Origin: Candidatus Falkowbacteria bacterium | GTDB taxonomy: Bacteria > Patescibacteriota > Patescibacteriia > XYB2-FULL-38-15 | Length of the DNA stretch: 60,671 bases | Reading direction: 5' to 3' | NCBI GenBank assembly: GCA_016214745.1 | Contig: JACRNW010000009.1 | Span: 1-60,671 of the forward strand | Shown here: in pieces, positions 1-60,671 of the stretch | How positions within the stretch are numbered: position 1 is the first letter of the stretch | Layout: the number at the start of each line of letters is the position of its first letter | The notes under the pieces: generated by a model | What the model was told of the DNA's origin: nothing | Databases searched by the model: none | What the model saw: only the letters and a program-made list of their open reading frames with translations | Position numbers and translations under genes: made by a program

Positions 1-10
1 AAACAAATAA

Positions 11-123
11 CCCCGCACCAAGCCTTAGTACAAATAATACTTCAACGCAACGGGAGCCGCAGGCGTTTCCGTGATTTATATTTTTTATTATGGTCCATCA
101 TTCTTCGGGCTTTGGTGCTGGGG
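11..123. repeat. long imperfect hairpin element; arms CCCCGCACCAAGCC (11..24) and GGCTTTGGTGCTGGGG (108..123)
   Basis: The arms are reverse-complementary apart from two bulged A. The G/C clamp resembles the CCCCCAC hairpin family seen elsewhere in the window. Confidence 0.55.
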
Positions 124-141
124 TTTCTACCTTAAACCAGC

Positions 142-176
142 AAAAAAAAGACCGGGCTTTGTTTATTACCCAGTCT
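142..176 (-). terminator. intrinsic terminator after the 190..468 ORF
   Basis: The minus strand reads AAGACTGGG..CCCGGTCTTTTTTTT: a stem with one mismatch followed by a T-run. Confidence 0.55.
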
Positions 177-189
177 TGTCCTCCTTTTG

Positions 190-468
190 TCACTTCTTCG
201 CACACTTCTTGGCGCGTTTCTCCGTGAGAAACTGGCGCAAACCCCCGCAGGTCGCAACCTCCTTCGGAACGTCGTCGTGCCATCCGCAACAGTCGCAGAT
301 CACGGTCCAACCGGCGGCCACCGCGTAGGAATGGATCATGCCCGTGCAATCGCCCCACTCATGACGGCCGAGCACCCCGTCAGCCGGAAGCGGACTCTCT
401 TCGGCGAGATCCGACCCTTCCGGAAAGATGAGCGTCTCGCCCGTCTCGTTCAGTTTGATCGGCTTCAT
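190..468 (-). CDS. small Cys/His-containing protein (92 aa), paralog of 468..737, no recognised family
   Basis: It starts MKPIKLNETGET, preceded by AAGGAGA. Its ATG overlaps the upstream stop as TGATG. It is GC-rich and contains an ICDCCG motif. Confidence 0.65.
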   Translation of the reverse strand: MKPIKLNETGETLIFPEGSDLAEESPLPADGVLGRHEWGDCTGMIHSYAVAAGWTVICDCCGWHDDVPKEVATCGGLRQFLTEKRAKKCAKK

Positions 469-737
469 CAGCGTCTCCTTCTTCGCGAACTCTTGACGCT
501 CTTCACGTGAGCGCGCAGCCGGCCCATGGTGTTCACATTGGACGGAACGGCGATGAGCCGTCCGCAATCCGCGCAGTTCACCGAGAGCATCTCCTCCGAG
601 ATCCGGACGACGTGGACTGCTCCCCCACAGAGGCGGTGAATCCCGAAGAAGACATGGACGGACCACTCTTCGCAAAAGGCTTTGCCATCGGGCCGGCAGA
701 TCGTGTCTCCCTCTTCGTTCAAACGGATCGGTTTCAT
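468..737 (-). CDS. small Cys/His-containing protein (89 aa), paralog of 190..468
   Basis: An internal start gives MKPIRLNEEGDT, preceded by AAGGAGGAG. It contains an NCADCG motif and has a TGA stop at 468..470. Confidence 0.65.
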   Translation of the reverse strand: MKPIRLNEEGDTICRPDGKAFCEEWSVHVFFGIHRLCGGAVHVVRISEEMLSVNCADCGRLIAVPSNVNTMGRLRAHVKSVKSSRRRRR

Positions 738-760
738 CTTCTCCTCCTTTTCTGCCAAAA

Positions 761-789
761 ATTTAACACTTAAAAATTAAAATGTCAAG
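761..789 (-). promoter_or_regulatory. sigma70-like promoter, TTGACA-N17-TAAATT (minus strand)
   Basis: The hexamers read directly on the reverse complement. The same module occurs at 19531..19559. Confidence 0.5.
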
Positions 790-861
790 CCCATCCCGCT
801 CTTACGAAACGCTCTTTGATAAGGTATAATAAATAATAAAGATAAAAAATAATTTTAAAAT

Positions 862-3273
862 ATGACTAATCAAATCGGACTGACTTCAAATGAGGCGAAA
901 TCTAAACTCGCCGAATTCGGCCCAAACCAGATTTACAAACCCACCGGGGTCAATTTTTGGACTATTGCCCGCCAAGAAGTGACTGAACCTATGATTCTGC
1001 TTCTTCTTGTCGTGGGATTTTTTTATAGTCTCTGGGGAAAATTGGAAGACGCCATCACAATTTTTGTCGTAATTTTTCTTTTGGTCCTGGCCGAGGTTTG
1101 GAATGAATTCCGGGCGAAACGTGCCATCGCCGCGCTGGAAAAACTCGCCGCGCCAAAAACAAAAGTTTTTCGCGACGGCGCGATAACGGAAATTAATTCC
1201 GAAGAAGTCGTGCCCGGTGATATTTTAATTTTAACGGTGGGCACAAAAATCGCCGCCGACGCCAAAATAAAAAAATCTCTCGGGCTTGCGCTTGACGAGT
1301 CAGCCCTGACCGGCGAATCTTTTCCTAAAGAAAAAAAGCTGGACGAAGAAATTTTTGCCGGCACGACGGTAGTCGCGGGCGTTGCGGAGGCCGAGGTCAC
1401 AAAAACCGGCAAAATGACGCGCCTGGGCGAACTCGCCGCCGCCGCCAAAATCATCAAGCCGCCGAAAACCGCCCTGCAGCTGGCCATGAAATCTTTGTCT
1501 AAAAAAATGGTTTACGTGGCCGTCTTTTTTTCCGTTTTAATTCCCACGATCGGTATTTTGCGCGGCGAAGATCTCCGGACCATGATTTTAACCGGCCTTT
1601 CTTTGTCCTTTGCCACGATCCCCGAAGAATTGCCGATTATTATTACCATGATTTTGGGATTGGGCGCTTATACCCTTTCCAAAAATAATTTTTTAGTCAA
1701 AAAAATAAAAGTAGCGGAAACCTTGGGCAATGCCACGGTAATTGTGACGGACAAAACCGGCACCATCACTGAAAATAAATTAAAAATTGCCGCGGCGATT
1801 CCGGCGGGCAAGGAAAAAAATATTTTAGAAACGGCTCTGGCCGCGATGAGCGAATTTTCTCTTTTCCCGCTTGACCAGGCGATTGAAGACAATGCTAAAG
1901 AGCTTGGAATTTCGACGCCGGGAAAATTATTTCATCAAAGAGATCTTGGCGACGGAAGAAAAACCAAATCAGCCGTCCGGAAAACCGGCGACGGCTTTGA
2001 ACTTTTTGCTTCCGGCGCGCCGGAAGAAATTCTCGCCATGTGCCGAGCCGATAGCGCGGGCATCGCGGCGGAACTTCTGCGCCAAACCGGCCTTGGAAGA
2101 CGGGTAATCGCCGTGGCTAAAAAAACTCTCGCGCCGGGCGAGGAAAATTTTGACTTTATAAAATTGGAAAAAGAAATGAATTTTGTCGGCCTTTTAAGTT
2201 TTGAAGATCCACCCCGCGCCGGCGTTCGAGAAACTATCCTTCAGGCGGCCCGGGCCGGCGTCCGGACAATTATGGTAACCGGCGACCATCCTTTAACCGC
2301 CATTTTTATCGCCAAATCCGTCGGCATCACGGGCAACGGAAAAGTTTTGACTGGCGCGGAATTGGATAAATTAAACGATGCGGGACTTCAAGAAACCGTT
2401 AAAACTGTTTTTGTTTTTGCCCGCACCACGCCGGAACATAAATACCGCCTGGTCCAGGCCTTGCAAAAAAACGGCGAGGTGGTAGCTGTTACCGGCGACG
2501 GAATTAATGACGCGCTAGCGCTCCGAGGCGCGGACATTGGCATTGCTATGGGAAAACGCGGTACGGACGTAGCCAAAGAAGCCGCCGAAGTGGTCCTCGC
2601 CGACGATAATTACGTCACTATTGCCCAAGGAATTTTTGAAGGCAGAAAATTTTTTGATAATTTGAGCAAAGGCATTAAATATTATCTTTCAGTTAAAGTC
2701 GCGCTTGTCCTTATTTTTCTTCTGCCCGTAATTTTAGGTATACCGACGCCCATGTCGCCAATCCAAATTATTATTTTGGAATTATTTATGGATCTCGCCG
2801 CCTCAGCCGGTTTCATTTCCGAACCGAAAGAAAAAAATATTTACGCTCGGCCGCCGCGCGACCCAAAAGAAAAGGTTTTCAACGCTCGTGCCCTCCGCGA
2901 CATTATCTTGAAGGGACTGACGCTTTTTGCTTCGGTCACAATCGTGTATTTTTACGCCCGCTCCAAAAATTTTGAACTTCATGAAGCGCAAACTTTTGCC
3001 TTCACGGCCTGGATTTTTGGACACATTATTTTGGCCTTTGTTTCGCGAAGCGACCGGGAACCGCTTTTTTCTCTGGGATTTTTTACCAACAAAATTATTA
3101 ATTTTTGGGCTGTCGCCGCCATTGCTTTTCTCTTTTTTGCAATCTTCCTGTCGCCGCTCGGCGCGCGGTTTAATCTTGCTCCGATTAATTTGTCGCAAAT
3201 ATTTTTAATCGCTCTCGTGCCGCTCGTGATTATACTCCCGCTCGAAATTAGAAAATTATTTTACTCGCGATAG
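862..3273 (+). CDS. P-type cation-transporting ATPase (P2-type-like)
   Basis: It contains the DKTGTITENK phosphorylation motif, TGDHPLTA and VTGDGINDALAL, with multiple TM segments at the N- and C-terminal ends. Confidence 0.95.
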   Translation: MTNQIGLTSNEAKSKLAEFGPNQIYKPTGVNFWTIARQEVTEPMILLLLVVGFFYSLWGKLEDAITIFVVIFLLVLAEVWNEFRAKRAIAALEKLAAPKTKVFRDGAITEINSEEVVPGDILILTVGTKIAADAKIKKSLGLALDESALTGESFPKEKKLDEEIFAGTTVVAGVAEAEVTKTGKMTRLGELAAAAKIIKPPKTALQLAMKSLSKKMVYVAVFFSVLIPTIGILRGEDLRTMILTGLSLSFATIPEELPIIITMILGLGAYTLSKNNFLVKKIKVAETLGNATVIVTDKTGTITENKLKIAAAIPAGKEKNILETALAAMSEFSLFPLDQAIEDNAKELGISTPGKLFHQRDLGDGRKTKSAVRKTGDGFELFASGAPEEILAMCRADSAGIAAELLRQTGLGRRVIAVAKKTLAPGEENFDFIKLEKEMNFVGLLSFEDPPRAGVRETILQAARAGVRTIMVTGDHPLTAIFIAKSVGITGNGKVLTGAELDKLNDAGLQETVKTVFVFARTTPEHKYRLVQALQKNGEVVAVTGDGINDALALRGADIGIAMGKRGTDVAKEAAEVVLADDNYVTIAQGIFEGRKFFDNLSKGIKYYLSVKVALVLIFLLPVILGIPTPMSPIQIIILELFMDLAASAGFISEPKEKNIYARPPRDPKEKVFNARALRDIILKGLTLFASVTIVYFYARSKNFELHEAQTFAFTAWIFGHIILAFVSRSDREPLFSLGFFTNKIINFWAVAAIAFLFFAIFLSPLGARFNLAPINLSQIFLIALVPLVIILPLEIRKLFYSR

Positions 3274-3340
3274 AAATACTCCGTGTTCTCTGCGCTCGCT
3301 CGTCCCGCCCTGGCGGGATCTCACTCGTTTGATAATAAAA
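3274..3340. repeat. copy 1 of a 3-copy conserved element with a variable central hairpin
   Basis: The sequence is AAATACTCCGTGTTCTCTGCGCTCGCTCG, then TCCCGCC-CT-GGCGGGA, then TCTCACTCGTTTGATAATAAA. It aligns to 24033..24099 and 58251..58324. Confidence 0.85.
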
Positions 3341-3371
3341 AAAGCGCCGAAAGCAGTGATGCTCGCGGCGC
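3337..3371 (-). terminator. intrinsic terminator of the Cys-rich ORF
   Basis: The minus strand reads GCGCCG...CGGCGC followed by TTTTTTT. Confidence 0.55.
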
Positions 3372-3481
3372 CCGACACGACAAGTCGGACTTGTGTCTTC
3401 CCTCCCTACTTCTTCCTATCGGAAACTTCCGGCACCTAGTGCAGGAGCAAAAACGCTCGGCCGACGCAGCGCAGGCAGCCG

Positions 3482-3733
3482 CTACGCGGCGCGGCTCATC
3501 CTCTTTGCCCGCTTCTTCGGCTGCCGAGCCAAGAGCGCCGCGCCATCCGCGGTCGCCTCGCCCAGCATCCAGGGCTCGAGTTCCACCTTGGGCAAGAACT
3601 GCATGCCGCCGCACTTGCCGCAGACCCCGCCATGCTGAATGCAAGCGCAACATCCGCACTTCCCGCTGCACCCACAGTGGTCGCAGGGAATTCCCTTGGC
3701 CGCGACTTCTCCAAGTATTCTCCTCGTCGACAT
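3482..3733 (-). CDS. Cys-rich small protein (83 aa), unknown family
   Basis: GGAGAGAGGAGAG lies upstream of the ATG. The protein has a CDHCGCSGKCGCCACIQHGGVCGKCGG core, and the ORF sits in a GC-rich island. Confidence 0.6.
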   Translation of the reverse strand: MSTRRILGEVAAKGIPCDHCGCSGKCGCCACIQHGGVCGKCGGMQFLPKVELEPWMLGEATADGAALLARQPKKRAKRMSRAA

Positions 3734-3804
3734 TCTCTCCTCTCTCCTTCCCTTTCCCCCGGGTTAACACTGGTTCCCGATCCCGTGCCAAACACAATAT
3801 CAAT

Positions 3805-3833
3805 AAATTATCACTCTGAAAATTTTTTGTCAA
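3805..3833 (-). promoter_or_regulatory. sigma70-like promoter (TTGACA, then an AT-rich -10 within GTGATAATTT)
   Basis: The hexamers read on the reverse complement upstream of 3482..3733. Confidence 0.4.
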
Positions 3834-3844
3834 GATAAATTTGA

Positions 3845-3874
3845 AAAAGCCTGCCGTAAGAGCAGGCTTTTTTG
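3845..3874. terminator. bidirectional hairpin terminator
   Basis: The sequence is AAAAAGCCTGC-cgtaaga-GCAGGCTTTTTT. It lies directly downstream of the minus-strand gene ending at 3914. Confidence 0.7.
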
Positions 3875-3913
3875 CTTTTTATTTTTAGATGATATTTTAC
3901 TTCGCCAACCTGT

Positions 3914-5107
3914 TTATTGACCAACTTCTTCCGCAAGCAATTCTTTCCCCTTACCGGCCCATTCCTCTTCTCCATAATACTCCATTTCAAGAATGTAGTC
4001 GGCAATAACGCTTTCACGCTGATCTTTTTCGGAGAGCGACAATAAATATTTCGTGAGAAATTCGTACTGGACGGCTAATCTTTTTTCATCATCTTCTATT
4101 TGGAGCCAAAGATTATTTTCAAATGCCCATAAGACAAACTCTGAATCATTTTTCTTTTCATCAATTATTTCCAAAAGTTTTTCCTGCGCCGCCCCTTCCG
4201 TTACTCCCGAATAATCATCTTTTGAAAGAAGACCTTTGATGGGGTTAATCATTTTATCAAGATACTCGCCAAGATATTCTTCGGCGTACGAAATATCTTG
4301 CACGGTGTAGGCCGGCCGCATCACGAGACGAATTCGCTCCGGATGATCGGTAAAATCCATGGCGGAAAGCGCGTCAGTGAGCGCCTGCACTTCAGTAAAA
4401 GACAAATCTGTTTTAACTGTTTTATACAATATATATTGCAACGCCACGTCTGTTACTGAACTTTTCTTCGGTATAAACTTTATCATCATCTGTTTTATAA
4501 AAGTTGAATGGTTGTGCGCCCGCTGCGGTTCGCCGATAGCGTACCCTTGGCGCTGCCGGAGCCACTCTAACGTTTCCGCGGTCGGAAGATCTAAATTACG
4601 AAAAATTCCGAGCGCCTCGGAAAAACCTAAAACCACAAGATAATCCGCCTTTGCCCCAAGAATTTTTTCTATCTGCCCGATACCATATTCAAGTCCGCCG
4701 ATGGAGCACGCTTTTGATACGTAATAATCCGAAGACAAATATTTGCCTCCGGGCGGCAACGGAGAATAAGTGCCGCGCGGCACGGCCGTGATAGTTACTT
4801 CCTGTTTTTCCCGGTCAATCGTAATCAGCTGAATGGCGTCGCAATGTCCATCAACTTGGCCAACCCGCCGGTCAAGCCCGATTACAAGCACACGAGCGAT
4901 TTCATCTTTGCCAAAGGGATCGGCCGGCTCGCTTTTTTCCCTTTCATCGCGGCGTGAATCAAGAAACTGCTCAATTTCTTTATTTAAAAATTCTGTTTTT
5001 TCCCGTTCCGCCGACTGCGCCCGATACGAAGACAACCCGTACACTGCAAACCAAGTGCCGAGACCGATAATCAATATTGCTAAAATAATTAAAATTATTC
5101 TTTTCAT
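3914..5107 (-). CDS. LytR-CpsA-Psr (LCP) family envelope glycopolymer transferase-like protein
   Basis: It has an N-terminal TM anchor. The segment VLVIGLDRR..DGHCDAIQLITID..VTITAVPRGT fits the LCP domain pattern. Confidence 0.7.
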   Translation of the reverse strand: MKRIILIILAILIIGLGTWFAVYGLSSYRAQSAEREKTEFLNKEIEQFLDSRRDEREKSEPADPFGKDEIARVLVIGLDRRVGQVDGHCDAIQLITIDREKQEVTITAVPRGTYSPLPPGGKYLSSDYYVSKACSIGGLEYGIGQIEKILGAKADYLVVLGFSEALGIFRNLDLPTAETLEWLRQRQGYAIGEPQRAHNHSTFIKQMMIKFIPKKSSVTDVALQYILYKTVKTDLSFTEVQALTDALSAMDFTDHPERIRLVMRPAYTVQDISYAEEYLGEYLDKMINPIKGLLSKDDYSGVTEGAAQEKLLEIIDEKKNDSEFVLWAFENNLWLQIEDDEKRLAVQYEFLTKYLLSLSEKDQRESVIADYILEMEYYGEEEWAGKGKELLAEEVGQ

Positions 5108-5228
5108 GTTATTTCATTTTACCTCGCCAAGCGAAAAAAAACTACAAACGGTCAAGGGATAACAAAAACCGCCTCGACGGCAGGCAAAATTTTCAAATGG
5201 TGTTTGTTGAAAAAAGTCAGAACACATT

Positions 5229-5256
5229 TTGAACAAAATCCCGAATGTGGTACAAT
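5229..5256 (+). promoter_or_regulatory. candidate promoter TTGAAC-N16-TACAAT with an upstream TG
   Basis: It is read directly and lies about 160 nt upstream of the giant ORF. Confidence 0.45.
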
Positions 5257-5324
5257 ACAAATGTAAAAATCCTCTTATGCAAAGCCAAAAACACACAAAT
5301 AAACCAAGTCAGCGGCGCGACACC

Positions 5325-5345
5325 GAGAGAGAGAGAGAGAGAGAG
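5325..5345. repeat. (GA)10 dinucleotide microsatellite
   Basis: The sequence is GAGAGAGAGAGAGAGAGAGAG, about 70 nt upstream of the ATG at 5417. Confidence 0.95.
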
Positions 5346-5416
5346 TAAACCGCGCGCCACGAATTTTCAAACTTGTATATTTAGCACGCTTGGCGTGCTT
5401 TTTTATATTTTAAATT

Positions 5417-8400
5417 ATGCCGCTTCTTAATCAAGAACAAAATAAAGCTCACAACTCACACGCGCTCAATTTGCGGCAGACAGAGCGGAAAAAGGCGCAG
5501 AAAGAGCAAAAACGACGTTTGGCTTGCAAAGACCTGCAATGTTATTTAGGCGTTCATTGCTCAAATGCCCACCCGATATTAAAAATATTTAAAAAATTTT
5601 GGCATTGTTTAAAGTGGGCGATAAAACTTCTCGTGCCTGATTTTTTGATTGGCCATCCGAATTTATGGGATAACCTCAAAACCCTCCGCAAACATCCGCA
5701 ATTCAAGCCCCTGCGCATGGCGCTCGTGGCTTGGCTGATTTTTTTCTTGACCACCGGCTCTTTGTGGGGAATTTTTATTTTTAGAACTTATGCTGCCGCC
5801 GGATCAGGAGCGTTCAAGAATTGTGAATCCCAGGGTGCTTGCACTGGCGGCGGCACGCCGAGCGCAAACGACCCGGATGGAAACACAACATTGAGCACTG
5901 AACGAGTATGGTTAAGAACCACCCACAATACCAACACCGTAGATCCTGGCTTCAGTTATTCAGGCGGGGGCGAAGGGTCGGGAAACAGTATTGAGGTGTG
6001 GCTTTCCACTTCTTTGGCTACAGGGCATGCCACGTGGGCACCAAACGTTACCGTAACCGTACAATATTCTACTGATAACGGCGGAAGTTGGAGTAATGTC
6101 ACTGGCTTTCCTCAAACAGTTACTCCCACTTGGGCCGACGCCCTTGCGCAAACCAGCAACAGAGTGCAAATAACCGCTACTCTTCCCACGAGCGGCGATA
6201 TTGATAAATATAGGTTTAAGGCGGAATCAACAGAAATGGGGAGCAGCGACCCCATCAGCGTAACCCAAGATCCAGCGCAGTCAAATTTAAAGTTTGCCGT
6301 TTCTCCCACGACTGACTCGTCAAATTATAATCCCACGGCAACAATAAATGGCGTAACTACTACGGTTACGGTTACCGGCACTCTTACTTATGACTGGGGC
6401 GCCACGCCGGCTGATTACGGAGGAACCGGCGAAACAGTAACAGCCACTGTTAAAGATCAAAACAACGCCACCCAGCAGTCCCCCACTGGAACCATCAACG
6501 CCGACGGCACATTTTCTATACCTTTCAACTTGCCCAACGCGGCCGAGTTTGGTCAATGGACAGTGCTTGTTGATTACAGTCACAACCAAGACGCAGTCAC
6601 ACAAGGCAACGACACCTTTCTCGTCAATCTCGCCTTTTCCGATGTAACCTATCAGGTTTTTCAAAACGATGTGTCTGGCGGCACAAAAGAATCCAACAAC
6701 ACTGGCACCGCCAATATGGGCGTGCCGATTTTCATTACTGCCACACCATTTAACAATCCCGACAATGACAGCTTAACCGGTGTACAAATCCACTGGAATG
6801 TGTCTTCCCCGCCGGCAAATCAAACTTTTGCCGCCTGCACGACCTCCTGTACCAAAGAAATTACCGTGCCCACCGGCGCCGGAAATGCCGGAGCCGCAGA
6901 AATTGAAATCACCGGCACTGAACAAAACGGCAGTAACCCGGCCGCGACAGTTTCATCATCAATTTCAGGCTTTTCCGACCGCGCCATCACTCTTTCTACG
7001 GCTTGGAAATACTCAACCGTAAATACATCAATTGATAACGGCATTACCACAGATCATGATGTTTATAATCTTGGTGAAACGGTTAATTCTAACTTTTATC
7101 TCTACAATGTTCGCGACCAATTAGTTAAAGGCGAGGCAGCCGGCTCTTTAACTTTGGAAATTATTAAAGCGTCCGGAGGAAATGACACGTCTGTGGCGGG
7201 CGAGACCGTTGATGCCAATGGCTATGTTGCATGGAGTTATCTAACTTCTTCAAGCCATCAATACGCAAATGATGCGGTTGGCAGTACAAAACAGTTAAAA
7301 ACCATCGACGCCGACGGAAATACCGTAACTAGCGGAAACGAATGGGCGCTTTCCTCACTTTTGACCGTTGATAACATCTGGCACTCTAAATTGACTTCCG
7401 ACCCGTCTGAAGCAACCCAGTTTTTTATTGGCGCGGACAATATGCAGGTGAAAACGCACGTGTTGAATGTTCGGAACGAAAATAAGTCAGGCGCCGATGT
7501 CGCCCATGAAGTGCGCGACCCGGACAACAACCTCAACACTTCCTGGACAAATGCTACGGGGGCGGACGGCTGGACCGCTTTTCAAAAAGTTGTGCCTGAA
7601 GCGCCGGCTGGCGCTTGGTCGCTTAAAGCCACTGCCTCTGACGCGAGCGGCAATTCCTCGGCAACCGCCACGGAAAGTATTTCTTATGTCAGCGCCTATA
7701 CCGCAAAATACGGCATTCGCACAGTTGGCTGGAATCAGGAATATCACAAGGGTGATACTGCGACCTTCACTATTCAACTCTTGGAAAAAGACTCAAATGA
7801 TGATTGGTCCGCGGTTAATCCTGATACCGGCACAACGCCGTACTATGAAATTCAGTATTGGACAGGAAGCGCGTGGTCTTCGGTAGTGGGTCGAACCAAT
7901 ATGGATGAAAAAATTGCAAGTTCAACATGGGAGAAAAGTTACGCTATTCCTAACAGCGACACAGTCATCGGCAGAAAATATTCCATCACCTTTAATGCCA
8001 AGCTAGGCGGCGCGCAAATCGCCCAACTAAAAGAATTTGCTGTTGTGCAGCTAAGAGCCGGCGATCCGATGACCGTTGCCGCCTCGCCAGTACGAGCAGC
8101 CCCAAATGATACAGTAAAAGTAACAATTCGCGAAGCAAACCTTGATGCTACCGTACTTACCGGCAACGCGGCGAACACTTTTATTTATATTTACGATTCC
8201 AATAACACCTTACAAGTGAACGGCGCAAATCCCACAGAATTAGCAAATGGCGCTTATTATTACGATTATACTTTAGGCGCCTCGCCGATGAGCGGTGTTT
8301 GGCAAGCAGTGGTAAAAGTTACCATTGGCGGCAGCGATTATGCCGCGGCAACCAATTTTCAGATTGATTATCAATTGGCGAAAGAAACAACTGCACAAGA

Positions 8401-11400
8401 AATTAAAACTAAGACAGACACGATTGACTGGACTGACGTAACTACCATCAAGAACAACGTGGCGACTCTGATTTCCGAGATCGGCACTGGCAACATCAGC
8501 GCCATCAAAACCAAAACCGACACGATTGCATGGGGCGATATTACCGGTCTTGTAACCACGAGCGGCCAAATAAAGGCCAAGACTGACACGATCGCCTGGA
8601 CTGATGTTTCGGCGATTAAAACGAAGACGGACACGATTGTATGGAGCGACGTCACCGGCATTGATACAAAGGTGACATCGTTGCAATCCGATATGGCGAC
8701 TCTGATTTCCGAAATCGGCACAGGCAACATCAGCGCCATCAAAACCAAAACCGACACCATCAATTGGGCCAATGTCACGAGCATTTTGACGGACACCGGC
8801 GCCATCAAAACCAAAACCGACACCATCGCTTGGACTGACATTGCGGCAATAAAAACCCAAACTGATACCATTGTTTGGGGCGATGTGACGGGAATTAAAC
8901 TGAAAACCGACACCATTGTCTGGGGTGACATTACTGATATCAAAACTAATGTTGCTGCCCTTATTACCGAAGTTGGCACAGGCAACATCAGCGCCATCAA
9001 AACCAAAACCGACACCATCAATTGGGCCAATGTCACGAGCATTTTGACGGACACCGGCGCCATCAAATTAAAAACCGATACCATTGATTGGACTCATGTT
9101 ACGGCTATCAAAACTAAAACCGATACGATTAGTTGGGACGATGTTACCGGAATTAAACTGAAAACCGACACCATCAATTGGTCGGATGTCACTACCATTA
9201 AAAATAACGTTGATACCATAAATACTAACGTGAACACCATTAATGCGAATGTGGATATTTTAATTGGCGCATTTATTGTAACCCAATCAACGGTCAACGA
9301 CGCTTCGCCTTCTGTCACTTCCTTTATCACCTCTCTCACCAATTCTACTGATGATTTTTACAAAAATTCAGTACTGACTTTCACTTCCGGCGCCCTAAAC
9401 GGACAGGTGCGCCGAATTTCGGCTTACAACGGCACAACAAAAAGTATTACTCTTGACCCGGCTTTAACTTCTGCGCCAGCCAATGGCGACGCCTTCACCA
9501 TTGCCAAACAAAATGTCCGAGTGGAAGAACAAGTAAGCAATGTTCAAAGCGATGTGACAACAATTAAAAGTGATACGGCTTACATCAGAACAAAAGCAGA
9601 TAGTATTTATAGTTTATTGCAAACGGTTGACACAAATTTAAGCAGTGTAGAGACAATAGTCACCGCGCTTCGCACTTCCCAACAAACAGCATACAGTGCC
9701 AAACTTTCTAATGTTTCAGAAATTCAGGCCGGCAATACTTACAGAGCCAAACTGACACTGCTTGATTTTGAATCAGAACCGGTGGACGCGGCAAGCACTC
9801 CCACTATCACTATTTATGATTCAACGCGCGCCGTAGCAGTTGCCAGCACCACAATGACAAAACTTTCTCCCGGCGTATACGAGTACACTTACGCCTTATC
9901 TTCATCCGCCACTACCGGGCTTTGGGAGGCAATCGTGAACGCGGCAGCGGGCAGTTCCGGCACGCAGACGCTTAACGATTATTTTCAGGTAACTGGGTCA
10001 CCGGCGCAAGTGGTGATTAACTCAATGTCTGATTTAACCGTACCGTCAATTGCGGCCGATACCACTATCACCAACGAAGGCGGCGGCGCGTTTGAATATC
10101 AGTACGAATGGTGTGTGGTTTCCTCAGAGGAAAATCCGTGCGGCGGCGCTGATGATGTGTATTACGCCTCAGCCGCGAAATTAATTCAGGCCGGCGACAG
10201 TTTTAATACACAACTCACCGCCACCGTGCCGAATACTGGGGACTATTGGTTCAAAGTAGTGGTTTATTTCGGCACGCAGGCTTCTGGCGCTTCGCGAACC
10301 TTTACCGCAACCACAGAAACGGCAGTACCCTCTGGCGGCGGGGGACCGCCTGCTCCGAGCGTTACACCCGCTCCAGAAGAAATTTCGCATAACACGATAT
10401 ACAGCGAAGTGGTGAAAGTAAAAAAGATGTTGGAACTTGAATCAATACGAATCGGCAGAATGCTTGATACGCTCGGAATTATTAATCCCGACATTAAACA
10501 ACTGTTAATAATGAATGAAGCCCAGTTAACCGATTTAAAGAGCGTGCAGAATAAACTTGCAGATATTAAAGCCGTGTCCTCGGTTACGCGGCGGATTGTG
10601 GAAGAAGGCGCCGTCCAACCCGTCATTGAAACATATATGACGTTCAATTCAGTGGAAATACATTTTCTTATCACCAATCCCGCGAACACAGAGCAAACAA
10701 TTAAGTTTAAATCATTTTTGCCAGAGGAAGTCAGGCCGGAACATATTCTTGATTCAAACGGACTCAAGGTTGATTTTGACGCCGGGGCGAGCGTGTACTT
10801 TGTTTCCGGAGACATTGCCTTGGGTCCCAAACAAACTGTGACCAGAAAAGTGGAACTAAAGGACATCTGGGTTTTCCCTGAAGAAGAAATTATTTCGCTC
10901 GGCCGGCAAAGCACGGATTTGGCCGCGGCGCTTCGTGATACCCAGTACGACGCCCAAGGCACGATATTAAAAAATGACATAGATTCCGCGCTTGAAATAG
11001 TTCTGCAAAAACAAAAAGATGGCTATGCATCTCCTCAAGATCATATTGTGGCTTTTCGCGAGAATAAATTACGGATGGAAAAAGTTGAAAAAAATTTGGA
11101 AAAATTAAAAGATCTGGTGGTGCAAGCCGGCGCTTCGCAAGGGTTGGTGGGTAAGGTTGGCGGCATTCAAACTTTTGCCACTTGGGGAATAGTTTTGGCG
11201 ATTGTGTTTGGTTTTGGACTTTTGGCGGCCGTTATTTTTGCGATGTGGCGACACCAGATGGCACTTGCCGCCATAACAATGGGAATGTCGCGGAGAGAAG
11301 TTATGGAAAAATTCGGCGGATTTGGCGCAAGACAAAGAACCCGCAAAATCACCAAAGTTAAAAAAGTTTCACCCTTGATGCGTCGAGCGACACGGCGTCT

Positions 11401-11854
11401 CCCATGGAAGAAAATTTTGATTGGCCTCGTGACAGTTGGACTACTTTCGGGTCTGCCACTTTTGGCAATAAAATTTTTGCCGAGTTTGCTTGGAGACGAG
11501 AAATTGAAACCCGAAAATCAAGAAAGTTCCTCGCTTTTGCCAGAAGATTCCGCAACGCCGGAAACAGCTAGTTTCTCGGCAATCCCGGAAATGCAAACAT
11601 CAAATATAAATTACGACTTGAAATTTAAGGACGAAGAATTTACGCCGGCTAATCCTAAATTGAAAATAAGCGATACTCTAACCAATTGGATAAATGTTCG
11701 TGACAGAGCTTCACGCGAAGGAAAGATCGTTGCGAGGGCGTACCCCGGCAAAGAATACGAATACATTAATAAAAATGGCGGGTGGTATGAGATTAAATTA
11801 TCGGATGACAAGACGGGATGGATTTTGGGACAATACGCCAAACCGATTCAGTAA
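5417..11854 (+). CDS. giant (2145 aa) membrane-anchored, Thr/Ser/Asn-rich surface protein with a C-terminal SH3b-like domain
   Basis: This is a single uninterrupted ORF. It has an N-terminal TM segment (MALVAWLIFFLTTGSLWGIFIF) and two TM segments near 11170..11470. Its C-terminus WINVRDRASREGKIVARAYPGKEYEY..GWYEIKL..GWILGQY is SH3_3-like. The start codon is uncertain (5417 versus 5716). Confidence 0.9.
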   Translation: MPLLNQEQNKAHNSHALNLRQTERKKAQKEQKRRLACKDLQCYLGVHCSNAHPILKIFKKFWHCLKWAIKLLVPDFLIGHPNLWDNLKTLRKHPQFKPLRMALVAWLIFFLTTGSLWGIFIFRTYAAAGSGAFKNCESQGACTGGGTPSANDPDGNTTLSTERVWLRTTHNTNTVDPGFSYSGGGEGSGNSIEVWLSTSLATGHATWAPNVTVTVQYSTDNGGSWSNVTGFPQTVTPTWADALAQTSNRVQITATLPTSGDIDKYRFKAESTEMGSSDPISVTQDPAQSNLKFAVSPTTDSSNYNPTATINGVTTTVTVTGTLTYDWGATPADYGGTGETVTATVKDQNNATQQSPTGTINADGTFSIPFNLPNAAEFGQWTVLVDYSHNQDAVTQGNDTFLVNLAFSDVTYQVFQNDVSGGTKESNNTGTANMGVPIFITATPFNNPDNDSLTGVQIHWNVSSPPANQTFAACTTSCTKEITVPTGAGNAGAAEIEITGTEQNGSNPAATVSSSISGFSDRAITLSTAWKYSTVNTSIDNGITTDHDVYNLGETVNSNFYLYNVRDQLVKGEAAGSLTLEIIKASGGNDTSVAGETVDANGYVAWSYLTSSSHQYANDAVGSTKQLKTIDADGNTVTSGNEWALSSLLTVDNIWHSKLTSDPSEATQFFIGADNMQVKTHVLNVRNENKSGADVAHEVRDPDNNLNTSWTNATGADGWTAFQKVVPEAPAGAWSLKATASDASGNSSATATESISYVSAYTAKYGIRTVGWNQEYHKGDTATFTIQLLEKDSNDDWSAVNPDTGTTPYYEIQYWTGSAWSSVVGRTNMDEKIASSTWEKSYAIPNSDTVIGRKYSITFNAKLGGAQIAQLKEFAVVQLRAGDPMTVAASPVRAAPNDTVKVTIREANLDATVLTGNAANTFIYIYDSNNTLQVNGANPTELANGAYYYDYTLGASPMSGVWQAVVKVTIGGSDYAAATNFQIDYQLAKETTAQEIKTKTDTIDWTDVTTIKNNVATLISEIGTGNISAIKTKTDTIAWGDITGLVTTSGQIKAKTDTIAWTDVSAIKTKTDTIVWSDVTGIDTKVTSLQSDMATLISEIGTGNISAIKTKTDTINWANVTSILTDTGAIKTKTDTIAWTDIAAIKTQTDTIVWGDVTGIKLKTDTIVWGDITDIKTNVAALITEVGTGNISAIKTKTDTINWANVTSILTDTGAIKLKTDTIDWTHVTAIKTKTDTISWDDVTGIKLKTDTINWSDVTTIKNNVDTINTNVNTINANVDILIGAFIVTQSTVNDASPSVTSFITSLTNSTDDFYKNSVLTFTSGALNGQVRRISAYNGTTKSITLDPALTSAPANGDAFTIAKQNVRVEEQVSNVQSDVTTIKSDTAYIRTKADSIYSLLQTVDTNLSSVETIVTALRTSQQTAYSAKLSNVSEIQAGNTYRAKLTLLDFESEPVDAASTPTITIYDSTRAVAVASTTMTKLSPGVYEYTYALSSSATTGLWEAIVNAAAGSSGTQTLNDYFQVTGSPAQVVINSMSDLTVPSIAADTTITNEGGGAFEYQYEWCVVSSEENPCGGADDVYYASAAKLIQAGDSFNTQLTATVPNTGDYWFKVVVYFGTQASGASRTFTATTETAVPSGGGGPPAPSVTPAPEEISHNTIYSEVVKVKKMLELESIRIGRMLDTLGIINPDIKQLLIMNEAQLTDLKSVQNKLADIKAVSSVTRRIVEEGAVQPVIETYMTFNSVEIHFLITNPANTEQTIKFKSFLPEEVRPEHILDSNGLKVDFDAGASVYFVSGDIALGPKQTVTRKVELKDIWVFPEEEIISLGRQSTDLAAALRDTQYDAQGTILKNDIDSALEIVLQKQKDGYASPQDHIVAFRENKLRMEKVEKNLEKLKDLVVQAGASQGLVGKVGGIQTFATWGIVLAIVFGFGLLAAVIFAMWRHQMALAAITMGMSRREVMEKFGGFGARQRTRKITKVKKVSPLMRRATRRLPWKKILIGLVTVGLLSGLPLLAIKFLPSLLGDEKLKPENQESSSLLPEDSATPETASFSAIPEMQTSNINYDLKFKDEEFTPANPKLKISDTLTNWINVRDRASREGKIVARAYPGKEYEYINKNGGWYEIKLSDDKTGWILGQYAKPIQ
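8398..9260 (+). repeat. intragenic tandem repeats (K-T/L-K-T-D-T-I-x-W-x-D/N-V-T, about 14-15 aa units, about 20 units)
   Basis: This is read from the translation. A perfect 93-nt duplication links 8717..8809 and 8975..9067. Confidence 0.9.
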
Positions 11855-11856
11855 AT

Positions 11857-12315
11857 ATGCAAAAAGTAAACGTAGAAATTATGCCGTCGTTTTCCAATAT
11901 TACGTACGGCATTTTAATTGCAGTGGCCGGACTGATTTTGCCCGCTCTTTTGATTCCCTTAGTAAAGTTCGCGGGCTACTCAGAAATTTTTGAGGAAATT
12001 GCTAAAGCGTTGGTGATATTGTTTTTAATTTTTAAACTACCAACGCATAAAGCCCAAATTCTGGCTGCCGGCGCGTTTGGATTTCTCTTTGGTTTGTCGG
12101 AAAATATTTTTTATCTTACAAATGTCTTTGCGCTTGGCGATTTTAATATTTTTTGGCAAAGATTTTTATTGACGGTTCCAATGCACATTATCACTGTTTT
12201 AGTAATGGTATTCGCAGGCTTGGCAAGGAAATATCTTTTAATTTTAGGGCTAGTTGGAGCCGTAGTTTTACATATTTTGTTTAATGGAATTATAATAGAT
12301 TTTTTAATGCGATAG
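11857..12315 (+). CDS. PrsW-like intramembrane protease family protein
   Basis: It is polytopic, with FEEIAKA, FGLSEN and HILFN motifs in TM segments. The ATG lies 2 nt after the upstream stop. Confidence 0.55.
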   Translation: MQKVNVEIMPSFSNITYGILIAVAGLILPALLIPLVKFAGYSEIFEEIAKALVILFLIFKLPTHKAQILAAGAFGFLFGLSENIFYLTNVFALGDFNIFWQRFLLTVPMHIITVLVMVFAGLARKYLLILGLVGAVVLHILFNGIIIDFLMR

Positions 12316-12354
12316 AATAAAAAAAGAGATTGGGTTAACAACCTATAACGGATA

Positions 12355-12382
12355 CAAAAAATCCGAGATACTCGGATTTTTT
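12355..12382. terminator. bidirectional terminator
   Basis: The sequence is AAAAAATCCGAG-ata-CTCGGATTTTTT, between a plus-strand CDS and the minus-strand tRNA-Ala. Confidence 0.7.
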
Positions 12383-12394
12383 GATTGGACCGTG

Positions 12395-12431
12395 GGAGAA
12401 TCTCCGCCAAAGGCGGATGCGCCTCTGGCGC
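12395..12431. repeat. array of three short GC hairpins, including TCCGCC-N3-GGCGGA
   Basis: The hairpins are GGAGA-a-TCTCC, TCCGCC-aaa-GGCGGA and GCGCC-tct-GGCGC. Related arrays occur at 43379..43407 and 60571..60629. Confidence 0.5.
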
Positions 12432-12453
12432 AGAACTATCACAGCGCCAAGGG

Positions 12454-12524
12454 TGGACCTAGCGGGAATCGAACCCGCGTCTCTCGGATGCAAACCGAGT
12501 GCTCTGCCCCTAAGCTATAGGCCC
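12454..12524 (-). tRNA. tRNA-Ala(UGC)
   Basis: It folds by hand as a cloverleaf: acceptor GGGCCTA/TAGGTCC with G3:U70, anticodon loop TTTGCAT, T-loop TTCGATT. No CCA is encoded. Confidence 0.9.
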
Positions 12525-12588
12525 ACCTTCGGCGCCGTCAAATAAAAACGGCCCAGGTTATAAATTATGGTATAATGATTTAAGGCTT

Positions 12589-13413
12589 ATGTCAATCAAA
12601 CTTACAATCTTGGGCTCGGGACCGGCGATCGCTATTCCGCGGCCGGGACATACTGACAAAACTTGCCGCGAAGCACGAAAACCCGGCAGCCGTTCGCGCC
12701 GAATGAGAAGTTCTATTCTCATTGAAAACCGCTGTCGGTATCTTTTAATTGACGCCGGGCCGGATATTTTAGAGCAACTTGAACTGGCTAAAATAAGAAG
12801 ACCTGACGCCGTATTTTTAACCCATGCCCATTCCGACGCGGCGGGCGGCGTTGACGACTTGGCTTTATTTTTACGCGGGACAAAAACCAAACCAATGCCG
12901 CTCTACGCCGAAGCGTCCGTGCTGCGGCGCATCACTAAAATTTCCGCCCTTTTTCACGCCCGGCCAAAAACAATTTTAAAAACCGTAAACCCAAAAATCA
13001 TTCATCTATATCAAGCCGTATCGTCTTTCGGGTTAAAAATTATCCCGCTAAAAGTAGAACACGCCCTCACTCCCGGTTTTCCGACGGTCGGGTATCTTTT
13101 TCCTAAAAAATTTGCTTACCTTTCCGATTTCGCCTCAATCCCGCCGCGATCGTTAAAACTTCTCAAAAAAATTAATATTTTATTTTTGGATGCCGCGATG
13201 TGGTTTGGCACAAAAATGGCGGCGCACCAAAACACGGCTCAAGCGATAGAAATCGGCCGCCAACTCGGAGTAAAAAAACTTTATCTCACCCAGATCGGCC
13301 ACAACTATCCGCCGCACAAAATCGCTCAAAAAGAAATAAGCAATTATTGCCGAAAAAATAAAATTAAATTTCCGGTAATCCTGGCCTACGACGGCTTAAA
13401 AATCAAAATTTAA
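12589..13413 (+). CDS. metallo-beta-lactamase-fold hydrolase (PhnP-like)
   Basis: It has the LTHAHSDAAGG motif and a size typical of small MBL-fold proteins. Confidence 0.65.
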   Translation: MSIKLTILGSGPAIAIPRPGHTDKTCREARKPGSRSRRMRSSILIENRCRYLLIDAGPDILEQLELAKIRRPDAVFLTHAHSDAAGGVDDLALFLRGTKTKPMPLYAEASVLRRITKISALFHARPKTILKTVNPKIIHLYQAVSSFGLKIIPLKVEHALTPGFPTVGYLFPKKFAYLSDFASIPPRSLKLLKKINILFLDAAMWFGTKMAAHQNTAQAIEIGRQLGVKKLYLTQIGHNYPPHKIAQKEISNYCRKNKIKFPVILAYDGLKIKI

Positions 13414-13431
13414 TAATCGCCTCGCTTCATC

Positions 13432-13461
13432 AAAAACTCCTTGCTTAATCGGGAGTTTTTT
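13432..13461 (+). terminator. intrinsic terminator
   Basis: The sequence is AAAAACTCC..GGGAGTTTTTT. Confidence 0.55.
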
Positions 13462-13488
13462 GCTATGATAAACATAAATCTTAATTTA

Positions 13489-13590
13489 CCCCCACACCTA
13501 AAAATGTACTTTGTATGGGTAGCCCGTGTGGGGAGTTAAATCTTTATAGCTAATCCGTTTTGTTCTGCATAAAAGGATTAGGTGTGGGGG
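13489..13590. repeat. CCCCCAC-clamped long hairpin (CCCCCACACCTAA ... TTAGGTGTGGGGG) in the ileS upstream region
   Basis: The 13-nt arms are perfectly complementary. An inner hairpin is CTAATCC..GGATTAG, and an alternative partner GTGTGGGG lies at 13526..13533. Confidence 0.7.
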
Positions 13591-13625
13591 TTTAATTTTA
13601 ATCCTCAAAATATCATAAATTTTTT

Positions 13626-16547
13626 ATGGCCGCAATGAATTTCCCCAAAATGGAAGAAGAAATCCTAAAATTTTGGGAAGATAATAAAATTTTTGAAAAA
13701 TCAGTCAATAAAAAGGCGCCGCATGGCGACTATGTTTTTTATGACGGTCCGCCTTTCGCCACGGGCACGCCGCACTACGGCCATATCGTTGCGAGCTTGA
13801 TGAAAGATGCCGTACCGAGATATTTCACGATGCAAGGCTACCGCGTCGAGCGCCGCTGGGGTTGGGATTGCCACGGCCTGCCAATTGAAAATATTGTTGA
13901 GCAAGAATTAAATGTCACAAGCAAAAAAGATATTGAAGAAAAAATCGGCGTGGATAAATTCAACGAACTTTGCCGCAGTAAAGTTTTAATGTTTGCCGAC
14001 GTTTGGAAAAAATTTATTCCCCGCATCGGCCGCTGGGTTGACATGGAACACGCCTACAAAACCATGGACTTGGATTATATGGAAAGTATTTGGTGGGTTT
14101 TCAAACAACTTTGGGACAAGGGACTAATTTACGAAGGGCACAAATCAATGCACATCTGCCCGCGCTGCGAAACCACTCTTTCTCAATCGGAAGTGAGTCA
14201 GGGGTATAAAGACACCGAAGACTTAGCTGTAGTTGTAAAATTTGCTTTGACCGACGAACCAAATACTTTTGTTTTGGCCTGGACAACCACGCCCTGGACC
14301 CTACCCGGAAATGTCGCTCTGGCGGTGAGCGAGGATATTGATTATTCAATCTGGGAAATAACTCACACAGACACTAATAAAAAAGAAAAAATTATTTTAG
14401 CAAGTAAAACATCAACCAACACATTAAAACTACCAGTGGACACTCGCGATCTTGTCGTGGGCGCGGAAAGTGTTGTTGGTCCCCCCTCACACCCTCCAAC
14501 AAAATATAAACTACTCAAAGAAATCAAAGGCAAAGATCTGATTGGCAAACCTTACGAGCCACTTTTCCCATATTTTGACAGTCCGGAAAACAGAGAAAGA
14601 GGTTTTAAAATTTATGCGGGAGATTTTGTCGCGACTGAAGAAGGAACTGGTGTGGTTCATATTGCTCCGGCTTTTGGTGAAGACGATTTGAAGCTTGGAA
14701 AAAAAGAAAATCTTCCTTTTATCCAACACGTTGATTTTTCCGGCCGCTTCACTTTGGGAGTTAAAGATTTCGCCGGCGATCTTGTAAAACCGGCCGCCAA
14801 CCCGTGGATCACCGATAAAAAAATTGTGCAATGGCTTGAAGAACGCGGCAAACTTTTTTCGCAAGAAAAGCACACGCACAGCTATCCGTTTTGCTGGCGT
14901 TGCGACACTCCTCTTCTAAATTATTCTACTTCATCGTGGTTTGTTAAGGTAACAGCTATAAAAGAAAAAATCTTAAAATTGGCGGAAAAAATTAATTGGG
15001 TTCCGGAACATATTAAAGAAGGCCGTTTCGGAAAATGGTTGGAAGGTGCGGAAGATTGGTCAATTTCCCGCCAACGATATTGGGGTTCAGTTTTGCCTAT
15101 CTGGAAATGTAAATGCGGCGAATTTCATGTTTTGGGAAGCCGCGAAGAGTTGGAAAAACTTTCCGGCCAAAAGGTGGACGACTTGCATAAACACTCAGTT
15201 GACAAATTAATTTTAAAATGTGAAAAATGCGGCGGCGAAATGCGGCGTGTTCCCGATGTTTTGGATTGCTGGTTTGAATCCGGTTCAATGCCTTACGCCC
15301 AAATGCATTATCCATTTGAAAATAAGAAAAAATTTGAAGAAAATTTTCCGGCTAAATTTATCGCTGAAGGCGTTGACCAAACTCGCTGCTGGTTTTATTA
15401 TCTTCATGTTTTGTCCACGGCCATCATGAACGACGTCGCCTTTTTAAATGTCATCGCGAATGGCATTGTCCTTGCCGAAAGCGGACAAAAAATGTCCAAA
15501 CGTTTAAAAAATTATCCTGATCCGACTGAAGTCATTGACCGTTACGGCGCCGACGCTCTCCGCTATTATTTGCTCACCTCGCCGGTAATGAAAGCTGACA
15601 CGCTTAATTTTTCCGTAAAAGGCGTTGATGAAATGTTCAAAAAATTAATAATGATTTTATGGAACGTCTTTTCTTTTTACGAGATGTACGCCGCGGATGA
15701 AATAAAACCCGTAACAAAATCAAAAAATATCTTGGACCAATGGATTGTCTCAAAATTACAGATTTTACTTCAGACCGTGACTGAAAAAATGAACGCATAC
15801 GATTTAGTCGCGGCTAACCGGCCGATAACGGATTTTGTAAATGATCTTTCCACTTGGTATCTCCGCCGAAGCAGAGATCGTTTTAAGGGAGATAATGAAA
15901 AAGATAAGAAAGCGGCGCTCGGAACGCTAAAATATGTTTTACTGACATTAAGTAAAATCATCGCGCCGTCAATTCCTTTTATCGCGGAAAAAATCTATCA
16001 GGAACTTAAAGGACCGGAAGAATCTGTCCATCTTGAAACTTGGCCTAAATTTGAAAAAAAATTAGTTGACCAAAAAATCTTGGATCAAATGGATTTGGCT
16101 AAAAAAATCGTGGAGGCCGGACTCGCGGCGCGCGCCTCAGCCGGAATAAAAATCAGGCAGCCGCTCGCTTCTTATTCTACGGCGCTGACTAAAACGCTTG
16201 ACCATGAATACGCAAGACTTGTTAAAGAAGAATTAAATATTTTGGATTTAAAATTTGGCGAGGATAAATTGGACACGGAACTGACCGAAGAATTAAAAGC
16301 CCAGGGTTTGATTCGTGAAATTGTCCGCACGGTTAACGCTCTCCGAAAAGACGCCGGCCTTTCAATTGCTGACCGCATTACCTTAAATTTTGAAACTACT
16401 GATCCACAAACGGAAAAAATAATACGTGATTTTGAAGATAAAATTAAAAAAGAAACTTTAAGCGATAAAATAGAAAAAGGAAAAACTGAGACGCCGCATC
16501 AAAAAGAAATTGAAGGCGGTCTTTGGCTCGGTGTTAAAAAAATATAA
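13626..16547 (+). CDS. ileS: isoleucine--tRNA ligase
   Basis: It has the PHYGHIV (HIGH) and KMSKRLKN (KMSKS) motifs, and its 973-aa length and overall pattern fit. Confidence 0.95.
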   Translation: MAAMNFPKMEEEILKFWEDNKIFEKSVNKKAPHGDYVFYDGPPFATGTPHYGHIVASLMKDAVPRYFTMQGYRVERRWGWDCHGLPIENIVEQELNVTSKKDIEEKIGVDKFNELCRSKVLMFADVWKKFIPRIGRWVDMEHAYKTMDLDYMESIWWVFKQLWDKGLIYEGHKSMHICPRCETTLSQSEVSQGYKDTEDLAVVVKFALTDEPNTFVLAWTTTPWTLPGNVALAVSEDIDYSIWEITHTDTNKKEKIILASKTSTNTLKLPVDTRDLVVGAESVVGPPSHPPTKYKLLKEIKGKDLIGKPYEPLFPYFDSPENRERGFKIYAGDFVATEEGTGVVHIAPAFGEDDLKLGKKENLPFIQHVDFSGRFTLGVKDFAGDLVKPAANPWITDKKIVQWLEERGKLFSQEKHTHSYPFCWRCDTPLLNYSTSSWFVKVTAIKEKILKLAEKINWVPEHIKEGRFGKWLEGAEDWSISRQRYWGSVLPIWKCKCGEFHVLGSREELEKLSGQKVDDLHKHSVDKLILKCEKCGGEMRRVPDVLDCWFESGSMPYAQMHYPFENKKKFEENFPAKFIAEGVDQTRCWFYYLHVLSTAIMNDVAFLNVIANGIVLAESGQKMSKRLKNYPDPTEVIDRYGADALRYYLLTSPVMKADTLNFSVKGVDEMFKKLIMILWNVFSFYEMYAADEIKPVTKSKNILDQWIVSKLQILLQTVTEKMNAYDLVAANRPITDFVNDLSTWYLRRSRDRFKGDNEKDKKAALGTLKYVLLTLSKIIAPSIPFIAEKIYQELKGPEESVHLETWPKFEKKLVDQKILDQMDLAKKIVEAGLAARASAGIKIRQPLASYSTALTKTLDHEYARLVKEELNILDLKFGEDKLDTELTEELKAQGLIREIVRTVNALRKDAGLSIADRITLNFETTDPQTEKIIRDFEDKIKKETLSDKIEKGKTETPHQKEIEGGLWLGVKKI

Positions 16548-16558
16548 CTCTGAAATTT

Positions 16559-17512
16559 ATGAACATAAAACAAATTTTTGATCTGGCGATAAAAATGGGA
16601 ACCGATTCTGACTTGCGCGGCGCCTCGGCGGTTTCCAAAATGTTAAAAAGAAAAAAAGAACAGTACGAAAAATTAAATAAAGAACAAAAAGAAGAGTTTG
16701 ATCTTGAAGCGCTTACCAATCCTTATTTGGACAGTCGGATTCATTTTGATTCCGGAAAAAATCCAATTAAAAAAATCTTGGCTGGAATTGATATGGAAAG
16801 CGGCGAAGTTCTTCTGGCCGACAGGCTCGGCAACATTGATTTGGTTTTGGCTCATCATCCCCGCGGAAAGGCGCTTACTGATTTAGCTGACGTGATGCAT
16901 CTTCAGGCCGAAGTCTACGCTCAATATGGAGTCCCAATTAATGTAGCCGAAGCAATCCAAAAAACCCGAATTGAAGAAGTGGCTCGCGGCGTAAATCCCG
17001 TCAACCATTACCGCCCGATTGATACTGCTCGTCTCATCGGCAAAAGTTATATCAATGTCCACACGCCCTGCGATAATTTGGTCGCCAATTTTTTGAAGAA
17101 AAAAATCACCGCGGCCAAACCGGAATATGTCAACGACATCTTAAAATTATTGAAAGAAATTCCTGAATATAAAGAGGCAATAAAACTCGGCGCCGGACCG
17201 CGGCTTTTTGCCGGCCATCCGGATAATCATTGCGGCAAAGTGGCTGTCACGGAAATTACCGGCGGAACCGAACCTTCGGCAAAAATTTATGAAAAACTAT
17301 CTCTTGCTGGCGTTGGCACGATTATTGGCATGCACCAATCGGAAGAACATAAAAAAGAAGCCGAAGCCGCCCACATCAACGTCATCATCGCCGGACATAT
17401 GTCCTCCGATTCTATCGGCATGAATTTATTTTTAGATGAGCTTGAAAAAAAAGGAATTGAAATTATTCCCTGTTCAGGTTTAATCCGCGTCAAAAGATTT
17501 AAGAAAAAATAA
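16559..17512 (+). CDS. NIF3 (DUF34) family dinuclear-metal protein
   Basis: It has the LAHHP, HTPCDN and AGHMSSDS motifs. Confidence 0.6.
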   Translation: MNIKQIFDLAIKMGTDSDLRGASAVSKMLKRKKEQYEKLNKEQKEEFDLEALTNPYLDSRIHFDSGKNPIKKILAGIDMESGEVLLADRLGNIDLVLAHHPRGKALTDLADVMHLQAEVYAQYGVPINVAEAIQKTRIEEVARGVNPVNHYRPIDTARLIGKSYINVHTPCDNLVANFLKKKITAAKPEYVNDILKLLKEIPEYKEAIKLGAGPRLFAGHPDNHCGKVAVTEITGGTEPSAKIYEKLSLAGVGTIIGMHQSEEHKKEAEAAHINVIIAGHMSSDSIGMNLFLDELEKKGIEIIPCSGLIRVKRFKKK

Positions 17513-17584
17513 TCTACAAATTACAAATCAACTACAAATATACAAATTTGTATATTCGTAAAAAATTTGTAATTCGTAGGATGT

Positions 17585-18139
17585 ATGATTTCCTATCTCA
17601 AAGGAAAAATTATTTACAAAGGCGACCATTTCGCTATTCTGGAAACCGGCGGCATCGGTTATCAGGTTTTTCTGCCCGAGGCATATCTCTTAAAATACAA
17701 AACCGGCGAAGTAGTGGAAATTTTTACCCACGAGTACGCGCGCGAAGACAGCCGGGAACTCTACGGCTTTGGCACAGTGGAAGAATTAAAATTTTTCTGG
17801 CAATTAATCGGCATCTCCGGCGTCGGTCCGAAAATGGCCCATAAAATAATTTCCGCCTATAAATTAGAAAAGTTGGAAAAAGCAATTTCTGATGGCGACC
17901 TCGCAATTCTCGGAACTATTCCTGGCGTCGGTAAAAAAACCGCCCAAAAAATAATTCTGGAACTGAAAGGAAAACTTGTAACCGGAAAAACCGTTTCCGC
18001 CGATAATGAAATCGTGGACGCGCTGGTCCGTCTCGGCTACTCAAAAAATGAAGCGCATGAAGCTGTCGGAAAAATTGCCGAAGGGACGGAAGGCGCGGAA
18101 AATAAAATCAAAGCCGCTTTGAAAAATTTAGGAAAGTAA
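17585..18139 (+). CDS. ruvA: Holliday junction branch migration complex subunit RuvA
   Basis: It begins MISYLKGKI...GGIGYQVFLP and contains the helix-hairpin-helix segment GISGVGPKMA. Confidence 0.9.
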   Translation: MISYLKGKIIYKGDHFAILETGGIGYQVFLPEAYLLKYKTGEVVEIFTHEYAREDSRELYGFGTVEELKFFWQLIGISGVGPKMAHKIISAYKLEKLEKAISDGDLAILGTIPGVGKKTAQKIILELKGKLVTGKTVSADNEIVDALVRLGYSKNEAHEAVGKIAEGTEGAENKIKAALKNLGK

Positions 18140-18140
18140 A

Positions 18141-19130
18141 ATGTTTGAAGTTAAAAAAATAGACGACAAAATAAGGTGGAATAATTTTTTATTGAACCAG
18201 CCAACTCAGACTGGGATTTTTTTACAGAGTGCCGAGTGGCTTGATTTTCAGGAAATAATAAGACACAAAACCTTGCGGCTTGGTCTGGTCGATGAAAGTG
18301 ACGCGCTTCAGGCCGTCTCAGGCATTGTTGAAAATATTCTGCCACTTAGCAAAAAGTATTTTTATATCCCACGCGGCCCAGTAATGAATTACGAATTAGG
18401 CATTAAAAATTATGAATTTTTGATTGAAGAAATTTTAAAAATCGCCAAAAAAGAAAAGACATTTTTTTTGAGAATCGAACCAATCAATCAAAATCTGAAA
18501 TCTGAAATCTTAAATCTTTAATCTAAAAAAATAACTCACGTCCAGCCCGAGCACACGCTCATTTTGGATCTCACCAAATCCGAAGACGAACTTCTCGCCG
18601 CCATGCACGAAAAAACTCGTTATAATATCCGCCTGGCGGAGAAAAAAAATTTGGCTCTAAAAACCGGAACTGTTGATGATTTCTGGAAATTAATGGAAGA
18701 AACGACAAAACGCGATGAGTTCCGTGCCCATCCCAAAAAATATTACGAAAAAATGTTCGAAAAACTCGCGGACGGCGAAAAAAATAAAATGCGAGGGGAA
18801 TTAAAAATTGTTTATCAAGGCATTGCGCCGCTTGCCGCCGCGATCATCGGATATTTTGGCGACACAGTTACTTATCTTCACGGTGCGTCGTCTTACGAGT
18901 ATCGGAATTTAATGGCGCCGTATCTTTTACACTGGGAAATCATTAAAGAAGCAAAAAAACTCGGCTATAAATTTTATGACTTCTGGGGAATTGATGAAAA
19001 AAAATGGCCGGGCGTGACCCGTTTTAAAAAAGGCTTCGGCGGCTTCGAAATAAATTACCCCGGCACCTTTGACTTGCCAATCAATAAACTCTGGTATAAA
19101 ATTTACAATCTGGCAAAAAAAATATTATAA
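18141..19130 (+). pseudogene. FemAB/MurM-family peptidoglycan branch aminoacyltransferase interrupted by one in-frame TAA (18519..18521)
   Basis: ORFs 18141..18521 and 18564..19130 are in the same frame. The read-through translation continues ..SKKITHVQPEHTLILDLTKSEDELLAAMHEKTRYNIR, typical of the family. The combined length is about 329 aa. Confidence 0.65.
18491..18524. repeat. heptanucleotide tandem repeat AAATCTG AAATCTG AAATCTT AAATCTT TAATCT
   Basis: This is read directly. The in-frame stop is the T of the last, degenerate unit. Confidence 0.9.
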
Positions 19131-19147
19131 AATCGCGTTAAACTTTT

Positions 19148-19219
19148 GCTCCCATAGCTCAATGGATAGAGCGCAGGCCTCCGAAGCCTGAAATGGCTGT
19201 TCGAATCAGCCTGGGAGCA
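19148..19219 (+). tRNA. tRNA-Arg(CCG)
   Basis: The acceptor is GCTCCCA/TGGGAGC, the anticodon loop CTCCGAA and the T-loop TTCGAAT. No CCA is encoded. It is followed by the terminator AAAAAACCGCGGTTTTTTT. Confidence 0.9.
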
Positions 19220-19245
19220 GTAAAAAACCGCGGTTTTTTTATAGT

Positions 19246-19273
19246 AAAAAAAGAGTGGGCCATTGGTCCACTC
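19246..19273 (-). terminator. intrinsic terminator of the 19291..19509 ORF
   Basis: The minus strand reads GAGTGGACC-aat-GGCCCACTCTTTTTTT. Its sequence is related to the terminator at 59630..59661. Confidence 0.55.
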
Positions 19274-19290
19274 GCCCCCCGCTCTGCGCT

Positions 19291-19509
19291 TCAGTGATGT
19301 TGTCTGGGATCGTAAAAGCCGCCCGGCGGCCACGGCATGATGCTGGCCACACTTCCTTTCTTGTTCTCCTGCCACTCATTCCACCAGTGCGAAAACGTCT
19401 GCCAGACGAAATCGGCCAACGCACCCGGCAGCCGAACTGGCATGAGCGCCAAGTTGACGACACTGCCGAACATCTTCCGGAGTTCCTCTACCCCTTTTCC
19501 CAAATCCAT
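19291..19509 (-). CDS. small Trp-rich protein (72 aa), unknown family
   Basis: A strong GGAGGAGG lies 6 nt upstream of the ATG. The ORF is GC-rich and has its own promoter and terminator. Confidence 0.6.
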   Translation of the reverse strand: MDLGKGVEELRKMFGSVVNLALMPVRLPGALADFVWQTFSHWWNEWQENKKGSVASIMPWPPGGFYDPRQHH

Positions 19510-19530
19510 CTTCCTCCTCCTTCTGCCATA

Positions 19531-19559
19531 AATTTAATTTAAAATCTTAAAATTGTCAA
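19531..19559 (-). promoter_or_regulatory. sigma70-like promoter TTGACA-N17-TAAATT (minus strand)
   Basis: It has the same hexamers, spacing and TGGCAGAA..GGAGGAG leader as 761..789. Confidence 0.5.
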
Positions 19560-19608
19560 CTCAAAACCCGCCTCATCGGCGGGTTTTGTCTTTTATTACC
19601 TTAACATT

Positions 19609-21654
19609 TTATCTCACAATTCCCTTTCCTTCAGCCGCCGGGTCACCGTCAAGATTAGAAGTCAGGGCGTCGCGATTTATCGTAATTGTGCCGCTGGTTG
19701 TTTTATCGGTCGCTTGCAAATTAGTGTCTAAAATCAGAGTTAAAAGTTTTCCCTTCTCTCCTGCGGCGGGCGTGACCGTAATTTCAAAATCAGCGCCTAA
19801 ACTTTTTACATCAAGCGGCATCCGGTTCAGAGTCCAGGTCACTTCGCGAGTCGCCTCATCAAATTTTAATTCTCCAGCTGCGATCTCATACTTACCGGAC
19901 CAATTAATATTTCCCGGAAGAGTGGCACTCACTTTTAAATTTTCCACTTCATGTAAAGAATTTGTTACCCCCCAAAAAATTCTGTAAGCCGTGACTTCCC
20001 CGACTTTCGGCGGAAGCGGCCCGCTCCCCACCGCGATATTATCATCGTTAAAATATCTGGCTTCGGCCGTTAGGGCAAGGTCACTATTTATTTTTAAATT
20101 AATGGTATTGCTTTCAATTGTTTCCTCTTCGGTCCCATTTCCGTTCTTGCCGATTTTTACGCTGACAAAACTTTTAACATTAAAATCTTTGGTATTCCAC
20201 GACTGAAATTCCAAAAATGGTTTTACTTTTATCTGAAAATTAATTGTCCCTTCCGCTCCGGGCGCGAGTTTAGCGAGAGCCGGAATTTGCCGTTTTGTCC
20301 AGGTAATAGTTCCCTGCCGCACTTCAGGCGTTAGCTGAGTGCCGAGCACCACGCCATTCGCATCATCTTTCAGGGTCGCCCAATCTAAAATCATTTTATT
20401 ATTGCGCGAAGTTGATTCAAAAATCATTTTTATCTCAACGTCGGACAAATCTGTCTTATCTTTATTCTGGTAGACAACGGCGTAATTCAACGTGCTGCCA
20501 AAACTTACTGTCCGGTCTTTTGGATCGCCATTTAAAATGAGCGTCGGCATTATCGCTCCGACTAAAACATTTGTCTTAAAAATATTTTCTTTTTGCAAAT
20601 AAAATTTATCTCCGTTCGCAAAACCGATTTGCGCCTTGAACTCCCGTTCTCCCTCGGCCGCCGGACCGAAAGAACCGGCGAACTCAATTTCTTTCTCCTC
20701 GCCCGGCGCCGCTTCGGCGATTTCCCAACTTGCCGCATCTCGCACTCCGGGCCGTTCCTTAAAAGAAAAATCCTCTGGTCCGATTACGGAAATTTTTATG
20801 CCCTGAAGCGGTTCGCTCCCGACATTTTTATATTTTATTTTAAAATTTATTTCTTTATTGGCTAAAATTCTCTCCGGGCCGGAGAGGGCCACATCCAAAA
20901 ATGAACTTTGTATTTTTGTCACGGCCGTGGCCACTTTTTGAAATTCGGAATTAAAATCAGCCGGCTTATAAGTTAACACTGCCTGAAGCGTCGCGAGAGA
21001 TTCTTGCTCTCCGTATAATATTCCTCTTATTTTTATCTCGCCACTCTTGCTGGCCGCGATACTTCCGATTTTCCAAACACTTTGCCCTTCCGCGATAACC
21101 GGATCTGTTTCACTTAAAACAAAATTTTCCGGCAATCTGATGTTAATCTCAGCCTGACCGAGGGGAACTGTCTCGTTGTTTTCATATTTTATTGTATATT
21201 CTACTTTCTCTCCGCCAGCCACCGTGTCGGGCGAGGTTATCTCCAAATTTACTTTTTCTCCGCTAAACGCCCGACCGCGGCCAAAAAAGAAAAACCCAGC
21301 CCAGGAAAGCGCCGCCGCAAAAATACAAAAAATAAGCGCGCCAACCATAAATCTTTTTACTCTATTTTTTTTCTTATGGTAAATTTTTGACATATCGGAA
21401 ATTTTTCCGTCCTGATCTTCGTAAATTTCTCTTAATTCTTTATCTATTTCTTTTTTCCCGAGACGTTTTTCTTTCCTGGGCGGCGCACCAGCCGGCTTTT
21501 TGCCGGAAAGCATTTTTTCTTCCTCTTTTGGCGGGAGTTCAACCATTTCTTCTGCCGCTTTTAACATTTTTACCTCATCCTTCCCGCTTACTTCGGCCTT
21601 ACGAACTGCCCGGCCTCGCGCTACTTTTTTCTTTTTTTCTTTTGTCCCTGCCAT
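19609..21654 (-). CDS. membrane-anchored surface protein with a Lys-rich N-terminus, unknown function
   Basis: It is a 681-aa ORF with one TM segment (FMVGALIFCIFAAALSWAGFFFF) and repeated beta-rich segments. Confidence 0.75.
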   Translation of the reverse strand: MAGTKEKKKKVARGRAVRKAEVSGKDEVKMLKAAEEMVELPPKEEEKMLSGKKPAGAPPRKEKRLGKKEIDKELREIYEDQDGKISDMSKIYHKKKNRVKRFMVGALIFCIFAAALSWAGFFFFGRGRAFSGEKVNLEITSPDTVAGGEKVEYTIKYENNETVPLGQAEINIRLPENFVLSETDPVIAEGQSVWKIGSIAASKSGEIKIRGILYGEQESLATLQAVLTYKPADFNSEFQKVATAVTKIQSSFLDVALSGPERILANKEINFKIKYKNVGSEPLQGIKISVIGPEDFSFKERPGVRDAASWEIAEAAPGEEKEIEFAGSFGPAAEGEREFKAQIGFANGDKFYLQKENIFKTNVLVGAIMPTLILNGDPKDRTVSFGSTLNYAVVYQNKDKTDLSDVEIKMIFESTSRNNKMILDWATLKDDANGVVLGTQLTPEVRQGTITWTKRQIPALAKLAPGAEGTINFQIKVKPFLEFQSWNTKDFNVKSFVSVKIGKNGNGTEEETIESNTINLKINSDLALTAEARYFNDDNIAVGSGPLPPKVGEVTAYRIFWGVTNSLHEVENLKVSATLPGNINWSGKYEIAAGELKFDEATREVTWTLNRMPLDVKSLGADFEITVTPAAGEKGKLLTLILDTNLQATDKTTSGTITINRDALTSNLDGDPAAEGKGIVR

Positions 21655-21662
21655 ATTATTGA

Positions 21663-24011
21663 TTATTGACTTATGAAATTAACTAAATAAAAAGTATCTC
21701 TGTCAATTTGATTGCTGGATTTAACTTCGGCCGCGCTAATCGTGAGATTGTCGCCGTACTGCCAAGCCGCTTGCCAATTTTTTGGAAAAACAAGACTGCT
21801 TGAAAAAGCGGATGCTACGCCCGGCTGTTTTTGAACTAATAATTGATAAGAAATTCCCGGGCTCTTCTCGGACGTGAATTTTTCTGAAAAATTATCCCAC
21901 CAATTTTTTTCAACTACTGGCATGGAAAGTTTGAAGGGCAGCAAATATTCAAAACTAACCGTCACTTCTTCGCCCGGATCAACTTGAACCCAATTCCCAA
22001 AAACCGTTTTGCCAAATTCATTCGTTATCGTTGTGCCACTTGCCGCGTGAACTGTCGCTCCGCTTTCGCTATTTTTTAAATCCGGATCAATCTTATAATC
22101 GCTTTCCGGTTTTTCAAAAAGATTTTCCGGCGGAGCTTCAAAACCTTCGGCGGAAAGCAGAGTGCTGCCAGGGGGAACATACGCTCGGAGATAATCTACA
22201 TTTCGGACGCCGGTAAAAAGTTCTCTTTTAATTCCCTCGTGCGTTCTCGTAATAGTTAATTTATTTTTGATATAGCCGTCTTCGGTGATATTCGTCTGAA
22301 GATCAATTTTTTGTTTAACCACCCGGTCGGTTTTTCCGCCAGCGATATTTGTATTTATAACGGCTAAATAATCGGTCTTTTCGGGAACCGATTTCATTTC
22401 CCCGCCCCAGTCAAAATTTTTAATTTCATGCTCTATTCCCGGAAAAACAGAATAGAGTAAAACGTCTTTTTTCGACAAGGCTCGCAAAAGAACTGTTAAA
22501 ATTTGTCCAAACTGCTTCGGGTCGGCCGAAGTTATTTTCGCGATTAATTTTGGAGCCATGTCGCTGATTATTTTTTTCGGCTTATTTTCTTGTTTGTCAT
22601 ATTCTATTTCCACCGCCTTCTGGATTTCATCAATAAAATTTTCTTTGCTCAAAATTTTTCCGTATTCCGGCATTTCAATCGGCCCAACGACCGCTAAAAG
22701 ATCGGCGACCAAATCGGCATTCACGGCAATCACGCCGTCCACGGTCGGCCCGCCGCTTTTTTCATAAAACCATTTTATTTTCTCGGCTGAAGCGGGAAAA
22801 TCGGGAAACCAATTCGCGTCCTGCAGCTGCCATCTGTCTGCGATTAACTGCAGCGGTTCGGGAGGAACAATGCGTTCTTTAAGCGATCCCTTAAAATCAT
22901 AAGGCCCGCCGCCCGGCACTTCCATTTTTTTAATTTCTCCGCGGTCAAAATCAACCAAGGCCAAACTTCCCATAAAGCCGCCCGTTGGCCGGATTTCTCC
23001 GGGATTTTGAAAAACCACCAAATATCTCTTGCTTGTTTCATCACCCAAAAACTTTATCATTAAATCGGAAACTGAAATCAAATTTTTGATACTTGAGACA
23101 AGCTGTGGCATTTTACCTTGTAAAATTCCAAAAACTTCCTGCTTGTCTTCGGGAACGGCTTGAATTTTTACGGTGTAAATTTTATCCGAGGCCGCCGCTA
23201 CTTCCGGTAAAATCACGACCAGTCGATTGCGTAAAATTTTTATTTTTTCCGTCAACTTTTTTTCGCTGCCCGGCGCGGAAAAATCGGCTAAACTTTTAAG
23301 AACGCCCTCTACGGCCCATGAAAGTTTCTCGCCGGCAAAAAGTAGCGCCTCGCCAGCTTCTAATTTTTCTCCCCCGACCGGCATGGCCCGAATGAGATTT
23401 AAAACAGAAGAATTAATCCGACCGATTTCCTCGCTGGAACGGACAAAGGCATCGGACGCCTGGCCAAAACTTTCGGCCGCGCCGGAAAAATCAGCCTGCG
23501 AAAATTTAAGACTGCCGGCCGATAAATTAAGGTACGCTTCTTCAGCGCTGATCGTTGCCGTCCGTTCGGTATTTTTCAAAGATTCATAATAAGAAAAAGT
23601 CTGAAGCGGTAAAATAAAAAGAAAAGCTACGGCTCCAAAACTCATCAACTTTTTACAATCAGCAAAAGCAAAACTTAAAAACTTAAAAAATCTTGGAACA
23701 GCTCGCGCGGCGAGAATAAAATTCCAAAATAATTTTTGCGGGCCGTGGAATAAAAAAGAAAAAAAATTTCTGATATTTCTCACTAAGGAAATTCTAAAGC
23801 GAACAAAAGCCAGCCTTGATATTCCACCGCGCTTCATTTCAATTTTTGGCACTTTTAATTTGGCTGGCGCGATCTCCACCTTTTTTGCCTCTGATTTTTC
23901 CGCCATCACTTTATTCAAATCTAAAATATGGGGCGACGGATGCACGCCAAAAGTTGGCTCGGTCCTCCCAACCTCAAAAACTTTTTCGGTTTTTTTAATT
24001 TTTGGCGACAT
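21663..24011 (-). CDS. DUF4012-like envelope protein
   Basis: It has an NPGEIRPTGGFMGS motif and an N-terminal TM segment. The longest ORF extends to 24080, but that part translates the repeat element. The start MSPKIKK at 24011 is preferred. Confidence 0.7.
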   Translation of the reverse strand: MSPKIKKTEKVFEVGRTEPTFGVHPSPHILDLNKVMAEKSEAKKVEIAPAKLKVPKIEMKRGGISRLAFVRFRISLVRNIRNFFSFLFHGPQKLFWNFILAARAVPRFFKFLSFAFADCKKLMSFGAVAFLFILPLQTFSYYESLKNTERTATISAEEAYLNLSAGSLKFSQADFSGAAESFGQASDAFVRSSEEIGRINSSVLNLIRAMPVGGEKLEAGEALLFAGEKLSWAVEGVLKSLADFSAPGSEKKLTEKIKILRNRLVVILPEVAAASDKIYTVKIQAVPEDKQEVFGILQGKMPQLVSSIKNLISVSDLMIKFLGDETSKRYLVVFQNPGEIRPTGGFMGSLALVDFDRGEIKKMEVPGGGPYDFKGSLKERIVPPEPLQLIADRWQLQDANWFPDFPASAEKIKWFYEKSGGPTVDGVIAVNADLVADLLAVVGPIEMPEYGKILSKENFIDEIQKAVEIEYDKQENKPKKIISDMAPKLIAKITSADPKQFGQILTVLLRALSKKDVLLYSVFPGIEHEIKNFDWGGEMKSVPEKTDYLAVINTNIAGGKTDRVVKQKIDLQTNITEDGYIKNKLTITRTHEGIKRELFTGVRNVDYLRAYVPPGSTLLSAEGFEAPPENLFEKPESDYKIDPDLKNSESGATVHAASGTTITNEFGKTVFGNWVQVDPGEEVTVSFEYLLPFKLSMPVVEKNWWDNFSEKFTSEKSPGISYQLLVQKQPGVASAFSSSLVFPKNWQAAWQYGDNLTISAAEVKSSNQIDRDTFYLVNFISQ

Positions 24012-24032
24012 TTTGAGAAAGGGTTTTAAACC

Positions 24033-24099
24033 CTGTGTTATCTGCGCTCGCTCGGAAAAGTAAATAAATTTACTTTTCACTCACTCGCTTGATAATAAA
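24033..24099. repeat. copy 2 of the 3-copy conserved element
   Basis: The sequence is CTGTGTTATCTGCGCTCGCTCG, then GAAAAGTAAAT-AA-ATTTACTTTTC, then ACTCACTCGCTTGATAATAAA. Its right end overlaps the stop of the GT4 gene. Confidence 0.85.
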
Positions 24100-25303
24100 T
24101 TTGTAAAGTTTTTTCGGCTAAATTTTGCCAACTGTATTTTTTGACCTGTTCTAAACCCAATTTTATAAGATTTTGCCTTGTCGGCTCATCGCTCCAGACA
24201 AATTTTATTTTTTCTATCATGTCTTGTTCGTCTTTCGGGTCAAAATAAACCGCAGCGTCGCCATAAATTTCCGGAAGGCATGAAGAATTTGAAGCCGCGA
24301 GTGGCAAACCATAACTCATGGCTTCAAGGCCTGGCAGGCCAAATCCTTCAACAAACGACGGGAAAACGTAGACTCGCGCGTTGCGGTAAAGATCGGCGAG
24401 GATTGCTTCGGAAACAAAGTCGGTGAAAATTATATTCTTCTCATTCGGCGTTCCTTTAATTTCCTCCTTCATCCTTTTATAAAAATAGTCTTCACGACCG
24501 ACCAATACTAACTGACAATCTAAATTTAATTTAGGAAAAATTTTTATTAGTCCTTCCAAATTTTTATGCGGATAGGCGTTGCCGACGTAAAGAAGATACG
24601 GCTTCGTGATTCCGAACTTGGCCAGATTTTTTTTCTCCGGCATTTTTAACTGACCATATTCCACGCCGTCACAGGCCTCATAGGTGACCGCGATTTTTTC
24701 CGGATTAATTTTGAAAAATTTTACTAATTCTTTTTTGGTGCACTCGGAAACGGTAATAACTTTTTTCGCCCGCCGGAGGCCGAGACCAATCACGAGTCGA
24801 TAACCAAAATATTTTATTTTGTAAAGTAGTGGACCGAGCGTTGTCGCCCGCGGGGTTGGAAACTGTAACAAAATTAAATCATGAATTGTCGCGACAAATT
24901 TTGCCGGACAAAAAATGGGAATGTTAAAGTGCGGAAAATGGACAAGATCAAGCTTCTCTTGCCGAATTTTCCAGGGCATCATTATTTGCTCTTTCAGACT
25001 ATACCACGGGTAATCGGCTAAAACTTTTTTGAAATTGGAAACTTTGGGAGTGTAATAATCCCAATTTTCTTTTCGTAAAAAAATTATGTATTCATTTTGG
25101 GGACCTGCCCCGTACGAAGTAGAGGTATTTTTTTTCTCCTCAACACCCCTCTCACCTTGCGTTTGTTGCTCCGCCGAGTTCATCGGTTCGCTGAAACTTC
25201 GTATGGGGTCAAGTTTTTCCAGATTTTCCACCAACCGCTCCACATATCTGCCCAAACCCTTGCCCACCGGCCCAAAAAACCTCGCATCAATACCTATTTT
25301 CAT
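24077..25303 (-). CDS. glycosyltransferase family 4
   Basis: It has the EGFGLPGLEAMSYGLPL..PEIYGDAAVYFDP motif and carries an about 100-nt hairpin insert near the N-terminus. Confidence 0.85.
   Translation of the reverse strand: MKIGIDARFFGPVGKGLGRYVERLVENLEKLDPIRSFSEPMNSAEQQTQGERGVEEKKNTSTSYGAGPQNEYIIFLRKENWDYYTPKVSNFKKVLADYPWYSLKEQIMMPWKIRQEKLDLVHFPHFNIPIFCPAKFVATIHDLILLQFPTPRATTLGPLLYKIKYFGYRLVIGLGLRRAKKVITVSECTKKELVKFFKINPEKIAVTYEACDGVEYGQLKMPEKKNLAKFGITKPYLLYVGNAYPHKNLEGLIKIFPKLNLDCQLVLVGREDYFYKRMKEEIKGTPNEKNIIFTDFVSEAILADLYRNARVYVFPSFVEGFGLPGLEAMSYGLPLAASNSSCLPEIYGDAAVYFDPKDEQDMIEKIKFVWSDEPTRQNLIKLGLEQVKKYSWQNLAEKTLQIYYQASE
25108..25208. repeat. long hairpin element inside a GT4 ORF (CCCCGTACGAAGT ... 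ACTTCGTATGGGG)
   Basis: The 13-nt arms are complementary with one G:T pair. The arms resemble the element at 36453..36556. Confidence 0.6.
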
Positions 25304-25340
25304 AGATTAATTATAGCAAAAAACCACACATAAGTAAAAA

Positions 25341-25362
25341 GAGGGCTCATCTGGCCCTCTGG
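25341..25362 (-). terminator. intrinsic terminator
   Basis: The minus strand reads AGAGGGCC-agatga-GCCCTCTTTTT. Confidence 0.55.
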
Positions 25363-25382
25363 ATGTTTGTTTTATTTATCAA

Positions 25383-26675
25383 TTACTGTCTAATTAGCGA
25401 CAAAAACTCATTCGCGGTATTTATCAAACTGAATTTTTCCGCTTGTTTTTTGCCTTTTTCAACTAAACTTTTCCGCAAATTTTCATCAGTCAAACATTCG
25501 GCCATTGCTTTTGCCATTTCAGCCGGATTATACGGATCAACCATTAACGCCGCCTCACCCATTACCTCAGGTAGGGAAGAATTTGTGCTTACGATAACCG
25601 GCGTTCCGACTTGAGCTGCCTCTAACGGAGGAAAACCAAATCCTTCGTAAAAAGAAGGATAAACAAAAAGCCGCGCCAATTTATAAAAAGCAAATTTTTC
25701 TTCGGGAGAAATATAATTTATAAATTTTATGTCATCGCGTACCGGACTTTTTTCCGCCCGCGCCAAGATTCTTTTACAAAGCCACCCGCGCGGACCGACG
25801 ATGACTAACTTATAACTTATAACTTGGAACTTAGAACTTTGTTTGAAAATTTCAAAAGCTCTAATCAATCCCTTAATATTTTTTCTCGGCTCAAGCGTCC
25901 CCAAAAATAAAATAAAATTCTCCGGCAAATTATATTTTTTCTTAACTTCCTCAAGCCCCCTCACCCCCGCCTGCCACGCTAGCGCTGGCGTTGCGGGCAG
26001 GCCAACCCTCTCCCCGCTGGGGCGAGGGAGATTTTCCGCAATTTCCTCTCCCCTTGGGGGAGAGGCTAGGTGAGGGGTGACGCCGGAGCAAATGACACCG
26101 ACTTTTTCTGACACCACTTTGTATAACTCAACCAAATCTCTCTTCGTATTTTCCGAAACGGCAATGATTTTGTCCGCGCCGCGAATTAATTTTTGTGGAT
26201 TTACAAACCGATGCCACAGCCGCCGCTTCCAAGAAAAAAATCTCGGGTAGCGCAGAAAGGACAAATCGTGGATAGTGATAATCTTTTTCACGCCGCGCGA
26301 TACGGCAAGAAAATTGAGATTGGGAATAAAAAATAAATTCAGTTTCCCCTCACCCTTCCCTCTCCCCGACGGGGAGAGGGGCACCATGAACCATGAACTA
26401 TGAACTATCAACCGATCGATTTTCGGCCACCGCAAAAATTTAAAACAAAAATTCAATAATTTATTTGGCCACCTAAACCCGCAAAAATGAACGTTTTGAT
26501 ATTTTTTCCACTCTACTAAAAAATTATCTTCAACCTTTTTAAAAGAATTATAAAAAAGATAATATTGATTTTCTTTATCAATATCAAAAATGGCGTTCAA
26601 GAGTTCATATGTATACTCCCCAACGCCACTCCGCTCTTTTTCGAGCAATGACCTTATGTCAATCCCGATATTCAT
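25383..26675 (-). CDS. glycosyltransferase family 4 with in-frame palindromic insertions
   Basis: It has the EGFGFPPLEAAQVGTPVIVS motif. At 430 aa it is longer than its neighbours because of inserted segments. Confidence 0.85.
   Translation of the reverse strand: MNIGIDIRSLLEKERSGVGEYTYELLNAIFDIDKENQYYLFYNSFKKVEDNFLVEWKKYQNVHFCGFRWPNKLLNFCFKFLRWPKIDRLIVHSSWFMVPLSPSGRGKGEGKLNLFFIPNLNFLAVSRGVKKIITIHDLSFLRYPRFFSWKRRLWHRFVNPQKLIRGADKIIAVSENTKRDLVELYKVVSEKVGVICSGVTPHLASPPRGEEIAENLPRPSGERVGLPATPALAWQAGVRGLEEVKKKYNLPENFILFLGTLEPRKNIKGLIRAFEIFKQSSKFQVISYKLVIVGPRGWLCKRILARAEKSPVRDDIKFINYISPEEKFAFYKLARLFVYPSFYEGFGFPPLEAAQVGTPVIVSTNSSLPEVMGEAALMVDPYNPAEMAKAMAECLTDENLRKSLVEKGKKQAEKFSLINTANEFLSLIRQ
25807..25841. 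repeat. heptanucleotide tandem repeat AACTTAT AACTTAT AACTTGG AACTTAG AACTTTG (inside an ORF)
   Basis: This is read directly. Confidence 0.85.
25957..26077. repeat. compound G/C-rich palindromic element inside the GT4 ORF
   Basis: The outer pairing is CCCCTCACC...GGTGAGGGG. It encloses CCTGCC..GGCAGG, CCCTCTCCCC-gct-GGGGCGAGGG and CCTCTCCCC-tt-GGGGGAGAGG. Confidence 0.8.
26346..26381. repeat. G/C-rich palindromic element (CCCCTCACCC + CCCTCTCCCC-gac-GGGGAGAGGG) inside the GT4 ORF
   Basis: This is read directly. It is followed by the heptamer repeat CATGAAC x2 / TATGAAC / TATCAAC at 26385..26412. Confidence 0.8.
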
Positions 26676-26676
26676 A

Positions 26677-27777
26677 TTATTTATTCTGAAATTCCTGCCA
26701 GCTTTTTTCTATATAATTTTTTATTTTTTCTTTGAAAGCGCCCGTGTCAAACTGCGCCGCGTGCGCCCGGATTTCTTCCGGCTTATATTCTTCCGGCTTA
26801 AATCTAATAATTGTATGCGCGAGCGACTCCCAATTTTGATCCGGAAAAAATTTTCCCGTTTTCCCTTCCACTACGGTTTCCATCGCTCCGCCTTTCGGAT
26901 AAGCAATGACCGGACGGCCGGAGGCCATGGCCTCAACCGCCATCAAACCAAAATCTTCTTCCTGCGGATGAATAAAGGCCAAACATTTTCCGTATAACTC
27001 TTTTTTTTCTTCGTCTGAAATTTTTCCCAAAAATTTAATATTAGGCTTGGCCATGGCTTTTAATTTTTGAAGTTCCGGTCCTTCACCAAAAATTTTTAAA
27101 GGAATGCCGAGCTTATTAAAAGCTTGGACCACCAGATCAAACCGTTTGTAAGGCACGAGCCGCCCTCCGGCCAAATAATAATTTTCCTGAGCCGGAAAAA
27201 TTTTAAACCCGGAAACATCAACCGGCGGATAAATCACTTCGCTTTCCCGGCCATAATATTTAGAAATTCTTTTTTGCACGGTTTTTGAGTTGGCGACAAA
27301 TTTATCCACGCGCTCGGCCGCCATTCTGTCCCAAATCCGCAGACGCGGCAACATGAGAGATACCGCCTTTTTGACGAGCGATCCATGCGACAACTCTTTT
27401 ATATAAAGATGCGTATCGGTCCACAAATATCGGGTCGGCGTATGACAATAACAAATATGAAAACTGTCCGGCCGGGTAATAACGCCCTTTGACAGGGCGC
27501 TTGAGTTGGAAAGCACCACGTCAAAATTATCCAATTCATGTTTTTCCGTAGCGAGCGGCATCAAGGGTAAAAACCATTTAAATTTTTTTACTCCACCGGG
27601 AATTTTTTGGATAAAAGATGTTTTAATATTTTTTCCATCAAACTCCTTACCCATTTTTTTCTTATCATAAACTAAGGCATAAACCGGAGCCTCCGGAAAA
27701 ATCTCCCGGAAAACCCGAAGCACCCTTTCCGCCCCTCCGTCTTGAGTTAGATGATCATGAACTAAAGCAATCTTCAT
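26677..27777 (-). CDS. glycosyltransferase family 4
   Basis: It has the MKIALVHDHLTQDGGAERV N-terminus and the EDFGLMAVEAMASGRPVIAY motif. Confidence 0.85.
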   Translation of the reverse strand: MKIALVHDHLTQDGGAERVLRVFREIFPEAPVYALVYDKKKMGKEFDGKNIKTSFIQKIPGGVKKFKWFLPLMPLATEKHELDNFDVVLSNSSALSKGVITRPDSFHICYCHTPTRYLWTDTHLYIKELSHGSLVKKAVSLMLPRLRIWDRMAAERVDKFVANSKTVQKRISKYYGRESEVIYPPVDVSGFKIFPAQENYYLAGGRLVPYKRFDLVVQAFNKLGIPLKIFGEGPELQKLKAMAKPNIKFLGKISDEEKKELYGKCLAFIHPQEEDFGLMAVEAMASGRPVIAYPKGGAMETVVEGKTGKFFPDQNWESLAHTIIRFKPEEYKPEEIRAHAAQFDTGAFKEKIKNYIEKSWQEFQNK

Positions 27778-27801
27778 AACAACTTTTATTTCACGCTAAT
27801 T

Positions 27802-29214
27802 TTATTTTGCGCCCTTTCCAAACAAAACAACAAACGGCGTTTTAAACAAAATATATAAATCAAGTTTTAGCGACCAATTCTCAATATAGTAAACGTCAAT
27901 TTTTACTTCCTCTTCAAAATCTAAATCGGCGCGACCGGAAATTTGAGCCAAACCAGTAATCCCCGGCTTCACAATCAAAACTTTTTTGTGGTGTTTTTTA
28001 TATTTAGCGACTTCTTCGGGCAAATGCGGCCGCGGACCGACCAAACTCATTTTGCCGGTAAGCACCAAAAAAAATTCCGGCAATTCATCAATGCTAAAAC
28101 GCCGAATAAATTTTCCCACGCGCGTTATCCGCGGATCATCTTTTATTTTAACAAGCGGACCTTTCCTCGTATCTTGCTCGGCAAGTTCAGTATAACGCAA
28201 ATTATGCGTTCCGGGTTTCATCGAACGAAATTTAAAATAATGAAATAACTCACCATGCTGGCCAACGCGCTTTACTTCGCTTCCGTCGTCCAAACGGCTC
28301 CAAAAAACCGGACCGCGCGAATCCAATTTAATGGCAATCGCCGTAAGAATCATAATCGGCGACACGATGATTATCAAAATCAAAGAACCGACAATATCAA
28401 AAATTCTTTTGTAAATTCTTCCCCATCCTTCAAGGCGAGTTCTTTTAATTTCCGCCACTGGCACGCCGGCATAGTCGCGAATATCAATTTTCGCCGCCTG
28501 AACGGAAAAAAGATCGGCTGAATATTTAAAAACAATGTGACGCTCGTTGCAAAAATCTATAAGGCCAAGCGTTTCTTCCCGGCTCGCGCCACTCTGGGCC
28601 TGGATTACTTCATCAACTCCGACTGTTTGATAAAGTTCCCCAATTTCTTTTGCCGCTTCGTCATCAAATTTTCTATATCGCTTAATAACTTTCAGACCCA
28701 GCCCTTGATTTTTATAAAATTCATTAACCAAAACATCAGCCGCTTCATCTTCTCCGATGATTACAACCCGATGAACCCCAACGCCCCGCCGGAAAAGCGC
28801 CCGTTGGATAAAACGGGTAGTCAGTCGCCCAAAACTTACAAAAATAATGGCAAAAATCCAGGCGGCGAGAATTATAAAACGGGATGAAAATAAATCCCGA
28901 TTAAAAAAAATCAAAACGATGATAACGGCTAAACCGGCGGAACAGGCCAGAAAAATCTTGGCGAGTTCGTCCAAAATTCGCCGCGTGCCGCCAATAGTGT
29001 AAAGTCCCGACAGGGCAAAAATTAAAAGCCAAATCAGACCCGTGAACGCCGCGATATTTAAAAATTCCCCGAAAGGCATTTCATAAATAATCGGCCGCAG
29101 AGCGGCGAACGTCGCGAATCTTAAAAAATACGCGGCCAGAGCTGCCGCGACGAGCATTAAAAAATCCAAGGGAACCAAGATCGCTGAAAAAATTAGTTCT
29201 GACTTTTTGAGCAT
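27802..29214 (-). CDS. polyprenyl-phosphate sugar phosphotransferase (WbaP/EpsB-type bacterial sugar transferase)
   Basis: It has multiple N-terminal TM segments. The C-terminal domain contains KFRSM and DELPEFFLVLTGKMSLVGPRP. Confidence 0.9.
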   Translation of the reverse strand: MLKKSELIFSAILVPLDFLMLVAAALAAYFLRFATFAALRPIIYEMPFGEFLNIAAFTGLIWLLIFALSGLYTIGGTRRILDELAKIFLACSAGLAVIIVLIFFNRDLFSSRFIILAAWIFAIIFVSFGRLTTRFIQRALFRRGVGVHRVVIIGEDEAADVLVNEFYKNQGLGLKVIKRYRKFDDEAAKEIGELYQTVGVDEVIQAQSGASREETLGLIDFCNERHIVFKYSADLFSVQAAKIDIRDYAGVPVAEIKRTRLEGWGRIYKRIFDIVGSLILIIIVSPIMILTAIAIKLDSRGPVFWSRLDDGSEVKRVGQHGELFHYFKFRSMKPGTHNLRYTELAEQDTRKGPLVKIKDDPRITRVGKFIRRFSIDELPEFFLVLTGKMSLVGPRPHLPEEVAKYKKHHKKVLIVKPGITGLAQISGRADLDFEEEVKIDVYYIENWSLKLDLYILFKTPFVVLFGKGAK

Positions 29215-29444
29215 ATATATTAGGTAATAAAGATGATGCCCTAAAATTTATCCGAGTAACTGTAAGCCGGATTCTGTGCCTTGCCCAACTTTTGATTGGG
29301 CAAGCGGTAGTCATCTATCTAGGATTTTGATTGCTCAAAACCTCAAGCGGCTGTTTTTGGCCTTGCACCGGATAGGTGTTTTCCCCAGCGCCCGTCACCG
29401 GGCTGTCCTGCGTGAGCTCTTACCTCACGATTTAACCCTTGCCT

Positions 29445-29520
29445 CCCCCACTTACCTTGGCATAAATCTCTCGCATTTTTATCTACCATCAAAACCAATT
29501 CATGCCAAAGTAAGTGGGGG
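29445..29520. repeat. CCCCCACTTAC-clamped hairpin at the P12 position of rnpB
   Basis: The arms are CCCCCACTTACCTTGGCAT...ATGCCAAAGTAAGTGGGGG. Confidence 0.8.
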
Positions 29521-29660
29521 ATCGGCGGTATGTTTCTGTTGCACTGTCCGTGGGCTTGGTCACTTGATGTTCGATTAAAGCTGCACCTTCCGCGTAAACG
29601 GAAGACACAACACACAAACAGAAATGCTTACTCCCCGTCGCTGTTAGCGACTATCTCTCT

Positions 29661-29714
29661 CCCCCACTTACTTTGACATAAATTATCGACGATTAATGTC
29701 AAGGTAAGTGGGGG
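29661..29714. repeat. CCCCCACTTAC-clamped hairpin inside rnpB
   Basis: The arms are CCCCCACTTACTTTGACAT...ATGTCAAGGTAAGTGGGGG. Confidence 0.8.
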
Positions 29715-29733
29715 ACGGTGTCCGGACTTTCCT

Positions 29734-30028
29734 CCCCCCACTTATTAAGCCTCATTCAAACTATGTCTCAATCTTTCCCTGATTCTGCGATAACCCTGTT
29801 TAAACATCTTTAATTTCCGCTCCCTGTCCCGTGCGTCTTTTGATGATTTATATGCTTCATAATAAACCAACTCAAATGGAGCACCGCTCTTCGTGGATTT
29901 AGATTGTTTCTTGTTATGTTCTTCTAGCCGCCTTCTCAAATCAGAAGTAAAACCAATATATAATTTTCCATTAATTTTACTTCTAAGAATGTAGCAATAA
30001 TGCATAACAAGGCTTAATAAGTGGGGGG
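29734..30028. repeat. CCCCCCACTTATTAAGCC-clamped hairpin at the P3 position of rnpB, enclosing the GIY-YIG ORF
   Basis: The 18-nt arms at 29734..29751 and 30011..30028 are perfectly complementary. Confidence 0.85.
29745..30005 (-). CDS. GIY-YIG nuclease superfamily protein (UPF0213/YhbQ-like, 86 aa)
   Basis: The protein reads MHYCYILRS..GKLYIGFTSDLRRRLEEHN...YYEAY.S..DARDRERKLK. It has the same orientation as rnpB, and its stop codon lies within the hairpin arm. Confidence 0.8.
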   Translation of the reverse strand: MHYCYILRSKINGKLYIGFTSDLRRRLEEHNKKQSKSTKSGAPFELVYYEAYKSSKDARDRERKLKMFKQGYRRIRERLRHSLNEA

Positions 30029-30074
30029 TAACTACCCATTACTCGGATAAATTTTAAGGTACCAAAATATCCTT

Positions 30075-30104
30075 TAAAATACCACAAATTTATAATTTTG
30101 TCAA
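30075..30104 (-). promoter_or_regulatory. candidate rnpB promoter TTGACA-N18-TATTTT
   Basis: It reads on the reverse complement immediately after the trpS stop. Confidence 0.4.
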
Positions 30105-30106
30105 CC

Positions 30107-31087
30107 CTAGCCCAACCCGGTTTTCTTTTTCACTTCAGCCAAAGTTTCGGAGGCCAATTGTCTTGCTTTTTCCGCGCCGACTCGCAAAATTTTCTGAACC
30201 CTCTCCGGATCTTTTTCCAACTCTTTTCTTTTCTTTCTAAAATCTTCAAATTCATCGGCAATATTTTTTGCCAAAATCTTTTTACACTCAAGACAACCGA
30301 ATTTCGCGTGGCGGCAAGAGTCAGCGACCATTTTAATTTGTTCCGGCAGCGACATTATTTTATGCAAACTATAAATGTTACAGATTTCAGGATTACCCGG
30401 ATCATTAATTGTTTTTCTTGCGGGATCAGTCACAGCCGGAGCTAATTTTTTCCAAATCTCTTCCGGCGTGTCGGAAAGTAAAATTCCCCCGCCGCCGGTC
30501 TTGCTCATTTTTTTCGTCGGATCATCCAAAGACATTATTCTCGCGCCTTTCGTCAGCGCCTCTTTGGGCAAAGGAAAAGTTTTACCAAACATTTTGTTAA
30601 AACGCCCGGCGATTTCCCGCGCGAGTTCAATATGCGGCAGTTGATCTTCGCCGACCGGGACAATATCTGATTTATAAATCAAAATATCCGCGGCCATCAA
30701 AACCGGATAAGACAAAAGTCCGAGATTAATATATTCCGGATGCAGCGCCACTTTTTCTTTGTAAGTCGGCACGCGCTCCAGCCATGACACCGGCGTGATC
30801 GTTCCCAAAATCCAGGCGAGTTCCGTGTGCTCCGGCACTTGCGATTGGATAATCAGAGTACTTTTTTTCGGATCAATTCCGGCAGCCAGATAATCCAAAA
30901 CCACTTCGTATTTTTCCTTCATCATTTCTTTTGGATCGTAGGGAGTTGTCATGCCATGATAATCAACCACGGCAAAAATACAGTCAGCTTCATCCTGAAG
31001 TTTTAACCAATTTTCAATCGCACCAAAATAGTTGCCGATGTGCAATCTTCCCGATGGCCTAATTCCTGAAAAAACGCGTGGTTTCAT
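30107..31087 (-). CDS. trpS: tryptophan--tRNA ligase
   Basis: It has the GRLHIGNYFGA (HIGH-type) and KMSKTGGG (KMSKS) motifs. Confidence 0.95.
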   Translation of the reverse strand: MKPRVFSGIRPSGRLHIGNYFGAIENWLKLQDEADCIFAVVDYHGMTTPYDPKEMMKEKYEVVLDYLAAGIDPKKSTLIIQSQVPEHTELAWILGTITPVSWLERVPTYKEKVALHPEYINLGLLSYPVLMAADILIYKSDIVPVGEDQLPHIELAREIAGRFNKMFGKTFPLPKEALTKGARIMSLDDPTKKMSKTGGGGILLSDTPEEIWKKLAPAVTDPARKTINDPGNPEICNIYSLHKIMSLPEQIKMVADSCRHAKFGCLECKKILAKNIADEFEDFRKKRKELEKDPERVQKILRVGAEKARQLASETLAEVKKKTGLG

Positions 31088-31117
31088 AGTCTAACCACAT
31101 TAAAAATTATTGAAAAC

Positions 31118-32200
31118 TTAAAACCTTTCAAAGTTAAACCAACAATCTTGAGGCATATCGGGCGGACTGTCTTGTGGCTGCCACCACGCAAGCAAATCTC
31201 CATTTTTTAAATGCAAGATGATTTGTGGCTTACTCAACATTTCACCCGATGGCAATTTATCATACGCTGCTTGAGTGTAAATTGAGTATTCGCCCCACGC
31301 GGGGAACTCTGTTCCCCAAACTTTTGACCCCGGCGCAAAGATTCCGTAACTTTTTATTGAATTTTCGGAAGATTCCATTATTTTAACATCGTAATAATCT
31401 GCGCAAGATTTTGTCGTACCGGTAATTCTAAAATTATATGTATCATCCTGGAAGAGAAGATATTCTTCAATTTTTTTCTCGGTCGGGGTTATGGTTCCGG
31501 AGGAAAGCTGATAGCGTATATCTGTTAATGTTTGTTCACAAAGGGCTAACGCAGCCATTTTTTCTACATAGCCAGGCTCTTCAGGTTCCGGCGCCGCTCC
31601 GCCAGTGCCACACCCGCCTACCCAAAGTAATTTATCAGAATACGCACGCAGTGGGGAAAAACCGCCAACATTGCAGAAAGCAGTATTGTCATTACCAAAA
31701 CCAACAAATTTTTCGTTGGTCCAGCTGTTATAATTTGGCGTGACAACTAAAATTACACCATATAAATTTAAAGTTTTTCTACTCCCACTATTTGCTTGAT
31801 CAAGAAAACTATTAAACTCCTGATTACTACACTTCCCTGACCCAACCTGCACGCCGGTATTTTCTTGATAAAGAGACCAATTTTCAACCTGATCCGCGAC
31901 AGGAGCAACACATTTTCCTTTATCGCAAACGAAATCTCCCAAACATGGTTCCGCCGTGCTACACTCCGGAGATTCTAATCGCGCCGTTAAATCATCTATT
32001 TGCTGTTGCAAAGATTGCTTCGCGTTCGTTAAATTTTCCTCTGCAGTTTGTAATTGCAGGTTTTGCCAGAAATAAACTCCACCGCCCGCGATAGCAGCCG
32101 TCGCTATTACGGAAATTATTACTGCCAGAACAGTATGACCTTTTTTCGGTTTTGGTATGTCTAAAACCGGCTGGTTTTCTACAATCGGTTGATTTTCCAT
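31118..32200 (-). CDS. membrane-anchored hypothetical protein
   Basis: It is a 360-aa ORF with a single TM segment (VLAVIISVIATAAIAGGGVYFW) and a coiled segment followed by a Cys-containing ectodomain. Confidence 0.7.
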   Translation of the reverse strand: MENQPIVENQPVLDIPKPKKGHTVLAVIISVIATAAIAGGGVYFWQNLQLQTAEENLTNAKQSLQQQIDDLTARLESPECSTAEPCLGDFVCDKGKCVAPVADQVENWSLYQENTGVQVGSGKCSNQEFNSFLDQANSGSRKTLNLYGVILVVTPNYNSWTNEKFVGFGNDNTAFCNVGGFSPLRAYSDKLLWVGGCGTGGAAPEPEEPGYVEKMAALALCEQTLTDIRYQLSSGTITPTEKKIEEYLLFQDDTYNFRITGTTKSCADYYDVKIMESSENSIKSYGIFAPGSKVWGTEFPAWGEYSIYTQAAYDKLPSGEMLSKPQIILHLKNGDLLAWWQPQDSPPDMPQDCWFNFERF

Positions 32201-32232
32201 AATGAGTTTATAAATTATTAACTATAATATCA

Positions 32233-33984
32233 TTATACCTCAATTATGACCGGGAGCACCATTGGCCGGCGTTCGGTTTTGGTAAAGAGGAATTGACCAA
32301 TATTGTCGCGGATTTTATTTTTGATGAAAACATTGTCCGCCGCCGATTTCGGATCGCGGTCGGAAATTAATTTTTTCACTTTAGCGCGAACTTGCTCAAT
32401 CAATTCTTTGCTCTCGCGCATATAAACAAAACCGCGGGAAATAATATCCGGACTGCCAATCAAATAACCTGTCTTCGTGTCAACCGTCACGATAATCACA
32501 ATCATGCCATCCTCGGCCATCATCTTTCGATCGCGAAGCACGACTTGGCTCACGTCACCCACGCCCAAACCATCAACCATTACATAATCCGATTGAACGC
32601 GTTGCGGCGTTAGTCGTCCCGCCGCGCCATACGGTTCTTTAGCCGCGGCCTGAAACTCTATTATCTGACCATTATCCGCGACAAAAATATTTTTGGGATC
32701 AAGGCCAATACTCTCCGCGATTTTGGCGTTCATCCGCAAATGCGAATGGCTGCCTTCAATCGGAATAAAATATTTTGGATTGACCAAACGAATCATCAAT
32801 TTAATGTCTTCTGCTTTAGCGTGACCGCCGGCGTGAATGTCCATCATTTTATAATGAACAACCTCGGCGCCTTTGCGATAGAGCGTATCTTTTAATCTTT
32901 GAATTGTTCGTTCATTACCCGGGACAACCGACGAAGAAAAGACAACCGTATCTTTCGGTTCAATTCTGATAAAACGATGCTCTTCATTTGCGATCCGCAT
33001 CAAAACCGCCCGCTCTTCGCCCTGGGCACCGGTGCAAACAATAATTATTTTTTCCTGAGGAAAATTATGGACGTCGGCAATATCAATCAGCGTCCCCTGT
33101 TTTACTTTAAGATAGCCGAGCACTTTTATAATTTCCACGTTGGTCTTCATGCTGAAACCGTCAACCGCGACTTTTTTCCCCATCTCTTCCGCGATACGAA
33201 TAATCTGTTCAACTCTTGAAAGAAGCGAAGAAAAAGTTCCAATAATAATTCTGCCCGGCGCTTTTTCAATCAAGGTTTTTAAATTTTTTCCGATTTCCTG
33301 TTCGGAAATTTGGTGACCTTCTTCCGGAGCATTCGTACTGTCAGACATTAATGCCAAAACTCCTTTTCGTCCGACTTCGGAAATTTTCGCGAAATCGGCC
33401 GGCCGTTCATCAACCGGAGTATAATCAAATTTCCAATCGCCGGTATGCATAATCGTGCCGACCGGAGTATGAACCACTACCGCGACGGAATCGGGAATAT
33501 TGTGATTCACGTGAATAAATTCCACTCCAAATTTTCCCAGAGCCAAAACGTCGTCGGTTTTTACCACGGCTAAATTTAATTTTGTGCTCTTGTAATCCTC
33601 TTGGCGTTTTTTAATAATGGCCAAAGTCAATTGCGTGCCATAAATCGTAGGGTTGCCAAGCCGCGGCACAAGATGCGGAATGGCGCCAATATGATCGTAA
33701 TGGCCGTGGGTAATAATCACGCCGCGAATATTTTTTTCTTTTCCTTTAAGATATGAAACATTTGGGATGATATAATCAATTCCCGGCATGTCTTCTTCCG
33801 GAAATTGCAAACCCATATCAATCAAAATGATATCGTTTTCATATTCCAAAAGAGTCATGTTCCGGCCGACCTCTTCAAGGCCGCCGAGCACGATCACTTT
33901 TAATCTCGGCGTGCCCACGCTTTTTTGATGATACCTCTGGCCGCCGTGTGTTTTTTGTTTTGTTGATTTTTTATAAAACATCAT
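32233..33984 (-). CDS. rnj: ribonuclease J
   Basis: It has the MBL motif ITHGHYDHIGAIPHL and beta-CASP-like architecture, and its 583-aa length fits. Confidence 0.9.
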   Translation of the reverse strand: MMFYKKSTKQKTHGGQRYHQKSVGTPRLKVIVLGGLEEVGRNMTLLEYENDIILIDMGLQFPEEDMPGIDYIIPNVSYLKGKEKNIRGVIITHGHYDHIGAIPHLVPRLGNPTIYGTQLTLAIIKKRQEDYKSTKLNLAVVKTDDVLALGKFGVEFIHVNHNIPDSVAVVVHTPVGTIMHTGDWKFDYTPVDERPADFAKISEVGRKGVLALMSDSTNAPEEGHQISEQEIGKNLKTLIEKAPGRIIIGTFSSLLSRVEQIIRIAEEMGKKVAVDGFSMKTNVEIIKVLGYLKVKQGTLIDIADVHNFPQEKIIIVCTGAQGEERAVLMRIANEEHRFIRIEPKDTVVFSSSVVPGNERTIQRLKDTLYRKGAEVVHYKMMDIHAGGHAKAEDIKLMIRLVNPKYFIPIEGSHSHLRMNAKIAESIGLDPKNIFVADNGQIIEFQAAAKEPYGAAGRLTPQRVQSDYVMVDGLGVGDVSQVVLRDRKMMAEDGMIVIIVTVDTKTGYLIGSPDIISRGFVYMRESKELIEQVRAKVKKLISDRDPKSAADNVFIKNKIRDNIGQFLFTKTERRPMVLPVIIEV

Positions 33985-34079
33985 AAATAAATAAAATTAA
34001 ACTATTATAAATTAAATGCCGGAGGGGAGAGTTGAACTCCCATGGCCTTGCGGCCACACGGCTCTGAACCGTGCGCCTG

Positions 34080-34187
34080 CCCCCACACCAATGCCGCGGG
34101 TGGGAGTTGAACCCACATGACCTTGCGGCCACACGGCTCTGAACCGTGCGTGTATACCATTTCACCACCGCGGCATTGGTGTGGGGG
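34080..34187. repeat. CCCCCACACCAAT ... ATTGGTGTGGGGG hairpin element carrying a complete tRNA
   Basis: The 13-nt arms stack continuously on the acceptor stem of the inner tRNA, giving a perfect 20-bp helix. Confidence 0.8.
34092..34174 (-). tRNA. tRNA-Leu(CAG), class II with a long variable arm
   Basis: The acceptor is GCCGCGG/CCGCGGC, the anticodon loop TTCAGAG, the variable arm TGGCCGCAAGGTCAT and the T-arm GTGGG-TTCAACT-CCCAC. No CCA is encoded. Confidence 0.9.
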
Positions 34188-34313
34188 TGAATATACCATT
34201 TCACCACCCCGGCATGAGGTTTGCGGTATGAGGAAAATCTGGTTTACGCCAACCGCGCGCTTGCGCAAAGACGTAAACCAATTTCAAAAAATAGAAGTTA
34301 AAATTTTTTTAAT

Positions 34314-36110
34314 CTACTTCCACTGCCTCTTGGTTTTTTTATACCAATCAGAAATTCCGGCGAAACGGTCGCTCGGAACATTGATGCGCAAGACGTCGAC
34401 TCCCCGGACATCGGTGCTCACAACATAAATGTAGCGGGGGCTATAGAGAAAAATAGCCGGGAGATTGTCAGCTAAAATATTTTGAAACTCAAGATATTTT
34501 TTTGCTCTCTCTTCCGCGTTATCGGTTTGCCTTGCCTCTTCAAGCAATTTATCCGCGTTACGGTTCGCATAAAGAGAAAGGTTCAAACCGGGATCTTCAA
34601 CTTGCGAAGAATGCCAAAACGGAAAAGGATCAGAATCAAAACCAACAATTGTCCCGAGCATCAACGCTTCATAAGTGCGTGAACGGATTATTTCTCTTTG
34701 AATTCTTGTGGCAGGAATCATCTGCAGTTCAACTTGAACGCCGATCACCTCCCAACTTGTCTTAACGATTTCTCCAGCTCTCGCGTATTCGGGTCGGTCA
34801 ACCGTTGTTAGAACTATTTTTAAAACTTTATCACCTTTTTTTCTCACAGTTTCGCCTTCGGCCAGTTTAAACCCGGCCTTTTCAAGCGTCTCGGCGGCTA
34901 AAGCTTGATCAAAAACATTTTTTTTGATTTCCGACGAATAACCGACATAACCGGGAAAAATCGGACCGTCAATCGCCTCGCCCTTGCCTCCCAGAGCTTC
35001 TTCTATAATTTTATTTTTCGGAATGCTTATAGCCAAGGCTTTACGCACCGCGTCATCTTTTAAAAATTCATTATTTTTCTGGTCAAAAAAAATGGCTGTA
35101 TATTGAGGCAAACTTAAAAAATATTTTGTAAGTTTTTTGCTTTGGAGAGTGCTTTCCATTTCCTCGGGCAGAAAACTCACGCCTTCAATATTCTTGTTTT
35201 GAAGCGCCGCGAGAGCAGATTCGTAATCCGGATAGAATTTAAAAATTAATTTTTCAAGATGTGGTTTTTGGCCGTAAAAATTCTCATTTCTAACCAAAGT
35301 ATAAATTTTAATGCTGCCGCTTTTATCTTTTGTCAAAGATTTAAATTCAAAAGGGCCGGAACCAACCGGTTTGATATTATACTCGGCCAAATTCGCGCTT
35401 TGCGCCGGAATGTTGTACCAAAGATGTTCGGGCAAAATGCCGAAAGTCAACATGCCCAAAAATGGCGCGTAAGCTTCATTCAAAGTAAACTTTATTGTTT
35501 TGTCATCAATTTTTTCTACTGCAACTCCGCGGAAACCGGAATAAAGCGGACTTTTAAAAAGCGGGTCTTTTATGAGCGATGCGGTGAAAGTAACATCTGA
35601 AGCGGTTAATTTCTCGTCGTCGTGCCATGATAAATTTTCTCGGAGAAAAATTGTATAAACTTTTTTATCTTCACTCACTTCAAATTTTTCCGCCAAATCG
35701 GGCACCAATTCAAGTTTTTCATTATATTTAAAAAGTCCGGAAAAAATAAGGTGAGACAAATCCATGTCCACATCATTTGTCTGCGCCAAAATCGGATTAA
35801 CGTATTGCGGCGCGCCAACCAAACCTTCAACGTATTCTCCTCCCGAAGCCGGCACTTGTTCCATTCTTGTCAAAAAAAATCTAGCCGCGAAGAAGACGGT
35901 GCTGGCTATTAAGACAAAAAAGAGCCCCGCAAGAACACATTTTTCGGAACGACACAAATATTTGGGAAGATATTTTAACTGCCCAAAAGTCGGCACTCTT
36001 GATTTTGACAAAGAGAGGACCAACTTTTTATCTAGTTCCGTTTGCCGTCCGATGGATAAGGGTTCAGTTTTTCTTTCCTTTTTAGAACGATCGAAAAAAA
36101 ATTTAATCAT
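34314..36110 (-). CDS. ABC transporter substrate-binding protein, family 5 (peptide/nickel type), membrane-anchored
   Basis: Its 598-aa length, N-terminal TM anchor and overall SBP_bac_5-like pattern fit. Confidence 0.7.
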   Translation of the reverse strand: MIKFFFDRSKKERKTEPLSIGRQTELDKKLVLSLSKSRVPTFGQLKYLPKYLCRSEKCVLAGLFFVLIASTVFFAARFFLTRMEQVPASGGEYVEGLVGAPQYVNPILAQTNDVDMDLSHLIFSGLFKYNEKLELVPDLAEKFEVSEDKKVYTIFLRENLSWHDDEKLTASDVTFTASLIKDPLFKSPLYSGFRGVAVEKIDDKTIKFTLNEAYAPFLGMLTFGILPEHLWYNIPAQSANLAEYNIKPVGSGPFEFKSLTKDKSGSIKIYTLVRNENFYGQKPHLEKLIFKFYPDYESALAALQNKNIEGVSFLPEEMESTLQSKKLTKYFLSLPQYTAIFFDQKNNEFLKDDAVRKALAISIPKNKIIEEALGGKGEAIDGPIFPGYVGYSSEIKKNVFDQALAAETLEKAGFKLAEGETVRKKGDKVLKIVLTTVDRPEYARAGEIVKTSWEVIGVQVELQMIPATRIQREIIRSRTYEALMLGTIVGFDSDPFPFWHSSQVEDPGLNLSLYANRNADKLLEEARQTDNAEERAKKYLEFQNILADNLPAIFLYSPRYIYVVSTDVRGVDVLRINVPSDRFAGISDWYKKTKRQWK

Positions 36111-36179
36111 TAGATTTACTAATCTTAAACGGCGACTTACTTTAGAGTCGCTTCGCCGAAATGGAGTTCGGACCTGCCT

Positions 36180-36392
36180 TTAGAGAAAAAAATTCGCTAG
36201 GGCAGCGCCAAAAAATATAATTGAGAGAATAATAGTCGCGATATACAGTTTTTTTTCAAGACCTCTTTTTGTCTGATAAACTGCTCCTTCGCCACCGAAA
36301 ACTCCGCCCACACTCGCTCCTCGGCTCTGAAGAAGAATTACTACCATGAGCAATACTGCCGCGGCAATTTGAATGATATTGATGTATTTCAT
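36180..36392 (-). CDS. secG: preprotein translocase subunit SecG
   Basis: It is 70 aa with two TM segments flanking LLQSRGASVGGVFGG. Confidence 0.85.
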   Translation of the reverse strand: MKYINIIQIAAAVLLMVVILLQSRGASVGGVFGGEGAVYQTKRGLEKKLYIATIILSIIFFGAALANFFL

Positions 36393-36452
36393 ATAGATTT
36401 AGAGGAAATTCTTTATTATTAGAATAATACCAAATCCGCCCCATTTTGTCAA

Positions 36453-36556
36453 CCACGTCCGAAGTTAAGGTTCATTGATATACTCAGTAAAAAATCAACA
36501 TTTAAACCTTAATCACTCTGCCGGGCACGCGAATTAACCTTTACTTCGGATGTGGT
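36453..36556. repeat. long hairpin element (CCACGTCCGAAGTTAAGGTT ... AACCTTTACTTCGGATGTGG)
   Basis: The 20-nt arms are complementary with one G:T pair and one mismatch. The arms resemble those at 25108..25208. Confidence 0.65.
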
Positions 36557-36878
36557 CAATTTCTACCCTTTTTACTGATTAATTCCCTTAATTTTAAAAC
36601 TCCGCGGCCGCTGACCTTGATTCGCCGGCGTTTTTTCTTTTCACGCCTCGCCCGCTCTTTTTCTAATTTTTTTTCCCATTCTTCGGAACCCCGTTCGAGG
36701 TAAAGGTTCTTAGACATAAATTTTTTAATAATTAACCCACAAATACCGTCGCCCCGCCGAGTTTTTTCGCTGACTTAAACCTCAAATGGGGTAATACCCC
36801 ATATCAATATTTTATGGTATACTTTTATTGTAGCACATTTAAACGAGAAACGGATTTTTGCTATTCATTAAATATTTT

Positions 36879-37625
36879 ATGGAAGAAAACTTCGCAGAAG
36901 AAATTTCTAAAAAATGGTATAAAAAATGGTGGGGCGCTCTGTTGATTATCGTTGGCGGTCTGATTTTAAGCTTTATCATTATAATCGCCGGTCAGGTTTA
37001 TTTTTATTACCGCCAAATCAAAAGCGGCGATCTCCCTTTGCCCGGAAAAATTATGTTCCAGGAATCCGGCACGGCGGCGGCCGCGAGCGGCGCGAACAAT
37101 CTTACAAATATAAACCCAGCCAATGAGCCGGCCTCAGCTCCCAATTCGCCGATTACCATTGTCGGTTTTTTTGATTTTGAATGTCCTTACTCACGCGAAG
37201 GCAATGCCGCGATGCGCGCGACGAAAACCGTTTACGGCGACAAGGTTAATTTTGTTTTTCGCAACTTTCCTCTGACTGATATCCACCAAAACTCGATGTT
37301 TGCGGCGATCGCCGGCGAATGCGCCCACGCCCAAAATAAATTTTGGCTGATGAGTGATAAACTTTTCAGCGATTCAAATCTTAGCAGAGAAAAAATAGAA
37401 CTTTACGCAACCGAAATCGGTCTGGATGCAGAACAATTCACAAAATGCCTGGACGGCTATCAAGGCCGGGGCGCGGTTTTGAAAGATGTTTTGGACGGCC
37501 AGGCCGCGGGCATTCGCGGAACCCCGACTTGGTTTATTGACGGCGAAAAAATTGAGGGCGTGCTCTCTGTTTCTGATTTTAAAAAAATCATTGATTATCT
37601 TTTAGCTAAAAAAGAAACTCAATAA
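36879..37625 (+). CDS. DsbA-family thioredoxin-fold protein with a CPYS active-site variant
   Basis: It has an N-terminal TM segment. FFDFECPYSRE occupies the position of the CxxC motif, and GECAHAQNKFW lies downstream. The longest ORF starts at 36858. Confidence 0.7.
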   Translation: MEENFAEEISKKWYKKWWGALLIIVGGLILSFIIIIAGQVYFYYRQIKSGDLPLPGKIMFQESGTAAAASGANNLTNINPANEPASAPNSPITIVGFFDFECPYSREGNAAMRATKTVYGDKVNFVFRNFPLTDIHQNSMFAAIAGECAHAQNKFWLMSDKLFSDSNLSREKIELYATEIGLDAEQFTKCLDGYQGRGAVLKDVLDGQAAGIRGTPTWFIDGEKIEGVLSVSDFKKIIDYLLAKKETQ

Positions 37626-37627
37626 AT

Positions 37628-38245
37628 ATGATTGAAATACGCTTGCACGGCCGGGGCGGCCAAGGCACGGTCACGGCGGCCGAATTGATTGCCGAAGCGG
37701 CTTTCCAGGACGGGAAATTTTCTCAAGCTTTTCCTTCTTTTGGCATTGAACGGCGTGGCGCGCCAGTCGAAGCCTTTGCCCGGATTTCCGATAAACCAAT
37801 TACTTTACATTCAAAAATATACGAACCGGATTATTTGATTATCCAAGACTCAACGCTCATTAATTTAGATCTTGTCCGGCAAGGAGTCGGCCCAAAAACC
37901 TTTATCATTATTAATACTGAAAAGAGCGCCGCTGATTTTAAAAAAATCTTTGAAAAAAATACTATTCAAACTATTCCGGCGACGCAAATCGCGCTCGCGA
38001 TTTTAGGAAAACCTATTATTAACACCATTTTGCTTGGCGCTTTTGCGGGCGTTTGCGGTTTGCTTAATCCCGCCTCTTTAACCTCGGCCATCTCGGCCCG
38101 TTTTAAAAAAGAAATTGCCGAAAAAAATATCAAGGCCATGAATACCGCCTATTGCCACTGCAGCTCAAATTCCGAGTATTGTTTCACGGCGGAAAAATGT
38201 ACGATAGCCGTAGACGGCGGGCAAAAATTTTCCGTCACTTGCTGA
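37628..38245 (+). CDS. porG: pyruvate/2-oxoacid:ferredoxin oxidoreductase gamma subunit
   Basis: It has the HGRGGQGTVTAAELIAEAAF motif. Confidence 0.9.
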   Translation: MIEIRLHGRGGQGTVTAAELIAEAAFQDGKFSQAFPSFGIERRGAPVEAFARISDKPITLHSKIYEPDYLIIQDSTLINLDLVRQGVGPKTFIIINTEKSAADFKKIFEKNTIQTIPATQIALAILGKPIINTILLGAFAGVCGLLNPASLTSAISARFKKEIAEKNIKAMNTAYCHCSSNSEYCFTAEKCTIAVDGGQKFSVTC

Positions 38246-38294
38246 TCCTAAGGATCCTGAGGATCGTAAGGATCTTAAAGATCCTGAGGATAAT
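38244..38294. repeat. 9-bp-periodic array GATCCTAAG GATCCTGAG GATCGTAAG GATCTTAAA GATCCTGAG GATAAT
   Basis: This is read directly between the porG stop and the porD start. It contains five GATC sites at exact 9-bp spacing. Confidence 0.9.
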
Positions 38295-38302
38295 ATTCTA
38301 TC

Positions 38303-38587
38303 ATGAAAATCGCTAAAAAAAATGAATTGTTTACCAAACCGGGGACGACCATCGTCAACAAAACTGGCGCCTGGCGGGTTTATTATCCAATTGTTGATCA
38401 CGAAATTTGCATTGGCTGCGGCACCTGCGACCGCGTCTGTCCAGAAGGAGTTTGTTTTAAAACAGACCAAAAAAATTCCAAAGGCCTGACTTTTTACGAC
38501 CGCGACCTGGATTTTTGCAAAGGCTGCGGTCTTTGCGCCAAAGAATGCCCGGTAAAAGCTATTTCCATGCACTTTGAAGAAAAATGA
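38303..38587 (+). CDS. porD: pyruvate:ferredoxin oxidoreductase delta subunit (2x[4Fe-4S])
   Basis: It has the CIGCGTCDRVCP and CKGCGLCAKECP motifs. Confidence 0.9.
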   Translation: MKIAKKNELFTKPGTTIVNKTGAWRVYYPIVDHEICIGCGTCDRVCPEGVCFKTDQKNSKGLTFYDRDLDFCKGCGLCAKECPVKAISMHFEEK

Positions 38588-38635
38588 TCTTTTGATAAGA
38601 TCTTTAAGATAGTTAAGATTTTTAGGATTTTTAAG
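38588..38635. repeat. degenerate 9-bp-periodic array (TAAGATCTT TAAGATAGT TAAGATTTT TAGGATTTT TAAG)
   Basis: This is read directly. Confidence 0.75.
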
Positions 38636-39004
38636 ATGGATAATTCTTACTCAAAAACTTTTCGACAATTAGTAGTTTGGCAAGAAGCAAAAAAGTTATG
38701 CTTAAATATTTATAGAATAACAAAAAATTTCCCTCAAGAAGAAGTATACGCCCTGGTTTCCCAACTAAGAAGATCTGCCTATTCTGTCTTGGCAAACATC
38801 GCCGAGGGCAATGAGCGCAAGGGTATTAAAGACCGTCTAAATTTTTTTAATATTGCGAGGGGTTCATTGGTGGAATTAGATTGTCTCTTAGAATTATCAT
38901 TTGACCTCAATTATTTAAATGAAAAGGATTATAAAAATTTGTTAGAAAAAATAAATAAAGTGGCATATCTATTAAATAAATTCATCGTCGCTCAAAAATC
39001 CTAA
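38636..39004 (+). CDS. four-helix-bundle protein of the 23S rRNA intervening-sequence protein (S23p/Avd-like) family
   Basis: The pattern is FRQLVVWQEAKKL...VSQLRRSAYSVLANIAEGNER...FFNIARGSLVELDCLLE. Confidence 0.8.
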   Translation: MDNSYSKTFRQLVVWQEAKKLCLNIYRITKNFPQEEVYALVSQLRRSAYSVLANIAEGNERKGIKDRLNFFNIARGSLVELDCLLELSFDLNYLNEKDYKNLLEKINKVAYLLNKFIVAQKS

Positions 39005-39038
39005 GTATCGTAAATATCTTAAAAATCGTAAAGATCCT
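39002..39038. repeat. degenerate 9-bp-periodic array (TAAGTATCG TAAATATCT TAAAAATCG TAAAGATCC)
   Basis: This is read directly, just upstream of the porA ATG. Confidence 0.75.
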
Positions 39039-40187
39039 ATGCTAAAATTCATGGAAGGCTCGCGCGCCATCGCCGAAACCGTGAAACTCTGCCGCCCCGA
39101 CGTGGTCGCCGCCTATCCAATTACTCCCCAAACTCATATCTTGGAAAATCTGGCCGAATTTAAGGCGGAGGGCCAGGCTAATTTTGAATACTTAAAAACG
39201 GAAAGCGAAATGGCCGCGGCTTCAGCCGTGCTGGGAGCAAGCGCCGCGGGCGCGAGAGTTTACACAGCCTCGGCCTCACAGGGATTGCTTTTGATGACCG
39301 AAGTTTTATTTAACATTGCCGGTATGCGTTTGCCGGTTGTGATGACTTGCGCTAACCGCGCCGTTTCCGCTCCGATAAATATTTGGAACGACGAACAAGA
39401 CGCGATGACGCTTCGGGACGCCGGCTGGATGATGTTTTTCGCCGAGGACAATCAAGAAGCGGCCGATCTTCATATTCTCTCTTACAAAATTGCCGAGGCG
39501 ACAAATCTTCCCGTTATGGTTTGTATGGATGGTTTTAGTCTGACTCACACTTTTGAACCGGTGGAAATTCGCGATCAAAAATTAGTTGATAAATTTTTGC
39601 CTCGGCGCAAACTGATTTCCGGCCAATATTTAAATCCCCAGAATCCAATAACCCTGGGCGGAATTTCTTCGCCGGAAAATTATATGCCCGCGCGGGAAAA
39701 ATTACATCAAGACCTAATAGACAGTAAAAAAATGATTCAAAAATTTTTTACTGAATTTAATAAATTATTTATAAAAAGAAAAAATTACAACGGCTTTATT
39801 GAATATTCCGGACCGCGTAACCCCAAACTGATGATTATTGCCATGGGTTCGGTTCTGGGAACCGCGAAAACTATTCTAAACAAAGAAAAACTTTCCGATA
39901 AAGTCGGCGTTTTAAAAATTAAATGTTTCCGCCCCTTTCCCGACGCCGAAATTTCAAAAATAATTTTGAGTATCAGGCCAAAACACATCGCCGTAGTTGA
40001 CCGAGCTGTTTCCTTGGGGCAAGGCGGAATTTTAGCCGGCGAAATAAAAAATCTTTGCCCCATCGGTATGGTTTCAAATTTCATTGTGGGTCTTGGCGGC
40101 AGAGATATTACTCCGGAACATATTGAAAAAATTGTAAAACTAAGTCTAAATGATAAAGCTTGCACGACGCGGTTTTATGATAAATAA
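39039..40187 (+). CDS. porA: pyruvate:ferredoxin oxidoreductase alpha subunit
   Basis: It has the AAYPITPQTHILE motif, and its 382-aa length fits. Confidence 0.9.
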   Translation: MLKFMEGSRAIAETVKLCRPDVVAAYPITPQTHILENLAEFKAEGQANFEYLKTESEMAAASAVLGASAAGARVYTASASQGLLLMTEVLFNIAGMRLPVVMTCANRAVSAPINIWNDEQDAMTLRDAGWMMFFAEDNQEAADLHILSYKIAEATNLPVMVCMDGFSLTHTFEPVEIRDQKLVDKFLPRRKLISGQYLNPQNPITLGGISSPENYMPAREKLHQDLIDSKKMIQKFFTEFNKLFIKRKNYNGFIEYSGPRNPKLMIIAMGSVLGTAKTILNKEKLSDKVGVLKIKCFRPFPDAEISKIILSIRPKHIAVVDRAVSLGQGGILAGEIKNLCPIGMVSNFIVGLGGRDITPEHIEKIVKLSLNDKACTTRFYDK

Positions 40188-40188
40188 T

Positions 40189-40218
40189 TTTTCATTTTTC
40201 ATTTTTAACTTTTAATTT
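40189..40218. repeat. heptanucleotide tandem repeat TTTTCAT TTTTCAT TTTTAAC TTTTAAT
   Basis: This is read directly after the porA stop. Confidence 0.8.
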
Positions 40219-40231
40219 AAGCGCAGCGCAT

Positions 40232-40360
40232 ATGCCCAACCTCGACAAAGTCCTCCAAGTTTTACCAAAAATATTTTTGGGAGTTTTGGTCACACTTTTT
40301 GTTCTCCAAGTTGTCGGATTTTTCGTCATCTTTTATTTATCAAGTCAATCTTTAAAATAA
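40232..40360 (+). CDS. possible 42-aa single-TM miniprotein
   Basis: The protein is MPNLDKVLQVLPKIFLGVLVTLFVLQVVGFFVIFYLSSQSLK. Its stop lies 2 nt before the next ATG. It falls below the ORF-track cutoff. Confidence 0.4.
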   Translation: MPNLDKVLQVLPKIFLGVLVTLFVLQVVGFFVIFYLSSQSLK

Positions 40361-40362
40361 AT

Positions 40363-42252
40363 ATGGCGCAAAGATTTGTAAAATTTTTATTTCTACTGAC
40401 CTTATTTTTTTCTCTGCCTCTTTTTGCTTCAGCCCAAACGGAGGCGAGCGCCCAATGCTGGTCAAAATCTGACTGCATGAGAAAAACCGGAAACTGCCAG
40501 GCTTGTTTTGAATTGCAAACAGTTACCTGCGGCGAAAACCGCGGCTTCTGCTATGCCAAACCCGTACCGGCGACTTTGGAAATTTCTTTGGGCGGCTTGA
40601 GTTCAGTTTCCGACCCGGCCCAATATATTTCCCAACTTTACCAATGGACAATTTCTATCACGGGCATCTTGGCCGGCATTATGATTATGATCGGCGGCCT
40701 TCTCTATCTCACGGCCGGCGGCTCGCCCGAACGGCTTTCAAATGCTAAAGACTATATCAGCAACGCCCTGGTCGGTTTAATTTTAGCTTTGACTTCTTAT
40801 TTTTTATTGCAAACCGTAAACCCCGCGCTTTTATCTTTAAAATTTCCTAAAGTTCCTTTAGTCGCTCCTGCAGTTCAATTTACTCAATTTTGTGAAGATC
40901 TTGAAGAAGCAGGAATTGAAGTGGAACCAGAGGGAGGAGGTAAAATGTGCGGTGATTTGGGTATTCCGAAACCTTCCGACGAAAATGCCGACGTGCCTTC
41001 AAAATGTACTTACAAAAAATGCCAAAATGCCAACGAAGGCTGCTTACCCTGCACCGACCCAGATCCCCTGGCTTGCGCAAAAACGGCCGATTGTTTCCCT
41101 TGCGGGGGAACGAGAGTTGATGGCGTACTATCCGCAATCAAACCCGGCGTTTTGGGAAATCCTTCTGACGTTCAAACGCCGCGCCGCGCTGCCGGTAAAG
41201 AATTTTGCGCCAAAATCGATGTTTTGGACGAAGGCGGCATAGATTATCGCTGCGAATTTGGAGACACCACGACTCTTATGGGCGGAGGTGTCTGGGAGTC
41301 GTTTAAATCTTTTGCCGGCGATTTTGCCACTGGCGCTGGCTTCACTTTCACCACCCTGCCGGTGACAGGAGGACTACTCGGAAAAGTGGAAAGTTTCGGC
41401 ACGGCTGCCCAAGTTGGCGGCGCGGCTACGGGCCGGACGGGTTTGGGAGTAGCCGGCGAAACCGCCGAATTTGCCGCGAATACTGTTGCGGTTGTAAAAC
41501 ACGGTGCCACAGCCGCTATGATTCCAATTTCAGCCATTGGCGGCGGAGCTTTTGTTGCTTTGAAAGAATTTTTTAATGTGGCCAACGCCTCCGTAAATCC
41601 TGAACAATATTTTGGCGTAAATGGCGTTTGCGCCTTAGTAAAATTAGACTGCAGCAAAATCAGCAGTTGTCAGGACTATGAAAATATTGTTTTCAAGGGG
41701 CAAAAAGATTCAACTTTAAGTGAGGTAATCCGTGAATCATACGGCGTGTCGGGATTTCTTACTGATAGTGAATCCTTGGTCCGAGAATACTGCGTAAATG
41801 ACCCCTGCCAATTACCAATCAATTGCGCGCCGACTCAACAAGAGTTTTATTATTGGTCTCCGATCGGCGGACGGCCTGATCCGATTAGCACGACAAGTAC
41901 CGTTGACGCTGGCGGCAGAATTAAGTGCGTAGCCGTGGAAATGGTTGACTCATATAGTACTCACGACAAATTTTCCGAAATTTCTCCGACCGGTCAAAAT
42001 GTTACCGGCGCGGCCCTGCTCTCGCGCGGGATTTCGGCTGATAAAATTTATCCGATCGTCCGGCCTTTTAGCCCCGGCGCGCAAAAAAGAGGCCAATTTT
42101 GCCATGAAAATATTGATTGCGCTTCGGGATCGTGCAGCGGCACGGGCGTTGTCTATCTTGGCGTAAAAATTTATGAAACAAACCCTTTCATAACAACTAC
42201 CGACCAAACGCCTCGCGATCTTCCCTATGATTATTTTAAACGCTGTCTATAG
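40363..42252 (+). CDS. secreted Cys-rich protein with an N-terminal two-TM pilin-like (TrbC/VirB2-like) module
   Basis: It has a signal peptide (LFFSLPLFASAQ). The hydrophobic hairpin ITGILAGIMIMIGGLLYLTAGGSPERLSNAKDYISNALVGLILALTSYFLL is followed by an about 450-aa Cys/Gly-rich region. Confidence 0.7.
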   Translation: MAQRFVKFLFLLTLFFSLPLFASAQTEASAQCWSKSDCMRKTGNCQACFELQTVTCGENRGFCYAKPVPATLEISLGGLSSVSDPAQYISQLYQWTISITGILAGIMIMIGGLLYLTAGGSPERLSNAKDYISNALVGLILALTSYFLLQTVNPALLSLKFPKVPLVAPAVQFTQFCEDLEEAGIEVEPEGGGKMCGDLGIPKPSDENADVPSKCTYKKCQNANEGCLPCTDPDPLACAKTADCFPCGGTRVDGVLSAIKPGVLGNPSDVQTPRRAAGKEFCAKIDVLDEGGIDYRCEFGDTTTLMGGGVWESFKSFAGDFATGAGFTFTTLPVTGGLLGKVESFGTAAQVGGAATGRTGLGVAGETAEFAANTVAVVKHGATAAMIPISAIGGGAFVALKEFFNVANASVNPEQYFGVNGVCALVKLDCSKISSCQDYENIVFKGQKDSTLSEVIRESYGVSGFLTDSESLVREYCVNDPCQLPINCAPTQQEFYYWSPIGGRPDPISTTSTVDAGGRIKCVAVEMVDSYSTHDKFSEISPTGQNVTGAALLSRGISADKIYPIVRPFSPGAQKRGQFCHENIDCASGSCSGTGVVYLGVKIYETNPFITTTDQTPRDLPYDYFKRCL

Positions 42253-42264
42253 ATAACATGGATT

Positions 42265-43194
42265 ATGAACCAAAAATACAAAAATCCTTTTAATCATCTT
42301 CTCGCTCCGGGTCATCGCGGCTGTGCTGGCTGCGGCGAACTTTTAGCCGCGCGGCACGTAATTAACGCTCTCGGGAAAGATACGATTGTTGTTTGCGCCA
42401 CCGGCTGTCTTGAAGTGACGACTACTCCCTCGCCCGAATCTTCCTGGAAAATTCCCTGGATTCATTCGCTGTTTGAAAACGCTCCATCAGTCGCCTCCGG
42501 CATTTTAGCAGCCCTGCATACCAAAAATCATAAAAATCTTAAAGATCATAACAATCCTAAAAATCCTATCAACGTTGCGGTCTTCGGCGGCGATGGTTCA
42601 ACTTTTGATATTGGCTTTGGCGCTCTTTCCGGCCTTTGGACGCGGCGGGAAAATATTATTTATGTCTGCTTTGATAATGAAGCCTACATGAATACTGGCA
42701 ATCAATATTCGGCGGCGACGCCATTTGGCGCGGCCACCACGACTTCTCCTTCAGACACGACCATTTTTGGCAATGATTTTTTTAAAAAAGATCTCCCGGC
42801 GATCGCCGCCGCCCACGGCGTTTCCTATATCGCGACTTCAACTATCGGTTTTCCTGAAGACATCACGGCCAAAATTAAAAAGGCCTTGACTTTTTCCGGT
42901 CCAAAATATATCCAAATTCTTGTCGGCTGCGTACCAGGCTGGGGGTATGAATCAGAATTAACCGTTTCGCTTTGCCGCCTGGCCGCCCAATCCGGCCACT
43001 ATCCGGTTTTTGAAATGGAAAATGGAAAAATCACCAAGACCATGAAAATCCCGCAAAATAAACCCCCGGTTGAAGAATATTTAAAACTGCAAAAAAGATT
43101 TTCCCATCTTTTTAAAACTGATGAAGGCAAAAAACGAATTGCCTCCTTACAAAGAATGGCTGAAGAAAATATTAAAAAATACCAATTGAAGTAA
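42265..43194 (+). CDS. porB: pyruvate:ferredoxin oxidoreductase beta subunit (TPP-binding)
   Basis: It has GHRGCAGCGE and GGDGSTFDIGF motifs. An in-frame 9-nt repeat insert lies at 42522..42570. Confidence 0.9.
   Translation: MNQKYKNPFNHLLAPGHRGCAGCGELLAARHVINALGKDTIVVCATGCLEVTTTPSPESSWKIPWIHSLFENAPSVASGILAALHTKNHKNLKDHNNPKNPINVAVFGGDGSTFDIGFGALSGLWTRRENIIYVCFDNEAYMNTGNQYSAATPFGAATTTSPSDTTIFGNDFFKKDLPAIAAAHGVSYIATSTIGFPEDITAKIKKALTFSGPKYIQILVGCVPGWGYESELTVSLCRLAAQSGHYPVFEMENGKITKTMKIPQNKPPVEEYLKLQKRFSHLFKTDEGKKRIASLQRMAEENIKKYQLK
42522..42570. repeat. 9-nt-periodic repeat inside porB (CAAAAATCA TAAAAATCT TAAAGATCA TAACAATCC TAAAAATCC)
   Basis: It encodes KNHKNLKDHNNPKNP. The unit is the same as in the intergenic arrays. 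Confidence 0.75.
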
Positions 43195-43226
43195 TTGGTA
43201 ATTAGTAATTGGTAATTAGTAAAATC
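43192..43226. repeat. heptanucleotide tandem repeat TAATTGG TAATTAG TAATTGG TAATTAG TAAAATC
   Basis: It starts at the porB stop codon. The 21-mer TTAGTAATTGGTAATTAGTAA recurs in reverse complement at 51188..51208. Confidence 0.85.
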
Positions 43227-43319
43227 GGGATTAGCCCGATTTTTAATTTTGGATTTTTAATTGTAATTTTTCATTTTGCCTTTTTAATTTTTAATTAATT
43301 TATCCCCAATCGAAAGGAC

Positions 43320-43348
43320 TTGACCCTTTTTACTATTTGGTGTATACT
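43320..43348 (+). promoter_or_regulatory. candidate uvrA promoter TTGACC-N17-TATACT
   Basis: The hexamers are read directly. Confidence 0.5.
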
Positions 43349-43378
43349 AACTTTTAACAAATTCTAAATTCTACTTTT

Positions 43379-43407
43379 CCGCCATGGGCGGATCCGCCTT
43401 TGGCGGA
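43379..43407. repeat. tandem GC hairpins CCGCC-atg-GGCGG and TCCGCC-ttt-GGCGGA in the uvrA leader
   Basis: This is read directly and belongs to the same family as 12395..12431. Confidence 0.55.
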
Positions 43408-43430
43408 CTATATTCTACATAATACAAATT

Positions 43431-46259
43431 ATGCCAAACAAAATTGTAATAACCGGCGCCCGGGTCCACAACCTAAAAAATGTCAACGTTGAAATCCCTA
43501 AAAATAAATTTGTCGTTATCACCGGCCTTTCCGGATCGGGAAAATCTTCTTTGGCTTTTGATACAATTTACGCCGAAGGCCAACGCCGCTACGCGGAAAG
43601 TCTTTCTTCGTACGCCCGGCAATTTTTGGGCGTGATGGATAAACCGGCGGTTGATGAAATTACTGGCCTTTCTCCGACGATTGCCATTGATCAGCGGACC
43701 GTTTCTCACAATCCTCGTTCCACGGTCGGAACAATCACGGAAATCTATGATTATTTGCGGCTGCTTTACGCTACCGCCGGCACGCCTCACTGCCCAAAAT
43801 GCGGCGTGGAACTTATAAAACAAACCTCAAAACAAATTTCGGAAAAAATTCTGTCCCTTTTTCCGGGCAAAGAAATTTTGATTATCGCTCCCCTGAAAGA
43901 CGCTCTTAAAAATTTAAAGACAACTCTGGAAAAAATTGAACGCGCCGGCTATGCGCGCGTCAGGGTTGATGGAACTTTTTACGACCTCGCGGCCATAAAA
44001 CATCAAAATTTCGGTGATAAAAAAATAAATTTGGAAGTTGTTATTGACAGACTGGTGGTAGATTCCAATCGAAAACAATTGACTGCGACAGTTGATACTG
44101 CCTTAGAGCTCGGCGATGGCGTCGTGGTTATTTTTTCTCCGGCTGCCGAACGCGATCTCGTTTTCAGCCAAATTTTTATTTGTCCAAAATGCGGTTATGA
44201 ACTGAAGGAACTGGAACTTCGAAGTTTTTCTTTTAATAGTCCCTATGGCGCCTGCCCTACCTGCTCGGGGTTGGGCACAACTTCAAAAATTGATCCGGCA
44301 CTTGTCATTCCAAATCCCAGACTGACTCTCGCTGAGGGAGCCGTGAAGCCGTGGATAAAAATTTCCGGCGGCGCTTCCGGCCAACTTAAAATCCTCGGCC
44401 TTCTCGCTCCTAAATATGGTTTTTCTTTGGATACGCCGATCAAAGATTTAACTAAAGATCAGATTAATCTTGTTCTTTATGGCGAATCCGAAAAATCAAC
44501 CTCTGATTTAAATCTAAAATATGAAGGTGTTATCCCAAATTTAGAAAAAAAATATAAAGAAACTGATTCTGATTATGTCAGAAAAGAAATTGAAAATTAC
44601 ATGCGCACCGAAATCTGTCCATCGTGTCATGGCGCGCGGTTGAAACCGGAAGTTCTGGCCGTAACCTTTGCCGGAAAATCAATCGCTGAACTCGCCGCCA
44701 TGTCCATCGGACAAATAGATAATTTTTTAATCAATATCAACAAACAAAAGCCTTCCCAATCTGCCGGCAAACAAGGACTTTCACCTCGCGAAATAAAAAT
44801 TTCTTTTCCCATCATTAAAGAAATCACGAGTCGAATTAAAAATATTGCCAATGTCGGTTTGGGATATCTAACCCTTGACCGGGCGGTTGCCACTCTTTCC
44901 GGCGGTGAAGCTCAACGGTTGCGATTGGCCAGCCAAATCGGCTCTTCGCTTTCCGGCATTATTTATGTTTTGGACGAGCCGTCAATCGGCCTTCATTCGC
45001 GAGACAACACAAAGCTCATTGAAACACTGCAAAAATTAAAGGCGCTTGATAATACTATAATTGTCGTGGAACACGACGAGGCGACAATTCTCGCGGCTGA
45101 TTATGTTTTAGATATCGGCCCCGGAGCCGGCGAATACGGAGGCGAGGTGGTGGGTCGCGGTACGCCGGCGGAAATTAAAAAAAATAAAAAATCTCTGACC
45201 GGACTTTATCTTTCCGGAAAACAAAAAATCGAAACTCCAAAAAATTATCGCAAGGGAAACGGAAAATTTTTAACTATCGTCGGCGCCGCCGAACATAATT
45301 TAAAAAATATTGACGTAAAAATTCCCTTGGGAAAATTCGTTTGCGTGACGGGCGTATCTGGATCGGGAAAATCAACATTAATCACGGAAATTTTGAGTAA
45401 AGCTTTGACCCGCACCTTTTATCACACCAAAGATTTACCCGGAAAACATAAAGAAGTTCGGGGCGTGAATTTATTGGACAAAGTTATTACCATTGACCAA
45501 TCGCCCATCGGCCGCACGCCTCGCTCAAATCCGGCGACTTACACCGGCGTCTTCACTTACATCCGCGATCTTTTTACCCAAAATCAAGAAGCAAAAATGA
45601 AAGGTTACGACGCAGGAAAATTCAGTTTCAACGTTAAGGGCGGAGGACGCTGCGAAACATGCGGCGGCGAAGGAGCCGTAAAAATTGAAATGCAATTTTT
45701 GCCGGATGTTTATGTTGAATGCGAAGAATGCCACGGCGCGCGCTACAATGCCGAGGCTCTGGAAATACATTATAAGGGAAAAAATATTGCCGATATTTTG
45801 GATATGACCGTTGAAGAATCACGACAATTTTTTAAAGATGTTCCGACTGTTTATGAAAAACTTCAAATTCTCCACAACGTCGGCTTGGGCTACATGCGCC
45901 TTGGACAAGCGGCCACAACTCTCTCCGGCGGCGAAGCGCAAAGAATTAAATTGGCTACGGAACTTTCACGGCGGGCAACCGGTAAAACTCTTTACATTCT
46001 TGACGAACCGACAACCGGCCTCCACTTTGACGACATCAAAAAACTCCTGGCCGTTTTAAACCAATTAGTTGATAAAGGAAACAGTGTTTTGATTATTGAA
46101 CATAATCTTGACGTTATTAAATGTTCCGACTGGGTTATTGATCTTGGTCCGGAAGGCGGCGAGGGTGGCGGATATCTCGTAGCTGAAGGCACGCCTCGGG
46201 AAATTGCTAAATCAAAAAAATCTTACACTGGACAATATCTCAAAAAATCAAAAATCTAA
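43431..46259 (+). CDS. uvrA: excinuclease ABC subunit A
   Basis: It has the [23 protein letters not shown] motif, two ABC modules and zinc-finger CxxC pairs, and its 942-aa length fits. Confidence 0.95.
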
Positions 46260-46275
46260 AGCTACTACAAAAACA

Positions 46276-46306
46276 AAAATACTCCGCCCTGACGCGGAGT
46301 ATTTTT
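46276..46306. terminator. bidirectional terminator between uvrA and rplS
   Basis: The sequence is AAAAATACTCCGC-cctga-GCGGAGTATTTTT. Confidence 0.7.
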
Positions 46307-46318
46307 AATCTTTTAAAT

Positions 46319-46708
46319 TTATGCGGCCACTTCTTTCATGCGCTTGCCATAGCTGCGGAGAAAATAGAGCTTTGATTTTCTGACTTTTGCTTGTTTCACC
46401 GGCTCAATTTTAACAATAGTCGGAAGATTGACTGGGAAAATTTTTTCCACCCCCACCCCGTTTGAAATTTTTCTAACGGTGATGGTGGCGCTTTGCCCCG
46501 TGCCGCTTTTCTTGAGAATAACCCCTTCAAAAATCTGAACTCTTTTTCTTTCTTTGGCCTTGGTCTTGCCCTTTTCTTCGGTCATTTCAACTTCCTTAAT
46601 TTGCTGATGAACGCGGATAGTCTGGCCTGGTTTTAATTCAGGCAATTCGGCCTTCTTTAACTCTTCTTTTGGCGCTTCTGACGCCTCATTTTGTTTTTGC
46701 TCTTCCAT
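46319..46708 (-). CDS. rplS: 50S ribosomal protein L19 with an acidic N-terminal extension
   Basis: The pattern is RVQIFEGVILKKSG.GQSATITVRKISNGVGVEKIFPVN.P. Confidence 0.9.
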   Translation of the reverse strand: MEEQKQNEASEAPKEELKKAELPELKPGQTIRVHQQIKEVEMTEEKGKTKAKERKRVQIFEGVILKKSGTGQSATITVRKISNGVGVEKIFPVNLPTIVKIEPVKQAKVRKSKLYFLRSYGKRMKEVAA

Positions 46709-47238
46709 ATTTTTAGTTCAGTGATAATTTTATCTACCACCTGACTGATTGTTAAATTAGTTGTATTAATGACCAAATCATAGCATTCCTCGCAAAAACA
46801 GTCAACCCCATAATACCTTTTATATCTTTTTTGGCTTTCCGCCATCCTCTTTCGAACCATAGATAGAACACCCCGAATGGTCTTTTGAGCTTCTTCGTCT
46901 GGCCTCTGATTTTTGAAAATTCTCTTTGCTGCGGCCTCGGGATTAACATCTAAAAAAACCTTAAAAGAATAGGGAATAAAATAAAAAGAAAGCCATCCTT
47001 CAATGATAAAATGATTTTCCTGTTTTCCTAATTTTTTTTGAAATTCATCAACCTCTTTGTCAGTCCAAATTTCTTTCTTGCCTATTTCGTTAAGTTCATC
47101 AATCGTCATTCCGCGTTCCATGGCCATCTTACCGCGCAAATCACCCATGGAATAAAACTTGTAACCTAATTCGGAAGATAGTTTGCGAGCGACCGATGTT
47201 TTTCCGGCTCCCGAACGTCCGCCGACAGTAATAATCAT
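46657..47238 (-). CDS. P-loop nucleoside-monophosphate kinase (archaeal-type cytidylate kinase-like)
   Basis: It has the GRSGAGKTSVARKLS P-loop. Its 3' end overlaps the rplS start by 52 nt. Confidence 0.6.
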   Translation of the reverse strand: MIITVGGRSGAGKTSVARKLSSELGYKFYSMGDLRGKMAMERGMTIDELNEIGKKEIWTDKEVDEFQKKLGKQENHFIIEGWLSFYFIPYSFKVFLDVNPEAAAKRIFKNQRPDEEAQKTIRGVLSMVRKRMAESQKRYKRYYGVDCFCEECYDLVINTTNLTISQVVDKIITELKIWKSKNKMRRQKRQKKS

Positions 47239-47924
47239 AAATTATTCAAAAAATCTTTTAATTCTTCGGGCAAGTCACTTTGGAATTCTCTCCACGTGCC
47301 ATCAAGATCGCTAAAACCAATTTTGGACGCGTGGAGGAACAATCGCGGCAAAAGCGGCTCCTTGGTTTTTTTAGATCGATAAAGTTTATCGCCAACCACC
47401 GGATAGCCAAGGGCAAAAAAGTGTACCCTGATTTGGTGCGTCCGTCCGGTTTTAATTCGCGCCGAAAGTAGAGTAAAATTTTTAAATCTTTTTGTGACTT
47501 CATATTCAGTAATCGCGAGGCGGCCACTTTCCGACCCCAGAGGTAGAGCGGCAAAACGGCCCGAGTTGGCGCGAGCAATAGGAAATTCAATTACGCCTTC
47601 ATCCTGCGAGACCTCGCCATGCACCAAAACCGTGTATTCTTTTTTTATTGTTCTTTCTTTAAATTGTTTGGAGAGATGTTCAAAAGCCGCTTCAGTTTTT
47701 GCCACTACCAAAAGTCCCGAGGCATTTTTGTCTAGGCGGTGCAGAACCCCCGGCCGCGCCGGATCAGGACCGACTTTCACAATATTTGGATAATTAGAAA
47801 CTAACCAATCAACCAAAGTCGGCTCATCCGTTTTTACTTCCGCGGCAGTTTCAAGACCGGCGGGTTTGTCAATCACCAAAAAGTTGCCATCTTCGTAAAT
47901 TTTTTTTATTTCCGTATTTATCAT
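47235..47924 (-). CDS. RluA-family pseudouridine synthase
   Basis: It has the HRLDKNASGLLVVAKT catalytic motif and the GRTHQIRVH motif. Confidence 0.85.
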   Translation of the reverse strand: MINTEIKKIYEDGNFLVIDKPAGLETAAEVKTDEPTLVDWLVSNYPNIVKVGPDPARPGVLHRLDKNASGLLVVAKTEAAFEHLSKQFKERTIKKEYTVLVHGEVSQDEGVIEFPIARANSGRFAALPLGSESGRLAITEYEVTKRFKNFTLLSARIKTGRTHQIRVHFFALGYPVVGDKLYRSKKTKEPLLPRLFLHASKIGFSDLDGTWREFQSDLPEELKDFLNNL

Positions 47925-48080
47925 ATTTTAACCTTTCATCTCAATGCCCACATAATAAAATTCCAAATCACAAATTCCAAATAAATTCAAAATTCCAATT
48001 TTCAAATTTTCAAAACAAGTTTTAGATTTTGGTTATTGAGATTTATTTGGGATTTGGTGCTTGTTATTTGGCGCTTTAAC

Positions 48081-49670
48081 TTATTTACTCTCCAAATATT
48101 TTTCTAATATCTTAAAGCCCTTTTTCTTTCTCTCTTTAATAGGATCGTCCTCTGCACCAACCTCGCCCGAAAGCTGGGCCTCGCGCAAAACTTTAATTAA
48201 TTCTCCCACTTTCGGGTCTGGCTTCAATTTAAATCGCTTCATAATTTCATCGCCGCTCAAAATTGGCTTCGGTAATCTATTTTTTTCTTTAACCAAAGAT
48301 TTTAGTCCTTCAATCCTTTTGACCATTGTGTAAAAATTTTCTAAATCCGGCTCGCCAACTTTGGGAATTGTTGCTAAAGCGTCGGCAAAAGTTAATTGCA
48401 ATAATCCATCCCCGGGAAAATTGGGGTTGAAAAAATATTTTTCAATCGTGCTTGGTTTCATGCCCTCAATTTCACCCTGCAGGAGAAGCATGTGTTTGCC
48501 AATCATCTGCTCCACTCTTTTAGGATCAACTCTGATGGGCGATCCTTCGGGCAAACTATCCAACTTTAAACGGCGACAAATTTTTCCGGCCGCTTCAGCG
48601 CCGGCCACGTCGTGCCCATCAAAACGAATGCGGTCAGTGCCGTCGCGTTCTGGAGTTTTTAAAGTCAACGGCTTGCCCAAATCATGAAACAACACAGCCA
48701 TCACCACTTCCGCGCTCGGCCGCTCTTCACCAAACTGTTTTTTAAATCTTTCGGAATAAAGATTGGCTAAAGCCATTTTGGTATGAGTCCAAACATCCCC
48801 TTCAGAATGAAAATTAGGCGGTTGTTCGCAACCACGAAGAGAAAATAATTCCGGCATCAATTCATAAAGCGCGCCGCTTGATTCATATAATTCCAGAGCT
48901 CGGACCGGATCACGCCAAAAAGCTTTTAACAATTCTTTGGCAATTGTTTCATAAGGAACCACTCTTTCTTTTTTCCCGCCTCGCTGCCGTTCATCATTTA
49001 TATTTTTAATCATGTCCTGAATGGCTAAAAAAGTTTTTCCTTCAATTGTAAAACCGAACTGCGCGGCAAAACGCAATGCCCGAAGCATTCTGGAATAATC
49101 CTCTTTAAATCTTTCTTGCGGCTCGCCCACGGCCCGAAGAACTTTCGCGTCTAAATCTTCCAAACCGTGGAAAGGATCAACTAATTTTCCATCTTTTAAA
49201 TCTAATGCCATGGTGTTCACCGTAAAATCGCGACGTCCCAAATCCTCTTCCATAGTCATTTTTGGGTCAGATTGAACTTTAAAATCGCGATACCCGCCGC
49301 CCGCGCCGAGCGAGTGTTCGGTGCGCGGTAGAGCGATATCAAACGCCTCTTCGAGCTTAAAATCTTTCGGCACAAATTTATAAACTCCGAAATTTCTTCC
49401 GACCAAAACGACTTCGCCGCGTTCTTTTAAAAATTTTTCTAGAGTCTCGGGCAAAACATTTCTGACAACAAAATCGTAATCCTTTTGTTTTTTTTCTCCC
49501 AACGCGGCGTCGCGCACCGCTCCCCCGACAAGATATATCTCGCTTTGAGGAAAAGCCGACAATAATTCTTTAGCAAAACCAAGACTTGGGTCTTGTTCCA
49601 TTTTTTCACGGAATTCCCCGAGTCTTGTTTCATAAATTGCTGTTCGATTTTTTTTCATATTTTCTGTCAT
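48081..49670 (-). CDS. cca: CCA-adding tRNA nucleotidyltransferase with an HD domain
   Basis: It has the YLVGGAVRDAALG, DFTVNTMA and LFHDLGKP motifs. Confidence 0.85.
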   Translation of the reverse strand: MTENMKKNRTAIYETRLGEFREKMEQDPSLGFAKELLSAFPQSEIYLVGGAVRDAALGEKKQKDYDFVVRNVLPETLEKFLKERGEVVLVGRNFGVYKFVPKDFKLEEAFDIALPRTEHSLGAGGGYRDFKVQSDPKMTMEEDLGRRDFTVNTMALDLKDGKLVDPFHGLEDLDAKVLRAVGEPQERFKEDYSRMLRALRFAAQFGFTIEGKTFLAIQDMIKNINDERQRGGKKERVVPYETIAKELLKAFWRDPVRALELYESSGALYELMPELFSLRGCEQPPNFHSEGDVWTHTKMALANLYSERFKKQFGEERPSAEVVMAVLFHDLGKPLTLKTPERDGTDRIRFDGHDVAGAEAAGKICRRLKLDSLPEGSPIRVDPKRVEQMIGKHMLLLQGEIEGMKPSTIEKYFFNPNFPGDGLLQLTFADALATIPKVGEPDLENFYTMVKRIEGLKSLVKEKNRLPKPILSGDEIMKRFKLKPDPKVGELIKVLREAQLSGEVGAEDDPIKERKKKGFKILEKYLESK

Positions 49671-49673
49671 AAT

Positions 49674-51131
49674 TTACTCTCCTTTTACTACGGCCAGCGG
49701 CACGAGCCGCGCCACTTTTTTCGCGAGCCCCGCCCGGTCAACCACATCCACAACTTCATTAATATCTTTATACGCCAGCGGCGCTTCTTCAGTCAAACCG
49801 CTCATCGACGCGCAGCGAACAATAATTCCTTGCGCTTCTAATTCTTTTTTTAAAGTTTGGCCGCTGATACGCCGCCGCGACTCAGCTCGCGACATTCTCC
49901 GACCGGCTCCATGACAAGTTGAACCAAATGACTCGGCCATCGCCGTCTCGGTTCCAACCAAAACATACGACGCCGTTCCCATACTTCCGGGAATTAAAAC
50001 TGGCTGGCCGACCGCACGATAAATTTCCGGCAATTCCACGCGACCAGGACCGAAAGCTCTCGTCGCGCCTTTTCGGTGCAAACAGACTTTTACTTTTTTG
50101 CCGTCAATTTCATGCTCTTCAAATTTCGCGATATTGTGAGCCACGTCATAAACCAAATCCAAATTGTATTTGCCGCTCGTTTTATGGCTCAAAACTCTTT
50201 CCCAGGCTTGCCGAACTAAATTTGTAATCATCTGGCGATTAGCCCAGGCGAAATTAGCTGCCGCGGCCATGGCTTTAAAATACCTTTGTCCTTCGTCCGA
50301 GTCAAGCGGCGCCGACGCCAATTCCCGATCCGGCAATTTAATATTCCATGACGGCAATTTTTCATTCATTAATCTAACATAATCTGTGCAAACCTGATGC
50401 CCAAGTCCGCGTGAACCGGTGTGAATCATCACCGTAATTTGATTTTCGCGCATGCCAAAAATTTTGGCTACCTCCGGCAGAAAAATTTTTTCTATCCGCT
50501 GAATTTCCAAAAAATGATTGCCTGAACCGAGAGTGCCAAGCTGGTCTCGGCCGCGCTGTTTAGCGTGGTCTGAAACAAGCGAGGCGTCGGCGTTTAAAAG
50601 ACACCCGCCTTCTTCCGATTTTTCCAAATCTTCCTTCACACCATAACCCTGCGCAACCATTCGCCCCGCTCCACCCAAAAGTACGGCATCCAAATCTTTC
50701 TCGTTCAAAACCATTCTCCCGCCGCGCCCGACGCCCGACGGCACGTCGCGAGCAATTTGGTTAGCGAGATCAACCAAATACGGCGCGAGTTCGCTATGCA
50801 AAAAACTGCTCGTCAAAAGTCTGACGCCGCAGTTGATGTCATAACCCACGCCGCCCGGAGAAATTACTCCTCGTTTCGCGTCCATCGCCGCCACGCCGCC
50901 GATCGGAAAACCATAACCCTCATGAATATCGGGCATAGCCAAGGCATATTTTAAAATTCCCGGCAGAGTTGCAATATTAACCAGTTGCTCAAGCGACCGA
51001 TCTTCCTGAATTTCTTCAAGCATTTTTTCACTCGCGTAAATCCTCGCCGGCACCCGCATGTCAGAACGAAAAGATTGGGGAATTTCCCACAACTGGTTGC
51101 TGATTTTTTTAAATATTTCTTTTGCAAACAT
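49674..51131 (-). CDS. rtcB: RNA-splicing ligase RtcB
   Basis: It has PDIHEGYGFPIGGVAA, HTGSRGLGHQV and TCHGAGR motifs. Confidence 0.95.
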   Translation of the reverse strand: MFAKEIFKKISNQLWEIPQSFRSDMRVPARIYASEKMLEEIQEDRSLEQLVNIATLPGILKYALAMPDIHEGYGFPIGGVAAMDAKRGVISPGGVGYDINCGVRLLTSSFLHSELAPYLVDLANQIARDVPSGVGRGGRMVLNEKDLDAVLLGGAGRMVAQGYGVKEDLEKSEEGGCLLNADASLVSDHAKQRGRDQLGTLGSGNHFLEIQRIEKIFLPEVAKIFGMRENQITVMIHTGSRGLGHQVCTDYVRLMNEKLPSWNIKLPDRELASAPLDSDEGQRYFKAMAAAANFAWANRQMITNLVRQAWERVLSHKTSGKYNLDLVYDVAHNIAKFEEHEIDGKKVKVCLHRKGATRAFGPGRVELPEIYRAVGQPVLIPGSMGTASYVLVGTETAMAESFGSTCHGAGRRMSRAESRRRISGQTLKKELEAQGIIVRCASMSGLTEEAPLAYKDINEVVDVVDRAGLAKKVARLVPLAVVKGE

Positions 51132-51187
51132 AAAATTAATTCAAAAGACAAAATGCAAAATGCAAAATTATAATTCAAAATTTAAAA

Positions 51188-51229
51188 TTACTAATTACCA
51201 ATTACTAATTACTCGTTACGCGTTACTAT
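51188..51229. repeat. heptanucleotide tandem repeat TTACTAA TTACCAA TTACTAA TTACTCG TTACGCG TTACTAT
   Basis: It is the reverse complement of the array at 43192..43226. It lies just downstream of the archease stop on the minus strand. Confidence 0.85.
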
Positions 51230-51232
51230 TTT

Positions 51233-51706
51233 CTAAATGTCAAAAAGAACCGTCGCCTCCCAGCCGCCGTCAGTTTTTTTAATCTCCAGCCCGTGATAAG
51301 TCACGGCCTTTATTTCCGTGCTAAAACTTTTAACTGGAGCTCCAAAAATTTCCGCCTCGAGTTCTGTCTCAGTCAATTTTTCAAATTCCACTTCAAAATA
51401 AGCTTCATTATTTATATCACTCAAAGTTAACGCTTCACTCAAAAAGTCTACGAGCAAACTCTGCTCGTCCGCCGACTTGATATTAATCTTTCTCGTCCGG
51501 ATTCCCCTCCTTTTCAAGGAGGGGCTAGGGGTGGTTAAAATTTTTGGCTTCACACTTTCAAACATGCCTTTTAACATATTCAAAAACAACTCCTCTTTTG
51601 TTTTACCAAAAGCTCTAATTTTTAGATCTGTGGTGTGTTCCAAAATTTCGTATTTTTTCATAAACAAAAGATGTCTTTTCTTTATTTTATCACACTTTCC
51701 GGCCAA
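51233..51706 (-). CDS. archease (RtcB activator)
   Basis: The pattern is YEILEHTTDLKIRAFG...IKAVTYHGLEI...W.ATVLFDI. It carries an in-frame palindromic insert at 51504..51534. Confidence 0.85.
   Translation of the reverse strand: MAGKCDKIKKRHLLFMKKYEILEHTTDLKIRAFGKTKEELFLNMLKGMFESVKPKILTTPSPSLKRRGIRTRKINIKSADEQSLLVDFLSEALTLSDINNEAYFEVEFEKLTETELEAEIFGAPVKSFSTEIKAVTYHGLEIKKTDGGWEATVLFDI
51504..51534. repeat. G/C-rich palindromic element CCCCTCCTT-ttc-AAGGAGGGG + CTAGGGGTGG inside archease
   Basis: This is read directly. It encodes TTPSPSLKRRG. Confidence 0.75.
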
Positions 51707-51733
51707 AACCTACAATTTTTATCAATTACAAAA

Positions 51734-51807
51734 TGGGCGTGGATGGACTCGAACCATCGACCCCGGCTTTATAAGAGCCGTGCTCTAACCAGCTGAGCTA
51801 CACGCCC
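51734..51807 (-). tRNA. tRNA-Ile(UAU)
   Basis: The acceptor is GGGCGTG/CACGCCC, the anticodon loop CTTATAA and the T-loop TTCGAGT. No CCA is encoded. Confidence 0.85.
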
Positions 51808-52040
51808 ACAATTTGTTTTTTAAAGCATAACGGAAAAGGATGATTTTTTCAAGACCATAAAATTATCCACTTAATATTTTAATTTCGGAAAAATATAAAA
51901 TAAAAAAAATAAAAGTTATCCACATTTTGCTTGTTGACATCGAAAAAAAGGTTTATAATTAAATAATGATGATGTTATAAAATTTTATTTTAAAAAATTT
52001 TATTCTCATTTTATCTTTTGTAAAAAGGAGGTGAACCAAC

Positions 52041-52112
52041 ATGGCAAAAAAGAAAGCGAAAAAGAGAGTCGCGAAAAAACGAAAAGCGACTAAAAAGAAA
52101 AAACGAAGATAA
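52041..52112 (+). CDS. 23-aa Lys/Arg-rich peptide MAKKKAKKRVAKKRKATKKKKRR
   Basis: AAGGAGGTG lies 7 nt upstream of the ATG. A strong terminator at 52118..52155 lies immediately downstream. It falls below the ORF-track cutoff. Confidence 0.5.
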   Translation: MAKKKAKKRVAKKRKATKKKKRR

Positions 52113-52117
52113 CGTTT

Positions 52118-52155
52118 AAAAAACTTCTCCTGCGTGCGCACGGAGAAGTTTTTTT
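52118..52155 (+). terminator. intrinsic terminator
   Basis: The sequence is AAAAAACTTCTCC-tgcgtgcgcac-GGAGAAGTTTTTTT. Confidence 0.7.
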
Positions 52156-52177
52156 ACTGAAAATTTTTCTTAAAAAA

Positions 52178-53449
52178 TTAAAACAAACTTTCCTGCTTTA
52201 TCTTTTTCTTTTCTTTATCATTAAAAAGTCTCACGGTCCCATAAACGCCGTCGTAACCCGGCTCAATTTTTACTTTTCCCTCGCGATTCCGGCGAATGGC
52301 TTCTACAATTTCAGGCAAGGTAATTTTGGCTAATTCTTCATAAGATAAATCCAAAAGCACCCGGAATTCACTGCCGCCTTTTGCGATTAAATTATCGTAC
52401 TCGCGCGTTACGGCCTTAGTCCGCCGGCCGAAAACTCCGAGCGCCTCGGCAATCGCATCATCCAAACCCACTAAACTTTTATAATCAATCGCGTTTCCCG
52501 GCCGCTCGCCTTCCGGACGATCTGCCAATTCTTCCACTCGGTTTAACACGCCGACAGTTACCGGCCGGCCGCAAACCGGACAAATCCCTTTTCGTTTTCG
52601 CGTCTCTTCCGGCGTCATTCTGATTTTGCAAGCTCGATGGCCGTCAAAATGATACATTCCCTCTTCGGGATAAAACTCAACTGTGTATAAAAATTTTTTC
52701 TTATCCTTCTCTTTAATAATCCGGCAAATTTCATCGTAAAAATTTTTCACGCCATCGCCAATTTCAAAAGCGTCTGCTTCTCTTCCGATATTTTCCGGCG
52801 AATGCGCGTCTGAATGAGAAACCAAAGTAATCTTGTCCAATTTTTTTAATCGCCAATTCATTGCCGGATCTGAAGAGAGCCCGGTTTCCACGGCATAAAT
52901 TTTTGGCGTAAGCTCATCAAAACATTCTTCAAGCGAGTCAAATCCTGATTTTGAACCAAACACCGCAAACCACGGCGTCCAAGCGTGCGCCGGAATTATC
53001 ATACATCGCTCATCAATTTCAAAAACAACCTCCGCAAGTTTTTTAGCATCCAATCCCAAAATTGGCCGGCCATCAGAAGCCAATTTTCCTAACGCTCCTA
53101 ATTTCTCGTTAATTTTCGCCGCAACCTCAAGCGTTGGTGCGAAAATTAAAATATGGAGGCGCCTGCACCGACCGCCTTTTGAATAAATACAACTTACCTC
53201 GGTAGAAATAAAAAAATAAACTGGCCGCGTAGCCTGTTCTTTATCTTCCGCCAATTCGTACAAACCGTTCGCCGCCAATTTTAATTTGCTTTTGAGTTCG
53301 GCAAACCACTTCGGGTGAGTGAAGTCGGCGCAAGAAACAATGTCCACGCCTTTTTTCCGGCACCAATCAACAATAATTTCCGGCACAAGGCGCGGCGAAC
53401 AAGCGCGAGAATATTTTGAGTGAATATGTAAATCGCTGATGTAGCGCAT
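52178..53449 (-). CDS. endonuclease Q-like PHP-domain protein
   Basis: It has the N-terminal DLHIHSKYSRACS motif, a PHP-type His/Asp pattern and a CPVCGRP zinc-knuckle. Confidence 0.6.
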   Translation of the reverse strand: MRYISDLHIHSKYSRACSPRLVPEIIVDWCRKKGVDIVSCADFTHPKWFAELKSKLKLAANGLYELAEDKEQATRPVYFFISTEVSCIYSKGGRCRRLHILIFAPTLEVAAKINEKLGALGKLASDGRPILGLDAKKLAEVVFEIDERCMIIPAHAWTPWFAVFGSKSGFDSLEECFDELTPKIYAVETGLSSDPAMNWRLKKLDKITLVSHSDAHSPENIGREADAFEIGDGVKNFYDEICRIIKEKDKKKFLYTVEFYPEEGMYHFDGHRACKIRMTPEETRKRKGICPVCGRPVTVGVLNRVEELADRPEGERPGNAIDYKSLVGLDDAIAEALGVFGRRTKAVTREYDNLIAKGGSEFRVLLDLSYEELAKITLPEIVEAIRRNREGKVKIEPGYDGVYGTVRLFNDKEKKKIKQESLF

Positions 53450-53459
53450 AAATGAATTT

Positions 53460-53510
53460 AAAGGATCCTAAAGATCTTAAAGATCTTAAAGATCGTAATG
53501 ATCCTCAGAA
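53460..53510. repeat. 9-bp-periodic array AAGGATCC TAAAGATCT TAAAGATCT TAAAGATCG TAATGATCC
   Basis: This is read directly between two minus-strand genes. It contains five GATC sites at 9-bp spacing. Confidence 0.9.
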
Positions 53511-53522
53511 TGGGCTGTTATC

Positions 53523-54260
53523 TTAAATTAAACTTTTTGCCAGACTTAACTGCTCCGGAGTATTAACTCCCACCGCCTCGGTCGGATTGTCGGTGACTAA
53601 AGTTTCTACTTTACAATTTTCTGAAATCGCAAGCTTAACTAAATCAGTCAAATAAAATTCTCCTTGAGCATTATCGCAATTAATTTTTGCTAGATTATCC
53701 CACAGCCACTCCGACTCAAAACAGAAAAAAGACGGATTAACTTCTGATATTTGTAATTGCTCCGGCGTGGCGTCTTTTTTTTCCACGATCGCAATAATTT
53801 CCCCTGACTCATTTCTCATAATCCGGCCAAAATCATAAAACACTTCGCGCCATTCATTAAAATCCGGCAAACGAAGCGTAGCTAAAGTAAGCACGGCTTG
53901 TTTTTTCTCATGCGCCGCGACAAGTTTTATTAAAGTCTCCGGCCGGAGAAACGGCGTATCGCCATTTACCACGACAACATTATCGGCGTCGTGCACAAAA
54001 TCTTTGGTGCAAGAAACAGCATGAGCCGTGCCCAACTGTTCCGCTTGCAAAACATAGCTGCATTTTGTCCCCACATATTTTTTAATAATTTCCGTGCCAT
54101 AACCAATAACAACCACTGGCCTCTTTGTCACGCCCGACTCCAAAACCGAGTCCACCACTCTTTCAATCATGGTTTTTCCGCCGACTTCCCGCAAAACTTT
54201 CGGCAAACCGGCGCCCATCCTTTTTCCTTTTCCAGCGGCTAAGATAACGACTTGAGTCAT
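53523..54260 (-). CDS. sugar-1-phosphate nucleotidyltransferase (GlmU N-terminal-domain-like, no acetyltransferase domain)
   Basis: It has the VILAAGKGKRM motif, and its 245-aa length fits. Confidence 0.8.
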   Translation of the reverse strand: MTQVVILAAGKGKRMGAGLPKVLREVGGKTMIERVVDSVLESGVTKRPVVVIGYGTEIIKKYVGTKCSYVLQAEQLGTAHAVSCTKDFVHDADNVVVVNGDTPFLRPETLIKLVAAHEKKQAVLTLATLRLPDFNEWREVFYDFGRIMRNESGEIIAIVEKKDATPEQLQISEVNPSFFCFESEWLWDNLAKINCDNAQGEFYLTDLVKLAISENCKVETLVTDNPTEAVGVNTPEQLSLAKSLI

Positions 54261-54336
54261 ATAATTTATTACAAAAAACTCTTTAAGGTAAGATTACCCG
54301 AATAAACCAATTTTTTCAAGATGCAAAAGGAAAAAC

Positions 54337-54370
54337 AAAAAGCCGTCCGCTGAATCGGCGGACGACTTTT
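54337..54370 (-). terminator. terminator of the rRNA unit
   Basis: The minus strand reads AAAAGTCGTCCGCC-gattca-GCGGACGGCTTTTT. Confidence 0.65.
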
Positions 54371-54386
54371 ACATTTTTAACTTGAA

Positions 54387-54495
54387 AACCCGGCACTGTC
54401 CTACTTTCCCCAAAGAGTATCATCGGGGCTGAGGTGCTTAACTTCTGTGTTCGGGATGGGAACAGGTGTGGCCACCTCGCTAGTAGCACCGGGAT
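54387..54495 (-). rRNA. rrf: 5S rRNA
   Basis: The reverse complement contains CCCATCCCGAACACAGAAGTTAAGC and paired CCCGGTG/CGCCGGG-like termini. Confidence 0.9.
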
Positions 54496-54665
54496 TTCAA
54501 GCTAAAAATGCTTGAAATTTTTTGTATGTTTGTATGTTTGAACAATTCTTGTGGTTAGAATCGACCTATTAGTACGGCTCGGCTCAAATCCTTACGGACC
54601 TTACACCTGCCGCCTATCAACCTTGTGTTCTTCAAGGGGTCTAAACGAAATTTAATCTTGAAACC

Positions 54666-54700
<35 letters not shown>

Positions 54701-54822
54701 TGCCGAACGTAGCTACCCAGCTATGCCCTTGGTAGGACAACTGGTACACTAGAGGTTCGTCCTTCCCGGTCCTCTCGTACTAGGGAAGAGTTTTCTCAAA
54801 TTTCCGCGCCCACGACAGATAG

Positions 54823-54874
<52 letters not shown>

Positions 54875-54887
54875 TGGCGAACAGCCA

Positions 54888-54957
<70 letters not shown>

Positions 54958-55671
54958 ATGGACTCTTGGGGGAGATCAGCCTGTTATCCCCGGAGTAGCT
55001 TTTATCCGTTGAGCTTCGACCATCCTATATTGGATCGTCGGATCACTAAGTTATGCTTTCGCAACTCAGCGACTTGTAAGTCTTTGAGTAAAGCTGGCTT
55101 GTGCCTTTACGCGTCCAGCCCGGTTTCCATCCGGGCTAAGCCAACCTTTGTAAACGCCTCCGTTACTTTTTAGGAGGCAACCGCCCCAGTTAAACTACCC
55201 ACCAGACACTGTCTCCCAAACCGGATTACGGTCTCGGATTAGAATTAAAATTAAACAAGGGTGGTGTCTCATTGGCGCCTTGCGGCTCCCACCTACGCTG
55301 AACATGTTTAGTCTTAATCCAATATCAAGTTGTAGTAAAGCTTCACGGGGTCTTTTCGTCTAGCCGTGGGTAAAGGGCATCTTCACCCCTCTTGCAATTT
55401 CACCGAGTCCCTCGTTAAGACAGTTCTCAAGTTGTTATGCCATTCGTGCGGGTCGGAACTCACCCGACAAGGGATTTCGCTACCTTAGGACGATTATAGT
55501 TATCGCCGGCGTTCATCAGCGCTTAAGTTCAAGGCTGCCCCGTCTTGCGACGGATGACCTCTCCCCTTAACGTTCTGACACTGGCCAGGCATCAGCCCCT
55601 ATACGTTGCCTTACGGCTTTGCAGGGACCTGTGTTTTTGGTAAACAGTCACTTGAGATATTTTTATTGCAA

Positions 55672-55802
55672 CCCCCCACATAACTTTCGATGCAAGTATT
55701 AAGATACTTGCCAAATCTTTGAAAGATTTTTCCGCGATTTATTCCGGAAACACTATAAATTTCACACTTTCTCTTTTCTTTTCTCGAAAGTTATGTGGGG
55801 GG
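55672..55802. repeat. CCCCCCACATAACTTTCGA ... TCGAAAGTTATGTGGGGGG hairpin expansion in 23S (helix 63 region)
   Basis: The 19-nt arms are perfect. The element lies between GGGATAAGCCTTG and TTGCAATAAAAATATCTCAAGTGACTGTTTACC on the rRNA strand. Confidence 0.8.
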
Positions 55803-57000
55803 CAAGGCTTATCCCGAAGTTACGCCTAGTTTTTTTGCTTAGTTCCTAAACGAGGGTTCTCTCGTACACCTTAGGCTTCCCGCCTTGTCCACCTGTGTCG
55901 GTTTACGGTACGGTCTCCGTATCTTTAGCGCCCATAAGATTTTCTAGGCCCCTACTTTGCAAGAATCGGCTCCACCTTGCGGCTTCACCTGCGAACCGTC
56001 CACGATAAATCGGAACGGCCCAAGCGCATAACCAAATCGCTCTCTTACCACATAGAAGCGCACTTACGGACAAAAATACGGAGGTGCAGGAATATTAACC
56101 TGCTCTTCCATCGGCTACGCCTTTCGGCCTCGCCTTAGGATCGACTAACCCTGGGTCGATTTGCGTTGCCCAGGAAACCTTAGACTATCGGTGCTCTGAG
56201 TTTTCATCAGAGTTTTTGTTACTTATGCCAACATTCTCACTTCTCAAGCCTCCACCGCTCCTTACGGATACGACTTCGCTGACTTGAGAAAGCTCCCCTA
56301 CCGCTCTCCGATAAATCGGAGAACCCGTGCCTTCGGTACCGAATTTAGTCCCGATTATTTTCGACGCAGAAAAACTCGACTAGTGAGCTGTTACGCTTTC
56401 TTTAAAGGATGGCTGCTTCTAAGCCAACCTCCTAGTTGTTTGAGTCTTTCCACCACCTTTAACACTTAATTCGGATTTAGGGACCTTAAGCGACGATCTG
56501 GGCTGTTTCCCTTTTGACTAGTGAAGCTTAGCCCTCACAGTCTGACTCCCGGACTAAAAACATAGTATTCGGAGTTTGATTGGTGCAATCGACTTTCGCC
56601 GAATTGAACCATTCAGTGCTCTACCCCTATATTGTATATCCGAGGCTAGCCCTACAGCTATTTCGGGGAGAACCAGCTATTACCGAGTTCGATTGGAATT
56701 TCACCTCTAGCCACAACTCATCCCCATGTGTTGCACAGCATGTGGGTTCGGGCCTCCAGTCCGATTTCTCGGACCTTCACCCTGGTCATGGCTAGCTCAC
56801 CCGGTTTCGGGTCTCGTGTGCGCGACAAACGCCCTATTAAGGCTCGCTTTCACTTCGGCTTCCTCTCCATGGGAGATTAACCAAGCCACGCACAGCAAAC
56901 TCGTTGGCTCATTCTTCAATAGGAACGCTGCAACCCTTGCGGGCCGCAACTCCTTGTAAGCGTATGGTTTCAGGTACTTTTCATCGGCCTAACCGGCCTG

Positions 57001-57037
<37 letters not shown>

Positions 57038-57400
57038 ATCACTAAAAAATATTTAGTCTTGGCACATAGTCGTGCCGGATTCCCACGGGATTTCACGAGG
57101 CCCGTGGTACTTAAGTCAATCACAGCAAGATTACAGCTCCTTTTGAGTACAGGACTTTCACCTTCTCTGGTCCCTGTTTCCACAGGAGTTCTTCTAGGAA
57201 AGCTGTCCCGATTGCTCGGGCTTTTCCCTTGCCTGTCTTATTGGGAAGACAACGCGACTGACTCGCGTATCCTTGTTAGCAACGGCCCAAACCTTTAATT
57301 AGCAGCGGCCGAGAAGTCTTGCGACCCCCCGACCATCCGCTAAAACACTAACAAGGTTTTCGACTTTTCCCCGTTCGCTCGCCACTACTTGGGGAATGGG

Positions 57401-57496
57401 CTAGTTAATAAGTTTATAAGTTCATCAGCCAGTAAATAAATACCGACCAACTTAAGTTCCGCAAAACGGAACGAAACTTATAAACTTAAAAACTAG
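57401..57496. repeat. AT-rich hairpin expansion in 23S domain I
   Basis: The arms are CTAGTTAATAAGTTTATAAGTT...AACTTATAAACTTAAAAACTAG. It is inserted between GGAAAAGAAACAAAG and ATTCCCCAAGTAGTGGCGAGCGAAC on the rRNA strand. Confidence 0.75.
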
Positions 57497-58250
57497 TCTT
57501 TGTTTCTTTTCCTCCGGTTACTGAGATGTTTCACTTCACCGGGTTGCCTTCGCTACCCTATGAATTCAGATAGCGATGATCCGATCTTCAATCGGACCGG
57601 GTTACCCCATTCGGAAATCTCCGGATCAAAGGTTGCTTGCCACCTCCCCGAAGCTTATCGCAGGCTACTACGTCCTTCATCGTTTTTTAGTGTCTAGGCA
57701 TCCACCATACGCCCTTATATCTAACCACAAGAATTGTTAAAACATACATTTTACAATTCTCATTTTTATGTTGGCTCTCTTTACTTTGTTGTTGGGTATA
57801 TAAGATGCTCTTTTATTCAATTGTTAATGAACAATTTTTTTCTGTTTCTCGCCTCTCGTTTTATTTAGAAACCAGAGGCGGGAGCAAAAAATAATTTTTT
57901 GAAAAAGGACTAAAAAACCGCTCTTTTCGAGCGGCTTGGTACGACCAAAAAATGGGTTAACCGCTCGGGAACTTAAAAGTTAAAACTTGTTTTACCATAT
58001 TTTGCCCAATATCAGAGGAAAATCGTCAGATGTAGTTCTGGATAAAATGTGGACAACTTCCTCTGTTTTCTTAGTACATTAGTATTTTAATACCATCTAA
58101 AAAAGCTGTCAACCCCGTTAGAAATCTGTTTAATATTTTACAAAGTTATTTTAAAAAGTCAAGCCGGGATTAATATTCTCAATCTGCACAAAAAAATTTT
58201 ATTTAAAATTTTTTCTCAAAGATTTCTAACGGGGTCAAGAGGATTTAAAT

Positions 58251-58324
58251 AAATACTCCGTGTTATCTGCGCTCGCTCGAAAATGAAATTAAAATTTCAT
58301 TTCTCTCACTCGCTTGATAATAAA
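58251..58324. repeat. copy 3 of the 3-copy conserved element
   Basis: The sequence is AAATACTCCGTGTTATCTGCGCTCGCTCG, then AAAATGAAATT-AA-AATTTCATTT, then CTCTCACTCGCTTGATAATAAA. Confidence 0.85.
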
Positions 58325-58369
58325 AAAGAACCGGCAGGATCGTCGCTTTCTAAGCAACTTTCCTGCCGG
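58322..58369 (-). terminator. intrinsic terminator of 58390..59325
   Basis: The minus strand reads CCGGCAGGA...TCCTGCCGG followed by TTCTTTTTT. Confidence 0.55.
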
Positions 58370-58389
58370 CGTTCTCTACCTCCTTCGGG

Positions 58390-59325
58390 CTATCCCCCGG
58401 CGCCGCACACCCGTCCGACGATCTCGCAAGCCGCAGGCTGGGTGAGCGTCTCGCGTGCGCCGAACATCGTGCCCGGAGCGCCCACCGGAGCCATGGCGGC
58501 AAGCCGACCGCTCAGCCACTTACGGATTGCTTGCGCCTGATCGGATTTGATGAAGCGCTTCGTGGCATCGATGCGTCCGATCGCCTCCGCGATCACCGAA
58601 AGCGCGTCTTCCCTCTGCCGACATGCCGTCTTCCACTTGCCCTCAAGCTCCTCGGCCCGCTTCTTCGCCTCGTCGCGCTCGGCCATGAGTCGCTTGATGT
58701 CCACGAGCATCACACTAGCCCGCAAGATCCACTCGTACACACGGTCGTCAATGAAGTAATACTCGCAGAAGTCGAGGGCGGTTCCGATGTCAGGCGTAAT
58801 CGAGTGGTTCTCGGCGTCAACGAGCGTCACGTGCGGAGAAAGGGCGTTCCGCCAAGGGTCCGATGGAAGCCTGACTTTCCAACCCTGAGCTTGGCCCACC
58901 TCGTTGAAGCGATGACGGTACACACAGCCCCAGGAGTTGAACCAACCGCCGAGCGGAACCTTGATGACCGGACACTTCAGGAAAACGGCGTACTCGTCCT
59001 CTTTCTCGCCACGCCGCGTGAATGAGACTTGGATCTTCTGCTCTTCGTCGCGCCAGTACCAGGCGTTGTAGCCCTTGACGTTCCGCCACCAGTAGTCGCG
59101 GAGCCATCTGATCGGGTGTCGAACACCGATGATCTCAGCCAACATCAGGATGGTTACAAGACCCAGGATGATGCCCCCGCGCATTACCCACTTCTCTTTG
59201 TCCAGGTCATAATGGACAATGACCCAGAGCACCGTCGCGCTCAGCAGGAACAGCAAAGGGAAAACCAACAACTTCAGCCCGCCCTTGGGAATCGGCCGAT
59301 ACTTCTGGACTTCCTGCAGATCCAT
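58390..59325 (-). CDS. membrane protein (311 aa; two N-terminal TM segments, Trp-rich region, C-terminal coiled coil), unknown family
   Basis: The start MDLQEVQKYRP is preceded by AAGGAGA. The ORF is GC-rich, and the longest ORF extends to 59397. Confidence 0.65.
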   Translation of the reverse strand: MDLQEVQKYRPIPKGGLKLLVFPLLFLLSATVLWVIVHYDLDKEKWVMRGGIILGLVTILMLAEIIGVRHPIRWLRDYWWRNVKGYNAWYWRDEEQKIQVSFTRRGEKEDEYAVFLKCPVIKVPLGGWFNSWGCVYRHRFNEVGQAQGWKVRLPSDPWRNALSPHVTLVDAENHSITPDIGTALDFCEYYFIDDRVYEWILRASVMLVDIKRLMAERDEAKKRAEELEGKWKTACRQREDALSVIAEAIGRIDATKRFIKSDQAQAIRKWLSGRLAAMAPVGAPGTMFGARETLTQPAACEIVGRVCGAGG

Positions 59326-59390
59326 GACTCGTTCTCCTTTCCGATCCCGACACTCTGGTCGTGGATGGGTGGCGCGGCGGGACAACCTTT

Positions 59391-59414
59391 CCCCCACTTA
59401 CTAGTAAGTGGGGG
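59391..59414. repeat. perfect 24-nt palindrome CCCCCACTTAC-TA-GTAAGTGGGGG
   Basis: It is identical to the stem sequence of the rnpB hairpins. It lies in the leader of 58390..59325. Confidence 0.9.
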
Positions 59415-59524
59415 ACTATTTGTCCGGACCGCCAAAGAGATATGCCAGGCCCATCCTGGCCACGTTTTTAATTTTTAATTTTGATAAAAAAGTCAAGGCC
59501 AAAATCCCCTGGCGCTTCGCGCTG

Positions 59525-59583
59525 CCCCCTTTGCAAAAGGGGGAAAAATTCTCTCCCTTTTCTAAAGGGAGAGTTAGAGAGGG
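59525..59583. repeat. G/C-rich palindromic elements CCCCCTTTGC-AAAAGGGGG and CTCTCCCTTT-tct-AAAGGGAGAG + TTAGAGAGGG
   Basis: This is read directly. The architecture matches 25957..26077 and 51504..51534. Confidence 0.7.
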
Positions 59584-59629
59584 ATTTTTGTTTTTTGTAT
59601 ATTTGTAATTAATTTGTAATTTGTAGAAT

Positions 59630-59661
59630 AAAAAAAGTGGGCCACCCCGAAGGTTTCCCAC
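59630..59661 (-). terminator. intrinsic terminator of the three-gene unit
   Basis: The minus strand reads GTGGGAAACC-ttcg-GGGTGGCCCAC followed by TTTTTTT. Confidence 0.55.
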
Positions 59662-59711
59662 TATGTCCCTCCCTCCTCGCTTTTTGATTGGCTCTAAGGC
59701 CAAGAGACTTA

Positions 59712-59921
59712 TTATTGCCGGCAGATCCACTTGCTCCTGACCCAGGCCAAGAGAGCCACGACTGCGAGCGCCACCGTGACGGCGAGGCCAAGGGCAAAGG
59801 CGATCTGGTCCTCTGCCCCAAGGATGAACGCGAAGACAATCGCAGCCACTCCTCCAAGAAGCGCGATAGTCGCGTCCTTCCCGCCCGCCGATCGTTCCTT
59901 CCAAAACCGGATGAACCCCAT
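59712..59921 (-). CDS. two-TM miniprotein (69 aa)
   Basis: GGGAGGA lies upstream. The TM segments are IALLGGVAAIVFAFILGA and FALGLAVTVALAVVALLAWV. Confidence 0.6.
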   Translation of the reverse strand: MGFIRFWKERSAGGKDATIALLGGVAAIVFAFILGAEDQIAFALGLAVTVALAVVALLAWVRSKWICRQ

Positions 59922-59955
59922 CAGCTGTCCTCCCTAACCATCACCGCGGGTTGCG

Positions 59956-60135
59956 TTACTCTTCGTAGCGCTTCTTCGCGTCGCGCCAAGCGAACACGAT
60001 CGCCGCCGTGATGAAGACGAGAAAGAGAACGACGAGCGGAATGCCGCCCGACAGCTCGAGCTTGACGCGCGGCAGACCGGCGGCGATACAAATCGCCGCG
60101 AGGACGAGACAGATCACCGACAGAACTTTTTCCAT
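59956..60135 (-). CDS. two-TM miniprotein (59 aa)
   Basis: AAGGAGGGG lies upstream. Its ATG overlaps the upstream TAA as TAATG. Confidence 0.6.
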   Translation of the reverse strand: MEKVLSVICLVLAAICIAAGLPRVKLELSGGIPLVVLFLVFITAAIVFAWRDAKKRYEE

Positions 60136-60434
60136 TACCCGCCCCTCCTTGCCCTCACGGCTCCCCAGTTCTGATCGCGCCAGTTCTTGAGCGCTTCGCC
60201 ATGCTCCCAAAACCGGAACAGAGCGATCATCACATGGGCGACTTGAGAATTCGAAACTCGCAAGATCGGATCGTCGATTGTTTTCTCGACGATATCCTCC
60301 AGTCGCAATCCTTGGTTGAGCTTCGCTTCCATCCGGTCTGCCCATCGTTCCGCGTAGTTCAGGAGACGAAGCTCGTATCTCCCGGAATTTGCCGCGCGAA
60401 ACCTCTGCCAGAACACCCCATCTTTCACTTTCAT
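60135..60434 (-). CDS. soluble 99-aa protein, unknown family
   Basis: AGAGGAGG lies upstream of the ATG. It is the first gene after the promoter at 60466..60494. Confidence 0.6.
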   Translation of the reverse strand: MKVKDGVFWQRFRAANSGRYELRLLNYAERWADRMEAKLNQGLRLEDIVEKTIDDPILRVSNSQVAHVMIALFRFWEHGEALKNWRDQNWGAVRARRGG

Positions 60435-60465
60435 CTCTTACCTCCTCTTACTCCGGTAATCAAAA

Positions 60466-60494
60466 ATGTTAATACTATTTTTATTAAAAGTCAA
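60466..60494 (-). promoter_or_regulatory. sigma70-like promoter TTGACT-N17-TAACAT (minus strand)
   Basis: The hexamers read on the reverse complement. Confidence 0.45.
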
Positions 60495-60503
60495 GAGACA
60501 AAC

Positions 60504-60534
60504 AAAAAACAGAAATTTTTAGTTTCTGTTTTTT
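60504..60534. terminator. bidirectional terminator
   Basis: The sequence is AAAAAACAGAAA-tttttag-TTTCTGTTTTTT. Confidence 0.65.
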
Positions 60535-60570
60535 GGTGCAGAAATATTAACCTTTGCGCGAACCTTTTTC

Positions 60571-60629
60571 CAATCGCGGAGCGATTGACTTTCCGCCAGA
60601 GGCGGACAGGCACACGCGCCGAGCGCGTG
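60571..60629. repeat. array of three GC hairpins including TCCGCC-aga-GGCGGA
   Basis: The hairpins are CAATCGC-gga-GCGATTG, TCCGCC-aga-GGCGGA and CACGCGC-cga-GCGCGTG. Confidence 0.5.
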
Positions 60630-60671
60630 GTGGCTTGAAACCCAATCGTACGCGCGGAGTATCTGCCAACG

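Follow-up and report, generated by a model that had tools for sequence, protein, structure and literature searches.

An optional archease-rtcB cassette between tRNA-Ile and cca genes in a Candidatus Falkowbacteria genome with hairpin inserts in stable RNA genes

The window analysed here, by which we mean the whole stretch of 60,671 nucleotides from Candidatus Falkowbacteria bacterium, contains a minus-strand cluster of tRNA-Ile(UAU), archease, rtcB and cca whose ligase pair we interpret as, most likely, an optional module for RNA repair rather than proven splicing machinery for the hairpin inserts carried by stable RNA genes of the same genome. We give about an even chance (roughly 0.5) to the explanation that combines an optional archease-rtcB repair cassette for stable RNAs with hairpins that are mobile at the DNA level and tolerated without re-ligation. 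Under this explanation we infer that archease-activated RtcB would seal breaks bearing a 3'-phosphate or 2',3'-cyclic phosphate and a 5'-OH, most likely repairing and maintaining tRNA, RNase P RNA and rRNA on a facultative basis, and that the neighbouring CCA enzyme would rebuild tRNA 3' ends. The CCCCCAC hairpins would be MITE-like mobile elements of DNA, some of them with a GIY-YIG nuclease gene or a tRNA as cargo, that insert into RNA genes by substituting peripheral hairpins. Such inserts may be tolerated either because they are kept in the RNA or because they are trimmed without re-ligation, as known 23S intervening sequences are.

The archease-rtcB pair and its neighbours

The co-directional run opens with a tRNA-Ile gene of anticodon TAT (UAU; 51733-51808, minus strand; identified by ARAGORN and by the Rfam tRNA model with 72.8 bits), whose sequence does not encode the CCA end. 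Directly 5' of it lies a promoter-like site (TTGAAA, 17 nt, TATGCT; 51824-51852, minus strand) which came from a consensus scan with 9 of 12 matches and is a consensus match only. The archease gene (51233-51661, minus strand; PF01951, E = 5.1e-32) encodes 142 amino acids from a likely ATG start at 51661, set by alignment with eight relatives, and its product also matches the archease of PDB entry 4n2p (E = 4.7e-12). Sequence and protein alignment place a GC-rich palindrome of 21 nt (51504-51524, minus strand) in frame within this gene, where it gives rise to a variable loop about seven residues longer than in the relatives. RtcB (49674-51131, minus strand; PF01139, E = 8e-176) is full length, covering positions 1-426 of the 426 of the profile, and belongs to the archaeal type, its best solved relatives being the P. 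horikoshii RtcB chains 4dwr and 1uc2 (E about 1e-184). In the alignment with P. horikoshii RtcB, the stretches surrounding Cys and His residues show no differences, and they include what we take to be the metal-binding Cys and His residues and the guanylylated His. On the basis of these matches RtcB is predicted to be a GTP-dependent ligase joining 3'-phosphate or 2',3'-cyclic phosphate ends to 5'-OH ends, with archease as its predicted activator.

The gene for the CCA-adding enzyme, a class II nucleotidyltransferase (48081-49670, minus strand), starts 3 nt past the rtcB stop, and its product joins a PolyA_pol head (PF01743, E = 2.1e-24) to an HD domain (PF01966, E = 5.2e-7). It is the sole PF01743 match in the genome, and of the 45 tRNA genes there at least 26 do not encode the CCA end. 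Compared with the curated NCBIfam equivalogs, the product did not reach the cut-off (best model NF008137, 172.6 bits against 451); by sequence it appears to be a diverged class II member, with CCA-adding, as opposed to CC- or A-adding, activity being putative. The searches with ARAGORN, Rfam and Pfam hence bear out the identities that the sequence-only reading had given to these four minus-strand genes, and its description of RtcB and archease as a 3'-P/5'-OH ligase pair was right. Further downstream, Pfam and NCBIfam models identify an RluA-family pseudouridine synthase (47235-47924), cytidylate kinase (46657-47238) and ribosomal protein L19 (46319-46708), all on the minus strand and in an order (rluA, cmk, rplS) common to relatives, and the terminator scan places the first strong terminator-like hairpin after the cca run at 46274-46307 (minus strand).

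Examination of the family showed that RtcB and archease are both present in the same five of its ten genomes. In all five members that lack RtcB, among them a single-contig genome rated 100% complete, tRNA-Ile(UAU) adjoins cca, which is then followed by rluA. The archease-rtcB pair is a two-gene present/absent unit located between tRNA-Ile(UAU) and cca, and the surrounding run of tRNA-Ile, cca, rluA, cmk and rplS consists of conserved housekeeping genes. At the level of the class, RtcB occurred in 20 of 151 genomes in one survey and in 48 of 401 in a wider one. In 15 of the 20 class loci examined, rtcB is immediately preceded by archease on the same strand, and cca adjoins rtcB in three of these 20, all within the focal family; elsewhere in the class the pair was seen inside a run from mreB and mreC to PBP2 or beside a LigT-like phosphoesterase.

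Hairpin elements in stable RNA genes

The motif CCCCCAC is present in 17 copies against 4.56 expected, a number reached in none of 100 shuffles, and the copies form mostly inverted pairs. The arms of the inserts are continuous helices of 19-25 bp with 92-100% complementarity, and no bulge-helix-bulge was seen at the insert borders in the arms examined. The same arms also occur as bare palindromes of 24-29 nt in intergenic DNA. Arm counts were 30 in the focal genome, 14 and 12 in two relatives without RtcB (G001 and G003) and 0 and 1 in two relatives with RtcB (G002 and G004), so that the number of arms per genome does not follow RtcB status.

The RNase P RNA gene (about 29240-30060, minus strand; Rfam RF00010, 123.3 bits) extends beyond the 29247-29726 reported by cmscan. 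Inverted repeats and comparison with nine relatives identified three elements in it, all on the minus strand: a replacement of P3 of 295 nt (29734-30028), a hairpin of 56 nt (29660-29715) and a P12 hairpin of 78 nt (29444-29521). Together they sum to 429 nt, in agreement with the roughly 425 nt of hairpin inserts previously read from the sequence, and the gene is 368 nt longer than that of one relative (G005). The P3 element harbours a gene for a GIY-YIG nuclease of 86 amino acids (29745-30005; PF01541, E = 3.6e-18) on the minus strand, the same as that of the RNase P RNA. In the 23S rRNA gene, alignment with the 23S of six relatives revealed a CCCCCCAC-ended hairpin of about 131 nt with perfect arms of 19 bp (55672-55802, minus strand) in place of a short hairpin that is presumably helix 63. 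The claim of expanded 23S helices therefore holds for one genome-specific insert, and only for that one, when judged against these six relatives. All inserts in RNase P RNA and 23S rRNA replace apical, peripheral hairpins.

The tRNA split by a hairpin was also confirmed, and it proved to be a nest. Within the tRNA-Leu(CAG) locus (34017-34213, recognised from the sequence and an inverted repeat), the outer, ancestral halves (34188-34213 and 34017-34079), identified by comparison with relative G007, are separated by an insert of 108 nt (34080-34187) clamped by a perfect inverted repeat of 20 bp, and from its sequence this insert holds a complete second tRNA-Leu(CAG) (34091-34175), all features being on the minus strand. 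Over 59 nt, the 3' part of the outer gene matches the syntenic gene of G007, which is intact, with 100% identity. Exact removal of the insert would leave extra bases between the D arm and the anticodon stem, and the outer tRNA-Leu would therefore still be non-canonical. Two tRNA genes of the genome are interrupted by inserts, and both inserts carry an intact replacement copy.

RNA cleavage, RtcB status and competing explanations

The sequence-only reading had proposed that the hairpins are excised from the RNA, for example by a double-stranded RNA endonuclease such as RNase III, and that RtcB and archease re-join at least some of the products. An RNase III gene is encoded in the focal genome (G000:C15:85121-85513, E = 3.1e-40), and RNase III products carry a 3'-OH and a 5'-phosphate (PMC8708148). 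RtcB needs a 3'-phosphate or 2',3'-cyclic phosphate and a 5'-OH, and because the ends left by RNase III are unlike these substrates, the excision route as worded is chemically inconsistent. Profile searches of the genome found no MazF, RelE/ParE or HEPN protein, nor any damaging ribonuclease that could supply RtcB with its substrates. The splicing endonuclease EndA (PF01974) gave no match in this genome, which is rated 95% complete, the control having matched in four archaea; the RtcA cyclase (PF01137) and group I introns (RF00028) likewise had no match in the genome, and none of the ribozyme or intron families of Rfam appeared in the window at E values up to 0.5.

Comparison of genomes with and without RtcB uncovered an association with the RNase P RNA score. 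Median scores were 143 in RtcB-positive and 164 in RtcB-negative genomes of sample 1 (p = 0.026) and 109 and 168, respectively, in an independent sample 2 (p = 3.5e-5), and within families the RtcB-positive genomes had the lower scores in 10 of the 11 families that were informative (sign test, p = 0.012), a count that leaves out the focal family. More than 500 nt separated the P4 strands in 10 of 36 RtcB-positive against 11 of 116 RtcB-negative genomes (p = 0.011), with a threshold picked after the data were seen. GIY-YIG genes lay inside the RNase P RNA gene in 4 of 41 RtcB-positive and 2 of 121 RtcB-negative genomes (p = 0.036), or in 2 of 36 and 2 of 116 once the focal family is removed (p = 0.24). 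The genome-wide load of GIY-YIG genes was equal (median 5 versus 5.5 matches, p = 0.50), so that it does not explain the association of RtcB with RNase P RNA. In the focal family, P3 inserts occurred in three of five RtcB-positive and none of five RtcB-negative genomes, and the 23S hairpin in two of four and none of three full-length 23S genes, respectively. Gene length within families showed no difference, the RNase P gene of RtcB-positive genomes being longer in six and shorter in four.

Inserts of the hairpin and GIY-YIG kinds also occur in the RNase P RNA of genomes lacking RtcB (G030, G337, G148 and others, the first two with GIY-YIG genes inside the gene), and P3 inserts were found in 7 of 66 RtcB-less genomes. 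Co-occurrence of rtcB and archease with interrupted RNA genes, suggested by the sequence-only reading as a check, was seen in the lower RNase P RNA scores that accompany RtcB, and RtcB is not required for carrying the inserts. The score signal favours some link with RtcB that is real but indirect, and the length-based measures are mixed. In some RtcB-positive genomes the RNase P RNA is short and diverged rather than expanded, as in G194, with 299 nt between the P4 strands and 122.8 bits; its relative G128 has 349 nt there and reaches 218.8 bits.

A corrected form of the splicing proposal would have a nuclease other than RNase III, one leaving 2',3'-cyclic phosphate and 5'-OH ends, cut the inserts out and RtcB with archease re-join the flanks, which would amount to protein-only, possibly facultative, RNA splicing in a bacterium. 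The more aberrant RNase P RNA genes of RtcB-positive genomes in two samples and within families, the enrichment of strongly expanded and GIY-YIG-bearing genes at equal GIY-YIG load, the insert distribution in the focal family and the position of all six GIY-YIG genes found inside RNase P genes on the strand of the RNA argue in its favour. We nevertheless consider it rather unlikely, since no candidate nuclease and no known ribozyme or intron was found, the stems are continuous and devoid of a bulge-helix-bulge, a cut stem at an apical hairpin would hold the RNA together without ligation, like inserts exist in RtcB-less genomes, RNase P gene length shows no difference within families, and the outer tRNA-Leu would stay aberrant after precise removal. 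Decidedly doubtful, in our view, is the related possibility that, in this class of ultra-small bacteria, RtcB and archease let stable-RNA genes (RNase P RNA, rRNA and perhaps tRNA) carry selfish hairpin elements, some with a nuclease gene, by re-joining RNA after insert removal or breakage, which would constitute an intron-like system of splicing or resealing catalysed by protein. A bolder variant, in which RtcB-mediated RNA ligation would be the route of entry of the elements into exposed stable-RNA loops, would fit the six-of-six same-strand orientation of the nuclease genes.

It would also be conceivable that the cassette acts in tRNA splicing of the archaeal kind, on split or intron-containing tRNA genes of this genome that escaped recognition. 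The archaeal type of RtcB and the insert-split tRNA genes accord with this, as do a tRNA-like gene on another contig with 31 extra bases in its anticodon loop and the Gly-GCC, Leu-UAA and Leu-UAG anticodons, which are expected from the codon table and were not found in the genome. Yet the splicing endonuclease is missing from the profile search, both split tRNAs have their replacement copies, close relatives do without RtcB, and the tRNA-Leu(UAA) is probably in an assembly gap because in relatives it sits past the point where the focal contig ends; we regard this explanation as very improbable. Unlikely, though deserving of some weight, is the absence of any functional link, with cassette-bearing lineages simply evolving faster and their stable RNA genes having diverged in general. 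That the signal resides in the model score and not in within-family gene length, and that RNase P RNAs such as that of G194 are short as well as diverged, agree with it, but the within-family comparison takes out much of the lineage effect. Our preferred explanation, the optional repair cassette alongside tolerated mobile hairpins, has itself to face the replicated RNase P RNA association, which counts against it given that a purely unrelated repair module would not predict such an association; that the searches turned up no damaging ribonuclease as a source of the breaks weighs on it as well.

Relation to known systems

In enterobacteria rtcBA constitutes an RNA repair operon under RtcR, in which RtcB is dispensable and repairs broken stable RNAs. 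A dispensable repair RtcB is the role proposed here for the focal cassette; the focal genome differs in having archease and no RtcA match (PF01137), E. coli being devoid of archease in a control search. Archaea and some bacteria possess a 'tRNA splicing operon' of archease and rtcB (Desai et al. 2014, PMC3973293; Desai et al. 2015, PMC4604427), which resembles our cluster in having archease directly upstream of rtcB on one strand, in the kinship of RtcB with the Pyrococcus enzyme and in the chemistry, predicted here, of joining 3'-phosphate or 2',3'-cyclic phosphate to 5'-OH. Our case departs from it in that the host is an ultra-small bacterium whose genome gave no match to the splicing endonuclease, that the pair is optional among members of one genus, and that, in the focal family only, the two genes lie between a tRNA gene and cca.

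The 23S intervening sequences of Salmonella, Coxiella and others are excised by RNase III without re-ligation and spread horizontally (PMC11270868, PMC8708148). Like the focal elements, they form stem-loops inserted at the ends of peripheral helices, some with a small ORF, and the focal host has RNase III; unlike them, the focal elements are also found in RNase P RNA, tRNA genes and intergenic DNA and carry GIY-YIG or tRNA cargo. Non-intron inserts encoding GIY-YIG proteins are known in CPR rRNA genes, for which RNase III cutting without ligation has been suggested (Tsurumaki et al. 2024, PMC11270868). They share with our elements the bacterial group, the protein family, the non-intron character and a position at the top or base of stem-loops, whereas the available text of that work covers rRNA genes only, not RNase P RNA or tRNA hosts, and contains no occurrence of RtcB. 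No mention of RtcB was found in the searchable literature on CPR or Patescibacteria either. The Ssn GIY-YIG single-strand DNA nucleases (Chenal et al. 2025, PMC11893778) present, in a likeness by description only, a small GIY-YIG protein together with many copies of a hairpin-forming repeat; in contrast to the focal elements, the Neisseria repeats are not reported inside RNA genes in the available text.

Taken by itself the cluster is ordinary, with a known pair of ligase and activator beside housekeeping RNA genes. It is the setting that could matter, with mobile hairpins tolerated in the sole RNase P RNA gene, in 23S rRNA and in tRNA genes. If the link is not functional, this is one more optional RNA-repair cassette; a functional link would make it the first case in bacteria in which interrupted stable RNAs are re-joined enzymatically, by protein alone.

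The archease-RtcB cassette and its neighbourhood

Profile matches confirmed that four consecutive genes lie on the minus strand at 48081-51808, as the sequence-only reading had it: tRNA-Ile with anticodon UAU (51733-51808), archease (PF01951, E = 5.1e-32), whose start we placed at the ATG at 51661 by alignment with relatives, RtcB (49674-51131; PF01139 over its full length, E = 8e-176) and a class II nucleotidyltransferase with an HD domain, cca (48081-49670). Among solved structures the RtcB of Pyrococcus horikoshii is the nearest to that of the window, and the alignment retains the blocks that contain the metal-binding and guanylylated residues. The nucleotidyltransferase is diverged and scores under every curated equivalog cut-off; because it is the sole copy in the 923-kb genome and encoded CCA is missing from at least 26 of the 45 tRNA genes, we consider it the housekeeping CCA-adding enzyme. 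Only 3 nt separate the end of rtcB from the start of cca, and the run continues through rluA, cmk and rplS, after which the first strong terminator-like hairpin is found. A GC-rich palindrome at 51504-51524 lies in frame within archease and adds about seven residues to a variable loop. Upstream of the tRNA-Ile, a gene at 52178-53449 (minus strand) has no Pfam match and matches TIGR00375 under its cut-off (E = 4.6e-48), a family of DNA repair nucleases of the endonuclease Q type.

Five of the ten genomes of the GTDB family to which the window's genome belongs (an order-level search returned the identical ten) have both RtcB and archease; the other five, among them a single-contig genome of this genus with a completeness rating of 100%, have neither. 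The tRNA-Ile(UAU) gene adjoins cca-rluA in all five RtcB-less genomes, and since this arrangement is kept where the ligase genes are missing, archease-rtcB is a two-gene unit, present or absent within a conserved backbone. That the pair occupies an identical position in three genera suggests repeated loss. RtcB was detected in 20 of 151 genomes of the class, and a larger draw gave 48 of 401. Among the 20 fetched class loci, archease immediately precedes rtcB in 15 and cca neighbours rtcB in three, all of the focal family. We rejected cca as a general functional partner of rtcB, its adjacency being limited to one family and cca staying by the tRNA gene when the cassette is absent; the link of the cassette to cca and the tRNA gene is therefore one of local synteny. 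Elsewhere the pair is found within a mreB-mreC-...-PBP2 run, often with a phosphoribosyltransferase gene next, or beside a LigT-like phosphoesterase. In five fetched loci from several families (L033, L034, L036, L040 and L042) the ligase genes are wedged within a mreB-mreC-(176-aa ORF)-...-PBP2 run, the phosphoribosyltransferase gene being next in three of them; in L036 rtcB stands alone, archease not being detected. In another locus (L031:4933-5781, plus strand, genome G050) one 282-aa frame directly upstream of rtcB fuses archease to a PF05635 domain (E = 3.7e-17), the '23S rRNA intervening sequence protein' domain; in its sister genome, G108, archease stands unfused. The observation of the cluster is confirmed, and we identify it as an archaeal-type archease-RtcB ligase cassette within a housekeeping tRNA-cca backbone, optional even inside a genus.

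Hairpin elements in structured RNA genes

The CCCCCAC-clamped hairpins noticed from the sequence in RNA genes proved real and stranger than first described. The window has 17 copies of the motif where 4.56 would be expected, most of them closing a perfect or near-perfect hairpin, and throughout the genome the arms take two forms, bare intergenic palindromes of 24-29 nt and longer elements bearing cargo. Comparison of the RNase P RNA gene (about 29240-30060) with nine relatives showed three native hairpins replaced by elements, namely P12 (29444-29521), a hairpin just past the 5' strand of P4 (29660-29715) and P3 (29734-30028), the last by an element of 295 nt that contains, in the orientation of the RNA, a gene for a GIY-YIG protein of 86 aa. 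The claim of expanded 23S helices held for one short hairpin, now a 131-nt hairpin at 55672-55802, and the RtcB-positive relative G006 has a comparable hairpin there. At each of these four sites the native hairpin has been replaced stem for stem and not extended, the helix being the element's own inverted repeat.

Six genomes, from five families, have a GIY-YIG gene within the RNase P RNA gene: the window's own and those of loci L009 (G004), L088 (G030), L073 (G117), L194 (G325) and L199 (G337). All six are on the RNA strand, four in P3 and two deeper in the gene, and P3, which adjoins the conserved strand of P4, appears to be hit repeatedly. A different state is seen in an RtcB-positive relative (L011, G008:C7), where only 144 nt separate the P4 strands, the entire specificity domain is gone and the match scores 41 bits; the locus may be a pseudogene, a misassembly or a minimal form.

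The tRNA reported as split by a hairpin is indeed split, but its insert is no simple hairpin. At 34017-34213 (minus strand) the D arm of the syntenic ancestral tRNA-Leu(CAG) is interrupted by 108 nt whose hairpin clamps a complete but diverged tRNA-Leu(CAG). The element seems to supply a substitute for what it destroys. Another pair built in this way is found on a different contig of this genome (G000:C8:46270-46520, minus strand): a complete tRNA-Val(CAC), clamped by an inverted repeat unlike the first, sits in the D loop of the outer gene, also a tRNA-Val(CAC). Two further loci of the genome are of note. A tRNA-like gene (G000:C4:23301-23405, minus strand, 54 bits), in a stretch of 64% G+C, has 31 extra bases in its anticodon loop forming two small hairpins, and at G000:C3:19553-19916 a 281-nt CCCCCAC element with a GIY-YIG-like ORF abuts tRNA-Ile(GAU), its last three G serving as the first acceptor-stem bases and the displaced original 5' end lying on the far side. 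The tRNA set of the genome includes tRNA-Ile(UAU) and just two CAU tRNAs, and the TilS PP-loop family gave no match in it (controls matched in 14 of 14); AUA is probably read here without lysidine.

RtcB and the condition of RNase P RNA genes

Diverged and extended RNase P RNAs are noted for CPR in PMC8172020. Co-occurrence of rtcB with interrupted RNA genes, proposed as a check on the sequence-only reading, gave a divided answer: RNase P RNA scores are lower in RtcB-positive genomes, inserts also occur in RtcB-less ones, and measures of length are mixed. In the focal family, four of the five RtcB-positive genomes have Rfam scores below those of all five RtcB-negative genomes. In the class, median scores were 143 in RtcB-positive and 164 in RtcB-negative genomes of sample 1 (P = 0.026, after setting aside the genome of the window and two genes truncated at contig ends), and 109 and 168 in sample 2, whose genomes are all different from those of sample 1 (n = 19 and 57; P = 3.5e-5). 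Of the 12 families informative for a paired comparison, 11 had lower scores in their RtcB-positive genomes; with the focal family excluded the count was 10 of 11 (sign test, P = 0.012). The RtcB-negative side is a subsample (alternate genomes of 123 in sample 1; 60 in sample 2), and kinship is taken into account up to the family level, by the paired comparison. Left out were G057 and G082 (RtcB-positive, genes cut by contig ends), G382 (RtcB-positive, no RNase P match), G143, G220 and G274 (loci lacking the motif pair), and G196, G252, G286 and G346 (fragmentary RtcB matches).

RtcB is clearly not required for carrying inserts. The RtcB-less G030 and G337 have GIY-YIG genes within their RNase P RNA genes, such genes being found in 4 of 41 RtcB-positive and 2 of 121 RtcB-negative genomes (P = 0.036), or 2 of 36 and 2 of 116 with the focal family excluded (P = 0.24). 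P3 inserts, from a hand curation of the 5' part of the gene confined to sample 1, occur in 7 of 66 RtcB-less against 7 of 22 RtcB-positive genomes (P = 0.038; class only, 7/61 against 4/17, P = 0.24), and P4 strands lie more than 500 nt apart in 11 of 116 against 10 of 36 (P = 0.011, with a threshold that was set once the data were known; within sample 1, 7/61 against 3/17, not significant). The distance itself had medians of 376 nt in RtcB-positive and 363.5 nt in RtcB-negative genomes (P = 0.11) and did not differ within families (longer in RtcB-positive genomes in six, shorter in four to five); cmsearch spans in sample 1 did not differ by RtcB status either. An automatic P3-insert flag showed no association (15/36 against 52/116) and was judged too noisy to count either way, the P1 start being called from complementarity with many false distant calls. 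Element load as a confounder was unsupported: CCCCCACACC arm load does not track RtcB in the focal family, and GIY-YIG matches per genome were equal (median 5 in RtcB-positive and 5.5 in RtcB-negative genomes, n = 36 and 44, P = 0.50). What holds robustly is an association of RtcB with aberrance of the RNase P RNA gene; it is not specific to greater length or to interruption by hairpins.

Ligation chemistry and a possible role of the cassette

The sequence-only reading proposed that the hairpins are cut from the RNA by an enzyme such as RNase III and the flanks re-joined by RtcB and archease. RNase P and RNase Z leave 3'-OH and 5'-phosphate ends. RNase III, whose gene is present in the genome, leaves the same ends (PMC8708148), and RtcB seals a 3'-phosphate or 2',3'-cyclic phosphate to a 5'-OH (PMC4604427). 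Ends left by any of the three nucleases are thus not RtcB substrates, and RNase III fails as the cutter upstream of RtcB.

The idea survives only if corrected, with a hypothetical nuclease that would leave cyclic-phosphate ends, and it is kept in play by the replicated but indirect association between RtcB and RNase P RNA scores. We regard it as improbable, given that the cassette is dispensable, that searches found no such cutting activity, and that the inserts have an unfavourable geometry. Profile searches of the genome found no splicing endonuclease, MazF, RelE/ParE, HEPN or RtcA, nor was a group I intron found in it, and a scan of the window up to E = 0.5 matched no family of introns or self-cleaving ribozymes. 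The insert stems are continuous, with no bulge-helix-bulge, and since it is apical hairpins that have been replaced, the RNA would hold together even with a stem cut. The elements resemble in this respect the known 23S intervening sequences, in which the RNA stays together after the stem is cut (PMC11270868, whose main text has no occurrence of the word RtcB). The outer tRNA-Leu, once its insert is removed, is still no canonical tRNA. In the main texts of the literature searched we found nothing linking RtcB to insert-bearing RNAs of CPR.

Public RNA runs matched 48001-58000 of the window in small shares (0.07-0.16 of sampled words), all assembled as contigs. In the four compared with the 23S/5S stretch, the conserved 23S parts were covered and the hairpin bin was almost without depth. 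In one contig of RNA (run X3, record 18), 55671-55800 is absent and 15 other letters stand in its place, as a relative with a short native hairpin would give. The insert-bearing organism is not evident on 23S/5S in these four runs, which therefore say nothing on excision.

Taking these results together, we give a probability of about one half to a joint reading in which archease-RtcB would be a facultative ligase for RNA repair and maintenance, and the hairpins would be mobile elements acting at the DNA level and tolerated in peripheral helices.

Follow-up and report, generated by a model that had tools for sequence, protein, structure and literature searches.

The window, i.e., the whole stretch of 60,671 nucleotides that was analysed, has an overall G+C of 0.442, compared with 0.55–0.66 over 58250–60350 and 0.30–0.36 just outside this block. 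This is in agreement with the initial annotation, which had described a strongly GC-rich block next to the rRNA genes: the block is adjoined by the 23S (54549–57728) and 5S genes, and the genes around it are rRNA, archease, RtcB, CCA-adding enzyme and similar. A 16S rRNA gene is not present within the window. The block holds a cassette of four genes, all on the minus strand, in two promoter-to-terminator units (A and B). The four open reading frames exist as first described, with the specification that their strand is minus, and the proposed anatomy of two transcription units, leader, terminators and flanking repeat is borne out. From the upstream to the downstream edge, the features are:

60503..60541, minus strand: upstream edge, GCACCA (a copy of a tRNA 3' tail), then a 13-bp hairpin and a T-run (comparison with locus L001; hairpin from scan)
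60466..60494, minus strand: unit A promoter TTGACT-N17-TAACAT (scan; block TTGACTTTTAATAAAAATAGTATTAAC identical in L001)
60135..60434, minus strand: P0001, 99-aa soluble Tad4-family protein with GGAGG ribosome-binding site (Pfam, PHROGs, tblastn, AF2, structure search)
59956..60135, minus strand: P0002 ("family a"), 59-aa mini two-TM protein (ORF, hydropathy)
59712..59921, minus strand: P0003 ("family b"), 69-aa mini two-TM protein (ORF; two stretches by hydropathy)
59630..59661, minus strand: unit A intrinsic terminator, GTGGGAAACCTTCGGGGTGGCCCAC then T7 (read from sequence; same hairpin in L004)
59497..59629, no strand: AT-rich spacer with several small palindromes (sequence, scan, metagenome depth)
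59466..59496, minus strand: unit B promoter, -35 TTGACT (sequence comparison; not flagged by simple scan)
59326..59465, minus strand: structured 5' leader RNA of the P0004 gene (RNAalifold, covariance model)
59391..59414, no strand: palindrome CCCCCACTTACTAGTAAGTGGGGG, hairpin forming the apical (fourth) stem of the leader (scan and comparison)
58390..59325, minus strand: P0004, 311-aa two-TM protein (ORF, clusters, predicted model)
58322..58369, minus strand: unit B intrinsic terminator, CCGGCAGGA...TCCTGCCGG then T-run (read from sequence)
58251..58324, no strand: copy 3 of a ~70-nt repeat, the "conserved element" (same position in L004)
58084..58112, minus strand: 23S rRNA promoter TTGACA-N17-TAAAAT, downstream frame of the locus (scan; kept in L001 and L004)

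The unit A promoter was found at 60494–60466 with the hexamers and spacing first claimed for it, and the -10 box of unit B is degenerate in the window and reads TATAAT in L001. Both terminator hairpins (59630–61 and 58322–69) were identified in the sequence itself and recur in relatives, and neither was listed by the simple scan; that of unit B is kept in L001 and L004 and also closes unit A in L010. The ~70-nt repeat occurs three times in the window, at 3295, 24047 and 58272, against a chance expectation of 0, and its constant flanks …GTGTTATCTGCGCTCGCTCG and CTCACTCGCTTGATAATAAA enclose a hairpin of changing sequence with pairing kept. Metagenome depth over the spacer 59497..59629 is 13–24 vs ~4, which indicates that its repeats are common to other genomes.

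The abrupt change in composition raises the question of an assembly chimera, in which a fragment of a GC-rich organism would be joined to a low-GC contig. The contig does derive from a low-coverage metagenome (depth ~4) and ends in a high-depth repeat, however, the upstream boundary is crossed with 0 mismatches by unitigs from two samples (59857–60514 and 59892–60561), and read depth is equal on both sides (~4.3 in run X2). At the downstream of the two edges that the initial annotation wanted checked to exclude chimerism, the 22 bases 58312–58333 are spanned by no single unitig. The same downstream junction, from terminator through repeat to 23S promoter, is kept in the independent assembly L004, and identical junctions are present in independent assemblies from NCBI, JGI, ENA and Logan. 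The chimera explanation is effectively refuted, and we give it next to no probability.

Hydropathy gives no hydrophobic stretch in P0001 and two in each of the other three proteins, which upholds the assignment of one soluble 99-aa protein, the small two-TM proteins and a 311-aa protein with two TM segments. The view that none of the families is recognisable and that no known defence domain is present does not hold for P0001, a homolog of the Tad4 (anti-Thoeris) family by Pfam, PHROGs and structure. It scores 68.6 bits against Pfam Tad4 PF25186 (E 7.3e-19, cut-off 25), the match covering profile positions 1–96 of 113 and not the full-length domain, and it also matches phrog_9822 (E 4e-14). Orthologs in five relatives reach 63–74 bits, compared with 93–146 bits for the phage members of PF25186 tested. 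With tblastn, 32 phage records were retrieved, 29 of them Bacillus phages and all below 60% identity (27.5–32% among the 30 matches listed). The AF2 model (pLDDT 89) has an exposed loop at residues 49–61, and its top match in a Foldseek search of BFVD is a protein of Mycobacterium phage Kumao (TM 0.82, rmsd 1.7, 30% identity, probability 1.00), followed by other phage proteins at TM 0.73 and 0.72. Judged from the model, P0001 has the same fold as these phage proteins, which are presumably Tad4-family members themselves. On sequence grounds P0001 is a member of the Tad4 family and not an orphan.

Tad4 was reportedly described as an inhibitor of type I Thoeris ThsB by Yirmiya et al. in Cell in 2025. 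Two accounts characterize it as a phage inhibitor family of the type I Thoeris TIR enzyme ThsB: Tad4 binds ThsB and depends on residues of a loop that, by prediction, obstruct the active site of the TIR domain (PMC13402655, PMC13728456). The corresponding loop sequence is TIDDPxLRLS in P0001 vs …DGITGFMYG in phage Tad4, and the phage tail of ~15 C-terminal residues (…NPALITITKK) is missing from all Patescibacteria members. Since loop and tail differ between the phage and Patescibacteria subfamilies, the TIR-plugging mechanism may not be conserved. P0001 is not phage-encoded; its gene is chromosomal, syntenic and located amid housekeeping genes. For a counter-defence protein of phages, a vertically syntenic chromosomal gene is an unusual setting. 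In the literature library searched, no paper linking Patescibacteria to Tad4 was found, and the three that mention Thoeris are viromics surveys.

The ATG of the P0002 gene overlaps the TAA stop of the P0001 gene (TAATG), an arrangement indicative of translational coupling. P0002 combines its two hydrophobic stretches with a charged C-terminus, and its homologs in L004, L007 and L010 (45–58% identity) take the corresponding place in the operon. P0003 is 84% identical to its homolog in L004 and 65% to that in L008, and also matches the N-terminal half of a 130-aa protein of L001. Both mini-TM families hold their operon order across loci, and the Tad4-like gene is always coupled to them.

P0004 has a two-TM hairpin at its N-terminus, a helix rich in Trp and Arg, a beta-rich domain, a long helix (residues 199–254) and a conserved C-terminal helical motif (IDATKRFIKS), and the positive-inside rule predicts that it lies mainly on the cytoplasmic side. 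Remote-homology and structure comparison placed P0001 in Tad4 but gave no match of P0004 to known folds, by structure or by sequence search, even though its predicted model is confident (pLDDT 85). The family is unannotated and large, with at least 394 clusters when grouped at 50% identity, and has no homologs among phages or viral contigs. Module B is an independent unit that occurs without module A in other Patescibacteria, a P0004-like gene with its leader and without Tad4 being present in L012, L015, L019, L021, L022 and L023.

The leader is ~130 nt long and folds into a predicted three-way junction, the closing helix of which forms between a 5' UCUCU and the Shine-Dalgarno GGAGA. It precedes a P0004-like gene in all 15 distinct loci examined, and the covariance model, built with 6 of the 15 left out, still matched these six; the final search recovered 13/13. 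The RNAalifold consensus has 35 pairs, of which 27 changed on both sides, and 96.1% of cells are paired, all counted on an alignment fitted to the covariance model. None of 500 shuffles reaches the observed level, slid controls are 35–46% paired, and the predicted SD:anti-SD helix (helix 2) is 88.5% paired. Rfam returned no match to the leader, neither at the gathering score nor at E ≤ 5. Conserved structure, compensatory changes and a fixed position before one gene family, taken together, mark the leader as a putative riboswitch-like cis-regulatory element. The palindrome that the initial annotation had placed in the leader is located at 59391–59414, and the replacement of the apical stem by a hairpin recurs in L008; the CCCCCACTTACTAGTAAGTGGGGG arms are also present on either side of inserts in RNase P RNA, and a variant of them encloses an insert in 23S.

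Small two-TM proteins in series had suggested a holin or membrane toxin, and one can envisage a toxin, holin or abortive-infection module in which these proteins, P0004 or both would act as effectors that damage membranes, with the Tad4-like protein as antidote or sensor. The gene order and TAATG overlap do resemble antitoxin-toxin pairs, P0002 has the two TM segments and charged C-terminus, SD sequestration would suit a toxic product, and the two-TM and beta-rich parts of P0004 loosely resemble CBASS S-2TMbeta effectors. However, Pfam, PHROGs and PADLOC contain no holin, toxin or defence-family match for such a module, the best PADLOC matches (E 0.02–0.07) fall on TM or coiled-coil segments, and neither lysin or other lysis genes nor sensor genes lie nearby, so the holin idea finds no footing and we regard the module as quite unlikely to be of this kind. 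An assignment of P0004 as a CBASS S-2TMbeta effector was likewise rejected, as the structural similarity is not significant (BFVD rank 12, E 0.61, TM 0.20–0.25) and Pfam and PADLOC give nothing.

In all six relative arrangements with an upstream flank, the cassette lies between tRNA-Leu(UAG) and the 23S promoter. The recurring order, seen in L001/2, L004/5, L006/7, L008, L010 and L020, is PolX, LTD/PKD protein, tRNA-Leu(UAG), (REC-like), Tad4-like, mini-TM proteins, P0004-like, 23S, 5S and NTP-transferase. Homology of the window to its relatives begins at 60503..60541, where their intact tRNA-Leu(UAG) ends, and no tRNA was found at the window end. The block is a lineage-conserved accessory locus of this Patescibacteria clade.

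GC3 of the four cassette genes is 0.66–0.78, compared with 0.432 ± 0.031 for 24 other genes of the window, i.e., 7–11 SD over the core genes, and Trp makes up 4.3% of cassette residues vs 1.3% in core genes. In each of the related genomes the cassette likewise has a GC3 of 0.63–0.81 and the flanks 0.37–0.47. Of the initial counter-expectation that these are conserved lineage genes with uniformly high GC, only the first half is correct, as in every genome the high GC is restricted to the cassette. In L019, a genome less closely related, a low-GC P0004-like gene with the same leader occupies the same tRNA-Leu(UAG) site; it is barely GC-enriched, which implies that high GC is not universal in the P0004 family.

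The coding parts of the cassette evolve several-fold faster than their neighbours: protein identity to relatives is 27–67% compared with 65–94% for the flanks, and dN/dS is 0.26–0.86 compared with 0.04–0.06. At synonymous sites the order is reversed, with dS of 0.9–2.2 in the flanks and 0.19–1.28 in the cassette (0.19–0.73 for P0002, P0003 and P0004, and 0.91–1.28 for the Tad4-like gene); these are NG86 values uncorrected for the strong GC3 bias, and constraint on synonymous sites, instead of recent exchange, could account for part of the low dS. The coding parts are also mosaics of pieces common to different relatives. P0003 is 84–87% similar to L004, the middle of P0004 80–85% to L001, and the C-terminus of P0004 matches at 89–92% among window, L001 and L004. 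Mosaic similarity together with synonymous divergence below that of the flanks points to exchange between lineages, and repeated segment exchange, rather than a single recent import, would best explain the GC-rich style and low dS.

A single recent import, i.e., a mobile island or prophage remnant that came from a GC-rich donor and entered at a tRNA gene, was implied by the description of the block as an island. It would account for the GC3 excess, the dS below the flanks, the tRNA-adjacent site in relatives with the GCACCA tail copy at the upstream edge, and the phage homologs of P0001, those from Mycobacterium phages included. In this simple form it is contradicted by a site and gene order common to six or more independent genomes, between which the cassette proteins are just 27–67% identical, and by L019, where a homolog of near-native GC follows the same leader at the same tRNA; P0004, furthermore, lacks phage and viral-contig homologs. 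As noted initially, no integrase or phage structural gene is present; neither these nor a recombinase occur in the window or in any related locus. We consider a recent import unlikely. A tRNA-integrated island or prophage was also considered as a candidate class and rejected, as neither the window ORFs around the island nor the related loci encode a recombinase and every relative found carries the cassette.

We lean, with fair rather than strong confidence, towards a lineage-conserved, recombining locus of two modules, a Tad4-like inhibitor with membrane partners (A) and a leader-controlled membrane protein (B). The modules are self-contained in expression and set in conserved AT-rich frames of promoter, leader, terminators and small repeats, within which recombination would exchange cassette segments between lineages. 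In module A, the sigma-70 promoter would drive the Tad4-family protein together with the translationally coupled pair of mini two-TM proteins. If it acts as phage Tad4 does, the helical P0001 would attach to an NAD-consuming enzyme of the TIR type and close its active site with loop 49–61, and the conserved mini-TM partners would keep P0001 at the membrane or bring it there; module A is on this analogy probably a TIR/NADase inhibitor with membrane partners. The TIR enzyme targeted may belong to the cell itself, to a host bacterium or to a competitor. In module B, the separate promoter would yield an mRNA in which the three-way-junction leader sequesters the ribosome-binding site, and translation of P0004 would then await a signal (ligand, protein or temperature) that opens the helix. 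Its product would be membrane-anchored and cytoplasm-facing, and module B would function as a translationally controlled membrane protein.

Alternatively, the Tad4 fold may have been repurposed. The locus would then be a hypervariable envelope or host-contact module with the membrane proteins as its core, diversifying under host or phage pressure, and the Tad4-like protein would serve as chaperone, regulator or adaptor without any link to TIR enzymes. This is consistent with three of the four proteins being membrane proteins, the constant tie of the Tad4-like gene to the same two mini-TM families, the raised dN/dS and similarity mosaic, the large LTD/PKD surface protein across the tRNA, and a loop and tail unlike those of phage Tad4. 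However, the sole family with a known function points to TIR inhibition, and P0004, by prediction mainly cytoplasmic in orientation, would not be surface-exposed, which counts against an envelope role; we regard repurposing as possible but rather doubtful.

A bolder version of the two-module reading, to which we assign very slim prospects, is that episymbiotic ultra-small bacteria keep a separate, GC3-rich, recombining "second dialect" of conflict genes within chromosomal frames that stay fixed. A domesticated phage Tad4 anti-TIR inhibitor and its two membrane partners would blunt NAD-based immunity of host or rival or restrain the cell's own, and the neighbouring leader would represent a new riboswitch class sensing a conflict-linked small molecule, e.g., an NAD-derived signal, that switches on a membrane-anchored effector.

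Tad4 is otherwise known as a phage weapon against TIR-based immunity, and a conserved chromosomal homolog in Patescibacteria that is tied to two membrane proteins would suggest the use or regulation of TIR inhibitors by cellular parasites as well. Module B adds a protein family without annotation or known fold, and its SD-sequestering leader is a new candidate regulatory RNA. The positionally conserved genes are far more GC-rich than the genome, and they outpace their neighbours in protein change but lag behind them at synonymous sites; this compositional paradox bears on gene exchange in reduced genomes.

Compared with phage Tad4, P0001 is alike in size (99 aa), scores far over the HMM threshold, and shares the helical scaffold motifs YAERWA..ME and HW.HGE.LK.W and a predicted exposed interhelix loop, its closest structures being phage proteins. 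It differs in loop sequence, in the ~15 missing C-terminal residues, in lower bit scores and in its constant coupling to two mini two-TM proteins, and its gene has a syntenic chromosomal place in a cellular lineage and is not carried by a phage. Phage holin/lysis cassettes and small membrane toxins likewise contain serial small two-TM proteins, one here with a charged C-terminus, however, family matches, endolysin and spanin are absent and the genes are kept as a triad with the Tad4-like gene in cellular chromosomes.

The P0004 leader resembles SD-sequestering translational leaders (riboswitches, ribosomal-protein leaders, RNA thermometers) in its conserved covarying structure, its position directly before one gene family and the pairing of the ribosome-binding site with an upstream anti-SD; unlike these, it has no Rfam family, and its apical stem tolerates an invasive CCCCCAC hairpin. 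As a whole, the locus shares with O-antigen and capsule loci and with tRNA-adjacent defence or anti-defence hot spots the fixed chromosomal position, the conserved frames, the divergent mosaic coding content and the atypical composition. It differs from such hypervariable loci in being tiny (2.2 kb), in keeping its gene families constant while their sequences shuffle, and in an upward GC3 shift against a low-GC genome, which the same family shows again at other loci.

The locus is real and only partly ordinary. Its GC-rich cassette joins a cellular variant, new to a known anti-defence family, to an uncharacterised protein family, and the leader of one of its transcription units is a candidate new regulatory RNA within a probably recombining GC-rich locus; the functions of the encoded proteins are ones that we infer. 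The contig comprises 60,671 bases with 44.2% G+C overall and rises to a G+C content of 0.55–0.66 over ~58,300–60,350, with sharp edges at 0.30–0.36. All four genes of the cassette are carried by the minus strand:

60135–60434, minus strand: P0001, 99 aa
59956–60135, minus strand: P0002, 59 aa, its start overlapping the stop of the upstream gene (TAATG)
59712–59921, minus strand: P0003, 69 aa
58390–59325, minus strand: P0004, 311 aa

Hydropathy agrees with the original description of all four, i.e., one soluble protein and three with two hydrophobic stretches each. The cassette genes have GC3 values of 0.66–0.78, compared with 0.432 ± 0.031 in 24 other genes of the window, and the shift is one of codon choice (e.g., ATC 81% vs 24% and TTA 0% vs 23%, cassette vs other genes); the cassette is also enriched in Arg, Ala and Trp. 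The promoter TTGACT-N17-TAACAT was detected by a scan, both terminators and the AT-rich spacer were identified by sequence reading, and the CCCCCAC palindrome by sequence reading and pattern search. Downstream on the same strand follow the 23S and then the 5S rRNA genes, 16S being absent from the window, and further neighbours have housekeeping roles (NTP-transferase, archease, RtcB, CCA-adding enzyme, pseudouridine synthase, CMP kinase and UvrA). We regard this anatomy as established. The suggestion that the small two-TM proteins form a holin or membrane-toxin module, on the other hand, gained no family or context support. PADLOC returned weak matches only, on TM or coiled-coil segments, and these were rejected. 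Pfam searches of the relatives' accessory genes and of the other GC-rich islets were uninformative.

Chimerism, which had been raised as a possible origin of the island, was assessed at its boundaries. The locus sequence is present in three sequencing runs, all of groundwater metagenome DNA, and the same run search placed it in no RNA-seq run. The upstream boundary is crossed without mismatch by unitigs from two samples, with a depth of 4.3 on both sides in run X2, and the junction of terminator, 70-nt element and 23S promoter recurs in an independent NCBI assembly; bases 58312–58333 (22 bases) are spanned by no single unitig. The island is not a mis-join. At the contig end (60534–60671), the last ~140 bases have a depth of 548–1172, compared with about 4 in the island (100–300x). 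This segment stands in place of the relatives' tRNA-Leu(UAG), and homology with the relatives restarts exactly at a copy of the GCACCA tRNA tail (60539–60534). The segment has the appearance of a widespread repeat or element that was inserted at the tRNA 3' end and that probably broke the assembly; folding of the contig end was uninformative (z = -1.2).

Close homologs of P0004 are few, and every source-named one is from Patescibacteria; a search for related loci with the P0004-family alignment A1 gave one GTDB locus, three metagenome loci and no viral locus. Six distinct arrangements with upstream flank are represented among the related loci from other assemblies (L001/2, L004/5, L006/7, L008, L010 and L020), and all six have the gene order tRNA-Leu(UAG), Tad4-like gene, one or two mini two-TM proteins, P0004-like gene. 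Contigs that reach far enough carry PolX and a large LTD/PKD protein on the upstream side (L001, L004/5, L006/7, L008), and on the downstream side 23S, 5S, NTP-transferase and a protein with MJ0043_C (L001, L004). The mini two-TM proteins belong to two families that follow the Tad4-like gene in a constant order, which makes the unit of P0001, P0002 and P0003 (module A) a conserved triad. In some arrangements, an extra protein of 122–131 aa is encoded between tRNA-Leu(UAG) and the Tad4-like gene. Its gene is GC-rich (L004 8607–9002, L007 6440–6808) and absent from the window, and the product has the look of a receiver domain (…VVDDD…) with no significant Pfam match.

In all six arrangements, the GC3 of the cassette is 0.63–0.81, compared with 0.37–0.47 in the flanks. 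Flank proteins share 65–94% identity at a dN/dS of 0.04–0.06, cassette proteins 27–67% at 0.26–0.86. The dS values, 0.9–2.2 in the flanks and 0.19–1.28 in the cassette, where they are 0.19–0.73 for P0002, P0003 and P0004 and 0.91–1.28 for the Tad4-like gene, are uncorrected for GC3 bias, so that part of the low-dS effect may be synonymous-site constraint. In a sliding comparison, L001 is the nearest match to the window across 23S (about 99%) and across the central part of P0004 (80–85%), P0003 is common to the window and L004 (84–87%), and the P0004 C-terminus is common to the window, L001 and L004 (89–92%); promoters, leader and terminators are conserved at least as well as the coding parts. 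The synteny, the contrasts in composition and rate, and the mosaic are firm. A simple recent import of the cassette is at odds with the synteny and the lack of any recombinase in the window or the related loci, and is unlikely. Cassette segments have more probably been exchanged between lineages by recombination within conserved frames (promoters, leader, terminators and small repeats), which would account for the low dS as well as for the composition; the cassette proteins would be under relaxed or diversifying selection. Another variable slot next to a tRNA gene is found at tRNA-Gly(GCC), where two strains with identical flanks differ in content (L004 2000–4500, L005 2245–4800), one having a GC-rich pair of unknown genes (481 and 134 aa; G+C 0.57–0.66) and the other an OPT transporter.

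The P0004 gene is preceded by a 125–150-nt leader with five helices, one of which forms between a 5' UCUCU and the Shine-Dalgarno sequence GGAGA. A covariance model built from eight leaders places the motif solely ahead of genes of the P0004 family, weaker matches being few (E about 0.01 or worse) and antisense or unconvincing, and it finds the leader in all six loci outside the training set (L015, L019, L020, L021, L022 and L023) with 28–140 bits (E 5.6e-5 to 2.5e-29). In an alignment of 13 leaders, 96% of cells are paired and both sides change in 27 of 35 pairs, figures that are somewhat inflated since the alignment was fitted to the model; none of 500 shuffles reaches the observed pairing, and slid controls pair at 35–46%. 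The leader has no Rfam match. Both its fold and its occurrence solely with the P0004 family are clear, and it may gate translation of P0004. Pairing of the first-hairpin loop with CCACCC as a pseudoknot is compatible with part of the sequences only and was discarded.

In the window and L008, a CCCCCAC…GTGGGGG hairpin takes the place of the leader's apical stem, and its arms also bracket inserts in RNase P RNA. The latter (29247–29726) measures 480 nt, compared with a 367-position model, and three pairs of inverted CCCCCACTTA arms lie within it. An insert of ~120 nt in 23S (55673–55801), absent from the 23S of L001 and L004, is bracketed by inverted CCCCCACATA arms, one mismatch from those of the mRNA leader and RNase P RNA (29445–30027); the 23S is 3180 nt long in the window vs about 3060 in relatives. 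In the 5' part of 23S, 105 bases (57398–57502) common to the window, L001 and L004 are missing from numerous deeply covered contigs that belong to other organisms of these samples and have ~9 nt there instead; this points to a second intervening-sequence-like segment.

The P0004-family profile finds 394 clusters at 50% identity, 231 of them at E<=1e-10, nearly all of full-length proteins of about 300 aa. A Pfam scan assigned no domain to any member, no record matched the exact P0004 sequence, and no homolog was found in phage records. In the AF2 model (46 sequences, pLDDT 85, pTM 0.69), two N-terminal TM helices and a Trp/Arg-rich helix are followed by a seven-stranded beta domain in which the motif LGG(W) is invariant, then by a helix of 55 residues, a conserved C-terminal helix and a disordered tail, and by the positive-inside rule most of the protein is predicted to face the cytoplasm. 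Foldseek with this model gave nothing at E<=1e-3 in PDB or BFVD, and PDB sequence and profile searches with the family gave nothing meaningful; a bacterial PH-domain reading (two TM, beta-sandwich and helix) found no computational support. Distant members sit beside other housekeeping genes, without any Tad4-like gene, and their GC3 exceeds that of comparable neighbours: 0.53 vs 0.26–0.34 in L022, 0.60 vs 0.46–0.49 in L012, 0.76 vs 0.47 in L015, and, with only marginal enrichment, 0.48 vs 0.42–0.45 in L019, located at tRNA-Leu(UAG) adjoining an LTD protein. The unit of leader and P0004 (module B) is therefore independent and old, and high GC travels with the family.

A 70-nt repeat occurs in three copies (3274–3345, 24026–24099 and 58251–58324) with conserved C/T-rich flanks and a central hairpin that varies in sequence per copy while pairing is kept; two copies lie directly 3' of GC-rich minus-strand cassettes and the third between two ordinary genes. 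A comparison with integron attC sites was set aside, since pairing is limited to TTATC/GATAA and both flanks have the same sense. Between this element and the 23S promoter lies an insert of ~125 bp (58113–58237), absent from L004, flanked by 15-nt inverted repeats (CCCCGTTAGAAATCT) and having its own promoter-like TTGACT-16-TAAAAT (58162–58135). Three further GC-rich islets (151–750, 3301–3800 and 19151–19500; GC3 0.71–0.80) contain small ORFs without family match, i.e., two paralogous Cys-rich ones of ~90 aa, one of 83 aa rich in CxxC motifs, and one of 72 aa beside tRNA-Arg(CCG). Arrays of a 9-nt unit (GATCNTAAR-like) are present at four or more sites (38245–38291, 38980–39044, 42509–42582, 53447–53511).

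P0001 is a member of the Tad4 family, matching Pfam PF25186 'Type I Thoeris inhibitor Tad4' with 68.6 bits (cut-off 25) as well as phrog_9822. With tblastn it matches 32 phage records, 29 of them Bacillus phages, at identities below 60% throughout and of 27.5–32% over 91–99% of the length among the 30 matches listed; both records inspected are Herelleviridae. AF2 models P0001 as a small bundle of helices (pLDDT 89) in which residues 49–61 form an exposed loop, and the predicted viral structures that match this model best are those of phage proteins (TM 0.82, 0.73 and 0.72). Word-based search gave two homologs vs 20 by profile search, all 20 of which carry PF25186, every named one being from Patescibacteria. 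In the PDB, sequence and profile searches with the Tad4 family yielded no meaningful match and no solved structure, and in the accessible portions of the literature we found no paper tying Patescibacteria to Tad4; Patescibacteria and Thoeris are mentioned together there in three viromics surveys. Reviews and a related study state that Tad4 co-purifies with the Thoeris TIR protein ThsB, that its action needs loop residues for which obstruction of the TIR active site is predicted, and that one plant and one human TIR protein were antagonised by it as well (PMC13728456, PMC13402655, bioRxiv 10.1101/2025.06.06.658234). P0001 probably inhibits a TIR-type enzyme, possibly by such a loop-plug mechanism, with the mini two-TM proteins as its probable partners. 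The Patescibacteria subfamily has the scaffold in common with the phage members of the family, whereas its loop sequence is different, it is without the C-terminal tail, and it scores 63–74 bits against PF25186, compared with 93–146 bits in the phage members tested.
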